A stretch of 64,000 nucleotides of DNA. Origin: Nitrosopumilaceae archaeon. GTDB lineage: Archaea; Thermoproteota; Nitrososphaeria; Nitrososphaerales; Nitrosopumilaceae. Position numbers and translations under genes: made by a program. The stretch's first letter is position 1, and each line of letters opens with the position of its first letter. The stretch lies in assembly GCA_965200155.1 (NCBI GenBank), contig CBDATR010000010.1, forward strand, positions 64,001-128,000, written 5' to 3'. Of the stretch, positions 1 through 64,000 are shown piece after piece. The notes below the pieces were generated by a model. The model was not told the origin of the DNA, made no database searches, and saw nothing but the letters and a program-made list of their open reading frames with translations.

Positions 1-2
1 TG

Positions 3-257
3 CGCCTTGCAGAGTACGGAAGTAACATGGGTATTGCCTACCAGATACGGGATGATTTACTAGACTGGAAGAACGAGGACAAGATATTCAATATGCTGGT
101 AAGGGGGAGATCTGATCCCCGTGATGTCTTTGACAGAATGGAGGAGATGCTAAAGTCGTATTCCGGTAAGGCAAGAGAATCTCTTGAAGGTATACCCAAA
201 GTGGAAGCCCGGGTAAGCCTGGAAGGGTTGATAGGCTTCGCGGTACTGAAATCCTAG
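3..257 (+). CDS. Polyprenyl diphosphate synthase, C-terminal part (5' truncated by window edge)
   Basis: GIAYQIRDDLLD second aspartate-rich motif of trans-prenyltransferases. Confidence 0.85.
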   Translation, partial: RLAEYGSNMGIAYQIRDDLLDWKNEDKIFNMLVRGRSDPRDVFDRMEEMLKSYSGKARESLEGIPKVEARVSLEGLIGFAVLKS

Positions 258-341
258 TTACAGTTATTCTCACATCTTAAATCACATTAATCGTCGCGCT
301 TGAGTCTGGGCATATGTGGGCCCACAAATTATACTTGCACT

Positions 342-1811
342 TTATGGGACAGCAAAGGCGGGGGTAGCTATCTCTACGAACTGTATTACCGGATCTGGAT
401 ACACTCCTAGTCCTACCATGAATAGTATGGAGAATATCATGACTGCCAGTATGGGCCGGGGTTCCCGTACCCTCTTTTGTGTCTCGCCCTCAAAGTACAT
501 CTTTCGCATTATCCAGCCATAATATGCCAGGGACAGGGCACTATTCAAGACGCCAGCAATTGCCAACCATGGGCCCCACCATACCACGGATCCTGCGTCT
601 AGGGATGCGCCAAATAGCATAAGCTTGCTCCAAAAGCCGTTTAGCGGGGGCACGCCTGCAAGCGCTAGTAGGGATATCGCAATGCCTAATGCAGTGATGG
701 GCATGCGTCGGCCTAGGCCCTTTATCTTGTCTAGATGGGTGACCCCCAGTGCCACCACTACGCCAGTAATGGCTATGAACGCGGCTCCCTTCATGACAGC
801 ATGGTTCAGTACGTGATACATGGAACCCTGCAGACCAGATGCCGAATAAGGTGCCACAGCCAGACCTATCAGGATATAGCCTGCATGTCCTATGCTGGAG
901 TACGCCAACATTCGTGACAGGTTCTTTTGCATTATGGCTGCCACATTACCCACGGTCATGGTCATTACTGCCACTATGCCCAGGGCCAAAGCCCAATCCA
1001 GATGCAAGGCCGCCATGCCCATGATCATTATTCTTATGGCCGCGGCAAAACCGGCCTTCTTGGTGGCCGCTGCAAGCAGCGCCGTAATGGGCGGTGGTGC
1101 CCCTTCATAGGTATCAGGCAACCACATGTGGAATGGTACAAGACCCATCTTGAAACCGAATCCGGCGATAAAGAGTCCTGCGGCAAGTATTGCCAGTGGC
1201 ATCATGGATGCATCCAGCGCCGCCATGCCCACTATCACCTCTGATATGTTGGTGGATCCTGTAATGCCGTATACTAGGGATATGCCGTACACTATGATGG
1301 CCGATGACATTGCCCCGAACAGAAAGTACTTGAGGGCCGCCTCATTGGATAGCGGGTTCTTTTTAGCAAAACCTGCCAGTACATACGTGGGAATGCTCAT
1401 CAGCTCCCAGGCAACAAAGAGCATTACAAGATCCGTTGAGTAAGCTACCATGACCATGCCTATGGCAGAGAACAGTATCAGCGAGTAGTATACGGCAGGA
1501 TATCTATGATCCCGAAGATAGCTTATGGATCCTACAACACTGAACACAACTACTATAAGCATGGCTACAGCAAAGAGGCCGCCAAAGGCATCATCGGCTA
1601 GGACCTCATTGGAGAATACGGCACCAGGCTCTATCATGCCTGTCACAAACTGATATCCAACATACCCTATGGATGCGAAAAGAGCTACTATGGCTATGAC
1701 CGCGTACGCTCTTGTGTCCCTCTCCCTTCGCCATATGTCTAGGAGGGGTAACACTACGCCAGCTACGCCTAGTACCGCCATTACGACAAGGGGGGTGGTT
1801 GTGATCTCCAT
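342..1811 (-). CDS. nuoN: NADH-quinone oxidoreductase subunit N
   Basis: EAALKYF and FKMGLVPFHMWLPDTYEGAP, RMLAYSSIGHAGY motifs; last gene of nuo operon. Confidence 0.95.
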   Translation of the reverse strand: MEITTTPLVVMAVLGVAGVVLPLLDIWRRERDTRAYAVIAIVALFASIGYVGYQFVTGMIEPGAVFSNEVLADDAFGGLFAVAMLIVVVFSVVGSISYLRDHRYPAVYYSLILFSAIGMVMVAYSTDLVMLFVAWELMSIPTYVLAGFAKKNPLSNEAALKYFLFGAMSSAIIVYGISLVYGITGSTNISEVIVGMAALDASMMPLAILAAGLFIAGFGFKMGLVPFHMWLPDTYEGAPPPITALLAAATKKAGFAAAIRIMIMGMAALHLDWALALGIVAVMTMTVGNVAAIMQKNLSRMLAYSSIGHAGYILIGLAVAPYSASGLQGSMYHVLNHAVMKGAAFIAITGVVVALGVTHLDKIKGLGRRMPITALGIAISLLALAGVPPLNGFWSKLMLFGASLDAGSVVWWGPWLAIAGVLNSALSLAYYGWIMRKMYFEGETQKRVREPRPILAVMIFSILFMVGLGVYPDPVIQFVEIATPAFAVP

Positions 1812-1814
1812 GCC

Positions 1815-3854
1815 CTACACCATCAAAATCAGGACTATGAAGAGCAGTCCTGCTCCAAATACAAATAGATATGACTGAGCCGTTCCTGTCTGGGTTCCCT
1901 GTACCACTTTTGCACCCCATCCCACGGCTCTCTCAAGCCCGGTATTCATTCCGTAATCTATTGCGGTACGCTCAAAGTAGCGGAAAAGTCCGCGAGAAAG
2001 CCACAGTGGCGCCACTACGAAGCACCAGTACACAATGGCATTCAGGTACCATCTCTTTAGTATCAATTTGTGAATCGCGTAAAAGAAGATATTAGAATTC
2101 ACCAACTTCTCTGCACTGGCTAGTCGGCGTATGTAAAATACATACCCCAGAGTTATGCCTATGCCAAATGCTGCCAGGGATGACATTAGCGCTACAGGAT
2201 TTAGTCCGCCCAATATGCCACTCTCTTCTCCATGCCCCTCGCCATGTATGCCAAAGGAGTGGTCCAGGTAGTCCTCAAAGAGATGGTGCAGGCTTCCCTC
2301 TATGTATAAACCAGCAACTCCCAGTATTATGGTCAGGGCTGCCAGTATGCCGTACGGAACCCACATGGATATGTGCGCCTCGTGTACTTGGTGTCCGTCT
2401 GCCTCCATCTTTAGAATGTGCTTACTCTTGGGTCCGTGAAAGACCAATCCTATCATACGAGTAGTATAGAATGCAGTTATTATGGCAGTCAGGACCGCGA
2501 CACCGTACAGAACCATTCCAAGCTCCGCTCCAGACTCGTACACTGCGGCAAATATGGCATCCTTACTCCAAAATCCTGTGGTTATGAAGGGTGCTCCCAT
2601 AAGTCCTAACCCCGCAGCCCACATGAACACATAAGTCTTCTTCATGTGGCGCCGCAGCCCTCCCATGTCTGTCATGAAGCGGCTACCCACAGTGTGTAAT
2701 ATGGATCCCGCGGCCATGAACAGCGAGGCCTTGAACATTGCATGAGACACCAGATGGAAGAATCCTGCCGTATATCCGTCTACATACTGGTGTGATAATC
2801 CAGCCACGCCCAGTGCCAGCATCATGTATCCTATCTGCGAGCCGGTGGAGTATGCCAGCACTTTCTTTATCTCCGGATTGGTCATGCCCTGAGTGGCCAA
2901 CAACAAGGCGGTGATGGCGCCGGTCCATGCAACTATCATAAAGAACTGCTCGCCTAGTATGCCCGCTGCCCCTAGGGCGAACATTATGGGTCCTATACGA
3001 GCCACTAAAAACACCCCTGCCTTTACCATGGTGGCAGCATGTATGAGGGCAGATACTGCCGTGGGCCCGGTCATTGCTTCCAAAAGCCACTCATTAAGCG
3101 GGAACTGAGCGGACTTGCCTACGGCACCGCCAAAGAGCAACACAAAGGCGGGAACTAATAGTCCCGCGGCATCCATCTGCACTGCCCACTCTGTACTCTC
3201 GACTATTTCTCGGAATCCAAAGCTTCCTGCGTACATGAATATCAGGAACATACCCGCGAGCATCATTACATCGCCAACCTTAGTCATGATGAATGCCTTC
3301 ATGCCTGCATGGGTAGGCGAGTAGTAGTCAAGCAGCCCCAAGGCTGTACGACCGCGGGTTCCAACATGATCCTTCTTTTTGTCCCTGTACCAGAATGATA
3401 TCAGACCATATGATGCAAGCCCTACACCTTCCCATCCAAAGAATAGCTGTAGCAGGTTATCTGAGAGAACTATTATCTGCATGGATCCTATAAAGAAGAG
3501 CATCCAAAACCAAAAGCGCGTTATATCGCGGTCCCCTTTCATGTATCCGGTGCTATACACCATGATCAGGAAAGATATCCACCCTACCACATTGGCCATT
3601 ATGACCGATACAGGATCCGCCAAGACACCGGCCTTCAGCCCTATGGATTCTATCCACATTATCTGGGAGTGTATCTCTCCCTCTTCCAGTGCCATGGGTA
3701 GCAGAGTGGCCGCCGATGCTGCTGACATCAGGGCAAAAGCCACCGCCACATAGTTGGTGGCGCTTCGTCCCTTCAGTAGCTTGGCAACACCGGGTATTAT
3801 GAGTGCCCCCACAAAGGGCAGTATCCACACCAGCCACACAGCCTCTGGTGTCAT
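1815..3854 (-). CDS. nuoL: NADH-quinone oxidoreductase subunit L
   Basis: GKSAQFPL..WL..AMTGPTAVSALIHAATMVKAG, HAMFKASLF motifs. Confidence 0.95.
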   Translation of the reverse strand: MTPEAVWLVWILPFVGALIIPGVAKLLKGRSATNYVAVAFALMSAASAATLLPMALEEGEIHSQIMWIESIGLKAGVLADPVSVIMANVVGWISFLIMVYSTGYMKGDRDITRFWFWMLFFIGSMQIIVLSDNLLQLFFGWEGVGLASYGLISFWYRDKKKDHVGTRGRTALGLLDYYSPTHAGMKAFIMTKVGDVMMLAGMFLIFMYAGSFGFREIVESTEWAVQMDAAGLLVPAFVLLFGGAVGKSAQFPLNEWLLEAMTGPTAVSALIHAATMVKAGVFLVARIGPIMFALGAAGILGEQFFMIVAWTGAITALLLATQGMTNPEIKKVLAYSTGSQIGYMMLALGVAGLSHQYVDGYTAGFFHLVSHAMFKASLFMAAGSILHTVGSRFMTDMGGLRRHMKKTYVFMWAAGLGLMGAPFITTGFWSKDAIFAAVYESGAELGMVLYGVAVLTAIITAFYTTRMIGLVFHGPKSKHILKMEADGHQVHEAHISMWVPYGILAALTIILGVAGLYIEGSLHHLFEDYLDHSFGIHGEGHGEESGILGGLNPVALMSSLAAFGIGITLGYVFYIRRLASAEKLVNSNIFFYAIHKLILKRWYLNAIVYWCFVVAPLWLSRGLFRYFERTAIDYGMNTGLERAVGWGAKVVQGTQTGTAQSYLFVFGAGLLFIVLILMV

Positions 3855-5353
3855 ATCTGCAACACTCCCTCCATGTAGGGTATTATGCCCTCAAGGAATA
3901 TGTCCGGGTATATACCTAGCACAATTGTAAAGCCCGCGAGCACCATCATGGGTGCGGTCATATGCCAACCGGCCTCTTTGACTTTTACCAAGTGCTCCGG
4001 TGTCTTGCCAAAGAATACTCGCTTTAGCATCCATAGTATGTATGCCATGGTAAGTACCGTGGCGACAAGACCCAGGCCAAAAGTAACAGCGCGCACAGTG
4101 GAACCTTCCGCTATGGCCGTCTCCAATGCTCCGTAGAACAGAATCCACTCGCCCATGAATCCGCTAGTGGGGGGTACGCCCATTATTGTCAGTGCGCCTA
4201 TTACTGCACACACAGCAGTAATGGGCATCTTTCCAGCTAAACCGCCTAGCCTGGATATGCTTCTGGTTCCCGCTTTCACTATGAGGATACCTGCAGTCAT
4301 GAAGAGCAGTCCCTTGCCCAATGCATGTGTCACATACATCATCTCTGCTCCTGCCATGCCCAGTACTGACATGGATCCTATCCCAAAGAGTATGTATCCC
4401 ATCTGAGATATGGATGAGTATGCAAAGAGCCGCTTTATGTCGTCCTGCATAAGCGCCATGGCCCCTCCGTATAACATAGTGACCAGCCCCCATATGTGGA
4501 ACCATATAGCCAGCTCCGAGAATGTGGCTGGCAGGAACTCTACTATTAATCGAAATATGCCGTAGGCGCCAATGCCTATCATGGCCGGTGAAAGAAGTGC
4601 ACTTATGGGTGTGGGCGCCGCTCCGTGCACCCATGGTAGCCATATGTGAAACATGAACACCGCAAGCTTTACGCCAAGACCTATGGATATGGCAATGGCA
4701 GAGAGTAATACAATATCCGGTGGAATGGACGACTCGGCTATATCTGCAAAATCAAAGCTGCCCACACTAAGTCCTATCATGAGGAAGCCAAGCAACAGGA
4801 CCACGGCACCCACATGTGTCCAAAAGAGAAACATCAATCCTATCTTGCGCCGGGGTCCGTCCCCCCACAACGACACCAAAAAGAAGCCCGGTATAAGCAT
4901 TATCTCAAAGAACACATAGAACTGTATCAGGTTGGTGGATAGGACTGTTCCAAGCATTCCCATTGCAAAGACCAAGTAGAGCGCAAAGTAGAGGCCTGCC
5001 TGCCTGTTGATTGAGTGCTGCTGTACTCTGCCTTCCGCGTCTTCGTGAAACTTATGCGTCATGTATGGTCTTGAGTACAGTACCAGTATGGTACTCAGTA
5101 CGTATATCATTATGGCAAAGGGTGAGGACAGACCGTCTAGGCTAAAGCCAAATCCGCCAAACTCCTGAGTCCATGGGTATAACTCGGTCTGGCTCGAGAG
5201 TGATCCCAACACAACCAGTATGGTACAGTATAGTAGTATGGCAAAGGAAAACCACATGGCTGCCTTGATACCATGCCTGACGCCCAGCATATATGCTACC
5301 GGTGACAGAAGCAAAGGCAGGAATACTGCCTGGATTAGTCCGTATTCTATCAT
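3851..5353 (-). CDS. nuoM: NADH-quinone oxidoreductase subunit M
   Basis: FHIWLPWVHGAAP, DIKRLFAYSSISQMG, PPTSGFMGEW motifs. Confidence 0.95.
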   Translation of the reverse strand: MIEYGLIQAVFLPLLLSPVAYMLGVRHGIKAAMWFSFAILLYCTILVVLGSLSSQTELYPWTQEFGGFGFSLDGLSSPFAIMIYVLSTILVLYSRPYMTHKFHEDAEGRVQQHSINRQAGLYFALYLVFAMGMLGTVLSTNLIQFYVFFEIMLIPGFFLVSLWGDGPRRKIGLMFLFWTHVGAVVLLLGFLMIGLSVGSFDFADIAESSIPPDIVLLSAIAISIGLGVKLAVFMFHIWLPWVHGAAPTPISALLSPAMIGIGAYGIFRLIVEFLPATFSELAIWFHIWGLVTMLYGGAMALMQDDIKRLFAYSSISQMGYILFGIGSMSVLGMAGAEMMYVTHALGKGLLFMTAGILIVKAGTRSISRLGGLAGKMPITAVCAVIGALTIMGVPPTSGFMGEWILFYGALETAIAEGSTVRAVTFGLGLVATVLTMAYILWMLKRVFFGKTPEHLVKVKEAGWHMTAPMMVLAGFTIVLGIYPDIFLEGIIPYMEGVLQI

Positions 5354-5655
5354 CCTCTCAGGCTCCTGAAGTTGGCAATATCCACGTCCTTGTACATGCG
5401 GTATGCCACTATTATCAGTGCCAACCCTACGGCTACCTCAGCGGCCGCTATAGCTATGGAGAAGAGCGCCAGACTCTGTCCACCACTGGTCTCTACAAAT
5501 CGTGAGAATGCTACCAGGTTCAGGTTGGCCGCGTTAATTATAATCTCTACCGCAAACAGCATACGGATTGCGTTACGCTTGACCGCCAGCCCATATATGC
5601 CGATGGCCAGTAATGCCACCGACACTAAGACAAACTCAGTCAGCTCGCCGCTCAT
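5350..5655 (-). CDS. nuoK: NADH-quinone oxidoreductase subunit K
   Basis: AVEIIINAANL and AAAEVAVGLA motifs; start chosen at MSGEL. Confidence 0.93.
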   Translation of the reverse strand: MSGELTEFVLVSVALLAIGIYGLAVKRNAIRMLFAVEIIINAANLNLVAFSRFVETSGGQSLALFSIAIAAAEVAVGLALIIVAYRMYKDVDIANFRSLRG

Positions 5656-6145
5656 TCTCCACATCCCTCCTGGCTAGTACCAGCGCTCCTGTGACGGCAC
5701 CCGAAAGTATGAGTGCCATCAGAACCAGTGCTGGCCAGTAATATATCAAAAAGTCCTCTCCTATGTCTCTAAAGTCTAATGGTTCACCGGGTGACCCCAT
5801 ATCGTGCATCCCTGAGGATATTATGACGGATCCCACACCTATCATAAACACCAGCATAAGTCCTATTCCCGCGAATCGCCGACGGGGATCCTCGACTTTT
5901 TTGAATATGAGTTCCCGTCTTACCAACATTACCGTAAAGAGTATCAGTACGGCAATAGAGCCAACATATACTGCAAGCTGGAATAGCGCCACAAACGGCG
6001 CGTCCAGTAGAAAGAAGAATCCTGCAACTCCACCCAAAGATCCCATTAATGCTATGGATCCGTATATCAGGGAGCGCATCTCCAGCGCGGCGATGGCCGA
6101 ACCTATAGTCAGCACAGAGATGGCCAAGAAGACAGCATCAGCCAT
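5636..6145 (-). CDS. nuoJ: NADH-quinone oxidoreductase subunit J
   Basis: QLAVYVGSIAVLILF motif; operon position. Confidence 0.93.
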   Translation of the reverse strand: MADAVFLAISVLTIGSAIAALEMRSLIYGSIALMGSLGGVAGFFFLLDAPFVALFQLAVYVGSIAVLILFTVMLVRRELIFKKVEDPRRRFAGIGLMLVFMIGVGSVIISSGMHDMGSPGEPLDFRDIGEDFLIYYWPALVLMALILSGAVTGALVLARRDVENERRAD

Positions 6146-6635
6146 GCGATGCTCCCCGTTCGGTTATCTGTATCTCTGCGTCTTGTGAAACATACGGCTT
6201 GACTTGTAGTTGCGCCGGTGTGTATATCAAACCCTCCTTGGTAAATGAGGATAATTCATAGTCATTGCTCATGTATAGTGCATAAAACGGACATGCATCG
6301 ACGCACAGACCGCAGAACACGCACTTGCCATAGTCTATTTGAGGCATTATGCTCTTTTTGTTCTGCTTGTGGGTTTCCGGAACCTTTACCATAGCTATTG
6401 CCTCGGCCACGCCTTCGCAAGCTATGGAACACAACTGGCATCCGGTACAATGATCGTGAAATAGCATATGCCTTCCCTTCAAACCGGCCACGCCGACACC
6501 TGTAATTGGATCGAATCTATATCCGTCCCCTACAAACTTCAACTTCTGCTCAGGATACCTCAGGGTGAATCGCTTACGCGCAATGTGGCGCACTCCGGAA
6601 TTTAGCGCCTTTATTATGCCAGTAGCGGTACTCAT
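6138..6635 (-). CDS. nuoI: NADH-quinone oxidoreductase subunit I (2x[4Fe-4S])
   Basis: CTGCQLCSIAC and CVFCGLCVDACP ferredoxin motifs. Confidence 0.95.
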   Translation of the reverse strand: MSTATGIIKALNSGVRHIARKRFTLRYPEQKLKFVGDGYRFDPITGVGVAGLKGRHMLFHDHCTGCQLCSIACEGVAEAIAMVKVPETHKQNKKSIMPQIDYGKCVFCGLCVDACPFYALYMSNDYELSSFTKEGLIYTPAQLQVKPYVSQDAEIQITERGASHG

Positions 6636-7933
6636 CACAACAATCCTCCAGGTCCCAGTACTCCAGCGTATAACAAGCCCAGTGCAATAAAGATGTTAAC
6701 AAAGGAGAGTCCTATGAGCTTGTACCAGCCTAGGGACAGTAACATGTCTATGCGTATGCGGGGGAATACGCCTCTTGGAAGTAGTATGAAGAATATCACC
6801 GCTACGGTCTTGATAATGAACCAGACGACGCCATTGATCATGGCATGATCTAGGATAGGAAGTCCCGGAACCGTGAGAGTTACCGGTCCTAATGCTATAC
6901 CCTCTGTGATTATCTCTTCCGGGAATGGTGGTATTATCATTGGACCGTGCCATCCGGCAAGGAACATTACGGTGAAGAGGGCTGCAAAGGCGTATAGTTT
7001 CAGATAGGATCCCAGCTGCACTAGACCGTACATCATGCCGGAGAATTCCGTAAGCCAACCGGCCACAATCTCCGACTCTGCCTCTGGCAGGTCAAAGGGT
7101 ATGCGCTCCAGCTCCGCTAGTATGCATATGAAGAAAACTATGGCACCCACTGGGAGAAACAGAATCCACGGGAAGTAGCTCTGGCTCTCGACAATCTCAG
7201 ACAGGTTCATGGTACCGGTGAGAATTACGACACCCAATAGAGAGAGTATGAGGGGTATCTCAAAAGATATCATCTGGTGAAGTGCTCGTATGCCACCTAT
7301 GAAAGGGAACTTTGAGTTTGCGGACCAGGCAGAGAGTACTGTGACAATGGGAAAGAATCCTATTATCGCAAAGACTGCCAAGACGCCAAGATCTACATCG
7401 GCTACCACCCATCCGGGCGCCGCGGGTATCAGACTGACAAAAGCTGCAGCGGTGCCTACAAACGCTACCGGGGCCAACCAGAATATGGGCTTGTCAGCTT
7501 TGGCCGGAATTATAATCTCCTTTGATATTAGCTTGAGACCATCGCCCATAAGCTGCAGTATGCCTTCTACCTTGCCACAATAGAATGGACCTACTCGCAA
7601 CTGCAGTTTGGCTAGCATCTTGCGCTCCACAAAAATTGTGCCCGCTGCTAGTAGCGCCGCGAGCCCAAAACCGGGGAATATTGCGATTTTGAAAAAGTCC
7701 GTCTCCATGAATGCCTTTACTATGGGTATGGTACGAGAGGGGTCAGCTAGCCACGTCAGGGCCAGAAATGGTGTTAGTAACTCTCCGTCAATGACTGGCA
7801 TCTCTATGTAGAAGAGTACTATCTGGATGGCGGGTATGCCCACCAGCGTGACCAGGACTATGATCCAAAACAGATCATTCAGAATACTACGTAGAAAACC
7901 GCTAAACCTGAAACTTGGTGCTATGACAGACAT
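6635..7933 (-). CDS. nuoH: NADH-quinone oxidoreductase subunit H
   Basis: ERKMLAKLQLRVGP, PFDLPEAESEIVAG, PRIRID motifs. Confidence 0.95.
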   Translation of the reverse strand: MSVIAPSFRFSGFLRSILNDLFWIIVLVTLVGIPAIQIVLFYIEMPVIDGELLTPFLALTWLADPSRTIPIVKAFMETDFFKIAIFPGFGLAALLAAGTIFVERKMLAKLQLRVGPFYCGKVEGILQLMGDGLKLISKEIIIPAKADKPIFWLAPVAFVGTAAAFVSLIPAAPGWVVADVDLGVLAVFAIIGFFPIVTVLSAWSANSKFPFIGGIRALHQMISFEIPLILSLLGVVILTGTMNLSEIVESQSYFPWILFLPVGAIVFFICILAELERIPFDLPEAESEIVAGWLTEFSGMMYGLVQLGSYLKLYAFAALFTVMFLAGWHGPMIIPPFPEEIITEGIALGPVTLTVPGLPILDHAMINGVVWFIIKTVAVIFFILLPRGVFPRIRIDMLLSLGWYKLIGLSFVNIFIALGLLYAGVLGPGGLL

Positions 7934-7935
7934 GC

Positions 7936-9069
7936 CTATCTATCTGCCTCCACTGGCCAGTAATTCAAGCTCCAGTACACAGAGGGCATGTTGCCAAGTT
8001 TTTCACCTTTCAGTAGGTATGGCAGAGCTATTAGGTTACGGAAGGATCCTACGCTTAGTTTTACACGGTAGGGCTCAGGTTTTTTTCGGGATATAATGTG
8101 GCATCCCAGTGCTCCCCTGCCTGACTCTACTCGCCTGTATACGGACTCGTCTCCACCCTTGGGGTTTGGCTTGAGCTTGACCCTGACCGAGCCGGACTTG
8201 GGCATCTTTTGTAAAGCATCACGAATTATTCGACAGGACTGCATCATGTCCAGCCATGGTATCTTGGAGCGGGCATAGGCATCACCCTGGGGGAGAACAT
8301 TGGTCTCAAAGTCCATAGAATCATACACATCATAGGGTTCCTTCTTGCGTATGTCGAAATCCACGCCACTGGCTCGTAGAACAGAACCGGTAGTGCCCAA
8401 CCGTATGGCATCGTTGCGGGATAGTACACCAGTATCCTTGGTCCGAGATATCAGTATGGGGTTGTCATAGAAGATGTCCGCATACTCTGCTATCCTTTTC
8501 TCAAAATAAGCAACCTGTCGGAGACAGACATCCTCAAAGTTGGCGGGGAGATCATTTCGCACTCCTCCGGGTACAAAGTAGGCGTGCGTGACCCTGGCTC
8601 CGGTCATCTTCTCTAACAGATCTATGAAAAGTTCCCGGTCCCCTGCTGGCCACATAAACATGGTGGAGTGTCCCAAAAATATTCCGTATATGGCAAGCCA
8701 GTATAGCGTATATACGCACCGGTTTAGCTCCGCTGCTATGACCCGGACGTATTTGGCACGTTCGGGCACCTCTATGCCTAGTAGATCCTCGGTAGCCAAC
8801 ACGTATGGGTAGAGTATGTTGCATGAGTCGTGTATTACCGGTCTTTCTAAGTGTGGTATGTTGGTTATGTAGTTACGATACTCTGCCATCTTCTCCTCGC
8901 CCCGGTGCACATAGCCTGGGTCCGGATCGCAGGCCACTATATAGTCGCCATCTATCTGCACTATTATGCGCATATGACCTGAACCCGGATGCTGTGGACC
9001 CACATTTAGCGTCATGATCCTATCGTCTACTTTTTCTAAATGGAGTCCTGGGGGCAGTTGATTACTCAT
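7936..9069 (-). CDS. nuoD: NADH-quinone oxidoreductase subunit D
   Basis: NVGPQHP, GYVHRGEEK, ESGRG motifs. Confidence 0.95.
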   Translation of the reverse strand: MSNQLPPGLHLEKVDDRIMTLNVGPQHPGSGHMRIIVQIDGDYIVACDPDPGYVHRGEEKMAEYRNYITNIPHLERPVIHDSCNILYPYVLATEDLLGIEVPERAKYVRVIAAELNRCVYTLYWLAIYGIFLGHSTMFMWPAGDRELFIDLLEKMTGARVTHAYFVPGGVRNDLPANFEDVCLRQVAYFEKRIAEYADIFYDNPILISRTKDTGVLSRNDAIRLGTTGSVLRASGVDFDIRKKEPYDVYDSMDFETNVLPQGDAYARSKIPWLDMMQSCRIIRDALQKMPKSGSVRVKLKPNPKGGDESVYRRVESGRGALGCHIISRKKPEPYRVKLSVGSFRNLIALPYLLKGEKLGNMPSVYWSLNYWPVEADR

Positions 9070-9073
9070 TGTG

Positions 9074-9565
9074 TCATCTCCCCTTTATTGCAAAGTCTTT
9101 GCGGAGAGGTGGCAGATCCGCCCAGTCCTCAGGCAGTAAAAGCCTGCGATTGTCTGGGTGCCCCTCAAAATAGACTCCTAGCATCTCGAATATCTCGCGT
9201 TCATGGAACTCCACCGAATAGAATACATCTCGTAAGGTAGGAAGCTTGGTGGAATCGTTGCCCGGTGATGGTACATCTTCTCGTGGGGTGCGGGTAGCCA
9301 AGGCGAGTATCCTCTTGGACATATCCGGGTTGGTGTATGAGCCTAAATGGTATACTACTTCTATCTCCCCGGAGTCGGGATAATCTACCCCGGTTACTGA
9401 TTCGGCATGATCAAAACCCATCTCCCTGGCGTACTCAGCCGCCTCGTGGATGTGTTCTCGGGGTATGCGTATCTGAGGGCGCTCCTCATTGTCTGATATT
9501 ATTTCGCTTTGAGGAAACTTGGACACTATGAGTGCAGCCGTTCCCGTTGGGGTGGGGGCGTCCAT
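9074..9565 (-). CDS. nuoC: NADH-quinone oxidoreductase subunit C
   Basis: EREIFEMLGVYFEGHPDNRRLLLP..PPLRKDF; start overlaps nuoB stop (TGATG). Confidence 0.93.
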   Translation of the reverse strand: MDAPTPTGTAALIVSKFPQSEIISDNEERPQIRIPREHIHEAAEYAREMGFDHAESVTGVDYPDSGEIEVVYHLGSYTNPDMSKRILALATRTPREDVPSPGNDSTKLPTLRDVFYSVEFHEREIFEMLGVYFEGHPDNRRLLLPEDWADLPPLRKDFAIKGR

Positions 9566-10089
9566 CAGACAAACTTCCTTGCTTTCATACACTTCATCTT
9601 TTCCTGTAATAACATACACCCTTGTATTAGCGTCTCCGGCCGCGGAGGACAACCGGGTACATACACATCAACGGGCAAAACGCCATCTATGCCAGGCAGA
9701 ACATTGTATGAATCAAAGTAAAGTCCTCCCGTTATGGCACAGGCTCCCATGGCTATAACATATTTGGGCTCAGGCATTTGATCGTACACCAAGCGCAGTC
9801 GGGGCGCCATCTTGCGCGTTATTGTTCCTTGTACCACTACAAGATCACACTGGCGCAGAGATCCGAAGGCTTCTATTATGCCGAACCGTTCTACATCGTA
9901 TCGGGGTCCTGACGCCGCACCAAACTCCACACTACAACATGCCGTTTCAATGTGTACTGGCCATAGTGACCATATGCGTCCCCAATTAATTGCATAACCT
10001 AGGGGCTTATCTACTGCCTTTTCTAAAATATCGCCAAGTTTTCCTACAAAGACATTGGCGTTATGTGGCGTAACCAATTCCTTTATCAT
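9565..10089 (-). CDS. nuoB: NADH-quinone oxidoreductase subunit B
   Basis: ACCSVE, AMGACA, YVPGCPPRPE motifs. Confidence 0.95.
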   Translation of the reverse strand: MIKELVTPHNANVFVGKLGDILEKAVDKPLGYAINWGRIWSLWPVHIETACCSVEFGAASGPRYDVERFGIIEAFGSLRQCDLVVVQGTITRKMAPRLRLVYDQMPEPKYVIAMGACAITGGLYFDSYNVLPGIDGVLPVDVYVPGCPPRPETLIQGCMLLQEKMKCMKARKFV

Positions 10090-10096
10090 GCTAGCA

Positions 10097-10471
10097 TCAC
10101 CATATGTTCCGCCTCTTGGACTGGTGCAGGGCAACGGCCATGGCTGCAAACATTATGCCCAGGAATGCTATTAGTGGCAGGGTGGCAGACTTGGGCAGCT
10201 CTAGTATTGAACTGCCCCATGCGTATAGAAATATGGCCATAACATCAAAGACCACGAACATCAACACATATGCATAGTACTGCATCATGAAGTTCGTCCT
10301 GCCCTCGCCCTTTGGCACTTGACCGCATTCCATGGGTAGGAATTTGACTGGATTACTGCGACGGCGCGGTGAGAGCATTCTGGATATGATAAGTGCCGGA
10401 CCTACGGCCACCACTGCAAAGCCAAACATTAGTACAATATTGCCATAATTGCCCGCAAGCTCGCCAACCAA
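10097..10471 (-). CDS. nuoA: NADH-quinone oxidoreductase subunit A
   Basis: PMECG, YYAYVLMFVVFD motifs; first gene of operon; start approximate. Confidence 0.93.
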   Translation of the reverse strand: MVGELAGNYGNIVLMFGFAVVAVGPALIISRMLSPRRRSNPVKFLPMECGQVPKGEGRTNFMMQYYAYVLMFVVFDVMAIFLYAWGSSILELPKSATLPLIAFLGIMFAAMAVALHQSKRRNIW

Positions 10472-10858
10472 TACGAATCACAAAATTGAAATTTACTATA
10501 AAAAGCTATGTGGAAATATCGTGATAGTCTTTTAGGTCACAACAAGCGTGGAAATCTGTCTTTGTGGTACCGGTCATCGACGTGCACTTGACATAGGATG
10601 GGACAATGAATATTGTGTCCCTGTGCTAAGTGACGCGCTCTTGATAGTGAGGGCGTACGGTCCTGCTATCCAAACTACTCACCGAGGCGGTTTGAAACCA
10701 CATGTCGTGCTTGTGGACAAAAATACACTGCAGTATCCATTTTTTCACGCTATCATTCCTCAACTACATCTGGACCCGGTGATAACAAAAATTACTGTGC
10801 GAGCGTAATAATGACTTTTGCATTGGTATAAATTTGCCATATGTCATGACAGGCTGTA

Positions 10859-11434
10859 ATGAGTGGCGCAAGTGCCCATGATGATACTGAATTAGGCGAG
10901 GAATCACAACCAGAATCCGTAGAGAGTTCCGCGGATACACAAAACATGCCGGATTCCTCTTTGGCCGATGATGGGGAGGATCTTCGAGCACTATTGGAGG
11001 AAGCAAGGCTCCAAGTTACAGAATATGAGGGCAAGTATAGGCGTGCAATGGCCGACTATGTTAACTTGGAGCGCAGAACTGCCTTGGATATAGAGCGACG
11101 CAAGAACCAAGCTACGGACAACCTGCTACGGGAATTTCTGGAGATATATGATGACTTTGTACGCGCTCGGGACTCTTATGGCACTGCCGGTGTTGACATC
11201 ACCGGTCTTGACTCCTTGCTAAAGAATGCCGAGGCTATGCTTGGACGGCAAGGTGTTACTCCTGTCTCCTCAATGGGGGAGCTATTTGATCCAAAGATTC
11301 ACGAGGCATTATCAACAAAGCCGGACTCGTCGTTGGAGGATCAGACAGTCGTGCAGGAGATTAGGAAAGGATATATTATCAGTGATAGAGTTTTAAGAAC
11401 GGCGTTGGTAGTTGTGTCTACTAAAGAGAAGTGA
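10859..11434 (+). CDS. grpE: Nucleotide exchange factor GrpE
   Basis: [20 protein letters not shown]...RVLR.ALV motifs; upstream of dnaK. Confidence 0.95.
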
Positions 11435-11439
11435 ATAAG

Positions 11440-13302
11440 ATGACAAAAGTAATTGGTATAGACTTGGGTACTAGCAATTCGGCTGCCGCGGTAATGATGG
11501 GGGGCAAACCTACCATAATACCAGCGGCGGAGGGTGCCTCTGTTGGTGGCAAGGCATTTCCTTCGGTAGTTGCATTTGACAAGGACGGAAATCTTTTGGT
11601 GGGTGAGCCCGCCCGTAGGCAAGCGGTAACCAATCCAGATCAAACAATAGTTGCCGCGAAACGAAAGATGGGTAGTGACTATACATTTGATATCTTGGGC
11701 AAGAGCTACAAGCCACAACAGATATCATCATTCATTCTACAAAAGATAAAGAAGGATGCAGAAGCCTTTACCGGGGATAAGGTAGAGAAGGCCGTAATTA
11801 CAGTTCCTGCATACTTTGATGACAATCAAAGGCAGGCCACAAAGGATGCGGGTACCATAGCCGGTCTTGATGTTGTACGTATAATCAATGAGCCCACAGC
11901 GGCATCCTTGGCTTTCGGACTTGACAAGACCGCGCAAGATCTAAAGATTTTGGTCTTTGATTTTGGTGGCGGAACTCTCGACGTTACAATAATGGAGATG
12001 GGCGGTGGCGTATTTGAGGTAATGAGTACCTCTGGAGATACACATCTTGGTGGCACAGACATGGATCGCGCTTTAGTGGATTACGTCTTGGACGAGTTCC
12101 GTAAGACGGAGGGCATAGATCTCTCTGGTGATAATACTGCCATGACCCGTATTAGAGAAGCCTCAGAGAGGGCCAAGATTGAACTCTCTACGGTGATGGA
12201 GACAGTAATAAACTTGCCATTTATTGCGCATGATTCTACCGGTCCCAAAAATTTGGAGGTACACCTTACGCGCGCCAAACTGGAAGACTTGATTGGGCCT
12301 ATTGTGGAGCGATGCCGTACATCATTGGATAAAGCACTCGAAGACGCAAAAATAACCGCTGCAGAGATAAATCGCGTTGTACTTGTGGGTGGACCAACTC
12401 GTATGCCTCTGGTGAAAAAGTTTGTATCTCAAGTAGTAGGAAGGGGTACGGAGGCTGGCGTGGACCCCATGGAAGCGGTGGCTATGGGTGCCGCTATACA
12501 GGCAGGAATAATAGCAGGTGATGTACAGAGTGATATAGTACTTCTTGATGTAACTCCTCTGACGTTAGGTATAGAAACACTAGGCGGCGTCCGTGAACCT
12601 CTAATAGAGCGAAACACGACAATTCCCACATCGAAGGCCAAGGTCTTTACTACCGCCGCAGACAACCAAACCGCGGTAACTATTCATGTGGTGCAAGGGG
12701 AGCGGCCCATGGCATCAGATAACGTATCACTAGGCAGCTTTAACCTTACCGACCTTCCACCATCTCCTCGGGGTGTGCCTCAGATAGAAGTAAAGTTTGA
12801 CATTGATGCCAATGGCATAATCAACGTAACTGCAAAAGATCTGGGTACGCAGAAGGCGGCAAACATAACTATTGAATCCACTTCCAAGATGGACAAGGAT
12901 GAAATTGAAAAACTTCGTGAGGATGCAGATAAGTATGCAGAGGAGGACAAGGTTCGACTTGAGAAAACGGAATTGCGAAACGAGGCGGAGAGCTTTATCT
13001 ATACCACTGAGAAACTGATTACGCAGGATCTAAAGGATAAGATTACGCAGGAACAAGGGATAAAGATTACCGATGCCATAAGAGAGACCCGGGATGTGCT
13101 GGACAAGGATCCCCAAGAACTAAAGGCAAAACTTGATACGCTCAGAAGCATGGTCCATGAGGTAAGTGCCGAATTATACAAGAATACCGGCCCAGCTAAT
13201 GATGACAAGAGCAATGATCAAGGCGACTCCCCACCCGGGCCAGAACAAGAGGATACTGGTGCCGACGCCGATAAGAAAGATAATACCAAGGCGAGTCAGT
13301 AA
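11440..13302 (+). CDS. dnaK: Chaperone DnaK (Hsp70)
   Basis: [32 protein letters not shown] motifs. Confidence 0.98.
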
Positions 13303-13321
13303 AATTTCATAGTGAGGCCAT

Positions 13322-14380
13322 ATGAGCGCCAAGCGAGATTACTATGAAGTACTGGGAGTATCAGAAAGCGCAGATGCAACTGAGATAAAATCACAGTACC
13401 GAAAGCTGGCCCTAAAATTCCACCCAGATCGTAACAAGTCCGGTGATGCTCAGGAGCATTTCAAGGAGATAACCGAGGCATATGGTGTTTTGTCGGATCC
13501 TCAGAAACGCCAGATTTACGACCAGCGCGGTCATGCGGGTATAGACGGACAGTACACCCAGGAAGATATATTCCAAGGAGCTCGCGGTGGCTTTGGTGAC
13601 ATATTTCAAAATGTGTTTGGTGGTGGCTTTGATTTCTTTGGTGGTGGTGGCGATAGGACTGCACGCGGTGAGGATATATTCCGCGAACTTGAGATTACAC
13701 TAGATGATGTACTTCACGGTAAGACTGTGAGGATGACGCTTAACAAGGAAGTGTCTTGTAATAGTTGTTCTGGCAGTGGCTGCGCGCCAGGTACTTCCAA
13801 GAAGCGGTGTTCCTCATGTAATGGACAAGGGCAAGTACGAAAGTCCCGCCAGACCGGGTTTGCATCTTTTGTTACTGTGGAAACCTGCAGGGACTGCCGA
13901 GGGGCGGGCTCTGTCAATCAAAAACCTTGCAGGGACTGCCGAGGATCTGGTCGGCGCCAAGGATCCAAAGAGGTGCAATTTGATCTACCCAAGGGTTTAG
14001 AAAGTGGGGATTACCGAATATCTGGCGCTGGTAACGAGGTGCCTGGTGGAATAAGCGGTGACCTCATGGTACGGGTGAATATAAAGTCCCACCTGGACTT
14101 TCGGCGCGATGGAGCAAACATTTACTTTGACAGACACATTAGTATGGTAGATGCCGCCTTGGGCGGTAAATTTCCGGTTCCGACACTGGAGGGTTCTAGC
14201 AGTGTAAAGGTGGATGCTGGAACACAGCCTAACACAATAATAAAGATGGGCGGAAAGGGACTTCCAAAAATGAACAAATGGGGAAGGGGAGATCAGTTTG
14301 TTAGGATTGTGGTGGATATACCTACAAAACTGACCCGAAAACAGAAAACACTGCTCCAGGAATTCGTTGAATCAAATTAG
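13322..14380 (+). CDS. dnaJ: Chaperone DnaJ
   Basis: J domain HPD, G/F-rich region, four CxxCxGxG repeats. Confidence 0.98.
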   Translation: MSAKRDYYEVLGVSESADATEIKSQYRKLALKFHPDRNKSGDAQEHFKEITEAYGVLSDPQKRQIYDQRGHAGIDGQYTQEDIFQGARGGFGDIFQNVFGGGFDFFGGGGDRTARGEDIFRELEITLDDVLHGKTVRMTLNKEVSCNSCSGSGCAPGTSKKRCSSCNGQGQVRKSRQTGFASFVTVETCRDCRGAGSVNQKPCRDCRGSGRRQGSKEVQFDLPKGLESGDYRISGAGNEVPGGISGDLMVRVNIKSHLDFRRDGANIYFDRHISMVDAALGGKFPVPTLEGSSSVKVDAGTQPNTIIKMGGKGLPKMNKWGRGDQFVRIVVDIPTKLTRKQKTLLQEFVESN

Positions 14381-14486
14381 GGGTTATCTCGATTTTTGGG
14401 TGTTCTTGTATTGGTCTATCATTTGGTGCCATAGATTACCTCAACACTCAACAAATCGACGTTTTCTTGAATGTGCCACATTTTTC

Positions 14487-14578
14487 GTATGAGTTCATCT
14501 GTGTCTAAATTTACGCATAACTGATCGCGACAGTTAATGTGATTTGTGCATAAGATTCCGGAAGACGTGAACTCATAC
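14487..14578 (-). mobile_element. MITE-A copy 1 (92 bp)
   Basis: TIR GTATGAGTTCA.../...GTGAACTCATAC; 8-bp TSD CATTTTTC. Confidence 0.92.
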
Positions 14579-14697
14579 CATTTTTCACTTGGGCAGTTTA
14601 CCCTAAAACTTTACTAAATACAAAAAAATATTGCAACGACTCATTTGACATCAACTAACTCCAAACGTTAATTAGGACTTTGCTTATTGCGGTACTG

Positions 14698-15048
14698 ATG
14701 GCAAATTTCAAGGTCAACATATCTGACTCCAAAGGTACATCCATAAGCAGAGAGCTTAAGGACAGTGATGCTATTCCACTGCTAGGATTGCAGATAGGAA
14801 ATGAAGTTGATGCCTCTATAGTTAACTTGGAAGGAAATCTTCGAGTAACTGGCGGGAGTGATAAGTCTGGCGTACCGATGAGGTCGGACATTCACGAAGC
14901 TAATAGGAAAAGGGTCTTGATCACGAAAAGTGTTGGCCTTCGCAAGGCCGAAGCGGGACAGCGTGTGCGGAAACTCATGCGCGGGAACACCATATCGGAG
15001 GAAGTTTACCAAGTGAACTGCCGATATGATGGTGTCATAGAAGCCTAG
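14698..15048 (+). CDS. rps6e: 30S ribosomal protein S6e
   Basis: RVTGGSDKSGVPMR, RKLMRGNTIS motifs; upstream of aIF2 gamma. Confidence 0.93.
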   Translation: MANFKVNISDSKGTSISRELKDSDAIPLLGLQIGNEVDASIVNLEGNLRVTGGSDKSGVPMRSDIHEANRKRVLITKSVGLRKAEAGQRVRKLMRGNTISEEVYQVNCRYDGVIEA

Positions 15049-15373
15049 CAGAGTATATTTGGCCCCCCCCAGTGATAAAATTGTGCATGTTCCTATATTC
15101 ACTAATTCAGTAGACAAATCGTACTGTTATCGTTCCACGACAGAACTAATCGTTAAAGCCAATCGTGTACCAATCTAGGCGCAGTTAAACTCTCACACAA
15201 ACTTGTTTAAACTTCTTACACAAAATTTAGTGCAGTTTTAGCCCGTTCTAGATGTGTGACCATACGACAAAATTTGCGCCGGTTCTGTGACATGACTAGG
15301 TGTTTCACTAAATTTGCTCCTGTTCCAGAATGATCTCGTCAATCACAACGTATCTTGCATTACTTCATTATCC

Positions 15374-15465
15374 GTACGAGTTCACGTCTTCCGGAATCTT
15401 ATGCACAAATCACATTAACTGTCGCGATCAGTTATGCGTAAATTTAGACAGAGGTGAACTCACAC
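15374..15465 (+). mobile_element. MITE-A copy 2 (92 bp)
   Basis: Slightly mutated TIRs; 8-bp TSD CATTATCC. Confidence 0.92.
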
Positions 15466-15479
15466 CATTATCCAGTAGA

Positions 15480-15526
15480 TAGACCTTATGCGAAGAATCC
15501 CCTCTCTATATGCTTGAATCAAGTTG
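15480..15526 (+). mobile_element. Diverged left-end remnant of the IS5 (ISL2-like) element
   Basis: TAGACCTTATGCGAAGAATC resembles the left end TAGACCTTATGCGCAGAATC at 20895. Confidence 0.5.
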
Positions 15527-15710
15527 ACGCATATGAACAATTGCTCTTATTAGCGACTGCCATAAGTCTCTGGGCAAGAAATTCTCCATTTACCATATAC
15601 AATCCCAGTCTTGTATACTACAGACGTGTGAGACACCCCATACTTGAGTAGAACTAACTAGTTACCAAAACACATGCTATTTAACCTACCGAGAAAGACA
15701 AACTGTTACG

Positions 15711-16973
15711 ATGCATTGGAGAGAAACATTGCCAGAGTGGTACACAAAAAAGTATGGGTATCAGCCGTGTGTGAACATAGGTACGGCTGGGCATGTGGAT
15801 CATGGAAAGACCACTTTGATACAGGCGCTCACTGGATCTTGGACCAGTGTACACAGTCAGGAACTAAAGCGTGGCATCACTATACGTGTAGGGTATTCCG
15901 ATGCGGCGTTCTACAAATGTGGCTCCTGTGAGGAACCCAAAGGATATTCTACCCAGCCTTCATGTCCACACTGCGGAGAATCTGGAGAATTGTCTAGGGT
16001 CGTAAGCTTTGTTGACAGTCCCGGTCATGAGAGCCTTATGGCTAATATGCTGTCCGGCTCTGCATTAATGGATGGCGCCCTCTTGCTTGTTGCTGCAAAT
16101 GAGAAGGTACCTAGACCTCAAACCAAGGAACACTTGCTAGCATTACAAACATTGGGGATAAAACAAATTATCATACTACAGAACAAGGTTGATCTTATGG
16201 GGTATAATGATGTGTTATCAAACTATAAGGATATACAAAAATTTGTTCATGGAACTGCTGCAGAATCCTCGCCGGTCATACCTGTGTCTGCGCAATCAGA
16301 TCTAAACATTGATGCAATAATTGGAGCAATTGAGTCTACAATAAAAACTCCCACTCGAGATAACTCCAAGAGTGCCATAATGCATGTATTGCGCTCATTT
16401 GACATAAACAAACCTGATACGCCTATCAAAAAAATACACGGTGGTGTAATAGGTGGTAGCCTCACGCAAGGCACATTTGAAGTGGGTGACGAAATTGAGA
16501 TAAAACCCGGCATTTTCAATGATAAAAAGAAAAGATATGAGCCAGTATGCACTACAATTGTATCGCTGGGTACCGGTGCTGGCAGAGTCGATAAAGCCAT
16601 GCCCGGAGGACTCGTGGCCATAGGTACAAAGCTTGATCCGGCCATGACACACAGCGACTCGCTCATAGGTTCCGTGATTGGAAAACCAGATACTCTACCA
16701 GAGAACACAACAAGTCTCGAGATAAGTGTAAACTTGTTTGATTCTGCAGTAGGCGCATCTAGTGATGTTAAGGTTGTGCCAATTACTATTGGTGAAATGC
16801 TACGGCTAAACATAGGAACCGCCCCTGTCCTAGGTAAGGTGACCAGGGTGAAAAAGCATACGGTGAAGATTGATCTACGCAGGCCTGCTTGTATATTCAA
16901 AGATGAGAATGTTGCCATAAGTAGAAGAATTGCAGAGCGATGGCGCCTTATTGGTGCAGGTACCGTTGCCTGA
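15711..16973 (+). CDS. eif2g: Translation initiation factor aIF2 gamma subunit
   Basis: GHVDHGKTT, RGITIR, DSPGHE, NKVD, RWRLIG motifs and Zn ribbon. Confidence 0.97.
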   Translation: MHWRETLPEWYTKKYGYQPCVNIGTAGHVDHGKTTLIQALTGSWTSVHSQELKRGITIRVGYSDAAFYKCGSCEEPKGYSTQPSCPHCGESGELSRVVSFVDSPGHESLMANMLSGSALMDGALLLVAANEKVPRPQTKEHLLALQTLGIKQIIILQNKVDLMGYNDVLSNYKDIQKFVHGTAAESSPVIPVSAQSDLNIDAIIGAIESTIKTPTRDNSKSAIMHVLRSFDINKPDTPIKKIHGGVIGGSLTQGTFEVGDEIEIKPGIFNDKKKRYEPVCTTIVSLGTGAGRVDKAMPGGLVAIGTKLDPAMTHSDSLIGSVIGKPDTLPENTTSLEISVNLFDSAVGASSDVKVVPITIGEMLRLNIGTAPVLGKVTRVKKHTVKIDLRRPACIFKDENVAISRRIAERWRLIGAGTVA

Positions 16974-17331
16974 AATCATCTGTGACACATCTTTTCTCAT
17001 GCACATATCCACTGGCCGCATATTCAATATGGATAGTCTTCAAATAGATATAGGAAGACTTGACTACATTGTGCCTAATGTAGTACTGTATGAGTTAGAG
17101 CGTCTCTCCGAAAATCCTACAAAACGGCATGATGCAGAAGCGGCGCTACGCCTTACTCGTGGCATGAGATGTATTCATCTTGGTGGTAAAAATGCAGATT
17201 CTGCCATAGTGAGATACGTTCAAAAACGTGGTGTATTGGCGGCAACCATGGACCGGAATTTAAAAAAAGCAGTTAGAAACGCGGGCGGTCGCACAATTTC
17301 CATACATAATGATCACATTGTGCTGGATTAG
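16966..17331 (+). CDS. PIN-domain protein (Fcf1/Utp24-like)
   Basis: ICDTSFL, VLYEL, ADSAI, ATMDR acidic PIN motifs; usual position after aIF2 gamma. Confidence 0.85.
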   Translation: MPEIICDTSFLMHISTGRIFNMDSLQIDIGRLDYIVPNVVLYELERLSENPTKRHDAEAALRLTRGMRCIHLGGKNADSAIVRYVQKRGVLAATMDRNLKKAVRNAGGRTISIHNDHIVLD

Positions 17332-17453
17332 TACTATGCTCTCAGAGAATAATGTGGTGGATTGGTATGGGTTAGCATGTATTCAAATTTACACAAGGTG
17401 GTTAGCAACAATTTGCATGATTTATGTAAGTATTTGGAAAAGATGTGAATTTA

Positions 17454-18497
17454 TTATTTAGTTTTCATTAACACTTCTATTGTTTTTTTAAGTATGGGAT
17501 ATGGATCTTCCATCTCCTGTACTAGTTTACGAGCCTTTATCATATATGGTTCATGTGATCTTTGTAACAGTTTCTTTGTCATATTCACAGCTTGATCAGG
17601 AGTAGTTGCGCGAAAGAGTATTCCTTGTCGTACTAACAATCGTTCTATATAATTAGATATAGTGTTGGTGGATATAGTGGGTATGCCCATAAGTGCTGAT
17701 TCGGCAGTCATTGTTCCACCAGATCCTATGAAGAGATCTATGCTACTTAGTAAATCTTTGCTGTTATAGGATTTTGTTAAAATTTTAACATTGTTTCCAA
17801 ATAATTTTTGAAGATTTTTTATTTGATCGGTATACCTTGGGAGAACAACAATATTGGCCTCGCTTATTTCTGATACAAGCGCGCTTAATATTTGCCGCAT
17901 ATTGTTCTCAGTTTGTATATATGCAGATTGCTCTTCCGCCATTCGAAATAGTATTGTTTTGTGACGACTATGAGTAAAAAGCGTTGGGTTATTAGATGTA
18001 TTATGTTGTAGTAGAATGACAGCTGCGTCAATGGCTTTATACGTAACTATGTGTTGCGATTCTATTCCATATCTAGTAAACGCTGATCTTGGAATGTATG
18101 CTGGAATGAGTAATTTTTGTACTAGCGGAATACATAATTTCATCGTGTGTATTATATGAGGAGAGTCTGAAAAGGCTATGTGCTTTATCCCAAGACCGAA
18201 AGAAACACGCGCTGCTTCTGGAGAGCAAAAGCTTATTGTAAGATCTATATTTTTTTTTAGTATAAATTTCTGAAGTTGGGCTATCCGAGCCACACTTGAA
18301 CGTAGTTTTTCCTCTCTCTCTACGCCTCCGTGTCTTCCTATCACATTTAATTTTGTTTTGTGTATTTTTGTTAAATTTTCAAGCTCTCTATACCTTCGAC
18401 CCGTACAAATAACAGTATGTTCATTACTTAGATTATTTACCATATATGAAAAGAAAAGAAATTGCTTAGGAGTCAGAATATCGAACCATATATTCAT
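17454..18497 (-). CDS. DUF354 family GT-B fold protein (putative glycosyltransferase)
   Basis: MNIWFDILTPKQ N-terminus, IGSGGTMTAESALMGIPTI motif; visibly AT-rich. Confidence 0.85.
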   Translation of the reverse strand: MNIWFDILTPKQFLFFSYMVNNLSNEHTVICTGRRYRELENLTKIHKTKLNVIGRHGGVEREEKLRSSVARIAQLQKFILKKNIDLTISFCSPEAARVSFGLGIKHIAFSDSPHIIHTMKLCIPLVQKLLIPAYIPRSAFTRYGIESQHIVTYKAIDAAVILLQHNTSNNPTLFTHSRHKTILFRMAEEQSAYIQTENNMRQILSALVSEISEANIVVLPRYTDQIKNLQKLFGNNVKILTKSYNSKDLLSSIDLFIGSGGTMTAESALMGIPTISTNTISNYIERLLVRQGILFRATTPDQAVNMTKKLLQRSHEPYMIKARKLVQEMEDPYPILKKTIEVLMKTK

Positions 18498-18814
18498 ATT
18501 AGTATTTGTTTAGCATCACCATTGAATAATGTTTTGATTCAGTAGACCTTATGCGCATGATTGACAGTAGCAGCACATGTTGCTTCAAACTAGGGTGTAT
18601 TTTATGGCACACAATCAGTCAAGCATGAACAATGTTAATGGCACCTGCCAGCACTAACGTATGCCGTGATTGCAAATGTCGTGTAGTGGGGTGACCGGAT
18701 CTTGATGACGTATATCATGAGTGAGCTAAATGGTTACCACAAAACCCATTAATTTAGTGGATTTTCTGATAAGTAATATTTGAATTATAATAACACGGAA
18801 ATTATGGACAGATA

Positions 18815-18906
18815 GTATGAGTTCACCTGTGTCTAAATTTACGCATAACTGATCGCGACAGTTAATGTGATTTGTGCATAAGATTCCGGAAGACGTGAAC
18901 TCATAC
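18815..18906 (-). mobile_element. MITE-A copy 3 (92 bp), no TSD
   Basis: Perfect TIRs; flanks GACAGATA / AATTTCTT differ, implying adjacent deletion or recombination. Confidence 0.9.
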
Positions 18907-18936
18907 AATTTCTTTTCCAATTCATTTACATAATTT

Positions 18937-19177
18937 CTAATAATTTGGTATGTGATTTCGTATTTCTTCTATGGTGCGTGACGTATATGCTTCCAATACT
19001 CTCACACGTTCCTTGTAATGTGCAAGATCTTTCTTGGTAGACGCAAGATCACGGTGTGATAAATCAATAATATAGCCACGCCCTCTTGTAATGTGCAAGA
19101 TCTTTCTTGGTAGACGCAAGGGTATCCTGAAGTTTATTTTCCAGTTCCAATTCCTTATAGGACCGGCGTCTTCTCAT
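18937..19177 (-). pseudogene. Coiled-coil ORF remnant next to a GTATGAGTTTACGTG end (probable N-terminus of the MITE-A partner transposase), disrupted by a 73-bp duplication-insertion
   Basis: Removing 19048-19120 restores MRRRRSYKELELENKLQDTLASTKKDLAHYKERVRVLEAYTSRTIEEIRNHIPNY; TIR at 19243-19266. Confidence 0.55.
19012..19120. repeat. Exact 36-bp direct repeat flanking a unique 37-bp insert (CRISPR-unit geometry)
   Basis: CTTGTAATGTGCAAGATCTTTCTTGGTAGACGCAAG at 19012-19047 and 19085-19120. Confidence 0.9.
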
Positions 19178-19572
19178 TAGATTCTTATTGCAAATTTTGT
19201 ATTTAAGTAAAATATTGCCATGCCAATCTATATCTTAGTGAATGATCAAAACACGTAAACTCATACGAATTGTGTGCTTCAAGTTTGGCGTGCAGGATGT
19301 CAATTTTTCCACGCAAGCTTGTTACTTCGGCATCAGACTCGGTGCGTAGCCGATTGTACTCTGTTATTAACTGCTCCTTGGTGAGTTCTTCTACTTTTAG
19401 CATACCAGATATTACAAGATTAGACCTTTTCTGTTTCACACACGTGTTTGTGTTAGGCCAATCATTTGCATCTATAAACTTGGTTTAAACGTGTAATGTT
19501 GGACAAGTGATTCTGCGCATAAGGTCTAATAACAGGGCGCATTACAGTGTCATATGACTCCGCATGATTTTC

Positions 19573-19664
19573 GTATGAGTTCACGTCTTCCGGAATCTTG
19601 TGCACAAATCACATTAACTGTCGCGATCAGTTGTGCGTAAATTTAGACACAGGTGAACTCATAC
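19573..19664 (+). mobile_element. MITE-A copy 4 (92 bp)
   Basis: Perfect TIRs; 8-bp TSD TGATTTTC. Confidence 0.93.
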
Positions 19665-19812
19665 TGATTTTCTGGTTCTTGTACTAAATCGTAGATAATT
19701 CTGTGTTTTATCATCATATTTCTGATCATGTTCCATAACAACTATAATTTCATCTGAAAACAAGTGCACCATGTGGCATTCCCGTGTATTTGCGGGCTAT
19801 TTGCATAAACTG

Positions 19813-20745
19813 CTATGCATCACTTTCCAAGCGAAAGTCAGTAGGTTGCATATTTGCAACCTCTATGAGTTTAATCGCGTATCTAATACTTTGTTCTGGG
19901 GCTGTATTTGTCTCCACAAAAAACGTGTCACATACTGTCTTAGGAGTACGAAATTGTTTATGGTTTGGGTGAAATGGAACAGTGTTCATGACACTGTTTT
20001 TAGGACCCGCTACAACAGGACAGTTTTTTTTACCAATCTTTTTGTTTTTTATTAACCATTCTGCAATTTCTGTCTGTAATTGTATCCATTTTTTCAATTT
20101 TACCCTTTTGTTATCCGGAAGTTTGAGCATAGGCGGCCCCATGCCTTTTTTGTAAGAGAATTTGTCTATTGGCACACCAGTCTCTTGCACTGTATCTTTC
20201 TTGGTGGGGGTTGACAATATGGTTGCATCCTGCACAATTTGCGAACCTGATTCGGAGTTTGTTTTATCAGTATCGCTGGGTATCTTGGCTTGTACGGCTT
20301 GACGATGTAGGTACATAATGTTTGGTAGTACAACATTCATAGATCCTGTTACGTGGAATTCAGTTTTTGCACTATCTAATGAATGATTTTTATCATATAT
20401 CTGCCAAAACCTACCGTCAGTAAGCACACCATAACGTACGTTCTCACTTTTCAGATAACCACGTAGTTGATTACGAAAAACATACATTTTTTGTTCGTTC
20501 AATTTTTTTACTTCAATTACCATATCTTGTCCCAACACATAATCCATACGTCCATTCTCGTTGGTACGACTCTCTGTAGTAACTTGATCCGGGTCTGATA
20601 AATCCCAATCCAATGCTCTGAGTAATGGATCTATTAACACATACCTAGTCAATGTTTCACTATTGACTAATAAACTCTCATGCTTTTTGATTTTAATTCG
20701 TATAATTTCGATGGCATTTATTACTGACTCCAACTCTATTACCAT
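19813..20745 (-). CDS. HsdR_N-like PD-(D/E)XK nuclease fused to a C-terminal putative DNA-reader domain
   Basis: E..TR..LIDPLLRAL.WD, GRMDYVL, IEVKK, QLRGY, GVLTDG..W motifs of type I restriction HsdR N-terminal domain; no helicase domain. Confidence 0.75.
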   Translation of the reverse strand: MVIELESVINAIEIIRIKIKKHESLLVNSETLTRYVLIDPLLRALDWDLSDPDQVTTESRTNENGRMDYVLGQDMVIEVKKLNEQKMYVFRNQLRGYLKSENVRYGVLTDGRFWQIYDKNHSLDSAKTEFHVTGSMNVVLPNIMYLHRQAVQAKIPSDTDKTNSESGSQIVQDATILSTPTKKDTVQETGVPIDKFSYKKGMGPPMLKLPDNKRVKLKKWIQLQTEIAEWLIKNKKIGKKNCPVVAGPKNSVMNTVPFHPNHKQFRTPKTVCDTFFVETNTAPEQSIRYAIKLIEVANMQPTDFRLESDA

Positions 20746-20835
20746 ATCACAATACGTTATAAATATACCTATGTCTAGATTTTTGAAGTAATAAATTAAT
20801 TATTTCAAGAGTAACATTCAAAGATCAAAGGAGAT

Positions 20836-20894
20836 GTATGAGTTCACGTGTTTTGATCATACAATGATATAGAAACCGCATTATGACTCGATGT
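20836..20894 (+). mobile_element. Isolated end of an element sharing the MITE-A TIR
   Basis: GTATGAGTTCACGTGTTTTGATCA matches the reverse complement of 19243-19266 at 23/24; cut off by the IS5 at 20895. Confidence 0.65.
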
Positions 20895-21235
20895 TAGACC
20901 TTATGCGCAGAATCATTTGCCCAACATTACACGCTTAAACCAAGTTTATAGATACAAATGATTTGTCCAACACACACGTGTGTTAAACAGAAAAGGTCTA
21001 ATCTTGTAATATCTGGTATGCTAAAAGTAGAAGAACTCACCAAGGAGCAGTTAATAACAGAGTACAACCGGCTACGCACCGAGTCTGAGGCCGAAGTAAC
21101 AAACCTGCGTGGAAAAGTTGACAGTTTACGTGGAAAAAATGACAGCTTGTGTGGAAAAGTTGACAGCCTGCACGCCAAACTTGAAGCACACAATTCCCTT
21201 GTTTCAAATCTTGATGATGTCATAGAACGCAAGGA

Positions 21236-21327
21236 GTATGAGTTCACGTCTTCCGGAATCTTGTGCACAAATCACATTAACTGTCGCGATCAGTTGTGCG
21301 TAAATTTAGACACAGGTGAACTCATAC
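21236..21327 (+). mobile_element. MITE-A copy 5 (92 bp), inside IS5 transposase
   Basis: Perfect TIRs; 8-bp TSD CGCAAGGA. Confidence 0.93.
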
Positions 21328-21632
21328 CGCAAGGATTCGCTGACCGGATGCTCTCCGGAAGAGTTCACTTGGATACTGACCAGATTCAAGGAATATGTGG
21401 AATCTCTGGAAGGTGATGATACACGACGATTCCTAGAGATTGCAAATGATCGCGTACATGTTAACAAATTTCCAATTCGCCACCTGCTCTTAGTTACACT
21501 GATACACCTGCGCTGCAATACAAAACAGGAGCTGCTAGCAGCAATACTCAAGATAAATCAATCAAACATATGCAGATATATCCAGTTTACAAAGCGGGGT
21601 ATGATCAAGATACTTCCAACAGCAGATACAAT

Positions 21633-21724
21633 GTATGAGTTCACGTCTTCCGGAATCTTATGCATAAATCACATTAACTGTAGCGATCAGTTATGCGTAA
21701 ATTTAGACACAGGTGAACTCATAC
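21633..21724 (+). mobile_element. MITE-A copy 6 (92 bp), inside IS5 transposase
   Basis: Perfect TIRs; 8-bp TSD GATACAAT. Confidence 0.93.
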
Positions 21725-21761
21725 GATACAATTGCGGATGCGCTATCGCGGATCAAGTCAG

Positions 21762-23277
21762 TAGACCTTATGCGCATGATTGACAGGAATAGCCCATGTT
21801 GCTTCAAACTGGGGTGTATTTTATGGCACACAATCAGTCAAGCATGAACAATGTGAATGGCACCTGCCAGCACTAACGTATGCCGTGATTGCAAATGTCA
21901 TGTAGTGGGGTGACCGGATCTTGATGACGTATATCATGAGTGAGCTAAATGGTTACCACAAAACCCATTAATTTAGTGGATTTTCTGATGAGTAATATTC
22001 GAAGAAATTATGGACAGATATTTTTCAAGAATTTCTTGTACCTGGTATGCTTGTGCATAATGTGTAAATTATGCAACCCGGATACTACGAGTAGATCTTC
22101 CCGGAATTCCTCACGACTGCCATCATATACCTGACTTAATCTACGATATACCTTTAGCATTCGAATTACATTCTCGATTAATATGCGCCTTTTTGATACA
22201 TATTGGTTGTATTTCCTTTCAGTTTTAGTGAGTGATTCCCTACCCCTGTATGGAATTATGACCTTTGCGCCGGGTAGGAAGTCTTTCATACCCTGGTATC
22301 CTGCATCTGCTATTACTGTTATCTTCTCAGATGGCAGCGTGGTTGATTCTTTTAGGGACTTGCCCCATTTGCCTCCAAGGGGAATATCATTCTTGAATAT
22401 ACCATAATCGTGTCTTTTTCCCTCATATACTCCACTGACGTGAATTATCAGTCTTTTCTTGTTTGATGTTATCTGTACGTTATACGTGTGGGTTTTTTGT
22501 TTACCAGAGTACATTGCCTCCTGATTTTTTTCAGGACGTTGTACGCGTACATGTGTCCCGTCAGTCTTTATCTCCCCTCCGGCTCGGCCTGGAACAATTT
22601 CCTTAAAGTCCGATGCTGACTTGATTTGTGATATTGCTTTTGCAACGGTATCGGCCGTTGGGAGTATCTTGATCAGTCCCTGCTTTGTAAACTGGATGTA
22701 ACGACATATGTTTGACTGGTTTATCTTGAGTATTGCTGCCAGCAGCTCCTGCTTTGTATTGCAGCGCAGGCGTATCAGTGTAACTAAGAGTACATGCCTG
22801 ACCGGAAATTTGTTCACATGGCCGCGATCATTTGTAAGTTCTAAGAATCGCCGTGCATCATCGCCTTCCAGGGACTCTACGTATTCTGTGAATCTGATTA
22901 GTATCCATTTGAACTCTTCCGGGGTGCATCCGGTCAGGGAATGAAGCTGATCCTTGCGTTCTATGATGTCATCAAGATTTGAAACGAGGGCATTCTTTGT
23001 TTGAGCTTCAAGTTTGGCGTGCAGGCTGTCATTTTTTCCACGCAGGTTTGTTACTTCGGCCTCAGACTCGGTGCGTAGCCGGTTGTATTCTGTGACTAAC
23101 TGCTCCTTGGTGAGTTCTTCTACTTTTAGCATACCTGGTATTACAAAATTAGGTCTTAACTTTTCTGTTTCACACGAGTCTGTGTGGGAAAACCCATGAT
23201 ACTAGGTCGATTGTTCGTATCTAACAACTTGGTTTAGACGTGCAGGGTGGGAGAAGTGATTCTGCGCATACGGTCTA
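21762..23277 (-). mobile_element. Apparently intact IS5-family (ISL2/Harbinger-like) insertion sequence
   Basis: TIRs TAGACCTTATGCGCA / TGCGCATACGGTCTA enclosing a 374-aa transposase. Confidence 0.9.
22008..23132 (-). CDS. IS5-family DDE transposase (HTH_Tnp_4 + DDE_Tnp_4) with N-terminal coiled coil
   Basis: DGTHV..QRP, YSGKQKTH, HDY, ADAGYQG, RILIENVIRMLK motifs. Confidence 0.92.
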   Translation of the reverse strand: MLKVEELTKEQLVTEYNRLRTESEAEVTNLRGKNDSLHAKLEAQTKNALVSNLDDIIERKDQLHSLTGCTPEEFKWILIRFTEYVESLEGDDARRFLELTNDRGHVNKFPVRHVLLVTLIRLRCNTKQELLAAILKINQSNICRYIQFTKQGLIKILPTADTVAKAISQIKSASDFKEIVPGRAGGEIKTDGTHVRVQRPEKNQEAMYSGKQKTHTYNVQITSNKKRLIIHVSGVYEGKRHDYGIFKNDIPLGGKWGKSLKESTTLPSEKITVIADAGYQGMKDFLPGAKVIIPYRGRESLTKTERKYNQYVSKRRILIENVIRMLKVYRRLSQVYDGSREEFREDLLVVSGLHNLHIMHKHTRYKKFLKNICP

Positions 23278-23327
23278 TTGTATCGAGTAGTATAATTTAA
23301 GACACAAGTACATGTAATAAATTGTCA

Positions 23328-24395
23328 TCACACGGTAGTCCCGGTTGCCTCCCCCACCACCTTCCCATCAAAATCAAACATAATTACCGTCATGTCCAGG
23401 CGTGGTGATTTCGCGCCAAGGTGGCCCAGCGCAAGTTCACATATCCTATCAAAGAGTTTTGTTATACCATCTCTTTGCGCAATCTCCATCACATGTCTGG
23501 CAGTGTTGGCTCCCCGTATATCACGTATAGTGGAGTCTCCTGCACCACACTGGGATGCTGCCTCGGCCAAAAGTCCCATGTTCACCTTGGAGCCCTTGAC
23601 ATGCGTCTGGGACACACCAGCGGCCATCTTTGCCAGCTTGCCCACAAAGCCCACCACGTATACCTTGCGCATATTCTTTTTGTCGCATTGCTGTACCGTA
23701 TACCCCACAAAATCACCCATCTGAACAAAACAGTGATCAGGCAAGGATATCATATCATGGGCAAAAGTCTCGCTGCGCCCACCAGTGGTAAGCACAACCG
23801 TATAGTCACCGGCCGCGGCTGCCACATCTAAATTCTGTCGTATGGATGCCGCATACGACGCGGTAGAAAATGGTACCACTATACCGCTAGTTCCCAGGAT
23901 AGATATGCCGCCAACAATACCCAGTCGCGGATTGTCCGTCTTGTGGGCAAGATCCCGACCGGCAGGCACCGATACTGTGACTTGTAATCCCCCGGGTTCA
24001 CCATCGGCAGCCTCCCGAAGATTCTCCAAAATCATGCGCCTCGGCACAGGGTTTATGGCCGGTCCCCCCACCTTAAGGCCCAATCCAGGCTTGGTTACCA
24101 CCCCGACTCCGGGTCCACCCTCTATGCTAATGCCATTACCAGATGTGCGCGACAGATTCACCACTATACTCGCCCCATGAGTCACGTCCGGATCATCGCC
24201 CCCGTCTTTTATGACACAGGACTCCACCCCATCACTCAATTTTATGCAGGATTCAATGGGTATGGTAATGTGGCTCCCCTTCGGTAATAGTACTGGCACC
24301 GATTCCACGTGTTCCCCATTCATGAGAAGAAAGGCGGCACGGGCTCCCGCGGCGGCGCATGTTCCAGTAGTATAACCAGTGCGAAGACTCACCAC
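23328..24395 (-). CDS. cbiD: Cobalt-precorrin-5B C1-methyltransferase
   Basis: LRTGYTTGTCAAA, KDGGDDPDVTHG, NPRLGIVGGISILGTSG motifs. Confidence 0.96.
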   Translation of the reverse strand: MVSLRTGYTTGTCAAAGARAAFLLMNGEHVESVPVLLPKGSHITIPIESCIKLSDGVESCVIKDGGDDPDVTHGASIVVNLSRTSGNGISIEGGPGVGVVTKPGLGLKVGGPAINPVPRRMILENLREAADGEPGGLQVTVSVPAGRDLAHKTDNPRLGIVGGISILGTSGIVVPFSTASYAASIRQNLDVAAAAGDYTVVLTTGGRSETFAHDMISLPDHCFVQMGDFVGYTVQQCDKKNMRKVYVVGFVGKLAKMAAGVSQTHVKGSKVNMGLLAEAASQCGAGDSTIRDIRGANTARHVMEIAQRDGITKLFDRICELALGHLGAKSPRLDMTVIMFDFDGKVVGEATGTTV

Positions 24396-24445
24396 TCTAT
24401 TACCACACGCGTAATTTTTAATCCTTCCAGCGCGACACAGACACC

Positions 24446-25291
24446 ATGACCAACGTACTGGTGACTGGCGCGGGAGGTTTTGTGGCCAGACACGTACGCC
24501 GACATCTTACAGAGCGGGGCTTTAATTTGGTTGCCGCATCAAGACGACCCATCCCCCCCTTCAAGAACGAGGCCACAATACGCACCATTCTATATGATGA
24601 GGAGTCATTTCCGGAACGCGTACAAAACTTTGATGCGGTTCTGCATCTTGTCGGTAACGGTAAGCAGACGGCCCAGAATTCATACCACTCATCAAATGTA
24701 CAGACAACCAATAAAATAATACGAATATGCCAAACGGCAAACATAAAACGCATCATATACATGAGCGGCCTGGGGGTTTCACCGGACTCCACCCTTGGCT
24801 ATTTCATATCAAAGTACAATGCGGAGCAGGCCATCATAAACTCGGGCATAGAATATACCATATTTCGCCCATCATACATAATAGGTCCCGATGACTTACT
24901 AACCCGCAACCTGCAAAAACAGATTCTGTCCGGCCGCATCACCATACCGGGATCCGGCAAATACAGGATGCAGCCGGTATCCATTAAAGATGTCATTAAG
25001 GTACTGGAGATGGCAGTATTAGGAGAGCTGCCAAACCGCACACTGGACTTGGTGGGTCCGAGAACCATCTCCTTTCTGGAGTACATCAGGGCACTTGCAG
25101 GGCCCGGCACCACCATATCCCACACGGACATCGAGGCCGCATACAGGCAGGCAATCACAGATACTAACCCTGCCTATGAAGTAGACGATCTCTGCATAAT
25201 GATAGCTGGATTTACGGGAAACCACACTGACATACATCAGGCAACGGGAATAGAATTCTCCGATTTCTTAAAGACCGGCATCTGCCCGTAG
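24446..25291 (+). CDS. NAD-dependent epimerase/dehydratase (atypical SDR, NDUFA9-like)
   Basis: VTGAGGFVA Rossmann motif, [13 protein letters not shown]. Confidence 0.85.
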
Positions 25292-26437
25292 ATTTGCAAC
25301 CCTGTCGGTCTTTTCCCAGGTAAAATCATCATCCTGGCGCCCAAAGTGGCCATAAGTGGAGGTTTTTTGATATATTGGCCGTTTGAGATTCAGCTGCTCA
25401 ATTATTCCGGCCGGTGTCAAGTCAAAGTTCTTTTGCACTATATCCTGTATGGCATCATCAGGGATACGGCCGGTACCAAATGTCTGCACCAAGAGAGACA
25501 CAGGCTCGCTCATCCCTATGGCGTAAGCCACCTGAACCTCACACCTGTCCGCAAGGCCCGCGGCTACAACATTCTTGGCTACATACCTGCACATGTAACA
25601 GGCAGATCTGTCCACTTTTGATGGATCCTTGCCGGAGAATGCGCCGCCGCCGTGCCGGGCCATTCCACCATAGGTATCCACAATTATCTTGCGCCCCGTA
25701 ACACCGGCATCGCCATGGGGACCACCTATAACAAAACGGCCCGTAGGATTGATGTGTATTTTTATGCCGTCATGCCACAATTTATCCAGGACCGGTTTTA
25801 TCACTATATCCGTTATAGTGGAACGTATGGTATCCTGAGAGACTGCCGAGTCATGCTGTGTTGAAACCACGACAGTTTCCACATTCACAGGTTTGCCATT
25901 CTCGTACGTAACGGATACCTGAGACTTGCCATCTGGTCGAATCCACGGTATGGAACCATTCCTGCGCATATCCGCAAGGCGCCTTGTTATTTTGTGTGCA
26001 AGATATATGGGCAGGGGCATAAGATCCAAAGTCTCGTTAGTAGCATACCCGAACATAAGCCCCTGATCCCCGGCACCCTGTTCCCGCTCAGCAGTGGAGG
26101 TGACACCCTGACCAATATCCGGACTTTGCGGATGCAGACGCAGAATAATCTCACACGAATCGGCGGCAAACTTTAGTGAATCATCATCATATCCTATATG
26201 GCGTATTATGCGACGCACCAATTCCACCTGATCCTCGTGATCCAGTTTTGCCCTTGTGGTTACCTCTCCGGCAACCATGACCGACCCAGTAGCTACCAAG
26301 GTCTCCACAGCCACACGGGAATCCGGATCCTGACTCAAATACGCGTCCACAAACGCGTCAGATATCTGATCACACACCTTGTCAGGGTGGCCTTCAGTTA
26401 CTGATTCGGAAGTAAACAGAAATCGGTTAGAGCTCAT
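25268..26437 (-). CDS. metK: S-adenosylmethionine synthetase (bacterial/eukaryotic type)
   Basis: [35 protein letters not shown] signatures. Confidence 0.97.
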
Positions 26438-26669
26438 TTTCCAGTTTTATGAACAATACATTATTACCTCGCACTATAACCCTGCCATACTTTCCCACCA
26501 TCTTACTGGCCTGTATTTCCTCGGCATCGGTCATGATTAAATTCATGTAAGAGTCCACATTATTCATCTTGCCCTTGTATTCCACCTCATTCTTCAACCT
26601 CACGGTAACCATTTTTTTGGTATTCTTTTGTAGTGCCGACAATGGCCGCTGTATGTTCACGTGTGACAT
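26427..26669 (-). CDS. Sm-like (Lsm/SmAP) RNA-binding protein
   Basis: Sm1 D.YMNL and Sm2 VIVRGNNV motifs. Confidence 0.92.
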
Positions 26670-26720
26670 ATCACTGATTTAACGTCAAAATATAGGCTCA
26701 TAAAAAGCCTTCCTTTCCAC

Positions 26721-27900
26721 TACTTTGTTGCATAACTCCAAACAAGTTAGATTAAAAACGTATGTGAGAAACGGTTTGAGTATTTTTGTTTATTCTGTCA
26801 TAGTGATTACTAACTTGGATCCAAGCATTAACATCTGAGACTTTTTAAACAAACTTGATGGTATTCACCTACAATGCCAAGTACGTCCAGCGGAAGGCTA
26901 TTTGGCTTTGATCATGCGTGGAATTGAAAAGTCCAACCATAACAAGGAGAGTGCTCCCTACCGGTATGTCGTGGACATGTTACATGACACTGAGAACGGC
27001 ATTAGGTATGAGATACAGGCAGGTATCCGGATTCCTTGCAGGACTACTAGAAGGGCATCAAACCCCGTACTACACTACAGACGCGGAAAAGATCTTGACA
27101 TTAACAAGGGGAATGGCATGATTGTCGGCACAGACAAAAAGCTGACGAGGGCCAATGATTGTGGACTCGACCGGCCTTGAATCGTGGTGAGTGGATTAGG
27201 GCCAAATGGAAAAAGAGACGCGGATTCATCAGTGCTCGCGGACTGGGAGAACATATGCATTTACGGTTACCGGCGAGTGGGTTGGGGATACGCGCATGTT
27301 AAACAATGCAGTACTGGGCTCGTATGCAGAAGAGCCACAACTGGACAGGAAGCACACCCTGGAATTGGAAAGTTCCGGACCCATTGCAACAGTTGCCATC
27401 TCTGGCAGGACCAACAGATAAGCCACCACCCGGAAACGCGCTGACTAACGGTGTGTCCCCCTTACCGAATAATGATGAGAAGCGCGCATTTAATCTGGAA
27501 TTACTTGCGGATGGCGCATACGCGTCCAGGGGTAACATGAAATTGTGCAGTGATAATCGAATCCGGACAACCATTCCACTTCATCTAAATTCCACCAAAG
27601 GAAAGGCGACTCATGTGGACTTGCAGTCTTGGAGGAAGCCCGGAATCGCCCATTTTCCACCTTTCTGATGAGGAAAAGGCCAAAAACAAGCAGTACTTGA
27701 AGGCGGCAAAAGGATACAACAGGCGATGGATAATCTAGATAATCATAGAGCTGGTTCCCGTTCAAACGATTATTCGGACACGGATTAATGGCACGGAAAT
27801 GGGATAACATACGAGTACAACGAGTAGGTGGACGCGGTAGCAACGTAGATTACGACATGGGGAACCTGTATTCTGTCAGAGTCAGTTATGCAACAAACTC
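26721..27900 (+). mobile_element. Degenerate IS5-family (ISH1-like) element, copy 1
   Basis: TIRs ..TTTGTTGCATAACT / AGTTATGCAACAAACTC; 8-bp TSD CTTTCCAC; fragmented transposase with LADGAY motif. Confidence 0.88.
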
Positions 27901-28021
27901 CTTTCCACTTTAATTTTAAAGAACTGGCCCGGCAGACCCAAATTTGACAAAGACCTGCACGCAACTGAGTCCAGAAATAAACCTTGGATACAATTAAAAA
28001 CTAGTAAAAAATACTTTTTAC

Positions 28022-28399
28022 ATGGATAAAAATCAGTGGAAGAGTATCTGTGACACCATAACTGGATTTAGTGCGCACATTCGCTTTGCGGGTGTCATAG
28101 GGGAGAGAGGCGAACTACTGGCATATGCCAGAAGGGATAACCTAAGTGCGCTTTTGGATTCCAAGAGTTCACATTACCAATTCTCACACATAGCCATGAA
28201 GACGGATCTGGAGGCTTTCTTTGATGAGAATCTGGGCAAGATTGAATTTGTGTGGGAAGAGCGCGAAAAGGTACAGATAATATCCTTTGCCATTGACAAG
28301 TTGCGCATTTGGATATCAATAGATCGCATGGTGGTACGATCCGAGGTACTCAGAATAATAGACTCGTGTCTGCCCATAGCACAAAGATACTCAAATTAG
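28022..28399 (+). CDS. Conserved thaumarchaeal hypothetical protein (roadblock/longin-like)
   Basis: IRFAGVI...GELL pattern typical of a Nitrososphaerota family; TATA-like element upstream. Confidence 0.65.
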   Translation: MDKNQWKSICDTITGFSAHIRFAGVIGERGELLAYARRDNLSALLDSKSSHYQFSHIAMKTDLEAFFDENLGKIEFVWEEREKVQIISFAIDKLRIWISIDRMVVRSEVLRIIDSCLPIAQRYSN

Positions 28400-28403
28400 A
28401 TAC

Positions 28404-29342
28404 CTACTCGTACAGCCAACATTTTACATAACCGCCCGGTCCGGAGAGATCCGGCGGATCCTTGTTACACTTTTCCATGGCATCAGGACACCTAGCCATA
28501 AAACGACAACTGGTAGGCGGGGCAGTCAGGGCGGGCGGGGTCCCGGATATATACGAGGGCTTGGTTCCCCGCAACCGAGGTATTGATGCCAGGAGACCCT
28601 GAGTGTACGGGTGTTGGGGGCTTGTGTAAATGTCATGAGCGGATCCAAACTCCACAAGCTGCCCTGCATACATTATACCCACCTTGTCTGCTATCTCAGA
28701 GAGTAGTGCCAAATCATGAGTTATGAACAGAAATGACGTACCAGATACCTTCATTCGCTTTAGCATATTCATGATTCTGGCCTGCACCAAAACATCCAGC
28801 GCGGTGGTTGGCTCATCGGCTATTACCAAGTCCGGTTTCAGTAACAAAGCCATAGATATAATCACCCTCTGCTTCATTCCCCCACTTAGCTCATGGGGAT
28901 AGCGGCGGAGAACCGAGGAGTCCAGGTTCACAGACTCCACTGCATGTGCAATTACGTCATCCAAATTCCCTTCAACAGAGTGCTGACGAAGCACTTCCAG
29001 GAATTGTTCCCTTACTGTATATACTGGATCAAGGGAGCTCATGGCGCCCTGAAATATCATGGAAATTCTCTTCCAGCGATATATGGCATCAAAATCCTGA
29101 TCAGAGATGCCAGCCAGCAATGTGTCTCCAAAGTGTATGGAACCGTTGCTGATTTTGCCACCGGAAAGCATACGCATAATGGCCAAGCCCAATGTGCTCT
29201 TACCGCATGCGCTCTCCCCCACGATACCCACCGTCTCGCCTGGATTAATGTCAAAGCTGACATGGTCTACCGCGTATGCCGGGCCGGAATTAGCATGATA
29301 CGTTACCGACATGTCACGCAATGATAGCAGGCTCATACTCAT
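28404..29342 (-). CDS. Oligopeptide/dipeptide ABC transporter ATP-binding subunit (OppD/DppD-like)
   Basis: GESACGKS, YPHELSGGMKQR, DEPTTALD, HPYT and C-terminal Cys cluster. Confidence 0.93.
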   Translation of the reverse strand: MSMSLLSLRDMSVTYHANSGPAYAVDHVSFDINPGETVGIVGESACGKSTLGLAIMRMLSGGKISNGSIHFGDTLLAGISDQDFDAIYRWKRISMIFQGAMSSLDPVYTVREQFLEVLRQHSVEGNLDDVIAHAVESVNLDSSVLRRYPHELSGGMKQRVIISMALLLKPDLVIADEPTTALDVLVQARIMNMLKRMKVSGTSFLFITHDLALLSEIADKVGIMYAGQLVEFGSAHDIYTSPQHPYTQGLLASIPRLRGTKPSYISGTPPALTAPPTSCRFMARCPDAMEKCNKDPPDLSGPGGYVKCWLYE

Positions 29343-29367
29343 GGTTTGTGATAAGCATAATTTCTTT

Positions 29368-30084
29368 TTATGCCAATGGGGGCAGTGTCTTTTTCATATA
29401 GCGATCCCATAGCACGCCCAGAACAAATCCCTGTATAACCCAGTAAATGGTCATACTGATGGCGCTAGTTGCAAGAAAGCCCGCCATGTCAGGCATCTGG
29501 GAGGGCTCATCAGGACTGGCAGGCATTAGTACCATTGTGACTACAAACACGGCTCCAAGACCAGCCAGTATAACGCCCAACCGGCGTGGAGCCGCACTAT
29601 ACGCATGAAGTGACAACAGACCTGCAACTCCCAGTATTGCCACAAGAGATAGCATTAGAATAGTGCGTAACACCAGCGTCTCCGGATCCCCCGATGCGGG
29701 AGGGTTGGGAGGATATTTTATGAATGGTGCCAGATACATTACGACCCAAGCACCACCGGCCAGAATCATGCTCTTTTGTATGGCACTACGGCCGGGTAGT
29801 TTCTTACGAAACAGTACAAAGACCGCACAGAATAGTGCACCAAAGGCCACTCCCATAATCAGGCTTCCCAGAATCATGCCGCTCTTTTGCCACATGCGGT
29901 ACTCATTGTAATCGGCGCGGAACTGCGCGGTATCCTGTTCCTCACCGGATGCAAAGAGACTCTGATTCTCTATCTCGATGGCCTGATCTAGGTACGGTTC
30001 TACCAAAATTAGTACAGATGCCCCATATATCAGACCAGATACGGCGCCACATGCTAATGCCAGCAATATTAGAGATGTGTTCAT
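29368..30084 (-). CDS. cbtA: Cobalt transporter subunit CbtA
   Basis: EPYLDQAIEIE, PFIKYPPNPPA motifs, five TM segments; follows cbtB. Confidence 0.88.
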   Translation of the reverse strand: MNTSLILLALACGAVSGLIYGASVLILVEPYLDQAIEIENQSLFASGEEQDTAQFRADYNEYRMWQKSGMILGSLIMGVAFGALFCAVFVLFRKKLPGRSAIQKSMILAGGAWVVMYLAPFIKYPPNPPASGDPETLVLRTILMLSLVAILGVAGLLSLHAYSAAPRRLGVILAGLGAVFVVTMVLMPASPDEPSQMPDMAGFLATSAISMTIYWVIQGFVLGVLWDRYMKKTLPPLA

Positions 30085-30096
30085 GAACTCACCACA

Positions 30097-30309
30097 CTAA
30101 TGACATGGAAAGCCCGCGGCGTGTCTCATGTCATGGGTGAGCTCATGCAGGAACATGGGGTCCAATCCGCTACCATGGGCCAGATTTGCTATATGCCCCT
30201 GTTCAAAACCTACCACAAATACGCCTGTAACGAACACAGCTATCAGTACTACCATCTCGTACAGCCTAGGATGCTGTGGCCGTGCACTGCGAGTTACTGA
30301 TTCTGACAT
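30097..30309 (-). CDS. cbtB: Cobalt transporter subunit CbtB
   Basis: One TM helix and C-terminal HELTHDMRHAAGFPCH. Confidence 0.92.
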   Translation of the reverse strand: MSESVTRSARPQHPRLYEMVVLIAVFVTGVFVVGFEQGHIANLAHGSGLDPMFLHELTHDMRHAAGFPCH

Positions 30310-30498
30310 TGTAACTAGAAAATTATGTGGTTATTTAAGGATTGATTTACGTCATCTGTCTGGATGTTTGGTGTCTAAAATCAACGAATCTATGCCATAC
30401 TCAGGCCCGGAGCCCACCATTTCACCGTGCAGACACATACTCATACCAGCAAAATTCCCCACAAACAGTTATACCACATATGGCAATACCATGACTAG

Positions 30499-30572
30499 GC
30501 AGTCGTAGTATAGTTTGGTTATTATGCGAGCTTGCCAAGTTCGCGGCCCGGGTTCGAATCCCGGCGACTGCA
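30499..30572 (+). tRNA. tRNA-Gly (GCC)
   Basis: Acceptor GCAGTCG/CGACTGC-A, anticodon loop TTGCCAA, T arm CCGGG TTCGAAT CCCGG. Confidence 0.96.
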
Positions 30573-30573
30573 T

Positions 30574-31032
30574 CTATTGAAGTAATCCGCGCTCTATCAT
30601 GTCCAGCGCATCATGGACACTCTGAGGTCGGGGTAGCTGTATGGCAAATATACGGGAGCTGCCCTTGCTACCAAAGGCTAGCATTGTACTTTTTGCCATT
30701 TGCTTAAAGAACTCGAGGTGTAACCTGGCATCTATCAGTACACTCTCCCTACCACCGGCTAGATGCGCGGAGACATCCACAAAGACATGGCCCAGCCCGT
30801 CCTGCATTATGTTGAGATCCGTGTTAATGGCCATGGCACGACGCCCTTCGGTCGCCCGAATGTTGGGCGCAACTGCTCTATTGAATCGCTCATCATCCAG
30901 TATTATTACAGGAACCGTTGTACCCCCCATATCCATGCTGCCCAGATCATCATGTGAGCGGGCTTCCAGATCCTCCAAGGTGGGCGCGGGTGGAGCAGCG
31001 TCGGGCTTGCGCCGGTTAAGCCAGTTAATCAT
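30574..31032 (-). CDS. Hypothetical protein
   Basis: ORF coupled to the antiporter stop; globular composition. Confidence 0.65.
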   Translation of the reverse strand: MINWLNRRKPDAAPPAPTLEDLEARSHDDLGSMDMGGTTVPVIILDDERFNRAVAPNIRATEGRRAMAINTDLNIMQDGLGHVFVDVSAHLAGGRESVLIDARLHLEFFKQMAKSTMLAFGSKGSSRIFAIQLPRPQSVHDALDMIERGLLQ

Positions 31033-32338
31033 CATCACCCCTCCGGGAGATAAGCTTCTCGCCTGCCTTCATGACAAAGGGTGACATAAATGCGGTTATA
31101 ATAGCTATCACGCCGATCATGGGGAATAGTAGCGTGCTTACCGCCCCAATCTCCACACCTGCCTTCACTATCACAATGGAGAACTCGCCCCTGGGGGCGG
31201 CCAGGGCAGTAGACGTCCGGATTGAATCATTCCGCTTCTGCCTGAATAGTATACTCCCAGTCATGTTACCACCAAACTTGATCACCATGGCAACAACCAC
31301 AAGTATCAGTGCAATCCAGATAAAGTCACCCAGGTGGGTTATATCCATCAGGGCGCCGGTAGAGATGAAGAATATTGCAACAAACATGTCCTTTACTGGA
31401 CGGGTGAGTATCTTTGATATCTCCGCGGACTTGGAGTCGGCCACCAAAACCCCTGCAAGAAAGGCGCCAATGGCGACAGACAGACCGCCAGCGCTGGCCA
31501 GCAGGGAGTACCCAAAGCACAGCCCCAACACGGTCAGCAATAGTATCTCCCGGTTCTGAATGCTGGCAACCCGGTCTATAAGACGTGGAATAGTTCGGAG
31601 ACCGATGGTAAAGGTTCCCGCGATAAGCCCCACACCCACAATAAGTACTACGGCCAGACTCTCTACGGAGATGGTGTCGGCCAGTGCCACTGACTGGAGC
31701 CCGGATATCAGTATGACGGCTACTATATCTTCTACAATCAGTATACCCAGTATCATTATGGATGACTTTTTCTTCATGAGTCCGGCATCCTCCAGCAGCT
31801 TCACTATTACCGCAGTACTGGATATGGACAGCGCCGCGGCAATGAACAGGGAATCCATAAAGCTCATGCCCAAGGCAGTGGCTACATAAAATACCGCAGC
31901 CATAGTTCCAAAGAGGCCGATGGTGCCTATACCTATAGCTACGGTACCAATACTTTTAATCTTGTTATAGGGAAACTCGATGCCTATAACAAACAACAGC
32001 AGTATAACACCTATCTCGGAGAAGAGATTCAGCGCATCCGTATTTACCAGTATGCCAACCTCGCCAAGAAGTATCTGGGTGCTACTCTCCGGGAATACCC
32101 AAATCCACACCGGAGACAGTGGACCCAGAAGCATCCCTGCAAACAGGTATCCCACTATGATCGGTTGTCGTATCTTGAAGAATACAAGCGTGATTATAGC
32201 CCCCACAATCAACATAAATGCCAAGTCTGTCAAAAAGTCACGATGTGGCATCTCCGGAGTGATCTCGTTCAGTATGTTGATACCAACATCTGTCAGAGGT
32301 CCAAAAATATCACCGGCTTGTAAAAAAAACTCCTGCAA
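31025..32338 (-). CDS. Cation:proton antiporter (CPA2/Kef family)
   Basis: LLFVIGIE, SISSTAVIVKLL, ILIVEDI, GAFLAG, PRGEFS motifs; TTG start chosen about 25 nt after TTTTAAAA. Confidence 0.92.
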   Translation of the reverse strand: MQEFFLQAGDIFGPLTDVGINILNEITPEMPHRDFLTDLAFMLIVGAIITLVFFKIRQPIIVGYLFAGMLLGPLSPVWIWVFPESSTQILLGEVGILVNTDALNLFSEIGVILLLFVIGIEFPYNKIKSIGTVAIGIGTIGLFGTMAAVFYVATALGMSFMDSLFIAAALSISSTAVIVKLLEDAGLMKKKSSIMILGILIVEDIVAVILISGLQSVALADTISVESLAVVLIVGVGLIAGTFTIGLRTIPRLIDRVASIQNREILLLTVLGLCFGYSLLASAGGLSVAIGAFLAGVLVADSKSAEISKILTRPVKDMFVAIFFISTGALMDITHLGDFIWIALILVVVAMVIKFGGNMTGSILFRQKRNDSIRTSTALAAPRGEFSIVIVKAGVEIGAVSTLLFPMIGVIAIITAFMSPFVMKAGEKLISRRGDDD

Positions 32339-32382
32339 TATGCTACACAAGTTGGCATATTTTAAAAACACTTCTAGCCTGT

Positions 32383-33553
32383 TAGTTTGTTGCATAACTC
32401 CAAACAAGTTAGATTAAAAACGTATGTGAGAAACGGTTTGAGTATTTTTGTTTATTCTGTCATAGTGATTACTAACTTGGATCCAAGCATTAACATCTGA
32501 GACTTTTTAAACAAACTTGATGGTATTCACCTACAATGCCAAGTACGTCCAGCGGAAGGCTATTTGGCTTTGATCATGCGTGGAATTGAAAAGGCCAACC
32601 ATAACAAGGAGAGTGCTCCCTACCGGTATGTCGTGGACATGTTACATGACACTGAGAACGGCATTAGGTATGAGATACAGGCAGGTATCCGGATTCCTTG
32701 CAGGACTACTAGAAGGGCATCAAACCCCGTACTACACTACAGACGCGGAAAAGATCTTGACATTAACAAGGGGAATGGCATGATTGTCGGCACAGACAAA
32801 AAGCTGACGAGGGCCAATGATTGTGGACTCGACCGGCCTTGAATCGTGGTGAGTGGATTAGGGCCAAATGGAAAAAGAGACGCGGATTCATCAGTGCTCG
32901 CGGACTGGGAGAACATATGCATTTACGGTTACCGGCGAGTGGGTTGGGGATACGCGCATGTTAAACAATGCAGTACTGGGCTCGTATGCAGAAGAGCCAC
33001 AACTGGACAGGAAGCACACCCTGGAATTGGAAAGTTCCGGACCCATTGCAACAGTTGCCATCTCTGGCAGGACCAACAGATAAGCCACCACCCGGAAACG
33101 CGCTGACTAACGGTGTGTCCCCCTTACCGAATAATGATGAGAAGCGCGCATGTAACCTCGAGTTGCTTGCGGATGGCGCATACGCGTCCAGGGGTAACAT
33201 GAAATTGTGCAGTGATAATCGAATCCGGACAACCATTCCACTTCATCTAAATTCCACCAAAGGAAAGGCAACTCATGGGGACTTGGAGGAAGTCCGGAAT
33301 CGCCCATTTTCCGCCTTTCTGATGAGGAAAAGGCCAAAAACAAGCAGTACTGGAAGGCGACAAAAGGGTACAACAGGCGATGGATAATCGAGATAATCAT
33401 AGAGCCGGTTCCCGTTCAAACGATTATTCGGGCACGGATTAATGGCGCGGAAATGGGATAACATACGAGTACAACGAGTGGGTGGACGCGGCAGCAACGT
33501 AGATTACGACATGGGGAACCTGTATTCGTCAAAGTCAGTTATGCAACAAACTC
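32383..33553 (+). mobile_element. Degenerate IS5-family (ISH1-like) element, copy 2
   Basis: Near-identical to 26721-27900 with the same broken frames; TIRs present, no TSD. Confidence 0.88.
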
Positions 33554-33561
33554 GTATATCT

Positions 33562-33591
33562 GAGTTTGTTGAATAACTATGCAACAAACTT
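33562..33591. mobile_element. Minimal element made of two abutted ISH1-like TIRs
   Basis: GAGTTTGTTGAATAAC followed directly by TATGCAACAAACTT. Confidence 0.6.
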
Positions 33592-33629
33592 TCAAACACG
33601 AAAATGATAAAAGAATCTTGATGTAGAAA

Positions 33630-34463
33630 ATGTCCATGGCCAACAATACCATAACTAATACAAATTGTCCTACCTGCGACAAGGTAAGTCTTCTGGAAGA
33701 TGAGGGTACTGGCGTAATATTCTGTAGTGAATGCAAGTATATTGTGTATGATGGAGTCTCAGACAAGAAAGCCAAATTTGCTATTCCAAAGGAGATACTG
33801 CGGATGTGGAGTACAAGCAATGGATCAGACCACAATGTACGACAGTCGTTGGAAGATATGTATTCCTACAGAACCCTTAATCTTAACAGCATCGTACTGT
33901 ACAAGGGAGCCCAGCTCTTTCTGCATGCAATGGGAATGAGACTCAGTCAGGGGCGACCAACACGAGAACTTGTAGCATCATGTCTGTATGCTGCATGTCG
34001 CATAACCAAGACGCCCATTACTCTCAGCGACATATCGAAAAATCTAGACATACGACAAAAGAACGTGGCCCGGTGTTATAGGATGTTGTATCAGCGTATG
34101 AACCTACAGATTCCGGTGGCCGATCCGGACAAGTGTATAATCCACATAGCCAAGAGAGCCAACCTAGGTAGCGATGTCACAGAACGTGCAATTTACCTGA
34201 CAGCCAAGGCCAAGGGCGGAAGCCTACTGGATGGCCGTGATCCTACAGGAGTTGCAGCTGCGGCCCTGTATTTGGCATGCATAGATCTGGGCCACCCTAC
34301 ATCCCAAAGTGAAATAGCCCAGGCATCCGGAATAACTGAGGTAACCATACGAAAAAATTACTCCTTGTTGATGAATTTGAGTGACAATGAAGAGACCAGT
34401 GAGGAGACATCTATCAACAGATCCATGATACGGCCGGGCCGTCGCCGTCAGTACAAAAGATAA
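33630..34463 (+). CDS. tfb: Transcription factor TFB (TFIIB) paralog
   Basis: CPTC..CSEC Zn ribbon; two cyclin folds (QGRP...ASCLYAACR; GRDPTGVAAAALY..SQSEIA...ITEVTIR). Confidence 0.9.
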   Translation: MSMANNTITNTNCPTCDKVSLLEDEGTGVIFCSECKYIVYDGVSDKKAKFAIPKEILRMWSTSNGSDHNVRQSLEDMYSYRTLNLNSIVLYKGAQLFLHAMGMRLSQGRPTRELVASCLYAACRITKTPITLSDISKNLDIRQKNVARCYRMLYQRMNLQIPVADPDKCIIHIAKRANLGSDVTERAIYLTAKAKGGSLLDGRDPTGVAAAALYLACIDLGHPTSQSEIAQASGITEVTIRKNYSLLMNLSDNEETSEETSINRSMIRPGRRRQYKR

Positions 34464-34478
34464 TCAGTAACAACGTAC

Positions 34479-34648
34479 GTAACCGTTTAGGCTGCCAACT
34501 CATTTCTCTATGTCACCAAGACAGAGACTAAATCCTGGTCACTTGCAATCATCGCACACATTAGGGCTGGCGGAGACCATTCCCCGCTAGTTTGGCATAT
34601 GCTTACCAATGAAAACAAGCCTCAATTCGGAGTGACTTGAACGGTTAC
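34479..34648. mobile_element. MITE-B-related element (170 bp) with a different interior
   Basis: Ends GTAACCGTTTAGG / CTTGAACGGTTAC. Confidence 0.65.
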
Positions 34649-34801
34649 AGGTTGTGCATGTGAACAAATTGTTAGTGATAAAATTGATGGTGGTGGCCAG
34701 TATATGAGTTTGACCGGCACAGCGGATTAGCGAGATCGTGATCTCTGAGTATCTGTTGATTACGCGCCGCGGGTAATTAGAATATGCCTAGTGTACGTTG
34801 T

Positions 34802-35042
34802 GTAACCGTTTAGGTCGAGTTAAAGATCAACACCTAGACGATAAATTCATGGCCATATGTAAGATAGAAAAAGCAAGATCGGACATGTTAGCGGTGTGTT
34901 TTGAACAGTTGTCCAGGGGTGACCTAAACGGTTGTATGAGTTCACCTGTGTCTAAATTTACGCACAACTGATCGCGACAGTTAAAGAACCGGTTCTTTTG
35001 TGCATAAGATTCCGGAAGACGTGAACTCATACAAACGGTTAC
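34802..35042 (-). mobile_element. MITE-B copy 1 carrying MITE-A in its TIR
   Basis: TIR GTAACCGTTTAGGTC / GACCTAAACGGTTAC; interior is the reverse complement of copies at 61442 and 62656. Confidence 0.88.
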
Positions 35043-35125
35043 CCTTGGCATGATCCACGTGTCCTCATATGGCTGCACCTGGGTGATGGTGTCCAGGGGT
35101 GACCTAAACGGTTACCCTTGGCATG
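34910..35125. repeat. 36-bp direct repeat flanking a unique 37-bp insert; first copy split by MITE-A
   Basis: TGTCCAGGGGTGACCTAAACGGTTACCCTTGGCATG at 35090-35125 and at 34910-34933 plus 35041-35052; insert 35053-35089. Confidence 0.88.
34934..35032 (-). mobile_element. MITE-A copy 7 (99-bp variant)
   Basis: Perfect TIRs; TSD AAACGGTT; internal palindrome AAAGAACCGGTTCTTT. Confidence 0.93.
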
Positions 35126-35145
35126 GCAAAAAAGTATATTGACCT

Positions 35146-35328
35146 ATGCACGACCCATTTTTGTTGGGTTGTTTTTGCGGTTGCGCCAAATATGAGAAGA
35201 ATGAAAACGGATTTCGATTGGCATGTGTAACATGTGGTCATGGACCGCAGAATCATGAGGAGGAGTTTCGTATGTCTGCTAGAAAAAACGAATCCGCGAG
35301 CCAAAAGCGCGACGCGGATTTTGGATGA
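35146..35328 (+). CDS. Possible small Cys/His-rich Zn-binding protein
   Basis: CFCGC....CVTCGH...H pattern in a 60-aa ORF. Confidence 0.4.
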   Translation: MHDPFLLGCFCGCAKYEKNENGFRLACVTCGHGPQNHEEEFRMSARKNESASQKRDADFG

Positions 35329-35528
35329 CAATGTGTTAACCCATATTCTTCAGAAACTTCAAGCATACGGCTTTTTAGAGATCAGAATGCGGGTTCTGTA
35401 TACATTACAGTGAGCTCCGTACTCAAGATCGTCATCATCACATCAGCGAGATATTAACATCATTGCTCACCAAGGTGATTTTATTGTTGTATTTGACCGT
35501 TACACACAGGGTTAGTTGGCGCGTGTTT

Positions 35529-35605
35529 ATGCAAGTTCACATGTGCCTAATTTCGTGCACGACGGAGTGTTATCGTACAAGATTTGAAGGAACGGGCACT
35601 CATAC
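35529..35605 (-). mobile_element. Ancient degenerate MITE-A relative
   Basis: ATGCAAGTTCACATGTGCCTAATTT...ACGGGCACTCATAC; flanks GCGTGTTT / GCATGCTC differ only by transitions. Confidence 0.5.
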
Positions 35606-35809
35606 GCATGCTCCACTGTCAGAGTGGAATGAATTCCAAAGGGATGCTAGACAGAGATGAGAAAATTACAAATTCACCAGTGAAACAAAGAACGAAAATT
35701 CAACCATGCCATATCAGAATTCGTGCAAATCATACCTAAAATGAGACAGGCACGACAAACATAGCCCGCATTTAAAGATTGATAAATGGTGTTCTATTAT
35801 CCATAAAGA

Positions 35810-36217
35810 ATGGCAGAGGTAGACACCACATGCAGTCTAGAGAATTTTAGAAAGTTTCTTTTGAATAGTACATGCCGCTCCTTTGCGCCACAGACATATC
35901 TGGATGATCCAGAAATATTTCCCGAGAGATACGAGAAAGGTATCATCTATGTAGAAGCGGCAGACAAGGTTACGTTGAAGAAGATAGTAGACATAACCTT
36001 TGTGAATGCCCGGGAGGTATTGGGGATAATATACAATTCCAACAGTGGCAGTACCTCAATAAAATGGAGACAAACATCACGATTCAACGGCAGAGCCATC
36101 GGACACATATCCCGCAATTCGTTAAAGTATCTGGCAGAATCCGGAGTCCTGTCGCTGACCCAGATTGAAAAATGTGTAGACCAAATGGCCCGGGACAATG
36201 CTGGCAAAGTGGATTGA
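35810..36217 (+). CDS. Conserved thaumarchaeal hypothetical protein
   Basis: 135-aa ORF overlapping pelota start; IYVEAADKVTLKKI motif. Confidence 0.75.
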   Translation: MAEVDTTCSLENFRKFLLNSTCRSFAPQTYLDDPEIFPERYEKGIIYVEAADKVTLKKIVDITFVNAREVLGIIYNSNSGSTSIKWRQTSRFNGRAIGHISRNSLKYLAESGVLSLTQIEKCVDQMARDNAGKVD

Positions 36218-37238
36218 CGGAGAATCAGTAGCCGTCACGCCCCAGAACTCGGATGACATGCTAAGCTTGAGGAGGGTGATACGCCCCGGTGACAGAATAT
36301 CAGGTCAGACAACGTGGGTCATGAAACAAGACAGACAGTACGCCAGGCCCGACAAGGGAGAGAGAATACGTGTCAGGATATCCCTTTTGGTAGACAAGAT
36401 ATCTCTGGACAACGTATTGGACAGGTTGAGAATAGGAGGTACGATGCACGACTCTGACAACGAGGCCATCCCCCGGGGCATACGCCATTCCATTTTGGTG
36501 GGAGCGGGGAACACCATACGTATCTTTAAGCGACGGTGGCTCTCCGCGGATAGGCGTATTCTAAGACAACGCCGAGATCAGGGGTTTGTACTAGCAGCAA
36601 TAGACCGCTCGGAGTACTGTGTGGCACGACTCTCAGGCACGCATGTTCAACATACCGCTAACGTATACTCCGGTTCCGGGGGCAAGCGCTACAAGGTGTC
36701 CTTTGACGGGACGGCATATATTGAAGGGGCAGGCCGGGCCATAGATTCCATACTACAGAATAATGACACTGTAGTATTATTTGGGCCCGGAGATATCAAG
36801 AGGCGATTAGTCAATCATATGAAAAACAAGGGGACAAAGTTCCGCATATTGGTTGCAGAAGGAATAGACACGGCGGGCGAGGATGGCATATATCAATTTG
36901 CACGCTCAGATGCCCTGCAACAGACCATATCTGATTCTAAGATGGCCAAGGTGCTTGCCATCATCGATGACGTAATGGAGATGGCAGGCCGGGGCTCAAA
37001 GAAGTTCACCATGGGCTTTGCAGAAACACAGTATGGGGTATCCATTGGAGCAGTGAAATTTCTAGTGTACTCTGAAGGCATATTTGAAGGAAATGAGGAG
37101 GAGGACGTGATACAGTTGCTTAATGATGCGGAAAACACGGGAGTGACAGTATACGGAGTGGATTCCAGCACAGACTTGGGCCTGCGAGTGAGTAAATTGG
37201 GCGGAGTCATATCCGTATTACGATACACTATAGGCTAG
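36198..37238 (+). CDS. pelA: mRNA surveillance protein Pelota (Dom34)
   Basis: P..SDD...LRRVI.PGD, RLRIGG, GPG, LGGVISVLRY eRF1-like domains. Confidence 0.93.
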   Translation: MLAKWIDGESVAVTPQNSDDMLSLRRVIRPGDRISGQTTWVMKQDRQYARPDKGERIRVRISLLVDKISLDNVLDRLRIGGTMHDSDNEAIPRGIRHSILVGAGNTIRIFKRRWLSADRRILRQRRDQGFVLAAIDRSEYCVARLSGTHVQHTANVYSGSGGKRYKVSFDGTAYIEGAGRAIDSILQNNDTVVLFGPGDIKRRLVNHMKNKGTKFRILVAEGIDTAGEDGIYQFARSDALQQTISDSKMAKVLAIIDDVMEMAGRGSKKFTMGFAETQYGVSIGAVKFLVYSEGIFEGNEEEDVIQLLNDAENTGVTVYGVDSSTDLGLRVSKLGGVISVLRYTIG

Positions 37239-37546
37239 TGGACAGAGTCAGACAGCCACCTCATATAAGGATGGGATACGTGATCAGTGTCCAGCCGTAG
37301 TATCTCAGGAGTCGTATAGGGATGACAATCCCCTATTGCCTGACACAGTCTTTTGCCATTGTCTGAGGTGGTCTTGAATATAACCATGCATTCGGGAGAA
37401 TCCTGTATGGAGCCATCCCAGACATATATGGAATGTACCGGTATTATGCTAGCGCACGCAGCTACACCATCCTGCACTATCTTGCGGGATATGTTGCGCG
37501 CGTCTGTTTCGTTTTCAAAGGTGGTTATAACAACCGTAGCCGCCAA
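37235..37546 (-). CDS. cutA: Divalent-cation tolerance protein CutA
   Basis: AACA..., SIYVWDG, HPYTTPEI, YMRWL motifs. Confidence 0.93.
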   Translation of the reverse strand: MAATVVITTFENETDARNISRKIVQDGVAACASIIPVHSIYVWDGSIQDSPECMVIFKTTSDNGKRLCQAIGDCHPYTTPEILRLDTDHVSHPYMRWLSDSVH

Positions 37547-37589
37547 ACAGTAAACGATAAATGACCTCTTTTAAAAAAATTTCATTGGA

Positions 37590-38789
37590 ATGGATTTAGA
37601 TTTTCTGACTCAGAATGCCATTGTATACGTTCTAGTGGCGTGGGTGGTCATAGTTGTGGCCGCCAAGGCACTACGGCTGGAAAACCATGGTGTTGAACTC
37701 AAGTTCTACAGTCTGGTATACAAGAACAAAGGAGTTCAGGATGTTCTGGTCCGTATACTTGGTCGCACGCGACGGGGTATTCGAGTATTTGCAGATGTAA
37801 GCGTAGTGGCAGGCGTGGCCATGATGGGTTTTGGGTTTTGGTTTCTGATATCAAATGTAACATCATTCTTTGTAGAGCCGAGTGATTTTGCGGAGATCAC
37901 GGTTCTGATACCAGGAGTGACACTAACATCTGCGCATTCCATAATGTACTTTCTTTTGTCCATACCCATAGTACTGGTTATGCACGAGGGCGCTCATGGA
38001 ATAGTAGCCGCGCTAGAAAAGATCAGGATAAAAACCGGTGGCTTTGCCATTTTCATAGCAATGTTCGCGGGCTTCGTGGAACCCGATGAGGACGAGTTTA
38101 ACCGGGCCAAAAAAATATCCAGACTGCGAGTCATAGGAGCAGGGGCCACATCCAATGTTATATTCGCCATGGCCCTAGGCGTCATACTCTTAACCAATCC
38201 GCTCTTTGCGGTGGTTACGCCTGAACCGTTGTTAGGAATATTCTACGAGTCACCGGGAGGCGTGACCGTACAATCGGTTATCGAAGGATCCGGAGCCCAA
38301 GAGGCAGGATTGCAGGCCAACGACCTTATCGTAGAGATCTCCGGGCAAGTCATGGAGAGCCCCATGGATCTGTCTGGCCTGAATTTGGTCCCCGGCGATA
38401 GTGTGTCGGTCACAGCCATACGCGATAGTCAGCCCATGGAATTTTCAGTTGTAATAATGGAATCACCCGATAACCCTGAGCAAGGCCTAATCGGCATAAT
38501 GCGCGACAGCTTCTCATACATACCCGTGATGGACTTTATTGTATGGGATAATCACCAATTGTCCATGTTCCTGTTATGGCTATGGATGATATCATTCTTC
38601 ATAGGAATAATCAACATGCTACCCCTGCCCATACTAGACGGGGGCAAGTTCATCCAGACCATAGTTGAGGGCAGGACCTCAGAACGCTCCGTACAGGTTA
38701 TAATGTATTGTATATATGCATTCACTTTTGCGCTGTTCGCATTGAACATAGGTCTCTCGTATGCAAAATCAGGATGGTTTACGATATGA
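37590..38789 (+). CDS. Site-2 protease (M50) with PDZ domain
   Basis: HEGAH and NMLPLPILDGG motifs; central PDZ (SGAQEAGLQANDLI). Confidence 0.93.
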   Translation: MDLDFLTQNAIVYVLVAWVVIVVAAKALRLENHGVELKFYSLVYKNKGVQDVLVRILGRTRRGIRVFADVSVVAGVAMMGFGFWFLISNVTSFFVEPSDFAEITVLIPGVTLTSAHSIMYFLLSIPIVLVMHEGAHGIVAALEKIRIKTGGFAIFIAMFAGFVEPDEDEFNRAKKISRLRVIGAGATSNVIFAMALGVILLTNPLFAVVTPEPLLGIFYESPGGVTVQSVIEGSGAQEAGLQANDLIVEISGQVMESPMDLSGLNLVPGDSVSVTAIRDSQPMEFSVVIMESPDNPEQGLIGIMRDSFSYIPVMDFIVWDNHQLSMFLLWLWMISFFIGIINMLPLPILDGGKFIQTIVEGRTSERSVQVIMYCIYAFTFALFALNIGLSYAKSGWFTI

Positions 38790-38813
38790 CTTCACGCAGG
38801 GGATAGTGGTAGG

Positions 38814-39350
38814 GTGGATTCTACTCCTGGCTGGGTCATAGTATACACGGGAGGCGGTAAGGGAAAGACCACAGCCGCATTGGGATTGGCTCTACGAGCC
38901 GTAGGATACGACAAGAAGATACGCATGATACAGTTCATCAAGGGATCTTGGCACTATGGCGAGATGAGCTCCTCGTCCAGGCTGGAGCCCAACCTGGAGT
39001 TGGTTGCAGTAGGACGAGGTTTTGTTGGAATACTAGATGACAACAGCACCTTTGAGCAGCACAAGACCATGGCCCAGACAGCTCTGAATATTGCCAAAAA
39101 AGACATGGTCTCAGACAGATACGACATAATCATACTAGACGAGATAAACTATGCGGTAAAAATGGATCTGATAAATGAGGACGATGTGCTTGATTTGATA
39201 CGCGCACGACCACGCCATATTGATTTGATTCTTACAGGAAATCATGCCCGGCCAGCCATAGTAGATGCCGCAGATCTTGTAACTGAGATGAAAGAGGTAA
39301 AACACCCATTCAAGAAGGGCATAAGGGCCCGCCGGGGCATAGACTTTTAG
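38814..39350 (+). CDS. cobO: Cob(I)yrinic acid a,c-diamide adenosyltransferase
   Basis: YTGGGKGKTTAALG, QFIKG, ILDEI, KHPF..G..ARRGIDF motifs. Confidence 0.96.
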   Translation: MDSTPGWVIVYTGGGKGKTTAALGLALRAVGYDKKIRMIQFIKGSWHYGEMSSSSRLEPNLELVAVGRGFVGILDDNSTFEQHKTMAQTALNIAKKDMVSDRYDIIILDEINYAVKMDLINEDDVLDLIRARPRHIDLILTGNHARPAIVDAADLVTEMKEVKHPFKKGIRARRGIDF

Positions 39351-39372
39351 GATCAACAGACGCCATAGAATG

Positions 39373-39471
39373 GCATGAGTACACCTGTGTCTAAATTTAC
39401 GCATAGCTGATCGCGACAGTTAAAGAACCGGTTCTTTTGTGCATAAGATTCCGGAAGACGTGAACTCATAC
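39373..39471 (-). mobile_element. MITE-A copy 8 (99-bp variant) between convergent genes
   Basis: TIRs with two mismatches; TSD ATAGAATG. Confidence 0.92.
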
Positions 39472-39493
39472 ATAGAATGATGTAATTTTGGCA

Positions 39494-40693
39494 TCAACTG
39501 CGATTGTGTAATAGCCCAAATAACTGCCGGACGGCGAGTTTGGGATGGCGGATTGCCAGATTCATCATACCATGTAATCCAAAATCGGCCTTAACGAATG
39601 AGAGGAACTGATCAGCGCTGAGATCTCGTATAATATCCAGTTCCCGGTCCCATTGGGAATCGGTCAGGCCAAGCCAGCGGTCCTGTACCCTATACGCGGA
39701 CTTGATGCGGGACTCAGCTTTTGTCCTCCATGCTCTTTCATATGATGATAATGTATTACTGGACGCGTCGCCGCTAAGCGCGGCAGTCGCGGCGGTCTTG
39801 CCAGCCAGTCTGCCAAACTTTATTGCATAGCGTATTCCCTCTAGTACTAGAGGATTAGCCTGGCCAGCGGTGTCCCCAACCAGAATTACGCCATCATACA
39901 CACTCTTCCTACCTATTCCCTCATTGGGGATGAGACCGTAGTGATATTCCAGTACACTCATCTCACCAAGACGCCCCACGGGCCCAATCCCCTTGGACAA
40001 CATATTATCCAGTATGTGCTTTGGATCCTCGGCTCGTTGGGGTTTTGCTACACCCACTCCCACCCGGACCCGGTTACCAGCGATGGGAAATATCCATGCA
40101 TATCCTGCTGGCGAGTACATTGATCCTACCATGAGCCACCAGGTTTCTGTGTCCAGATTGTTTACAGCCATCTCGTACTCTGCACCCACGCCAAAACGAC
40201 CCCAAGGGGCAGCCAGTCCCATACTCTTGACTATCACGCCAGGAAAACCGCTGGCATCCACCACTACCTTGCCCCGTACCGGAAGTGTATTACTGCTTTC
40301 AGTTCCACTTACTATGATACCATCTGCATCACGCTTGGCTGAGTTGACTGCCGTACCTGTGTGAACTTGAACTCCGGCCTTTTGAGCCATTCTTGCAAGC
40401 CACCGGTACGTTCCTCTCACATCCAGTACTGCGGCTCCATACTCACTACCCCCTACCAGAACCTCGTTGTTGGGAGAGCAGAAGCCATAATTTTTAATCG
40501 GATTATAATACGCCTTGGGTATTCCAAATTCTTGTACTGTCTCCATCCACGTAACCCCACTGGTACGCACAGTAGTAGCTATCTGGGGCTCCCGCTCCAA
40601 AAGTATCACGCTGGCGCCATCGCGGGCGGCCTGAAGTGCTGCGGAGTTACCCGCGGGTCCACCACCAACCACCACCACATCGTATTTCTCCAT
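39494..40693 (-). CDS. Geranylgeranyl reductase family flavoprotein
   Basis: VVGGGPAG, VDASG, PAGYAWIFP, LVGDTAGQANPL..EGI motifs. Confidence 0.9.
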   Translation of the reverse strand: MEKYDVVVVGGGPAGNSAALQAARDGASVILLEREPQIATTVRTSGVTWMETVQEFGIPKAYYNPIKNYGFCSPNNEVLVGGSEYGAAVLDVRGTYRWLARMAQKAGVQVHTGTAVNSAKRDADGIIVSGTESSNTLPVRGKVVVDASGFPGVIVKSMGLAAPWGRFGVGAEYEMAVNNLDTETWWLMVGSMYSPAGYAWIFPIAGNRVRVGVGVAKPQRAEDPKHILDNMLSKGIGPVGRLGEMSVLEYHYGLIPNEGIGRKSVYDGVILVGDTAGQANPLVLEGIRYAIKFGRLAGKTAATAALSGDASSNTLSSYERAWRTKAESRIKSAYRVQDRWLGLTDSQWDRELDIIRDLSADQFLSFVKADFGLHGMMNLAIRHPKLAVRQLFGLLHNRS

Positions 40694-40913
40694 AGCGCAA
40701 GGTATGAAACTACGGTGAATATAGTGTTTGGTGGATATAGACAGAGGTCATGACCGTAATAGTATTCGGATTGTGTCTAACATGCATATGGCGTGGAGAT
40801 GACACTGTACACAAACAGGACGTATGTGCCAAACCTAGCACTTAGTGATGCGAGTATGACATAACCACAATATGCCACAACAGGGTTAAATTACACGCGA
40901 ATGGCCCTAGGTT

Positions 40914-41705
40914 ATGTCTGAGGAAGTGGAATTTCCGGAACCGGGAGAAATAGTGCTAGCCACGGTCACAAAAATAATAGCGCAAGGGGCATATGTTACA
41001 CTAGATGAGTACAACGGTATGCAAGGATTCCTGCATACTCAGGAGATTGCTCCGGGCTGGATCAAGGCAATAAACCGATACGTTAAGCGTGGTGAAAAGA
41101 AGGTACTCCGGGTCAAAAAGATAAACGCTGATCGTGGTGACATAGACCTCTCGCTTAAGCAGGTAACCAATGATCAGAAAAAGAAAAAGTTACTGGAGGT
41201 AAAGCGTTATGAGAAAGGTAGGACGCTGCTGAGTACTGTAGCCGAGAGAGCTGCCCTGAACGAGGAGGGTATTGGTAATCTAGAGGATTTATTGTACAGC
41301 AAATTTGACTCAGTATATGACGCGTTCTTGGATATGGCACGCAACGGCACCAAGGCGATAGAGAACCAAGTTGACGAGGGCGTGGTGGAGGCCATACGGG
41401 ATGTTTGCTCCAAGATAAAGCTGCCCACCGTGGAGATACGGGGCGTGGTGGAGATTACGTGTAATCGACCAGACGGTGTTGACTGTATAAAGAGTACGCT
41501 TACCGATCTTGATCAGCGATATCCAGGAAGTCACGTTACATACCTAGGGGCACCAAAGTACAGGGTTGCCATCATAGCAGCTGACTTTAAATCAGCAGAG
41601 AAGTTGCTCAAGCCCATGATCGCCGAGATACAAAAGAGTGTGCAGAGATATGGGGGCAAATTCTCGTTTCACAGAGAAGAATCCAAAAAGAACAGGGAGG
41701 AGTAA
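40914..41705 (+). CDS. eif2a: Translation initiation factor aIF2 alpha subunit
   Basis: PEPGEIVLATV S1 domain, GDIDLSLK, YLGAPKYR motifs. Confidence 0.96.
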   Translation: MSEEVEFPEPGEIVLATVTKIIAQGAYVTLDEYNGMQGFLHTQEIAPGWIKAINRYVKRGEKKVLRVKKINADRGDIDLSLKQVTNDQKKKKLLEVKRYEKGRTLLSTVAERAALNEEGIGNLEDLLYSKFDSVYDAFLDMARNGTKAIENQVDEGVVEAIRDVCSKIKLPTVEIRGVVEITCNRPDGVDCIKSTLTDLDQRYPGSHVTYLGAPKYRVAIIAADFKSAEKLLKPMIAEIQKSVQRYGGKFSFHREESKKNREE

Positions 41706-41863
41706 TGCGATTCATACTGCAGCGATGTGGAACCTGCATGACATATACCCTCAAAGAGAGGTGTTCTGTATGCAACACGGACACTGTCTTGGCCCATCCC
41801 GCAAAATTCTCGCCGGATGATAAATACCAGCGATACCGGTTGGCATCAAGATACGAGAGTTAG
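41705..41863 (+). CDS. nop10: H/ACA RNP protein Nop10 (52 aa, below ORF-track cutoff)
   Basis: Manual translation MRFILQRCGTCMTYTLKERCSVCNTDTVLAHPAKFSPDDKYQRYR...; conserved position after aIF2 alpha. Confidence 0.93.
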   Translation: MRFILQRCGTCMTYTLKERCSVCNTDTVLAHPAKFSPDDKYQRYRLASRYES

Positions 41864-43965
41864 GGAATATAGTTAGGGTTTACCTCGTATACAAAGATAC
41901 CAAATACTATAGGCTGTGTGTCATCGTTAAAGCTGGGCGAGGAATATACGAGTCGCAATGGCCCGTCACCGTCTACAGGATACTTTATGTCCTTGATATG
42001 AATTGGGATGGTTCCCTCCACATATCCTGTAAACTGGGCATTTGTAATAGGATCGATGTATAGTAGAGGGATATAGGGAGTCATGCTCCCTAGTAGCGTA
42101 TTGTCCCAAAAGTAGTCGGTACCGCTTATCCCGTCTGGTAGCACATATCTTGAGACAGGCTCCTCAGCTATTCGTATAAACCACTGTTTCTTGGATTCAT
42201 CACCACCACCACCGAGTATGTATATGGGATCCGTATCGGCAGGCAGTCTTTCTGCCATGATAAATGTCATGACATAATCTGCCTGCAAATCCTGTAGCAT
42301 AGTGTACGCTTGGTCCGGCGGACTCATTAACATTGTAGCTATATCCTGTATCCTTTTGGTGTCAATAGTCGCATTGTCCGCTATGCTGGCTCGCTCTCCC
42401 AAGGTCTGAGTCCAGTAACCATAGTCCCACCATGACGCTATTACGGCATCAGGTGGAGTATTTTGTCTTATCCAATCATATGTATCCAGCCAATCATTTG
42501 AGACGGCCGAGTATAGGGAAGCCCCATTAAGTATCGTGGGAGGACCAGATACGGCAGAGACAGTACTATAATTTGGTATTGCAAGAGGCATGGCAAGTAG
42601 TATAGATATACCCGCTATCATAATCATCCGTGCAGGCACACCCGCGCGAGAGCGGGAGACATCAACCATAAGTCGGCGTATTAGTACCGAGATGCCCAAC
42701 GAGGATAATATTATGACGGCGATGGAACCGAACACCTCTAAACGGATGAACGTAGAACTCACATATACACCAAACATGCCAATAATAAGCGCAAATGCTA
42801 GAAGTTCCGATGGGATTTTGTGAAACTCGGCCGTACGCCGATCCAGCAGTAGCCATACACCCACCCCAGCAAATACCATAAGTATGGAGTGGAATACGAA
42901 CGACTGGGATATGGTGGTGGGTTGGTGCTCAGATATGGAATCGGTGAGTGGACTGACAGATGACAAGAAGGGGTTCAATGCATGAAGATATCTAAAAGAA
43001 GGAGAAGACATGGTGCCATCTTCGGTGGCCAGTGGTAACACCGCCATACCACCCACCAGCATTGCGGCCAAGAGTATGGCGCTGTTACGAAGTATATTCT
43101 GTGGCCTAACTCTACGTATTATGTGCGATACCACCAAGAATACGGTCGCACCAGCTACCGCTACCCCTCCCAAACCAAAGATAAAGTCAGTTCCAGGTCT
43201 TTCATAGAGTAGACTGGTACCCAGTAGCGTAACAGTAAAGAGCGGTATTGTCCATATGGTAAATGCACTATCCTTGCGAAGGAATGGGAGACTTATTATG
43301 AATAGTGCCAAGGGGAGTATAAAGAACTGGGCCCCACCCCATGCAGAGAATGAAAGGGATATGAACAATGCGCCGAATACAAGTTTGGCAGCCGCCACAG
43401 GACGGGTGTTAGTCCGGATACCACTCAAAAACAGATAGACTCCCAATAGCCCGTAGAAGATACCCAACGGTTCGGACTTGAACCAGCCTGCTGTACCGCG
43501 TATTATTATGGGCAACGATACGGCAAACAGCATAGACGATATGAGTCCGGCAGTAGTCCCCCCTATGACACGCACCAATGCGAAAATAACAACTGCCGTC
43601 ATTGATCCTATAACTGCTGGAAATATTATGGTAAACTCGTAAAGACTAGACCCAAATCCAAATATGGTATACGCGGCCGCGGTAGTTTGATGTAGTGCAA
43701 CCTGCGATGTAGCAGAGATATCTCTTCCGTCCGGATACCAGCTTAGAGTGTCATTCCATTCATAGTACGCATCAAGACCATTCTCCAGCATATACTCGGT
43801 AGCCCGGTAGTTGAAGAAAGGATCAAACTCGTGTAATTGAAAGCCGTATTCCAGTGGTTGCGCACGTATAAGAAAAGATGCAACAAAGGCCATCGACAGT
43901 ACTCCTATTATAATCAGGTGGCGCGGCTGTAGCTTCACTAGTGGCAAACTGCAATGATCGTACAT
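41860..43965 (-). CDS. aglB: Oligosaccharyltransferase AglB (STT3)
   Basis: EFDPFFNYR, SISEHQP, SWWDYGYW and DESK motifs; start approximate. Confidence 0.95.
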   Translation of the reverse strand: MYDHCSLPLVKLQPRHLIIIGVLSMAFVASFLIRAQPLEYGFQLHEFDPFFNYRATEYMLENGLDAYYEWNDTLSWYPDGRDISATSQVALHQTTAAAYTIFGFGSSLYEFTIIFPAVIGSMTAVVIFALVRVIGGTTAGLISSMLFAVSLPIIIRGTAGWFKSEPLGIFYGLLGVYLFLSGIRTNTRPVAAAKLVFGALFISLSFSAWGGAQFFILPLALFIISLPFLRKDSAFTIWTIPLFTVTLLGTSLLYERPGTDFIFGLGGVAVAGATVFLVVSHIIRRVRPQNILRNSAILLAAMLVGGMAVLPLATEDGTMSSPSFRYLHALNPFLSSVSPLTDSISEHQPTTISQSFVFHSILMVFAGVGVWLLLDRRTAEFHKIPSELLAFALIIGMFGVYVSSTFIRLEVFGSIAVIILSSLGISVLIRRLMVDVSRSRAGVPARMIMIAGISILLAMPLAIPNYSTVSAVSGPPTILNGASLYSAVSNDWLDTYDWIRQNTPPDAVIASWWDYGYWTQTLGERASIADNATIDTKRIQDIATMLMSPPDQAYTMLQDLQADYVMTFIMAERLPADTDPIYILGGGGDESKKQWFIRIAEEPVSRYVLPDGISGTDYFWDNTLLGSMTPYIPLLYIDPITNAQFTGYVEGTIPIHIKDIKYPVDGDGPLRLVYSSPSFNDDTQPIVFGIFVYEVNPNYIP

Positions 43966-43991
43966 ATTACTATTTGGTGTTAAGTATGGGT

Positions 43992-44985
43992 TGTAATGCA
44001 TGAAAAGTAGGTCCGCTAGTCATTGGTATCTCGCTCCATCCATTTTACATCATTTGCCCTAATTGTCTGGGTCGCCTTTTTATTCCTGGAGTGGTGTTTC
44101 GCCGTTATCTATATCCAGTGAGAAGTGCAATCTTCTCTCATTGTAGTAGTCAACATAATCCCGGAGACTGTCATAATGCCATATCTCGTTGGACTCTTAA
44201 ATAAGAGTCCCCTAGTCCTCAATCATTCCATGGAAGCGCTCCAGTTTGCCATTTGTCTGCGGGTGGTATGGTCTGGAATTGATTAGTATGATATCTTGAT
44301 CCAGCAGTTCTTCCTAGAATAGTGGGTTTCCAGTTCTTTTTGCCCTTTTATTGTCCTACGAGACACGCGCCGTTATCCGAGATGCAGGGGCGCCGAATCG
44401 TTTCATTGCCAGTCTCAGTAATAGAGTGGTGTTCTCATGTTGCATGCTCAAATAGTGCCGCTCCGACTATACACCTGGATGCATCAACTATGAGATTCAG
44501 TCCCTTGAAGCGCTCATCTTTTCATGACATGCCAGTGCCACATTGCATTGGAATATTTACGCTCATAGCGTACCCACTCTGACTTTGCAGGTGATGAGCC
44601 TGCCATACCGTTCTTTTTCATTATGCGATATACTGCGCGATATATCATGTCTAAGCTTCTTTGCAATACGTACTACTCCGGCGGGGTCCCTGCTGTATGC
44701 TTCAGTTACCATTCGTATCTGGGTGGCAGTGATTGGTATCATGGACCTGCCCATCTTTACTCGAGTCGTTCCCGGTTCTCTGGTTCACAATCTGTATGAG
44801 TTCACGTCTTCCGGAATCTTGTGCACAAAAGAACCGGTTCTTTAACTGTCGCGATCAGTTGTGCGTAAATTTAGACATAGGTGAACTCATACCACAATCT
44901 TCGTACGTGTCTTGTTTCAGGTCTTGAGCTATTTTGGTGGAGGCAACGCCTCTTTTGTCTTGATTCCTCTGTTATTCTCTTTACC
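43992..44985 (-). pseudogene. IS481-family element remnant
   Basis: End TGTAATGCATGAAAAGT; minus-strand YHPQTNGKLERFHG and YYNERRLHFSL integrase-core fragments; homologous to 63628-64000; far boundary approximate. Confidence 0.8.
44794..44892 (+). mobile_element. MITE-A copy 9 (99-bp variant), inside IS481 remnant
   Basis: Perfect TIRs; TSD CACAATCT. Confidence 0.93.
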
Positions 44986-45049
44986 ATCTGGCTTGTGCAA
45001 TCTGAACTACTGTACGCCGGATCCTAAGCGGACTTACTTTTCGTACTAT

Positions 45050-45570
45050 TGAGGGTAGGCGCAGAAAGCGAAAGATTGAGAAACAAATCACTCGACTACG
45101 ACAGAAAGCCAACAACATAGCGAACGACTCCATGAATAGAATAGTCCACGCGATCAAAGGTGTGGACAAGGTAGTACTAGAGGATTTATCACCGAAAGCA
45201 ATGACCAGGCATGGCGGGAACCGGAAAAAACAATGAACCGTTCCATGCGCGAGAACCGGGTAGGCGAGTTCCGCCGGAAAGTAGTACAAAAGTGCGAGGC
45301 ACCGGGGATTGAATTGGCGGCTGTGCCAGCGAGATACATGAGGGGGCGGTTTACCCACCCAACGAGCAAGACCTGTCACATGTGTGGACACGTTGACAGC
45401 AAATCACGATCAATTAGGGACACATTCTATATGTAACCGGGAGTTTCACGCCGATATCAACGCGGCGTTTAGTAACCGGTTTCCCTGTATGGGGCGGCAG
45501 AACGTGTCGTCCGGGAGCGAGGAACCATTCCCCGCCCAACATGAGGCGTCAGGGCGGGAATGATGGTGAC
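45050..45570 (+). pseudogene. tnpB: TnpB (IS200/IS605) 3' remnant with downstream hairpin
   Basis: VVLEDL (RuvC II), TSKTCHMCGH Zn finger, HADINAA (RuvC III) across frameshifts; hairpin CATTCCCCGCCC/GGGCGGGAATG at about 45526-45562. Confidence 0.8.
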
Positions 45571-45594
45571 AAGCCAATGTGCTGCCTAGGAACG

Positions 45595-45736
45595 AGATGT
45601 CATGTTCTCAAAGACTTATGGTGACCGCTATAACAGACTTATGGAGTATTGCCATAGTACAGGAAATCAAATTGAAGGCTGCAAAGTGCAATTAGCGGAT
45701 GGGTACAACAACCGATCACAGTTATGCAACAAACTC
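45595..45736 (+). mobile_element. Right-end remnant of an ISH1-like IS5 element
   Basis: TIR AGTTATGCAACAAACTC at 45720-45736 preceded by ..VQEIKLKAAKCN* transposase-like tail. Confidence 0.65.
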
Positions 45737-45879
45737 TGACTATGGGGACTAACATAAGTCTCTGTTATGTGCGCCAGAGACTTGCAGAACGCTCCATGGG
45801 TCCGGCTATCTGGAACAGACCAGTCAGAGTATGCAGATGACATGAAATGGTTGCCTGTTATAATCACGATAGGTATTTT

Positions 45880-47436
45880 ATGAGCAGTCATGAGCGACAT
45901 GATAATATGGCTCAGGAAGTGGACAGGACATTGCTTGAAAAGTTCGAGCAGCAAGTGTGGTCCCATATGCCGCATGATGCAACAACCGGCATAGTAAATG
46001 CCACGCCCATGGTGGATCTCACCGCCTATACGAAAGAGTGTGCGAGGCGGTTATACAATATCACACTGCCAGATAATCTCTCCGTTTGGGGTAAATTCGA
46101 CTCAGATCTCCCTACCGGTTCCATAAAGGCTAGACCTGCCGCATACATCATACGCAACGCCATACAGACCGGTATGCTCAAAAGTGATCAGACCATAATC
46201 GAGGCTACCTCCGGAAACTTTGGTATAGCCTTGGGCGGTTTTGCCAAGATGGGCCTGAACGTGATTTCCTTGGTATCGCGCAAGCTTCAGGAGGGCGTCT
46301 TCGAGGAGCTAAGACACGAGGGTGTTCGTACAATAGATTTGGATATGGATATTTGCCCGGCACCTGGAATGGAGGGTAGCGCCAATGATCTTGCTGCCAA
46401 GGCTACCGCTATTAACATACGATCTCAGCTGGCCGGTATGGATTTTGATCCCGCACTATTTGATCGGGAGCGTGACAGGATACATTCCCTATTGGCGGAC
46501 CAGGATATAATAAATCTGGCAAAACTTTTGGGGCGCATATACGGCATGTTCTGCCCTGAGCAGTACGACAACCAGCTTAACATAGAGGCTCACCGGACAA
46601 TTACCGGTCCGGAGATGGACCAGCAGCTACAGGAGAAAGGCAAGTCCTTGGGTGAATATGAAATATTCTGCACTTTTGGTACAGGTGGTACGTCAGGAGG
46701 TATACACCGGTACGTTCTTGAGCGTTACGGGAAAAAGTCGGTTCATGTAATATTTCCAGCCGCAGGCCAGGATGTGGCCGGTATCAGGACCAAAGCCAAG
46801 GCGGATGGGCTGGGATTATACAAGCCTGAAGACTATGCTGGCCAGCACGAGGTGGACTTTGAACCGGCTAGGCGCCTTCTCAAATTCTTCGTCGATAAGG
46901 GTTATGACATGGGCGAGAGTAGTGCCCTGGCGTTATATGCGGCCATGCAAATGGCAAGCTCCGGCAAGGCACAGCAATTTGTCATAATGGTGGCCGACGG
47001 CATAGGCAAGTACAAAAAGAGCCTAGTCGCTGCCGAGAAACCGCGCACACAAGTATCACTAAAAGAGGCAGCATCGTGTGCCGATGAGTATGACCAGATT
47101 ATATGGGTACATGCCCAATACACGCCCCGGGAGGCAGGCGTTGAGCTAATCGCAAAATCTCTCGGCGTGGACAAATCCAAGATATCCATAACCAAGGCTA
47201 GCACCGTGGGACGCATGCTCATGGCACAAAAGGTCCCCGAAGATATGCGCAACAATGTGCGGGGCAAAAAGGGCAAGTCACTCCTTGTATGCATGGCAGG
47301 AAAGACATCACTAATGGCCTCTCAGGTCTTGGCAAAGGACGGAATCGTGACACAGAGCTTGGTGGGCGGCATTACAGACTTGCCCGAAGGCCGAGGACGA
47401 AATCCCGGCGAGTTTATCCAGATGGCCATAGACTGA
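45880..47436 (+). CDS. PLP-dependent cysteine synthase-like enzyme with C-terminal rhodanese-like domain
   Basis: PTGSIKAR, EATSGNFG, FGTGGTSGG; C-terminal LLVCMAGKTS...SLVGGI; start approximate. Confidence 0.85.
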   Translation: MSSHERHDNMAQEVDRTLLEKFEQQVWSHMPHDATTGIVNATPMVDLTAYTKECARRLYNITLPDNLSVWGKFDSDLPTGSIKARPAAYIIRNAIQTGMLKSDQTIIEATSGNFGIALGGFAKMGLNVISLVSRKLQEGVFEELRHEGVRTIDLDMDICPAPGMEGSANDLAAKATAINIRSQLAGMDFDPALFDRERDRIHSLLADQDIINLAKLLGRIYGMFCPEQYDNQLNIEAHRTITGPEMDQQLQEKGKSLGEYEIFCTFGTGGTSGGIHRYVLERYGKKSVHVIFPAAGQDVAGIRTKAKADGLGLYKPEDYAGQHEVDFEPARRLLKFFVDKGYDMGESSALALYAAMQMASSGKAQQFVIMVADGIGKYKKSLVAAEKPRTQVSLKEAASCADEYDQIIWVHAQYTPREAGVELIAKSLGVDKSKISITKASTVGRMLMAQKVPEDMRNNVRGKKGKSLLVCMAGKTSLMASQVLAKDGIVTQSLVGGITDLPEGRGRNPGEFIQMAID

Positions 47437-47590
47437 AGTGTGTCATATGTGGCATTAATTATTGCTCCAGACACAGGGCATTTCCTGCCAACCAGTCATC
47501 GCCAAACGGGCATCTCCGAATTTGCATATTCCCGGGTTTGCCGCTTTTCACACCAAAGGCTTTAACAAACCATAATTATTCCCTGTATGG

Positions 47591-48178
47591 TTGAGCGCAG
47601 GGTGGTCATATACAACTCCGGGTATCCCCGATGACATGTTCCATCGGCTACCAAAGGTACCCATAACCAAAGAGGAGATACGGGCAATCCAAATATCCAA
47701 GGCCAGACTGAGACAGGGTGACACCGTATATGACATAGGATGTGGTAGCGGTTCAATATCTGTGGAGGCGGCTCTTCAGGTGGGACCCGCGGGTAATACT
47801 ATTGCCGTTGACATGGATGATAATGCAGTACGGCTTACCAAGACCAACATGGATCACTTTGGTGTGGACCTGAATATAATACACGGCGAGGCCACCTCGG
47901 TGATACCTAGTTTGCCCCTGGCAAATGCCGCATTTATCGGTGGCACAGGGGGTCGTACCGCGGACATATTGAGGATGTGCTGCGACAAAGTGTCACCCGG
48001 CGGCCGTATCATAGTGGGTACCATCTTGGTGGAGACACTATACGCAGTACTGGAAGTAACAAAAGACATGACTGACACAGACATTACGCAGGTAACCGTA
48101 CTCAAGAGCAGGCGCACCGAGACGGGAACAATGATGCTGGCCCGGAACCCCGTTACCATAGTTACCGTTACGGTCTAG
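47591..48178 (+). CDS. cbiT: Cobalt-precorrin-6B C15-methyltransferase (decarboxylating)
   Basis: PITKEEIR, DIGCGSGSISVE, FIGG, ARNPV motifs. Confidence 0.94.
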   Translation: MSAGWSYTTPGIPDDMFHRLPKVPITKEEIRAIQISKARLRQGDTVYDIGCGSGSISVEAALQVGPAGNTIAVDMDDNAVRLTKTNMDHFGVDLNIIHGEATSVIPSLPLANAAFIGGTGGRTADILRMCCDKVSPGGRIIVGTILVETLYAVLEVTKDMTDTDITQVTVLKSRRTETGTMMLARNPVTIVTVTV

Positions 48179-48209
48179 ATTTTATTGGGGGATGCGCCCT
48201 ACCCCTTCC

Positions 48210-48929
48210 ATGTCAGGCTTGACTGCAATAGGTGTGGGGCCCGGGGATCCAGATCTTTTGACGGTCAAGGCGGTGCGGGCAATACAGGAGGCCGACACCA
48301 TAATGTGTCCTGCATCGCGTCATGACAGGCCAAGCATAGCGCTCTCGGTTATAGAGTCCCTTGTTGATCGCACCCGTCAGGACGTGATCAAGCTAATCTT
48401 TCCCATGACAAAGGATACTCATATCTTGGAGTCCACCTGGGAGACAAACGCCAAGCTAATTGCCCAGAGGGTTCTACAGGGCGGCAGTGTCGTATATGTG
48501 ACTGTGGGTGATCCATACCTGTACAGTACCTGGATATACATGAGCCGTAACCTGGAACGGGATTATCCTGACATGAACATAAGCGTAATACCAGGTATAG
48601 TTTCCATGTTCACCTTTGCGTCCAAGGTAGGGGTAAGTATAGCCGAGGGTGCCGAGAAGGTATCCATAATACCCTCGTGCTATGACTTGGGCGCCGTTAC
48701 TGCTATAGCCAAGAGCTCTGATGTGCTGGTATTCTTAAAGGACGGTCGCTACTTTGAGAACGTGATAACGGTACTACGGGATGCGGGCTTTCCAAAGGAT
48801 TCCATATTTGCAATAGGACAGGACTTGGGGACGGATCACGAGATAATACGACGCCTTACCCTGGGTGAGGTGGACAGGGGAGCCCTTACAACAAAATACT
48901 TTTCCATACTGGTGGTTAAGCGTGTCTAA
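48210..48929 (+). CDS. cbiL: Cobalt-precorrin-2 C20-methyltransferase
   Basis: IGVGPGDPDLLTVKA, FPMTKD, GDPYLYST, YFSILV motifs. Confidence 0.93.
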   Translation: MSGLTAIGVGPGDPDLLTVKAVRAIQEADTIMCPASRHDRPSIALSVIESLVDRTRQDVIKLIFPMTKDTHILESTWETNAKLIAQRVLQGGSVVYVTVGDPYLYSTWIYMSRNLERDYPDMNISVIPGIVSMFTFASKVGVSIAEGAEKVSIIPSCYDLGAVTAIAKSSDVLVFLKDGRYFENVITVLRDAGFPKDSIFAIGQDLGTDHEIIRRLTLGEVDRGALTTKYFSILVVKRV

Positions 48930-49680
48930 AGTCTACTTTGTGGGGTGCGGGCCCGGGGACCCGGAGCTTATCACGATAAAGGCGGTCAATTTAATCAAGG
49001 CCGCCCAAACGGTAGTCTACTCCGGCTCGCTCATACCTGACGCAATACTGGCATACTGCACCGGCACCAGGTACGATGCATCCTCCATGGTACGCGAGGA
49101 GATAACCGATGTACTGTATGAGTCTGCCATACAGGACAAGATTACCTTACGCCTGCACGATGGCGACCCCGGCATATATGGCGCCATCCAGGAACAGATT
49201 GATGTCCTCGCCCAGAGGGGTGTTGCGTCGGTGGTGGTACCCGGAGTCACCGCCATGTTGGCCTCGGCTGCGGCGCTACGAACACAGCTCACACTGCCGG
49301 GCGTGACCCAGACCATAATAATAACGCGCGTTGCGTCCCGTACTGGTGTGCCTTCCGCCGAGTCCATAGAGAGCCTGGCACAGCATCACTCTACCATGGT
49401 ATTGTATCTGAGCGTCCACTTGCTGCCGGAGATAGTACGGCAGGCCGTATCCGGAGGATATGATATGAGCACCCCTGTTGCGGTGGTGTACCGGGCCAGC
49501 TGGAAGGACCAGCAGATAGTGACCGGCACCCTTTCTGATATACACGAAAAGGTGCGGGCCGCCCGCATAACCAGAACGGCCACAATAATAATAGGCGATG
49601 TCATAAATCCGTCCCACTACGAATACTCCAGACTGTATGACAAGGAGTTTAGTCACGGATTTCGAAGAGCCCAAGTCTAG
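48922..49680 (+). CDS. cbiF: Cobalt-precorrin-4 C11-methyltransferase
   Basis: RLHDGDP.IYGAI.EQ, LTLPGVTQT, SRLYDKEFSHGFR motifs. Confidence 0.95.
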   Translation: MSKVYFVGCGPGDPELITIKAVNLIKAAQTVVYSGSLIPDAILAYCTGTRYDASSMVREEITDVLYESAIQDKITLRLHDGDPGIYGAIQEQIDVLAQRGVASVVVPGVTAMLASAAALRTQLTLPGVTQTIIITRVASRTGVPSAESIESLAQHHSTMVLYLSVHLLPEIVRQAVSGGYDMSTPVAVVYRASWKDQQIVTGTLSDIHEKVRAARITRTATIIIGDVINPSHYEYSRLYDKEFSHGFRRAQV

Positions 49681-50407
49681 CCACACTCTTCATGATTCCC
49701 AGTTTGGCCAATCTGTCCTGTATGTATTCTCCGGACGAATACACACTCAGTCTACCGCGTCCCTGAGTGCCGGTTATATCCGTGACGTGGCGGGCTACTA
49801 TGTCTGCCGGATCCAGAAACGTAACATCTGTCCTGCATTCTGACATTATGTCGTGCAGGAATGGCAGGTGCGTACTGGACAGGGTGCAGATATCCGCATC
49901 CCCGATATTCCCAAGAAAACTATCCACTACCTTCCTGCACCTGTCTGTGTCACCAAGAAACCTGCCGCTCTCCACTAAATCTACCAGTATGGTGGAATCT
50001 ATTCCCCGTACACTGATGCGCGGATCCAGATTGCAGGATCGAACATATTGCTCCAGTGCCCCGCTCCTCACAACCGTCTGTGTGACCAACACGGCTATGC
50101 TGTTGTTCCTGGTAATGCGGGCGGCCTCGGTTAATGGTGGCCGTACACCTATAACATCGTGCTCATCTATATTCAGTGTAAGGGTGGGCGTGTTTGATCC
50201 CACCACTATCAGGTCTGGCCTAAAACATCTGCGCAGTCCTGATATGGTGCTCCGTATTATGTTCTCCAGGACATCTGCGGGCTTTTTTCCATAGGGGTAG
50301 CTTGCAGTATCTGCATAGTATATGATGTCACACCTGGATATGGCACGTATGGCATTAACTATGCCCAGCGAGCCCAGCCCGGAATCAAAAACGGCTATCA
50401 ATGCCAT
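49649..50407 (-). CDS. Glutamate racemase (MurI)-like protein with Ser at both catalytic Cys positions
   Basis: VFDSGLGSL, YPYGKK, GSNT and SSTHLP motifs. Confidence 0.85.
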   Translation of the reverse strand: MALIAVFDSGLGSLGIVNAIRAISRCDIIYYADTASYPYGKKPADVLENIIRSTISGLRRCFRPDLIVVGSNTPTLTLNIDEHDVIGVRPPLTEAARITRNNSIAVLVTQTVVRSGALEQYVRSCNLDPRISVRGIDSTILVDLVESGRFLGDTDRCRKVVDSFLGNIGDADICTLSSTHLPFLHDIMSECRTDVTFLDPADIVARHVTDITGTQGRGRLSVYSSGEYIQDRLAKLGIMKSVARLGLFEIRD

Positions 50408-50572
50408 GCATGACTGTCGCGGCGGGGCAGTTATTATTTTCTGTCATACTTTTGCGAGAGTACAGTATGGATACAAAGATGTTCATCTAGTCAACCCCCC
50501 TTCAATCATTCCCAGTGAACTCGCACTATTCCTTGAACCTCAATATTAAATACCAACATTATACTGTCTATC

Positions 50573-51217
50573 ATGACAAACTTCGAAAAGACATGGAATC
50601 AACAAGACAAACCGGGAGTATCTGACAAGATACACAATACCTTCAAGCCCGATGCACCTCTAAAGCCCAGAGTGCATGATGGCGTAAACAAACTCCAGAT
50701 ACAGATATCCAAGCTTGACACTATGTTAAGCAAGATACGCGACAGAGACGCAAGGCTCTTCCAGAGAATTGTTTTGGCACTGAAGAATCACGACACCCAT
50801 CAGAGCAAGATACTGTCAAATGAACTGGCAGAATTGCGCAAGGTGGCCAAGATGATGGGTAACGCCCGCATGGCATTGGAGCAAGTACAGCTGCGTCTTA
50901 CAACTATACACGACCTAGGCGATGCAATGGTATCAATTGCACCTGCAATGCAAACCATGAAGGGCCTTAAATCTTCCTTGGGCCGATTCATGCCTGAGGC
51001 AGACTCTGAACTGAACTCAATGACGCAGACGCTCAATGGAATGGTGATGGACTCATTGGCAGGCGATTCCTTTGGCATGGATGCTAGCGTATCCAACGAA
51101 GAGACAGACAACATACTGCAGGAGGCATCCTCTGTGGCAGGCCAGCAGGTCGGAGACATGTTCCCCTCGGTACCTACCCCTTCTGCTACATCACAGTCAA
51201 CATCCACGTACGAGTAA
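50573..51217 (+). CDS. ESCRT-III (Snf7/CdvB) paralog
   Basis: Helical Snf7 core NELAELRK...ALEQVQLRL.T..DLGD; ILQEA C-terminal motif. Confidence 0.9.
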   Translation: MTNFEKTWNQQDKPGVSDKIHNTFKPDAPLKPRVHDGVNKLQIQISKLDTMLSKIRDRDARLFQRIVLALKNHDTHQSKILSNELAELRKVAKMMGNARMALEQVQLRLTTIHDLGDAMVSIAPAMQTMKGLKSSLGRFMPEADSELNSMTQTLNGMVMDSLAGDSFGMDASVSNEETDNILQEASSVAGQQVGDMFPSVPTPSATSQSTSTYE

Positions 51218-51292
51218 CACATAATTTTTTACTCTGTTTTTTAGCTAGGCAACATACTAACGCCGCGTGTATCCATGATGGCTCCTACAATA

Positions 51293-52429
51293 CTAGCCTA
51301 GCAGTTTTTCGTGAAAAGTCCACTTTTTATTCAGCACAAAGTTACCAAAGGCTGCCGTAAGCACTCCGGTGACCAGCGATATGTGGTATGACCAGCCTCC
51401 CTCCACCATATAGAATACTATTCCCAGCTGTATCATGGCGCCCAAGGAGCTAAACCCTAGAAACTTGCCATACTGTATAAGGGTGGGACCTGGCGCAAAT
51501 TGCCGTTCCTGGAACGTCCATACCTTGTTGAACACAAAGTTCGTACTCATGGAAGTGAATATTCCCAGTATATTTGCATGCAGATACCAAAATTCCACGG
51601 TCTCTGTGAGGAATAATGATACGACAAAGTTTACCAGGAGGCCGGTGGTCCCTACAGTAAAGAATCTCCCGGCCTTTGAGATGAACTTTACCGATTTACG
51701 TCGCTCAATACCGTCATGCCAGTAGAGATTCCAGACTGATTTACAATAATCCTTTACGACATCACCACTCATCTTACTATTCCCGGACTGGCGATCCCGG
51801 AACGTATACGGTATCTCGGCTATGCGGGCCCCCCGCACTTTTACCAGCATCTCCATGAGTACCTTGAATCCTATGCCCTCAAAAGCTATGTCATCCAGTA
51901 GGTTCCTCCTAAAGGCGAAGAATCCTGACATGGGATCCTTGACCTTTATGCCCAGTCCGTGTTTGGCTATGGCGGTACCAAACATACTCAACAGGCGACG
52001 CTTGACGGGCCAGCCATCGATGTGGCCTCCCCGTATGTATCTGGAGGCTACGGCAATATCGCATCTGTGACGGACGGCATCCAACAGTTTGGGTATTATC
52101 TGGGGTGGGTGCGAAAAGTCGCTGTCCATTACAACCACTGTGTCTCCCTGGGCATGCTTTATTCCATGCAGTATGGCAGAGCTTAGGTTGGTCTTTGCCT
52201 TGCGGTGTATTATCTCGATAGTGTGATTGGCTATGCTCCTGGTTTTTTTGAGATACTCCTCCACTATACGACCGGTCCCGTCCGGCGAGTTGTCATCGAC
52301 GACTATGGTCTGCGCCTTCATACTATTGGGCAGGGACTCCTTTATGGAGCGCAGCACATTCAGTATGTTCTGGGACTCATTATACGTGGGCAGTATTATG
52401 GAGACCTGCGGTCTGCTGGTAACGTTCAT
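51293..52429 (-). CDS. Polyprenol-phosphate mannosyltransferase (GT2, DPM1-like) fused to GtrA domain
   Basis: LPTYNE, VDDNSPDGT, MDSDFSHPP, DPMSGFF; C-terminal NF..NK.WTF repeats. Confidence 0.92.
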   Translation of the reverse strand: MNVTSRPQVSIILPTYNESQNILNVLRSIKESLPNSMKAQTIVVDDNSPDGTGRIVEEYLKKTRSIANHTIEIIHRKAKTNLSSAILHGIKHAQGDTVVVMDSDFSHPPQIIPKLLDAVRHRCDIAVASRYIRGGHIDGWPVKRRLLSMFGTAIAKHGLGIKVKDPMSGFFAFRRNLLDDIAFEGIGFKVLMEMLVKVRGARIAEIPYTFRDRQSGNSKMSGDVVKDYCKSVWNLYWHDGIERRKSVKFISKAGRFFTVGTTGLLVNFVVSLFLTETVEFWYLHANILGIFTSMSTNFVFNKVWTFQERQFAPGPTLIQYGKFLGFSSLGAMIQLGIVFYMVEGGWSYHISLVTGVLTAAFGNFVLNKKWTFHEKLLG

Positions 52430-52756
52430 GACTGAGGAATTTTGGAAGCTTTTTAAATTTTAAGCGTTTTTGTTAGTGTGGGAGCAGTCGGTATCCTGAC
52501 TATGATTCTTGCAGCGAAAAATCCCGTCCATACGTTTCATGGTATGAATCTCGCTGCTATGGCAACTGACATGCTATCTGATCCCCCATTTGTGACACGC
52601 AATCCCGGTCTTATATACCACAAACATGGAATGCTCTATACGTGTTCCTGATCATTTCCCGCCAGTCGCGTGAGTCCATGCAAAGGGTCTATTCCATAAT
52701 TATTATGACCAGAAAGGCGCATGCACAACACGCACCCAAGTGGTGAATTATCTGCC

Positions 52757-54214
52757 TTATGGAAATGACACAATGTCTGATATGGCGCTCTCCATATCCG
52801 ACAACTTGATGCGCCGCTGCTCCATACTGTCTCGCTCCCTGATGGTTACAGTATCATCAACCAGCGTTTGATGATCTATGGTGATCGCCAGGGGGCAGCC
52901 TATCTCATCCAGCCTGCGGTATCGCCTGCCTATCGCCCCTCCGTGGTCAAGAAATGCATCAAACCGCCGGTTTATGTCAGCATATATGGCATCGGTCTTC
53001 TCCTTCAGGCCGTCTTTCTTGACCAAAGAGAGTATACCCACCTGGGTGGGCGCCAGGTATGGTTTTACGGTCAATACCGTCCTGTCATTTGTATCATCAT
53101 GGATCAGTCGGTGATCCAGCATGGTGTATATGCTACGATCTATGCCCATGGATATCTCAAATACGTGGGGCAGCACCTTGTCATTGCCGTCTATCACGTG
53201 GAATTTCTCTCCACTGTGCTTGGCATGACCTGACAGATCGTGGTCAGTCCGGTAGTTACACGCCACCAGCTCCAGCCAACCGGCAGCCGTTTCCACTTCA
53301 AAATCAAAGGCTATATCCGCATAGAATGCCTTCTCCTTCTCGCCCAGGCGGCGGAAGCGGGCCCTCTCCATATCTATGCCTGTCTTCTGGTAGAATTCCT
53401 GCAATATCCCTATATAATATGATATAAATCGATTAGGTAACATCCCCTCCTCTATTGCCCTACCACAGGTGGTTACCGTCATGTAATCATCAACATCCAG
53501 GCGAATCTCTGTATCCCTGATGTTATAGAATTCCGGCGTGTCATCATCAAGTCTGTCGGGGTTGCAAAAGATCTCTATCTCGGCCTGGTAGAATTCCCTG
53601 AGGCGGAGCAGGCTCTGCCTGGGGGCTATCTCGTTCCGGAAGCTCTTGCCCACCTGTGCTATGCCCATGGGCAGGCGACCTCGCATGGTCTTGTATATGC
53701 GCGGAAAGTCCACAAATATGGACTGGCATGTCTCTGGCCGCAGATATGCATCCTCACTTTGGGGACCTATCCCAACACGAAACATCATGTTAAATCGTTC
53801 CACCTTTTGTAGCGCCCCCTTGCATCCGGGGCATCTCACATTGTTCTCCAGCATGGCGGCATCCATGGTCTCGGCCTCTGCCGACTCCGGTATCTGAATG
53901 CCGCATACGTCATGGATGAGTCGGTCTGCCCTGTGGGTAGCCCCGCATTTTCCACAACGGGTTATGGGATCCGCAAAACTGGAGAGATGTCCGGACGCCT
54001 CAAATACTGACTTGGCCATTATCTGCGAGCCGTCTATCTCCAACATGCCATCCCGCCTGACCAGCTCCCGCCTCCACAACTCCAGAAACTTGTTCTTTAT
54101 TGTCACGCCCCGCGGTCCGTACTCCCAAAAACCCGCTGGAGAATCACTGTATACCTCACAGCTGGGAAAGTAAAAACCCCGTTCCAGAGCCAGTTTCATG
54201 ACCCTTTCATACAT
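52757..54214 (-). CDS. glyS: Glycine--tRNA ligase (alpha2 type)
   Basis: YLRPETCQ, FRNEIAPRQSLLRLREF.QAE, IGRRYRRLDEIG anticodon domain. Confidence 0.96.
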   Translation of the reverse strand: MYERVMKLALERGFYFPSCEVYSDSPAGFWEYGPRGVTIKNKFLELWRRELVRRDGMLEIDGSQIMAKSVFEASGHLSSFADPITRCGKCGATHRADRLIHDVCGIQIPESAEAETMDAAMLENNVRCPGCKGALQKVERFNMMFRVGIGPQSEDAYLRPETCQSIFVDFPRIYKTMRGRLPMGIAQVGKSFRNEIAPRQSLLRLREFYQAEIEIFCNPDRLDDDTPEFYNIRDTEIRLDVDDYMTVTTCGRAIEEGMLPNRFISYYIGILQEFYQKTGIDMERARFRRLGEKEKAFYADIAFDFEVETAAGWLELVACNYRTDHDLSGHAKHSGEKFHVIDGNDKVLPHVFEISMGIDRSIYTMLDHRLIHDDTNDRTVLTVKPYLAPTQVGILSLVKKDGLKEKTDAIYADINRRFDAFLDHGGAIGRRYRRLDEIGCPLAITIDHQTLVDDTVTIRERDSMEQRRIKLSDMESAISDIVSFP

Positions 54215-54244
54215 AGTGTGCACCTTGTAATGTGAAATAAATTC

Positions 54245-55084
54245 CTACTCCAGACTTCTGGCCTTCTCCAGATTCTCAGCGTTTGTGCGAACACTGTCTA
54301 TGGGTGTCTCAAGTATCACGGGTATATCCCTTGACGCCGCGGTGCGTACAACCTCGCCTAGCCCCTCCTCACCGATGCTTCCCAGCCCTATGTGGTGATG
54401 GCGGTCCAGGTTACACCCTAGGTCACCCTGGGCATCATTCAGGTGTATTATGCGCAGATGTTTGTATCCTATGATATCCTCAATCTGCCTAAGCGTATCT
54501 GTGGCGGTCTCCTTGTTCCGCATGTCATATCCTGCTACAAACGCATGGCACGTGTCAATACAGACTCCAAAGCGATCTTGCGGTTCCAGCTGGAATAGTA
54601 TATCTGCCAGCTGTGTGAAATCAGACCCAACAGAATTCTTCTGCCCCGCGGTATTCTCCAGCAGTATGGTAACATTATTCTCCACCTGCCCCGCAGTTTC
54701 ATATGCGTTGATCAGCCGTCTTATTCCGGCTTCCTCACCGGTTCCCAGATGACTTCCCAGATGCGTTACCAGATATGGTATTCCGAGAATCCCGCATCTT
54801 TTAACCTCGTCCACCAGTGTGTCCACGGATTTTTTATACTGCTCGGGTTTGGGTCCCGCGAGATTGGGCAGGTATGGCATATGTGCGCAGGTGGCTTTGG
54901 CATCAATGTATGAGGCTGCAAGATTCTCCTTGAATGACGCGGCCATCTCATCAGTTATAGGCCTGGCACGCCATCCTCGCGGATTTCTTGTAAATATCTG
55001 GAATGCGGTACAGTCTATCTTTTGTGCATTGATTACCGCACGGTCCAGCCCGCCGGATATGGAGACATGACATCCAATCTTCAT
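54245..55084 (-). CDS. nfo: Endonuclease IV
   Basis: GCHVS, HMPYLPNL, LENTAG, CIDTCH, HLND, DRHH, ILETP motifs. Confidence 0.96.
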   Translation of the reverse strand: MKIGCHVSISGGLDRAVINAQKIDCTAFQIFTRNPRGWRARPITDEMAASFKENLAASYIDAKATCAHMPYLPNLAGPKPEQYKKSVDTLVDEVKRCGILGIPYLVTHLGSHLGTGEEAGIRRLINAYETAGQVENNVTILLENTAGQKNSVGSDFTQLADILFQLEPQDRFGVCIDTCHAFVAGYDMRNKETATDTLRQIEDIIGYKHLRIIHLNDAQGDLGCNLDRHHHIGLGSIGEEGLGEVVRTAASRDIPVILETPIDSVRTNAENLEKARSLE

Positions 55085-55301
55085 TCAGTTCATGATGGTG
55101 GCATCGTTAATTTAAACCAGAAGTCCCGGCTTGGTGGTAAGCCGGGGGCGAATCCTGATAATTATTACGGGACTTGTGATATTGGTCCTGTCTATAGGGT
55201 GACGTTCTGAGCAGCGGTAAATTCTACAATTCTGGTGCAATGGCTGTGCTGAGGGGAGCATTTACACCCGTTGCTTCCCGTATATCGAATATTTTGCCTG
55301 T

Positions 55302-57206
55302 CTAGTCATCGAGTGTATCTTTTACATCCGTTATCTTTTGAACCAGCATGCGGTTCACTGTGTGGCCGGGGGCTTTGCCACGAAGTTTAGTCATGGCCGC
55401 GCCCATGAGAGGCCCGGCCGCGCCATCTCCCAGATTCCGTATTAGATCCATCTTGCTGGATATGATATCATCCAGGATACGGGATACTTCATCATCGGAA
55501 GTAACCGAGGATCCTGTCCTTTCAACTGCCTCCTTGACCGAGCGTGATCTGCCCGACATTATTTCCCGAAATATAATCTCCACAGACTCTTTGGTTATGT
55601 CATTAGAGTCAAGGAGTGCAAATATCTCCCTTATGGAGCCATGTCCCATCAGTCCGGCCTCCAGTCCCTGCCGCTCCAGACTCACTATGGTAGAGCAGAG
55701 GGCCGATGCCACAAAGGCTGACGAGACCGAAGTATCCCTTACTATGTCTGAGAATATTGCAGTGTACTCTGAGTCCAGCAGCTGACCTGCAAGATGGGCG
55801 CTTATGCCGTATCGCCTAGATGTCTCTGACACCCTCTCCTCCCATGGCTTTGGCACGTTTTTGAGAGCCTCCTGTATGTCTTTGTCATTGATTAGTACCG
55901 GCGGGACATCGGTCTCCGGATACATTCGCGCGGATCCGGGACGGGGGCGCAGGAATGTAGTGGTGCCGTCCGGATTAACGCGACGGGTCTCCGCGGGTAC
56001 ACCTTGGTGCGCCTGTTCCAGGCGATTGGCGATAGCCTGTATAATATGGCCGGTCTTGACCGCGGGGGCGGCTATCATTATGATTCCATCATTATCTCCG
56101 GCACCGGTGAAATCACGGATGGCCACCATATCTTTTTCTGTTATGCCATACGCGGGTAGCTCGTCTGAGTGAAATATTCCGCCTATGCCGTACTGCTTGA
56201 CCATCTGGCCTATCTCCCTGCCCAGCCTTATGCCCGGATATGGCTCATATCCTAGCAATCCGGCAAAGTTACGTATACTCATGGCTGTTATGCCATTCCC
56301 GGACTTGATGGACTTGTGTATTATCTTGGATTCACACGATTCCAATATGCCGGTTACATCCAGGACCTTTGCCTCATACTTCTTGACTTGACGCTTGATC
56401 CTTTTGGATATGTCCACCAGTCCTGCCTGCCGATGTGCCTCATACTCTATGGCTTTTTCCAGCTGTTCCAATTGCTGTATGCCCTTTATCTCGACTACGC
56501 CACCACCGTCGCGCACCGAGACGTTGACATCCTGCCGTATGCTTCCTATGCCACGCGCAACCATGCCTGTTCCACGCAATAACCTACCCACATACCAGGC
56601 TACCTCCCGTACGTATCCGGGAGTGCCGCTCACCGGCTCCAGCGCTATCTCTATGAGCGGTATGCCAAGCCTGTCCAGGGCGTATTCCTTGGCATCATGA
56701 CTCTCTGTTATGGGGCGCGCAGAGTCCTCCTCCAGGCATATGGACTGGACTCCTACCTTGTAGTCTCCCACTCTTATGGCCCCGCCCTGCGCCACTAACA
56801 TTGTCCTCTGGAATCCGCTGGTATTGGAGCCGTCAATTACCGTCTTTCGCATTACGTATATCTCATCGAATATATCAGATTCCATGGCGGCAGCTATAGT
56901 CAGGGCCGTACGCACCGAATTCGCATCAATGTCATGGGGTGGCTCCTCATCATATTCTACCATACAGCTGTTCTGCGCCTCTCCGCTGTACCGTATTGTC
57001 CTGGCCCGGGACCCCTCGAAGAGGGCGGCATCATCGTAGTTGCCCATCTCGCTTCGTACGGGACGGAGATACCGTACAAAATGCTCCTCGTGGCGACCGG
57101 GTGGGGCTGTACCTGAACACCCGCAAAAGAGCTTTCTGCCTGTACTCAGCTGCTGGTGTATCTCCAAACCTACCAGGACTCCTGCATCTTTGTATATCTG
57201 GGTCAT
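55302..57206 (-). CDS. gatE: Glu-tRNA(Gln) amidotransferase subunit E
   Basis: VGLEIHQQL, DGSNTSGFQRT, IRQDVNVS, RPRPGSARMYPETD motifs. Confidence 0.96.
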   Translation of the reverse strand: MTQIYKDAGVLVGLEIHQQLSTGRKLFCGCSGTAPPGRHEEHFVRYLRPVRSEMGNYDDAALFEGSRARTIRYSGEAQNSCMVEYDEEPPHDIDANSVRTALTIAAAMESDIFDEIYVMRKTVIDGSNTSGFQRTMLVAQGGAIRVGDYKVGVQSICLEEDSARPITESHDAKEYALDRLGIPLIEIALEPVSGTPGYVREVAWYVGRLLRGTGMVARGIGSIRQDVNVSVRDGGGVVEIKGIQQLEQLEKAIEYEAHRQAGLVDISKRIKRQVKKYEAKVLDVTGILESCESKIIHKSIKSGNGITAMSIRNFAGLLGYEPYPGIRLGREIGQMVKQYGIGGIFHSDELPAYGITEKDMVAIRDFTGAGDNDGIIMIAAPAVKTGHIIQAIANRLEQAHQGVPAETRRVNPDGTTTFLRPRPGSARMYPETDVPPVLINDKDIQEALKNVPKPWEERVSETSRRYGISAHLAGQLLDSEYTAIFSDIVRDTSVSSAFVASALCSTIVSLERQGLEAGLMGHGSIREIFALLDSNDITKESVEIIFREIMSGRSRSVKEAVERTGSSVTSDDEVSRILDDIISSKMDLIRNLGDGAAGPLMGAAMTKLRGKAPGHTVNRMLVQKITDVKDTLDD

Positions 57207-58504
57207 GGCGTAATCTCTGATGCTATGGGAGTCGTCATGATATCCTGTAGTGGCCCCTGCGCCAGTCCCCACATGGCCTTGACAAGGGCCGTCTCCGGTA
57301 GCATATTATGCAGGGGGGTAACGCCCATGTGCAGTAGATCCCTGCCACTTTCATACACGGTCATTCCAGTTCGTCCCCATATGCACTGGGATGTCATTCC
57401 AAGAAATACGCCCTCCTTGCGCAGTTCCCGTATGACGCTATATGTGTCGCGACCTATGTGGCCCAGTCCAGTTCCCTCAAATATTATGGCCCGGCATCCA
57501 TTCTGTACCATATGCCGTAATATGGAAACATCAAAGCCCGGGTAATACTTTATGAGCTGCGCCTCCCTCTTTAGGGATATGCGCGGGGTATAATCACCAT
57601 CGTTATAGTAATCGTGCCAAATGTCATAATTACTTCTCATCGTGCCATCCTCGACCGTGAACGGGGGTGCTCCATTTATCGTACGGAATGCTCCCCGGGA
57701 GCTGGTGTGGCTCTTGCGAACCTTGGTGCCGCAATGTATGGATACGGCGCGATCATTTCCGTCTTGGTGCATGGCGACGTATATGCCCCTTGGTATATCC
57801 TGTACAATAGCCGTCGCGGCACCAAGCAAGTTCAGGGCCGCATCCGAGGAAGCCCTGTCTGAGGATCTCTGGGAGCCGGTAAGTATTACAGGTATGGGCA
57901 GGCCAGCCAGGGCGAAGGAGAGGAACGCGGAGGTGTAATGCATGGTGTCAGTACCGTGCGCCAGTATGATACCCTTGTATGATGAGTGGTTCTTGTGTAT
58001 GTGCTCTGCCATGGCCAACCAGTTTTCCGGAGTTATATTCTCAGAGTACTCGGACATTATCTCACAAGTATGCATGTTTGAAATTGCTGCCATCTCCGGC
58101 ACCGAGTCGCGGAGCTGGGCCGCATCCAGGGCCGGTGTCACTGCCCCCGTGCGGTAGTCTATGCGGCTGGATATGGTACCGCCTGTGGATATGAGCAGGA
58201 TATCGGGCAAAGACGAGTCCGGCTCTCCAGCCGCGTCCGGTGCCGGTACGGTAGCAGCATCCTGGACATACTGTATGTCCTGAATGTTCTGTATGGGTAT
58301 GCCCACATTATACCCGCTATCCAGCTTTAGCACTATGTGCTGATCATCGGAATGATAGTAACGGGGCATTATGGTTCCGGTACGCTTCCTGTCCGAGTAT
58401 ATCATAACGTACTGTCCTGCGGATATGCCATACTTTTCAAGACAGGCAGCAACCTCGCCTGTGTATCCTGTGCTGTGCAGTGATCTCACAATACGAGGTG
58501 ACAT
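57203..58504 (-). CDS. gatD: Glu-tRNA(Gln) amidotransferase subunit D
   Basis: KLDSGYNVG, TGGTISSRIDYRTG, HGTDT, SQRSSDR motifs. Confidence 0.96.
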   Translation of the reverse strand: MSPRIVRSLHSTGYTGEVAACLEKYGISAGQYVMIYSDRKRTGTIMPRYYHSDDQHIVLKLDSGYNVGIPIQNIQDIQYVQDAATVPAPDAAGEPDSSLPDILLISTGGTISSRIDYRTGAVTPALDAAQLRDSVPEMAAISNMHTCEIMSEYSENITPENWLAMAEHIHKNHSSYKGIILAHGTDTMHYTSAFLSFALAGLPIPVILTGSQRSSDRASSDAALNLLGAATAIVQDIPRGIYVAMHQDGNDRAVSIHCGTKVRKSHTSSRGAFRTINGAPPFTVEDGTMRSNYDIWHDYYNDGDYTPRISLKREAQLIKYYPGFDVSILRHMVQNGCRAIIFEGTGLGHIGRDTYSVIRELRKEGVFLGMTSQCIWGRTGMTVYESGRDLLHMGVTPLHNMLPETALVKAMWGLAQGPLQDIMTTPIASEITP

Positions 58505-58521
58505 GTAGGGCGACTCAGTTA

Positions 58522-60708
58522 TTACCTGTAATAAGATGCTACCATGGTCTCCTGCATCTTGAGGTCTTTCTGTTCCCGTACCTTGCGTACAGCTTCCTCA
58601 AAATGCTTCATGGTAACCTTTGCTCTTACGGTGTTTCTCTCTATCTCTTTTACGTCTGTATACTCATCCAGAAATTCGTGTATAACAAGGGATACCGCCG
58701 TATTGGCTATGGATGCTGTGTCTGCCCCACTCATTCCATCGGTAATCTCGGCAAGTTTTTCTATATCCACATCACTGTCCGCGGATATCTTTTTGACGTT
58801 TATCTCCAGTATGCTGCGGCGGCTATCCTTGTCCGGTAGGGGTATCTGGATTATCTTGTCAAACCGGCCTGGCCGCAGCAGGGCAGTGTCTATTATGTCG
58901 GCGCGGTTGGTGGCAGCAAGTACTACAACTCCCTGTAGATTCTCCATGCCATCCAGCTCGGTGAGTAACTGGCTGACCACTCTCTCGGTGACTGCCGTCT
59001 CGCCCCCTGCCCCCCGTACCGGTGCAATGGAGTCTATCTCATCAAAGAATATGACACAGGGGGACCCCTGTCGGGCTCGTCGGAATATCTCCCGTATGCC
59101 GCGCTCAGATTCTCCTACCCACTTGGAGAGTAATTCCGGACCGCGTACTGATACAAAATTGGCTTCGCTCTCGGTGGCAACGGCCTTGGCCAGCAGTGTC
59201 TTGCCTGTGCCACTGGGTCCATGCAACAGTATGCCTTTGGGCATGCGATGCCCCAGCTTGTCATATAGGCCGGGGTGCTTCATGGGCCATTCCACCGCTT
59301 CCTGCAGCTCCCGTTTTACGTCCTTTAGTCCACCTACGTCATCCCACTTGACATCGGGATTCTCTATGAAGACTTCGCGCATACCTGACGCGGTTACCTC
59401 TATCAGGGCTCTCTGGAAGTCAGAATTATTAACAATAAGCTTGTCCAGTGTGTCCGGGGGTATCTTCTCGTCTTCCAGGTTGAGCTCTGGTAGTAATCGC
59501 CTTAGACATTTCATGGCAGCCTCCTTGCATAGATACTCCAAGTCCGCTCCAACATATCCGTGGCTTACTGCGGCAACACGATTTAGCTCTACATACTCGG
59601 GATCATTTTCGTCCATTAATAGTGGCATATTTCTTGTATGTATGGAGAGTATATCCTTGCGCCCCTTCTTGTTCGGGACCTTGATCTCTATTTCCCGATC
59701 GAAACGACCCGGCCGCCTCAGGGCGGGATCAATGGCATTGGGCCTATTGGTTGCAGATATGACAATGACTTTGCCCCGTGCTTCCAAGCCGTCCATGAGC
59801 GAGAGCATTTGGGATACAACACGCCTCTCAACTTCGCCGGTAACCTCTTCTCGCTTGGGTGCAATGGAGTCTATCTCATCTACAAATATTATGGATGGAG
59901 CCTTTTCCCGTGCCTCCTTGAATATCTCTCGCAGTCGTGCCTCACTTTCACCATAGAATTTGCTCATTATCTCCGGACCTGATATGCTAATGAAGTGAGC
60001 ATTTGACTCGTTGGCGACGGCCTTGGCCAGCAGTGTCTTGCCTGTGCCTGGGGGACCATACAGTAACACGCCCTTGGGAGCTTCTATGCCCAACTTCTCG
60101 AATATTTCTGGATGTCTCAGTGGCAACTCTATCATCTCCCTGACCTTCTTTATCTCGTCGGTGAGGCCTCCAATATCCTCATATGTAACCTGTGGTACAC
60201 CCCTCAGCGTCTCTCCCTTTTCCGCTATGTGAAATGTGGTCTTTTGCATAACCAATACTGCATCACTGGCGGGTGTTACGCCTATGACCTGGAAGGTTAG
60301 CCTGCCGCCAAAGTATGGAACCATGACATTATCGCCTTTTATGAGGGGAACACTCTCCAGAGCGTCAGCCAAGTATCTCTCGTCTATGGGCGGGATTGCC
60401 TCCAGGGGTGCCACTACTATCTTCTCCGCGGGGATGGCTTTGATCTTTTTCACCGTTATGGTGTCGCCTATTGCTATGCCAGAGTTGTTACGGCCCAGCC
60501 CATCAATACGTATTATACTCTTGCCCTCATCGGAAGGGTATAGTGGAAGACACTTTGCAACAGTACGGCGTTTTCCCTTGATTTCTATAACATCGCCGGT
60601 AGATGCATTGAGCGTATCCATGGAGTCATAATCTATGCGTGCCACTCCGCGGCCAACATCTCTGGTGTATGCCTCCAGTACCTTGAGATTCAGCGCCTGT
60701 ATACCCAT
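58522..60708 (-). CDS. cdc48: Cdc48/VAT AAA+ ATPase
   Basis: N domain plus two AAA modules ([22 protein letters not shown]). Confidence 0.97.
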
Positions 60709-60913
60709 GGTCTCATACACTTGAACACGATTTTTATACCTTTGTTAGGATTTTTGATTGTCAATTTTATGCTAATAGTATAATTTGCATATTCAACGCC
60801 GGTGCGTGTAGAATTCTTTTGGCTACTTATTTTTCAGTCAGGCCTAGACAGTATTCTGAACTGAAATAATATTCACAAAAGCATAAAATGCACAGCTCCA
60901 GATCCCATTCCAG

Positions 60914-61078
60914 ATGAAGTGTAGTATATGTGGCAAGGATCTAATTATACGCAAGTGGCTCCCTCATCCGTGTCAGCAATGCGATAGTGGTATTATTGCA
61001 GATACCCGGTGTCCAAATGAGGAACACGGAGACTGGACATATCGGTGTAATATGTGTGGGTGGAGTGAAGATGACTGA
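60914..61078 (+). CDS. Small double Zn-ribbon protein (54 aa, not in ORF track)
   Basis: Manual translation MKCSICGKDLIIRKWLPHPCQQCDSGIIADTRCPNEEHGDWTYRCNMCGWSEDD; three CxxC plus CxxxxH. Confidence 0.6.
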   Translation: MKCSICGKDLIIRKWLPHPCQQCDSGIIADTRCPNEEHGDWTYRCNMCGWSEDD

Positions 61079-61259
61079 TAAGGATGATTATGAACAATGG
61101 CTGGATGAATGGGTATCGGTGCGTGACGAGACCGGTTATCCCCTTACCAACAGGGAATATTACAAGCGATATTTCGAATCTGACATAGACCCAAAGGAGG
61201 TGTATACGGAGTTGAGGGAGGCATTTGAGGAAAATCGATCAAGATGGAGTAAGGAATAG
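61071..61259 (+). CDS. Small acidic/aromatic hypothetical protein (62 aa)
   Basis: MTDKDDYEQWLDEW...; start overlaps upstream stop, GGAGTGA RBS-like site before ATG. Confidence 0.6.
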   Translation: MTDKDDYEQWLDEWVSVRDETGYPLTNREYYKRYFESDIDPKEVYTELREAFEENRSRWSKE

Positions 61260-61284
61260 CAGCTTGTGTGCAAGTCGTGTATCT

Positions 61285-61318
61285 GTATGAGCTTGTCTGT
61301 ATCTAAATTTACACATAC
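61285..61318 (-). mobile_element. Partial degenerate MITE-A end
   Basis: GTATGAGCTTGTCTGTATCTAAATTTACACATA resembles the MITE-A end GTATGAGTTCACCTGTGTCTAAATTTACGCATA. Confidence 0.55.
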
Positions 61319-61441
61319 TCTGTAGTTGCCCGTTTCTCGTGGGTGTTCATCTATTCAGCATGTTCATTATTCGCAGCTCTACTCCCTCGATTTTGGCGCT
61401 TGTTAGCATCAAGACATTGCAAATAGGTCTACAAAACGAAC

Positions 61442-61675
61442 GTAGCCGTTTAGGTCACCTACGGACAACTGTCCAAAATACATGACTAACATGTCTGTTC
61501 CTGCTTTTTCGTGTGAGTTCACCTATGTCTAAATTTACGCATAACTAATCGCGACAGTTAATGTGATTTGTGTATAAGATTCCGGAAGACGTGAACTCAT
61601 ACGCTTTTTCTATCTTACATATGCCCATGACTTTACCGTCTAGGTGTTGATCTTTAACGCGACCTAAACGGTTAC
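61442..61675 (+). mobile_element. MITE-B copy 2 carrying MITE-A
   Basis: TIRs GTAGCCGTTTAGGTC / GACCTAAACGGTTAC; 9-bp TSD AAAACGAAC. Confidence 0.9.
61511..61602 (-). mobile_element. MITE-A copy 10 (92 bp), nested in MITE-B
   Basis: TIRs; TSD GCTTTTTC. Confidence 0.92.
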
Positions 61676-61927
61676 AAAACGAACAGGCATAGACATCGTG
61701 GATTCCCTACTTGAACAATATCCATTGTATCTGTCCAGATTTCTGAAGTAGACTTCACAAGATGTTCGTTGATGTAGTAGCAGAAATCCATGTTCTGCAT
61801 GTCTCGCGTATGCTTTACAGCACAGAATAGTCTTTGTACCTTCAAGTGGTTTATCCATGCTTTGATTCACGAACACCAAATTGTAACAATTTAAACAACT
61901 CAAGGAAAACGTGGGCTCATACCATAC

Positions 61928-62072
61928 AATTTATCACTTCAAAAACATAGACAGATACTATCCATTAAACAATCTGGCATTAATTTACCGCAGCCCAATT
62001 TCCTCTAGAAAATGCGTGGGTTTCTGCCATAGTGCTAAAAATAATTAATTTATCACTTCAAAAACATAGACA
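61928..62072. repeat. Exact 26-bp direct repeat separated by 93 bp
   Basis: AATTTATCACTTCAAAAACATAGACA at 61928-61953 and 62047-62072. Confidence 0.85.
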
Positions 62073-62151
62073 TACAAAACTGCTTCACAATCCTTCAGGA
62101 GACGGGCACAATTTGCAACAGATTATTTAGTCTGTTAATTTTATCCATAAT

Positions 62152-62505
62152 ATGGCGGATATTAAATTTGATCTCGAATCTCTTAGCATACGACATGACT
62201 CTCCTGCAAGAGGGCGAATATCTGTATCGTATCCTGGCAGATATGATGGAGTAGTAATAAACACCCAAGTACTAGATTCTAACCATCATGTAACGTACAC
62301 GTCATCCAACGGCAAGCCTCTCTCAAACGTCCTGGCCAGACTCTTCATACCGCGTAGCGAGATGTCTGATAACCAGGCCGTGTTCACCGCTCAGATGAAC
62401 TTTAAGCCGGATCGTGATTATGAGATAAAATTTCGTGCATCCATCATAGAACAACACAAAGAGATAGAGAGTGTTGTGGTATTTGCGTCGTATTCGACCG
62501 CATAA
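62152..62505 (+). CDS. Hypothetical protein (beta-rich, likely conserved in Nitrososphaerota)
   Basis: 117-aa ORF with AT-rich promoter-like upstream region. Confidence 0.7.
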   Translation: MADIKFDLESLSIRHDSPARGRISVSYPGRYDGVVINTQVLDSNHHVTYTSSNGKPLSNVLARLFIPRSEMSDNQAVFTAQMNFKPDRDYEIKFRASIIEQHKEIESVVVFASYSTA

Positions 62506-62655
62506 ATGTGTGGACATTGCTGTTCTACTACATGTTTGAAATTACCTACTCAAGGTTCATTGGATGCAATTCTATTGTCAATACGTACCAAGTTGACCCG
62601 TACAGATTTTGGTAAATTGCGCGTCTGTTCAAGATTTGCGATACAAGTTTGCCTT

Positions 62656-62912
62656 GTAACCGTTTAGGTCACCCCTGGGCAACTGTTCAAAACACACCGC
62701 TAACATGTCCATTCTTGCCTTTTCTATCATGTTGCCTCACACATGCCTATGAATTTACCATCTAGGTGTTGGTATGAGTTCACGTCTTCCGGAATCTTAT
62801 ACACAAATCACATTAACGGTCGCGATCAGTTATGCGTAAATTTAGACACAGGTGAACTCATACAGGTGTTGATCTTTAACGCGACCTAAACGGTTCTCAT
62901 ACAAACGGTTAC
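62656..62912 (+). mobile_element. MITE-B copy 3 carrying MITE-A and a MITE-A footprint
   Basis: TIR GTAACCGTTTAGGTC; 8-bp TSD TTTGCCTT. Confidence 0.9.
62772..62863 (+). mobile_element. MITE-A copy 11 (92 bp), nested in MITE-B
   Basis: Perfect TIRs; TSD AGGTGTTG. Confidence 0.93.
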
Positions 62913-63101
62913 TTTGCCTTGTCTATGCACATGACCGCGGTAATGAGCCATGACCTGCGTTGTTGGACGCATTATCGTATCATTCCAATACCGCGTAAGT
63001 AAAAACATCCGGTTGTTAATGTTATAACAAACTTGGTTGTCCCAAATAACTGCATGAGTTCACGTCTTAATCACACACATGATTCATTTCCAGTAGTGGC
63101 A

Positions 63102-63569
63102 CTAGAAGCGTTGCTTGGTAATTACAATCTCTCCTGTCATCCAGGGATGGGGTATACAGAAGTATTTCAGATCCATTTCTTCTGTGAACAGAAACTCATA
63201 CGTCTCGCCTGGCATTATTATTCCGTCGCTACCAAAGGCACCACTGTACGAGTCCTCGGTGGCATGGTCCGGCGTTACTGTGTGACCTGTTTCGTCGTCA
63301 TTCGACCAGATCACGTGATTATCTATCCCCAGTTGTAGATTGAGCAGTTTGGGGACAAAGTTATTCTCTTGTGCCGGATCCAATGCGCCGGGTATCATGC
63401 TTACCTCAGTCTGTCCTTCCGGGTGCAGTATGTGCTCATCCACGCTGGGTTTGAGTAGGCTCTCCGGTAGGTAGAATACTTGGTAAAATACAATACTTGC
63501 CGCGACTGCTACTATGACTGTCATGACCCCTATTCCATAAGCTGGTGATGTGGTAGCAGTTTGGCTCAC
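63102..63569 (-). CDS. Membrane-anchored blue copper (cupredoxin/plastocyanin-like) protein
   Basis: N-terminal TM helix; WSNDD..GHTVT and YFCIPHPWMTG type-1 Cu ligands. Confidence 0.92.
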   Translation of the reverse strand: MSQTATTSPAYGIGVMTVIVAVAASIVFYQVFYLPESLLKPSVDEHILHPEGQTEVSMIPGALDPAQENNFVPKLLNLQLGIDNHVIWSNDDETGHTVTPDHATEDSYSGAFGSDGIIMPGETYEFLFTEEMDLKYFCIPHPWMTGEIVITKQRF

Positions 63570-63627
63570 AAATACGAATCACTAATTGATATAATATAAT
63601 TTTTGTCGGTACCCGAGTGGTCAATAG

Positions 63628-64000
63628 TGTAATGTATGAAAAGTCGGTCCGCTAGTCATTGGCATCCCGCTCCATCCATTTTGCATCATTTGCCCTATTG
63701 TCTGGGTCGCCTTTTTATTCCTGAAGCGGCGTTTCGCCGTTATCTATCCAGTGAGAAGTGCAATCTTCTCTCATTGTAGTAGTCTACATAATCCCGGAGA
63801 CTGTCATGATGTCATATCTCATCCTCAATCATTCCATGGAAGCGCTCCAGTTTGCCATTTGTCTGCGGGGGGTATGGTCTGGAATTGATTAGTATGACGT
63901 CTTGATCCAGCAGTTCTTCCTAGAATAGTGGGTTTCCAGTTCTTTTTGCCCTTTTATTGTCCTACGAAACACGCGCCGTTATCCGAGATGCAGGGGCGCC
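63628..64000 (-). pseudogene. IS481-family element, right end (runs off window)
   Basis: End TGTAATGTATGAAAAGT; homologous to 43992-44390 with integrase-core fragments. Confidence 0.8.

What the first reader, a model, noticed from the sequence alone, without database searches (positions are those of the whole stretch)
19012..19120. Candidate off-target CRISPR spacer integration 1: 36-bp coding target duplicated around a foreign 37-bp insert
Seen: the exact 36-mer CTTGTAATGTGCAAGATCTTTCTTGGTAGACGCAAG occurs twice around the 37-mer ATCACGGTGTGATAAATCAATAATATAGCCACGCCCT. Deleting one repeat plus the insert restores a clean frame (..KLQDT-LASTKKDLAHYK-ERVRVLE..), so the repeat is pre-existing coding DNA. 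The 36-mer has dyad symmetry about its exact centre (CTTG/CAAG ends, CAAGA-TCTT-TCTTG core), and its minus strand ends ATTACAAG, resembling the ATTGAAA(C/G) end of many CRISPR repeats. Established: Cas1-Cas2 inserts a 30-40-bp spacer while duplicating a repeat-length target, and off-target integration at repeat-like sites has been shown experimentally in E. coli. DDE transposase TSDs are far shorter, and slippage does not add foreign DNA. Inference: a natural ectopic spacer acquisition that frameshifted a mobile-element gene. The identical 36+37 geometry at an unrelated site (34910-35125) makes chance unlikely.
Basis: partly seen in the sequence, partly recalled or inferred. Interest (0 to 1): 0.85.

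Follow-up and report, generated by a model that had tools for sequence, protein, structure and literature searches.

The report
CRISPR spacers pasted outside the array
This archaeon's own CRISPR memory-writing enzyme has pasted spacer-sized DNA pieces into about sixty wrong places in its chromosome, this site among them, leaving a natural record of how often CRISPR adaptation misfires and captures the cell's own DNA.

Summary
An identical 36-mer sits at window 19012-19047 and 19085-19120 around a 37-bp insert.

- **Native system:** the genome is an AmoA-encoding archaeon found in sponge metagenomes. It has one Cas1, a type I-G Cas4/Cas1 fusion with Cas2, beside an array of 289 repeats of 36 bp. 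Spacers are 34-40 bp, mode 37.
- **Length peak:** outside the array, duplications of 30-42 bp number 70 at periods 71-75 bp and at most 4 at any other period from 40 to 130.
- **Distinct events:** after clean-up there are 62 distinct inserts, plus site 2.
- **Site-1 target:** it lies in an IS66 transposase gene. Of 55 copies, 42 carry one 36-mer and 13 carry 2-4, with six unrelated insert families.
- **Insert origin:** 31 of 63 ectopic inserts copy DNA from elsewhere in the same genome, against 0 of 288 native spacers.
- **PAM:** donors are enriched for the I-G PAM TTN (10 of 27).
- **Own operon hit:** the cas1-cas2 junction itself took two inserts.
- **Replication:** a second genome from another genus, with a related I-G system, shows about 24 such units.

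The source of the site-1 insert was not found. Earlier scan notes report similar units on other DNA.

The parts
19012..19047 (.). First copy of the duplicated 36-bp target (IS66 coding sequence)
   Evidence: Exact match. The same 36-mer is single in 42 of 55 loci of the element.
19048..19084 (.). 37-bp spacer-sized insert, source not found
   Evidence: The length is the mode of the native spacers. No donor was found in the genome, viral contigs or metagenome contigs.
19085..19120 (.). Second copy of the duplicated 36-bp target
   Evidence: Exact match with 0 mismatches to the first copy.
18911..19265 (-). Remnant of the 5' end of an IS66-family element. It holds the start of the transposase coiled-coil and carries the target. 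The limits are approximate.
   Evidence: A full-length copy (C24:459380-460834) matches Pfam DDE_Tnp_IS66 at 1.3e-34.
18817..18910 (.). MITE copy with hairpin ends (GTATGAGTTCAC...GTGAACTCATAC) abutting the IS66 remnant. It is context only, not part of the integration.
   Evidence: The same element splits repeat 1 of site 2.
34910..34933 (.). Site 2: left 24 nt of the first copy of a different 36-bp target
34934..35040 (.). Site 2: a later MITE insertion, with its short target duplication, that splits repeat 1
35041..35052 (.). Site 2: right 12 nt of the first copy of the target
   Evidence: 24 + 12 nt equal the intact copy.
35053..35089 (.). Site 2: 37-bp insert, source not found
   Evidence: unique in the genome; no viral-contig match.
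35090..35125 (.). Site 2: intact second copy of the 36-bp target. It spans a MITE end that contains CCTAAACGGTT, close to the native repeat's CCTAACGGTT.
   Evidence: Contigs of runs X1 and X5 cover 35014-35500 with 0 differences.

Best explanation
The unit is a scar of off-target ('ectopic') full-site spacer integration by the genome's own type I-G adaptation complex, the Cas4/Cas1 fusion plus Cas2.

Inferred mechanism, from the established chemistry of Cas1-Cas2:
1. The complex, loaded with a ~37-bp prespacer, made its two strand-transfer attacks 36 bp apart on opposite strands of non-CRISPR DNA. Here that DNA was the coiled-coil coding part of an IS66 transposase.
2. Gap repair then duplicated the 36 bp between the attacks.
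3. The result is target-insert-target with the dimensions of one native repeat-spacer-repeat unit.

Shown here:
- The geometry equals that of the native array.
- The target is pre-existing DNA, because empty copies exist.
- The process is genome-wide (62 distinct inserts plus site 2) and recurs at favoured targets.
- Inserts are copies, not excisions, of DNA from elsewhere (31 of 63 have an intact donor in the genome).
- Donors are enriched for the I-G PAM.
- One insert overlaps a native spacer.

Inferred:
- Catalysis by Cas4/Cas1-Cas2.
- Target choice through weak resemblance to features of the native repeat.
- Persistence mainly where insertions are tolerated.
- The absence of self-derived spacers from the native array reflects selection against autoimmunity, while ectopic units, which lack the native repeat, are presumably not processed into crRNA and so are harmless.
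For: 1. **Native system.** There is one Cas1 in the genome, at C9:69442-70278. It scores as Cas4g/Cas1g at 710.7 bits against a cut-off of 560, and Cas2, Cas3g, Csb1, Csb2 and the Cas3-extension protein are all present. The array at C9:71011-92087 has 289 repeats of 36 bp and 288 spacers, 286 of them 34-40 bp and three of 42, 44 and 57 bp, mode 37. The last repeat is degenerate.
2. **Length peak.** Outside the array, duplications of 30-42 bp number 5, 31, 19, 9 and 6 at periods 71-75, and 4 or fewer at each other period from 40 to 130. The exact-seed scan gives duplication lengths peaking at 36 (17 units) and 37 (19 units). The mean period is 72.8 against 73.0 for the native array.
3. **Empty sites.**
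   - The site-1 target occurs at 55 loci. Of these, 42 are single (31 with both standard flanks) and 13 hold 2-4 copies in register.
   - Genome-wide, 20 of 62 events have an uninterrupted paralogue.
4. **Recurrence.** There are six unrelated insert families at the site-1 target. Other targets were also hit repeatedly.
5. **Insert origin.** 31 of 63 ectopic inserts have a donor elsewhere in the genome, against 0 of 288 native spacers (Fisher 4e-27). No two inserts share a 12-mer (0 of 1,891 pairs).
6. **PAM.** TTN flanks 10 of 27 unique donors against 12.8% expected (p = 0.0012). TTN is the published I-U/I-G PAM (PMC6547450, passages read).
7. **Link to the native array.** The insert at C25:4797 overlaps native spacer C9:75210 by 26-28 nt.
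8. **Target resemblance.** Best identity to the native repeat averages 12.98 against 11.34 of 36 for random 36-mers (p = 8e-8). The excess lies at T3, C5, C11, C12 and C26. The half-site logo agrees.
9. **Own operon hit.** The cas1-cas2 junction carries three copies of a 37-mer around two inserts, both with donors elsewhere.
10. **Replication in G061.** This genome is from another genus, and its native repeat is 27 of 36 identical to this one. It has 25 candidate units, one of them low-complexity. 8 of 25 have self donors, against 2 of 134 native spacers.
Against: - No donor or PAM could be found for the site-1 insert itself or for the site-2 insert.
- The PAM is only partial: 17 of 27 donors lack TTN. 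One of the 27 rows is a copy of a unit rather than a donor.
- The orientation given by the PAM agrees with the orientation of best repeat similarity in only 4 of 7 informative cases, so directional integration is not shown.
- Targets resemble the native repeat only weakly. Site 1 matches 15 of 36 positions.
- Empty sites in related species could not be shown, because same-genus genomes are too diverged.
- The large subunit Csx17/Cas8g was not found, although the control genomes were silent for that model too. An IS lies beside csb1. It is therefore uncertain that interference works today, which weakens the autoimmunity argument.
- Catalysis by Cas4/Cas1-Cas2 is inferred, not demonstrated.
Confidence: 0.9

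Rival explanations
1. An unknown process unrelated to CRISPR adds about 72 nt: a short copy of genomic DNA plus a compensating target duplication. An earlier follow-up of this scan argued this for another genome (e1-5079327).
For: Most donors lack the PAM (17 of 27). The orientation test is inconclusive (4 of 7). Targets look only weakly like the repeat. Duplication length and insert length are negatively correlated (r = -0.69). Similar units were noted by the scan in at least 6 genomes (these notes are unchecked).
Against: The negative correlation is built into how I measured the lengths, because chance matches at the boundary move bases from insert to duplication. The period matches the native array in two genomes that each have their own I-G system. 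TTN is enriched at donors. One insert overlaps a native spacer. Inserts are not one hairpin family (0 of 1,891 pairs share a 12-mer; MFE -5.75 vs -4.85 kcal/mol, p = 0.026). No other integrase known to me gives 36-bp duplications.
Confidence: 0.05
2. The units are small functional CRISPR arrays or regulatory RNA genes kept by selection. Under this reading the IS66-borne arrays of up to four repeats would be expressed as guides.
For: Some units grew to 3-4 repeats. In-frame periods of 72 or 75 bp are over-represented (32 of 62 vs 98 of 284 native, p = 0.014), which shows that selection acts on them.
Against: Each locus has a different 'repeat' unrelated to the native one, so recognition by the I-G processing subunit is not expected (inference). 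No leader is evident. Half of the inserts match the host's own chromosome. The in-frame excess is what purifying selection on insertions in genes would give. Events are depleted from long open frames (28 of 62 vs 72% of random positions, p = 6e-6).
Confidence: 0.03
3. The unit is an assembly or sequencing artefact, or comes from replication slippage or tandem duplication.
For: Site 1 lies in high-copy repeats, and contigs of public runs did not bridge it. The genome is a draft of 51 contigs.
Against: Slippage cannot add unrelated DNA between the copies. There are 62 distinct events with one geometry, and inserts copied from distant loci. The same pattern occurs in a complete single-contig genome. 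The right half of site 2 is bridged without differences by contigs from runs of two studies, though one of them may be the source sample.
Confidence: 0.02

Closest known systems
Non-canonical (off-target) Cas1-Cas2 spacer integration, 'neo-CRISPR' loci (Nivala, Shipman and Church, Nat Microbiol 2018). The paper itself is not held. I know it from citing passages and from recall.
   Same: A spacer-sized insert is flanked by a duplication of repeat length at non-CRISPR DNA. Targets share some features with the repeat. Repeated hits can seed small arrays.
   Different: That work used type I-E Cas1-Cas2 over-expressed in E. coli. A citing preprint says it found only 'circumstantial evidence' in two other species. 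Here the events are natural, made by a type I-G Cas4/Cas1 fusion in an archaeon. They number about 63 in one genome and about 24 in a second. Half are self-derived, and one pair sits inside the cas1-cas2 operon.
Canonical type I-G (formerly I-U) adaptation by Cas4/1-Cas2 (Almendros 2019, PMC6547450; Dhingra and Sashital 2023, PMC10504553; passages read)
   Same: The same enzyme family is encoded here. The 36-bp repeat ends in ATTGAAGG. TTN is enriched next to donors.
   Different: Canonical integration is at the leader-repeat junction, directional, and 50-80% PAM-compatible. The ectopic events have no leader, show about 37% TTN, and have no demonstrable polarity.
In vitro off-target integration by Pyrococcus furiosus Cas1-Cas2 (PMC6698737; passages read)
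   Same: Off-target sites share specific sequence features with the CRISPR repeat, spread along its length.
   Different: That study was in vitro on plasmids and used a different subtype. Here the events are fixed in chromosomes.
Casposon and DDE-transposon target-site duplications
   Same: Integration with staggered attacks followed by gap repair.
   Different: By recall, casposon duplications are about 14-15 bp and DDE duplications 2-15 bp, and the inserted element has defined ends. Here the duplication is 36-37 bp and every insert is different. The only Cas1 found is CRISPR-associated.

Membership tests
Off-target Cas1-Cas2 spacer integration (neo-CRISPR unit) | The duplicated target has the length of the genome's native CRISPR repeat | tested here: met
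   36 bp at site 1. The native repeat is 36 bp, in 289 copies.
Off-target Cas1-Cas2 spacer integration (neo-CRISPR unit) | The insert has the length of native spacers | tested here: met
   37 bp. Native spacers are 34-40 bp with mode 37 (101 of 288).
Off-target Cas1-Cas2 spacer integration (neo-CRISPR unit) | The duplicated sequence is pre-existing local DNA, so empty sites exist | tested here: met
   42 of 55 loci of the element have one copy, and 31 of those have both standard flanks.
Off-target Cas1-Cas2 spacer integration (neo-CRISPR unit) | An adaptation module (Cas1 and Cas2) is encoded in the genome | tested here: met
   The Cas4g/Cas1g fusion and Cas2 both score over their curated cut-offs.
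Off-target Cas1-Cas2 spacer integration (neo-CRISPR unit) | The geometry recurs genome-wide with a length peak matching the native array | tested here: met
   70 units at periods 71-75, against 4 or fewer at each other period from 40 to 130.
Off-target Cas1-Cas2 spacer integration (neo-CRISPR unit) | The insert is copied from a protospacer that carries the system's PAM | tested here: inconclusive
   For site 1, no donor was found. Genome-wide, 31 of 63 inserts have donors, and TTN flanks 10 of 27 unique donors against 12.8% expected.
Off-target Cas1-Cas2 spacer integration (neo-CRISPR unit) | Integration is catalysed by the Cas1-Cas2 complex | not testable with these tools
   This needs biochemistry or genetics.
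Genuine CRISPR array of the resident system | The repeats are the cas-associated consensus repeat | tested here: not met
   Best identity of the site-1 36-mer to the native repeat is 15 of 36. Native-repeat copies occur only in the C9 array, plus one orphan on C43.
Transposable element with target-site duplication | The insert is a recurring element with defined ends | tested here: not met
   0 of 1,891 insert pairs share a 12-mer.

The most novel reading that the evidence does not exclude
Off-target integration is a frequent, lineage-wide and probably ongoing activity of type I-G Cas4/Cas1-Cas2 in ammonia-oxidising archaea related to this sponge-associated one. Because ectopic units escape autoimmune selection, they keep an unselected record of what the integrase captures, about half of it self DNA. 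They also act as a mutagen: they add 24-25-codon in-frame insertions, break genes (including the system's own operon), and seed growing neo-CRISPR arrays at favoured targets such as the IS66 transposase.
Probability: 0.55. Interest if true: 0.8.

Novelty: new member of a known kind. Interest (0 to 1): 0.72.

Why it matters
Off-target spacer integration is known mainly from E. coli that over-express Cas1-Cas2. How often it happens in nature, what it costs, and whether it can seed new CRISPR arrays are open questions.

This genome offers about 63 natural events from a defined type I-G system, with several useful features:
- **Empty-site controls:** many uninterrupted copies of the targets exist in the same genome.
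- **Favoured targets:** some were hit up to six times independently.
- **Small arrays caught growing:** some loci now hold 3-4 repeats.
- **Self versus non-self:** 31 of 63 ectopic inserts are self-derived, against 0 of 288 native spacers. This makes the strength of selection against self-targeting directly measurable.

The events also explain a class of odd 72-75-bp insertions inside genes. A second genome shows the same pattern, so the effect is not a one-off. My six literature searches found no description of such a natural genome-wide pattern. The library lacks most subscription journals, and supplements were closed.

Tried and rejected
- **Empty sites in relatives.** A DNA search with one ectopic locus in 30 relatives gave only weak matches of 65-76% identity. 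Protein searches with two in-frame-interrupted ORFs found homologues of 36-48% identity that do not cover the sites. This was uninformative, so I used in-genome paralogues instead.
- **The IS-borne 36-mer in relatives.** It was not found in the 60 family genomes searched, with up to 3 mismatches.
- **Named relatives of Cas4/Cas1.** Seven loci came back at 38-51% identity, in assorted bacteria and one archaeon. This gave no help with the lineage.
- **Source of the inserts.** There were no exact matches in viral contigs for either window insert, nor in metagenome contigs for a 29-nt core of the site-1 insert. Exact matching would miss a diverged source.
- **Read support.** Only assembled contigs were available, from sponge-metagenome runs of 3 studies. 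Around site 1 they break up in repeats and no listed piece bridges it. I draw no conclusion from that.
- **Polarity.** The PAM-defined orientation and the repeat-similarity orientation agree in 4 of 7 cases, which is inconclusive. In the IS66 mini-arrays the widely shared, presumably older, insert always lies on the same side of the newer ones. This rests on only two lineages.
- **Hairpin-element idea.** Rejected for this genome.
- **A recollection that proved wrong.** I recalled that a 2014 Methanomassiliicoccales genome paper described dispersed repeat-spacer-repeat units. The passages I read mention only a few 'CRISPR-like elements' in up to three copies.
- **Csx17/Cas8g.** It was not found, but the model matched none of the control genomes either, so this does not show absence.
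- **Rows dropped before counts.**
  - I removed 3 of 70 units as tandem or protein repeats (C10:347801, C40:6595, C29:837).
  - I merged 5 units that carry the same insert, which left 62.
  - In G061 I removed 3 of 28 candidates that lie in repeat-dense regions, and I ignored period-75 protein repeats.
  - De-duplication of targets (58 kept) was imperfect: the cas-junction target and IS66 variants each appear more than once.

Full report
**Observation.** No shuffle of the window gave any match. The second site is also real. An intact 36-mer lies at 35090-35125 and a 37-bp insert at 35053-35089. The first copy is split 24 + 12 nt by a later MITE insertion.

**The genome and its CRISPR system.** The window is C10:64001-128000 of a 2.38-Mb draft in 51 contigs, 87.6% complete. 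The genome encodes archaeal AmoA and is held by sponge-metagenome runs of three studies.
- It has a single Cas1, a Cas4g/Cas1g fusion of 549 aa at C9:68770-70419. Cas2 follows it.
- A leader of about 165 bp follows, then an array at C9:71011-92087 of 289 repeats of 36 bp (ATTTCC...ATTGAAGG) with 288 spacers, all but three of them 34-40 bp (mode 37).
- The last repeat is degenerate, as expected at the end far from the leader.
- Beyond the array lie csb1, csb2, cas3g and the Cas3-extension gene.
- This is a type I-G system. Csx17/Cas8g was not found, though the model's controls were silent, and an IS abuts csb1.

**Genome-wide scan.** I scanned every contig for pairs of similar segments at fixed distances.
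- Outside the native array, pairs of 30-42 bp number 5, 31, 19, 9 and 6 at periods 71 to 75, and at most 4 at any other period from 40 to 130.
- With exact seeds, the duplication length peaks at 36 (17 units) and 37 (19 units).
- I removed three tandem-repeat artefacts and merged copies that carry the same insert. This leaves 62 distinct inserts. Site 2 makes 63.
- Each unit duplicates a different local sequence.
- The mean period (72.8) does not differ from the native array (73.0; p = 0.13).

**The duplicated DNA is pre-existing.**
- The site-1 target lies in the N-terminal coiled-coil of an IS66-family transposase (Pfam DDE_Tnp_IS66, 1.3e-34).
- The genome has 55 loci with this 36-mer (up to 4 mismatches). 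Of these, 42 carry one copy, 31 of them with both standard flanks, and 13 carry two to four copies in register.
- The inserts at this one target fall into six unrelated families. One family spread with the element and later gained further inserts, giving arrays of up to four repeats.
- In a full-length copy, a 72-bp insertion leaves the transposase frame open. The window copy is only a short remnant of the IS.
- Genome-wide, 20 of 62 events have an uninterrupted paralogue. Comparison with other species failed because they are too diverged.

**Where the inserts come from.**
- 31 of 63 ectopic inserts have a near-perfect match elsewhere in the same genome, and the donor there is intact. So the process copies DNA rather than moving it.
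- None of the 288 native spacers has such a match (Fisher 4e-27).
- Inserts form no sequence family (0 of 1,891 pairs share a 12-mer). They fold only marginally better than random 36-mers.
- Among 27 unique donors pooled from this genome and G061, 10 are flanked by TTN, against 12.8% expected (p = 0.0012). One of the 27 rows is a unit copy rather than a donor.
- TTN is the PAM shown for a type I-U/I-G Cas4/1 system (PMC6547450).
- The insert at C25:4797 overlaps native spacer C9:75210 by 26-28 nt. Both stores therefore sampled the same DNA.
- Neither window insert has a donor that I could find.

**Target choice.**
- Targets resemble the native repeat slightly but significantly. Best identity averages 12.98 against 11.34 of 36 (p = 8e-8). 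The excess lies at repeat positions T3, C5, C11, C12 and C26.
- A symmetrised half-site logo shows T at +3, G/T at +4, C/A at +5 and G-S-C at +10 to +12. This fits both ends of the native repeat.
- PAM-defined and similarity-defined orientations agree in only 4 of 7 cases. I therefore do not claim directional integration.

**Signs of selection.**
- Events lie in long open frames less often than random positions do (28 of 62 against 72%, p = 6e-6).
- Periods divisible by three are over-represented relative to the native array (32 of 62 against 98 of 284, p = 0.014).
- Most units have identical repeat copies, so they are young. In site 2, however, a MITE inserted later into the first repeat copy.
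- The cas1-cas2 junction itself carries three copies of a 37-mer around two self-derived inserts. The cas2 start codon is preserved in the last copy.

**Replication in a second genome.** As a control I fetched a complete 1.86-Mb genome of another genus in the same family (G061, 63% GC). It encodes a Cas4/Cas1 fusion.
- Its array has 135 repeats of 36 bp, 27 of 36 identical to the repeat here.
- It was meant as a negative control, but it shows the same thing. There are 25 candidate units at periods 70-74, one of them low-complexity.
- 8 of the 25 have self donors, against 2 of 134 native spacers (p = 5e-6).

**Comparison with what is known.**
- Off-target integration by over-expressed type I-E Cas1-Cas2 in E. 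coli, producing 'neo-CRISPR' loci, is the closest precedent. I could not read that paper. A citing preprint says it found circumstantial evidence in two other species.
- In vitro work with P. furiosus proteins found off-target sites that share repeat features.
- Six searches of the held library found no report of natural genome-wide events of this kind.
- Earlier notes of this scan describe the same pattern elsewhere in this genome, and similar units in at least six genomes. One follow-up on another genome preferred a non-CRISPR process with hairpin inserts. That does not fit here.

**Verdict.** The finding is a real instance of natural ectopic spacer integration by a type I-G system. It is one of about 63 such events in this genome. 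The kind of event is known from the laboratory. What appears undescribed is the natural scale, the self-derived inserts, the recurrent targets and the hit on the system's own operon.

Noticed in passing
G000 contig C9:70400-70590 (outside the window; L002:18400-18590): The cas4/cas1-cas2 junction carries three copies of a 37-mer around two inserts of 34-37 bp, so the integrase hit its own operon twice. Both inserts have donors elsewhere in the genome. The cas1 stop codon lies in the first copy and the cas2 start codon in the last.
   Followed up: partly
G000, donors of ectopic inserts: 16 of 31 self-donors lie on contig C10, which is 22.7% of the assembly (binomial p = 4e-4). They are spread over 28-478 kb. 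This could mark a replication- or repair-related capture bias.
   Followed up: no
G000 C25:4797-4831 and C9:75210-75246: An ectopic insert and a native-array spacer overlap by 26-28 nt in opposite orientation. These look like two captures from the same unknown DNA.
   Followed up: partly
G061:C1:1692138 and 1693522: The only two native spacers of G061 with perfect matches to its own chromosome lie at the end of the array next to cas1, presumably the leader end. They may be recent self-targeting acquisitions.
   Followed up: no
window 18817-18910 and 34934-35040: Two copies of a ~95-100-bp MITE with hairpin ends (GTATGAGTTCAC...GTGAACTCATAC). One inserted into repeat 1 of site 2. The genome is very repeat-rich: 137 of 600 random 156-nt segments have a paralogue.
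   Followed up: partly
G000 C9:~98,000-100,800 (L003:7200-9300): An IS with a DDE_Tnp_4 transposase sits directly upstream of csb1, where a large-subunit gene would be expected. Csx17/Cas8g was not found in the genome with TIGR04113, but the control genomes were silent too.
   Followed up: partly
G000 C43:128227: This is a single orphan copy of the native repeat (3 mismatches, minus strand), far from the array.
   Followed up: no
G000 small contigs C2-C4, C6, C8, C14-C18 and others: Many short contigs have 35-41% GC against ~47% for the large ones, and are full of 41-50-bp tandem repeats. They may belong to another replicon or organism.
   Followed up: no
Scan notes and run list: This archaeon occurs in sponge metagenomes. 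Earlier scan notes describe similar units in a sponge-associated Poribacteria genome, whose habitat that note states, and in several other bacterial genomes whose habitats the notes do not state. A link with the symbiont lifestyle is possible, for example through weak selection or heavy virus exposure, but it is untested.
   Followed up: no

Follow-up and report, generated by a model that had tools for sequence, protein, structure and literature searches.

A 36-37-36 repeat-insert-repeat unit at a MITE end as the very probable scar of an off-target spacer integration in an ammonia-oxidizing archaeon

Here, we describe a repeat-insert-repeat unit at positions 34910-35125 of a 64,000-nucleotide stretch of archaeal DNA (the window) that is very probably the scar left when the type I-G Cas4-Cas1 and Cas2 of its host integrated a spacer off target, in a non-canonical event, the enzyme being inferred. 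The window corresponds to C10:64001-128000 of a 2.38-Mb assembly (G000) of a Nitrosopumilaceae archaeon, a MAG of 51 contigs that is 87.6% complete. The unit is a 36-bp duplication around a 37-bp insert. The former has the length of the host CRISPR repeat, the latter is the modal spacer length of the host array (101/288), and both an intact Cas1 and an intact Cas2 are encoded in the genome.

The first copy of the duplicated target is interrupted. Its first 24 nt (TGTCC..GGTT) are found at 34910-34933 and its last 12 nt (ACCCTTGGCATG) at 35041-35052. Between them lies a nested element of 99 bp at 34934-35032, MITE-A, with the inverted ends GTATGAGTTCAC and GTGAACTCATAC, which interrupts copy 1 only. 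It is followed at 35033-35040 by the second copy of its 8-bp target-site duplication, AAACGGTT; the first copy is formed by the last 8 nt of the left part of copy 1 (34926-34933), so that AAACGGTT flanks the element on both sides. The 37-bp spacer-like insert, single-copy in the assembly, occupies 35053-35089, and the second copy of the target is intact at 35090-35125, with 26 nt of the end of a second element, MITE-B, and 10 nt of unique flank. At 34802-34816 lies the left terminal inverted repeat of this MITE-B, whose right end is the integration target. The right repeat, GACCTAAACGGTTAC, is found at 35101-35115 in copy 2, and MITE-A splits it in copy 1 into 34921-34933 and 35041-35042. No strand is assigned to any of these features. 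Without MITE-A and one copy of the 8-bp duplication, the locus is an exact 36-bp direct repeat with a period of 73 and no mismatches; the re-scoring was preceded by in silico excision of 350 MITE-A copies with an 8-bp duplication. The MITE-A-like family counts 606 copies in the 2.38 Mb, mostly of 92, 99 or 101 bp, and 331 of them have an exact 8-bp flank duplication. Another example in the window is found at 18814-18905.

The order of events can be read from this structure. Elsewhere in the genome, copies of the MITE-B end lose their match to the 36-mer at positions 26-29, and position 36 is reached by the two copies of the unit alone. Therefore, what was duplicated is a MITE end together with about 10 nt of unique flank. 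MITE-B inserted first, the duplication with its 37-bp insert followed, and MITE-A came last. Since MITE-A thus inserted later than some spacer-type integrations, it must have been active recently.

A local rearrangement would be the simplest alternative, that is, a tandem duplication or a second truncated MITE-B in which the 37-mer is MITE-derived or local DNA. In its favor, the 36-mer starts inside MITE-B, a family with 189 end-like copies, and the genome is rich in repeats (94 of 400 random 36-mers are multi-copy). However, the layout is A-B-A followed by unrelated flank and not A-B-A-B, hence the 37-mer is not repeated as it would be in a tandem duplication. The 37-mer has no other copy in the assembly, the longest other match being 12 nt; it corresponds to no MITE, and as a single-copy sequence it is not a multi-copy element with defined ends as a transposable element would be. 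The 10 nt of unique flank within the repeat are absent from all other MITE-B copies, and 64 other units of the same lengths would be left unexplained. We consider this alternative all but excluded. An initial annotation, made from sequence alone, had claimed that an exact 36-mer occurs twice around a 37-mer once MITE-A and one target-site duplication are removed, and this held in the sequence and in the re-scored locus. Its further claims also held: the duplicated unit is the MITE-B end with 10 bp of flank and neither a CRISPR repeat nor a normal target-site duplication, and MITE-B, integration and MITE-A followed each other in this order. Its caveat that the 37-mer might be a MITE-B variant or local DNA did not materialize.

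A second concern is an assembly artifact, as the genome is an 87.6%-complete MAG in 51 contigs. Logan contigs from runs X1, X3 and X4, which stem from two studies, cover 35014-35700 with 0-1 differences, and the left junction at 34882-34945 is bridged by short Logan contigs. Thus, three DNA-type runs agree across the insert and copy 2, although one of them may be the source sample of the window. Against an artifact also speak the later MITE-A, which sits in one copy with its own 8-bp duplication, and the occurrence of the same kind of unit in two single-contig genomes of relatives (G057 and G067, see below). An artifact is therefore as good as ruled out. No joint that deletes the 73-bp unit was seen among the aligned Logan contigs; these are contigs, and rare empty alleles are hence not addressed. 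Contigs from an RNA library (X6) likewise cover 35014-35700, which is no proof of transcription. The runs that carry the locus are labeled as sponge metagenomes. In the runs aligned to the locus, MITE-A has a summed contig depth more than 1000x that of its flanks.

The host is equipped for spacer acquisition. Its SSU rRNA scores 1437.6 bits with the archaeal model compared to 1093 with the bacterial one, and together with an archaeal AmoA in the genome this identifies an ammonia-oxidizing archaeon. The only Cas1 match in the genome (C9:69442-70278) lies within an intact 549-aa Cas4-Cas1 fusion ORF (PF01867, 3.4e-91; PF01930, 9.9e-19), followed by an intact 91-aa Cas2 beside the array. The array itself (C9:71011-92087) is located directly downstream of cas2 and contains 36-nt repeats, 289 in number, with an identical sequence in 287 (ATTTCC...ATTGAAGG). 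Among its 288 spacers, 101 are 37 nt long, 85 are 36 nt, 63 are 38 nt, 16 are 35 nt and 15 are 39 nt. Beyond the array, on the opposite strand, are genes for a Cas3-extension protein, Cas3g, Csb2 and Csb1/Cas7g, all of which match type I-G models. The usual type I-G gene order places the large subunit Cas8g/Csx17 upstream of csb1. Directly upstream of csb1 we found an IS5-family transposase (C9:98716-100325; L019 6716-8325). Csx17/Cas8g had no match anywhere in the assembly, but the control genomes gave none either and its absence is thus not shown. Type I-G interference may be disabled in this host. Cas6 (PF01881) had no match in the genome, and RAMP (PF03787) only a broken match below threshold. 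Genes for a DUF1156 methylase-like protein and a DUF499 protein associated with anti-phage functions adjoin the type I-G locus (C9:100753-105803; L019 8753-13803), with DUF499 split into two ORFs, and fragments of two further enzymes, a HaeIII-type restriction enzyme and a D12 methylase, are found upstream of cas1. Many small contigs (C2-C4, C6, C14-C18, C26-C29 and others) have a G+C content of 35-41%, against 45-51% in the large contigs. They hold almost no units, and they might represent another replicon or organism.

The unit is not alone. We scanned the genome outside the array for direct-repeat segments at every distance from 40 to 200. Pairs with a repeat length of 35-40 numbered 3, 29, 18, 8 and 6 at periods 71-75, respectively, 64 in total, while no other period between 40 and 200 had more than 4. 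Within this peak, the repeat lengths cluster at 36 (21 units) and 37 (31 units). By these counts of period and length, the geometry of the 36-37-36 layout seen at 34910-35125 after removal of MITE-A is far beyond chance. With slightly wider limits 66 units are obtained, a few of them marginal (C29:837, for example, has 3 mismatches), and excision of MITE-A adds two more, including the unit described here, to give about 68. The repeats of the 66 units fall into 52 unrelated target classes. Both repeat copies are identical in 48 of the 66, and the similarity of the insert to the following segment is only 0.06-0.40 across the catalogue, which argues against tandem duplication. One sister unit with 36/37/36 geometry lies in the same window, at 19012-19120 (no strand assigned), inside an IS66-family transposase gene.

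The distribution of the units is not even. For the longest ORF spanning the restored site, the median length is 300 nt for the units compared to 837 nt for random positions; the units are thus depleted from long ORFs. Purifying selection against insertions would produce such a pattern. Five units are found within the 10 kb upstream of the array, where 0.29 would be expected. Two of these five make up an off-target mini-array with two inserts, C9:70400-70587, that lies precisely over the cas1 stop and the cas2 start. Its 37-bp target is triplicated, and both ORFs are intact and about 150 nt apart. The off-target ruler also differs slightly from that of the array. The modal period is 72 off target and 73 in the array, with 36/66 units against 100/288 array intervals at periods 72 or 75 (p=0.003), and a maximal repeat of 37 is found in 31 units compared to 21 predicted by chance extension of 36. 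Possibly, the off-target ruler measures 36-37 bp with slightly shorter inserts; neither length shift is explained. Reading-frame selection was considered as the cause of the excess at period 72 and rejected, as the in-frame share is equal in long ORFs (9/17) and in other contexts (27/49).

Direct before-and-after evidence comes from the sister target in the IS66-family transposase gene (PF03050, 1.4e-34). The 36-bp target of this gene occurs 89 times at 66 loci. By reading of the listing, 36 of these loci are plain empty sites with identical flanks and 15 have 2-4 repeats. Six different inserts occupy the same exact 36-bp frame. Hence, the IS66 sites demonstrate duplicative insertion, a fixed ruler and a sequence preference. 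Two of the six inserts recur in several IS copies with repeat copies that have diverged by up to 3 nt, and therefore filled elements must have transposed afterwards. Some IS66 copies contain proto-arrays of 3-4 repeats (C24:500845-501097 and C31:2830-3009), and in one of them the same repeat-insert unit is tandemly duplicated. For the locus at 34910-35125 itself, no empty site could be obtained from 20 relatives, where identity was only 67-83% (about 70%) and restricted to coding stretches.

How are the targets chosen? Expectation-maximization was used to assign orientation and frame over the 52 targets. The total motif information was 7.74 bits, against 5.67 +/- 0.23 bits in 12 control sets of random windows treated in the same way. 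The signal is at one end. From the cut inward, T is found at position 3 in 31/52 and G, never C, at position 4 in 37/52, while position 5 is C (29/52) or A (16/52) and never G. In the flank, A is found at -3 in 24/52. The opposite end of the target has only a weak bias. Site choice is thus loose, and immediately inside one of the cuts NNTG(C/A) is weakly preferred (the NNTGC motif). The target at 34910-35125 fits the motif, since its right end ..GGCATG reads CATGCC inward, that is NNTGC on the reverse strand. Read inward, the canonical repeat has NNTTC at either end (ATTTC and CCTTC), and similarity alone thus cannot tell which of them the motif mimics; accordingly, orientation by similarity to the canonical repeat remained undecided (543 vs 546 matches of 1872). 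The A at -3 agrees with the canonical leader (AGT|ATTTC), and for another type I-G enzyme, integration has been described as more site-specific on the leader side than on the spacer side (PMC10504553). The motif end is probably the one used like a leader-repeat junction, but the correspondence is ambiguous, and the A at -3 and the side of TTN at the insert sources (see below) point to it only weakly.

It had been claimed that the targets are palindromic, and as a general rule this failed. The 52 targets fold no better than random 36-mers, with a mean DNA MFE of -2.09 compared to -2.04 (p=0.53), and the centered dyad pairs are 4.44 and 4.48, respectively. The hairpin of the target at 34910-35125 (-8.5) stems from the MITE-B end. 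Targets lie in repeated DNA in 19/52 cases compared to 94/400 random 36-mers (p=0.06), and the bias towards mobile elements is thus modest. MITE-B ends are overlapped by 3 targets where 0.12 would be expected, in a post hoc count, and the register differs each time. These loci are window 34802-35115, C34:221692 and C24:104887. There is a resemblance between the MITE-B end ACCTAAACGGTT and the CRISPR repeat core, GCCTAACGGTT; whether this reflects recognition, DNA structure or chance cannot be distinguished.

For about half of the units the origin of the insert can be traced. A near-full-length match elsewhere in the genome was found for 34 of the 66 inserts. In six cases the match is another copy of the same repeated element, and in 28 it is an independent locus at which identity stops at the insert ends. 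Because identity ends so sharply at the insert boundaries, the distant locus must be the source. None of the 288 array spacers has a comparable host match. One donor lies in the window itself, at positions 31303-31339, with which the off-target insert at C34:225642 is identical over its full length (37/37); the window thus contains one donor locus and two recipient loci. A direct tie to the array is provided by unit C25:4760-4868, whose insert at C25:4760 overlaps array spacer 58 (C9:75210) by 26 nt, on the opposite strand and with an 11-nt offset. Both must therefore have been captured from one DNA stretch that is absent from the assembly, and this shared source links off-target inserts to the capture machinery of the array. 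For the 37-mer at 35053-35089, no source was found in the 87.6%-complete assembly, and there was no exact match in viral_contigs. A consistent PAM was not found at the 28 host source loci, where TT at -3,-2 is present on 9 of 56 flank sides. TTN is on the strong-motif side of the host sources in 8 cases and on the other in 1 (p=0.02), with only 3 vs 1 among the confidently oriented units; this asymmetry may be real but is no more than a hint. A megablast search of a 20-kb stretch of the main array against GenBank phages gave no match, and the canonical PAM of the host system is thus not known.

If the adaptation machinery is responsible, its presence should matter in relatives. A search for related loci with Cas4-Cas1 returned only relatives of at most 51% identity from other phyla, and among 60 other genomes sampled from the family, 6 have full-length Cas4-Cas1 homologs of 56-59% identity. 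Five 400-kb samples (2.0 Mb) were taken from three of these Cas4-Cas1 genomes, G057, G067 and G031, and clean units, which occur at the period of each genome's own array, were counted by reading, with rows in protein-coding or low-complexity tandem repeats dropped. G057 had 8 clean units out of 22 rows beside its array and 8 out of 12 far from it, G067 about 13 out of 17 beside its arrays and about 22 out of 24 far from them, and G031 had 1 out of 3 beside its array. All five samples were thus positive; three of them adjoin CRISPR-cas loci, and the far samples cover G057 and G067 only. The off-target peak period of G067 is 71, equal to the mode of its own array (71; 146/390 intervals). With 70% G+C this genome is prone to chance matches, and its counts are the least certain. 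Of the three relative inserts tested, a second genomic match was found for 1/2 from G057 and 0/1 from G067. Units of 36-37-36 geometry were absent from 400 kb each of G010 and G044, two genomes without a Cas4-Cas1 match. Hence, one ruler applies repeatedly at sequences that are unrelated, and the units track the adaptation genes (3 relatives with and 0/2 without a match).

These data bear on the possibility that an integrase other than Cas1-Cas2, such as an unrecognized transposase or a casposase-like enzyme, makes the 36-bp staggered cuts. There is no biochemistry behind the assignment to Cas1-Cas2, most host-derived inserts lack a clear PAM, and the genome is full of active mobile elements. 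However, the single Cas1-family match in the genome is the array-linked Cas4-Cas1, and the lengths of repeat and insert equal those of the array. The off-target peak of G067 follows its own array, an array spacer and one off-target insert go back to a common source, and no units were found in the 400 kb from each of the two relatives without a Cas4-Cas1 match. We therefore regard another integrase as very unlikely.

It might also be argued that the units are functional, dispersed mini-CRISPR loci, transcribed and processed as single-spacer memory or regulatory units. Some units have indeed grown to 3-4 repeats, and contigs from an RNA library cover 35014-35700, although this is not evidence of transcription. 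However, the repeats differ from unit to unit and are unrelated to the repeat expected as the substrate of type I-G Csb2 (Cas5-6). The 36-mer at 34910-35125 has an ungapped identity of only 11/36 and 15/36 to the host CRISPR repeat and thus does not qualify as the repeat of a functional array. No leader is apparent, about half of the inserts would target the host itself, and the units are depleted from long ORFs, as is expected for damage under purifying selection. Such a function is very unlikely, and the unit at 34910-35125 is most likely inert, its lack of function being inferred. The initial annotation had left the choice between dispersed single-spacer memory units and element scarring. 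The former finds no support, given repeats unlike the CRISPR repeat and inserts that are about half host-derived; the latter is the better description. Its central idea, a ruler-type integrase (Cas1-Cas2) that writes spacer-sized fragments into non-CRISPR targets, is supported, and two checks came out in its favor: the lengths of host repeat (36 nt) and modal spacer (37 nt) equal those of the unit, and 64-68 further units exist genome-wide.

We therefore favor off-target integration by the host Cas4-Cas1 and Cas2 and envision the following course of events. The complex would attack ordinary DNA, in this case the right end of MITE-B with 10 bp of flank, by two strand transfers that are staggered by about 36 bp. 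A 37-bp prespacer would be joined between the transfers, and gap repair would duplicate the 36-bp target. This would be the same reaction as the addition of repeat and spacer at the leader end of a CRISPR array, with a spacing set by the ruler of the integrase and not by the target sequence. MITE-A would have transposed later into one copy of the duplication. Observed are the geometry of the unit, its genome-wide excess and its agreement with the array, as well as the sources of inserts in sibling units and the empty and filled sites of a sibling target. The enzyme and the order of strand transfers remain inferred. Since neither a source of the 37-mer nor an empty site is available for 34910-35125, the assignment of this unit rests on its geometry and its siblings.

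In the literature accessible to us, off-target integration has been shown in an engineered E. coli strain and in vitro, with only circumstantial evidence for natural cases. A dense and natural footprint across a lineage, with inserts from the host and dissemination by IS elements, was not found in the literature searched, which excluded supplements that may contain natural cases. The mechanism is already known from laboratory work, whereas its natural scale has, as far as this search shows, not been described. The catalogue provides dozens of dated, sequence-resolved off-target events in wild genomes. It is a natural data set on target choice by a type I-G integrase, with its 36-37-bp ruler, NNTGC border motif and array proximity. 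It also makes the prespacer pool visible before selection, with about half of the off-target inserts host-derived compared to 0/288 array spacers, so that the cost of autoimmunity can be seen in a single genome. The examples of proto-arrays and of spacers that ride on insertion sequences belong here as well. CRISPR adaptation itself can evidently cause insertional mutation, the cas operon included. In annotation pipelines, these units would otherwise be passed over or labeled as orphan mini-CRISPRs.

A bolder reading goes further, and we lean towards it only slightly. In ammonia-oxidizing archaea with a type I-G system, Cas4/1-Cas2 may act as a chronic, genome-wide integrase of low specificity that inserts fragments of about 36 nt, roughly half of them host-derived, at a present-day density of about one per 20-45 kb. 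Such scars would then be a largely unselected fossil record of capture and integration, some of which grow to proto-arrays of 3-4 repeats and are copied by IS66. If true, the process would offer new CRISPR arrays a natural origin and expose these genomes to a mutational force that has so far gone uncounted.

Several known systems share features with the units described here. As with the target-site duplication of transposons and MITEs, a direct repeat of target DNA flanks the insert. However, 36 bp are duplicated instead of 2-15 bp, and the inserts, which have the size of spacers, differ from one another and lack terminal repeats. In vitro, the Cas1-Cas2 of Pyrococcus furiosus integrates at paired non-CRISPR sites that are one repeat length apart and have a few conserved border bases (PMC6698737). 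Repeat-length pairing and positionally conserved bases near the borders are common to both systems, while the ruler in the plasmid assay follows a 30-bp repeat and the ruler here measures 36-37 bp, with NNTG(C/A) at one end and products that are fixed in genomes. Within type I-G, GsCas4/1 of Geobacter sulfurreducens acquires mainly 36-bp spacers with strong selection for a TTN PAM (PMC6547450). The fused Cas4-Cas1 and spacers mainly of 36 bp connect our system to type I-G adaptation in this organism and to the array of Methanosarcina barkeri (PMC10504553), and the higher specificity of the leader side over the spacer side in type I-G studies fits the one conserved end and the 36-37 slop seen here (PMC10504553). 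In contrast to those studies, which addressed array integration with strong TTN selection, the host-derived off-target inserts have only a weak TT enrichment (9/56 flank sides). The closest precedent is neo-CRISPR, the off-target integration by overproduced E. coli type I-E Cas1-Cas2 described by Nivala, Shipman and Church (2018, Nat Microbiol; as cited in 10.1101/148544; PMC7054753). According to the citing text, the same work offered only 'circumstantial evidence' in two other species, and such events can seed new arrays (10.1101/148544; PMC7054753). Both there and here a spacer-sized fragment is found outside the array and the target stretch is duplicated. Unlike neo-CRISPR, the events described here are natural ones in a type I-G archaeon, they number about 68 per 2.4 Mb and recur in relatives, and some of the units have been carried on by IS66 transposition.
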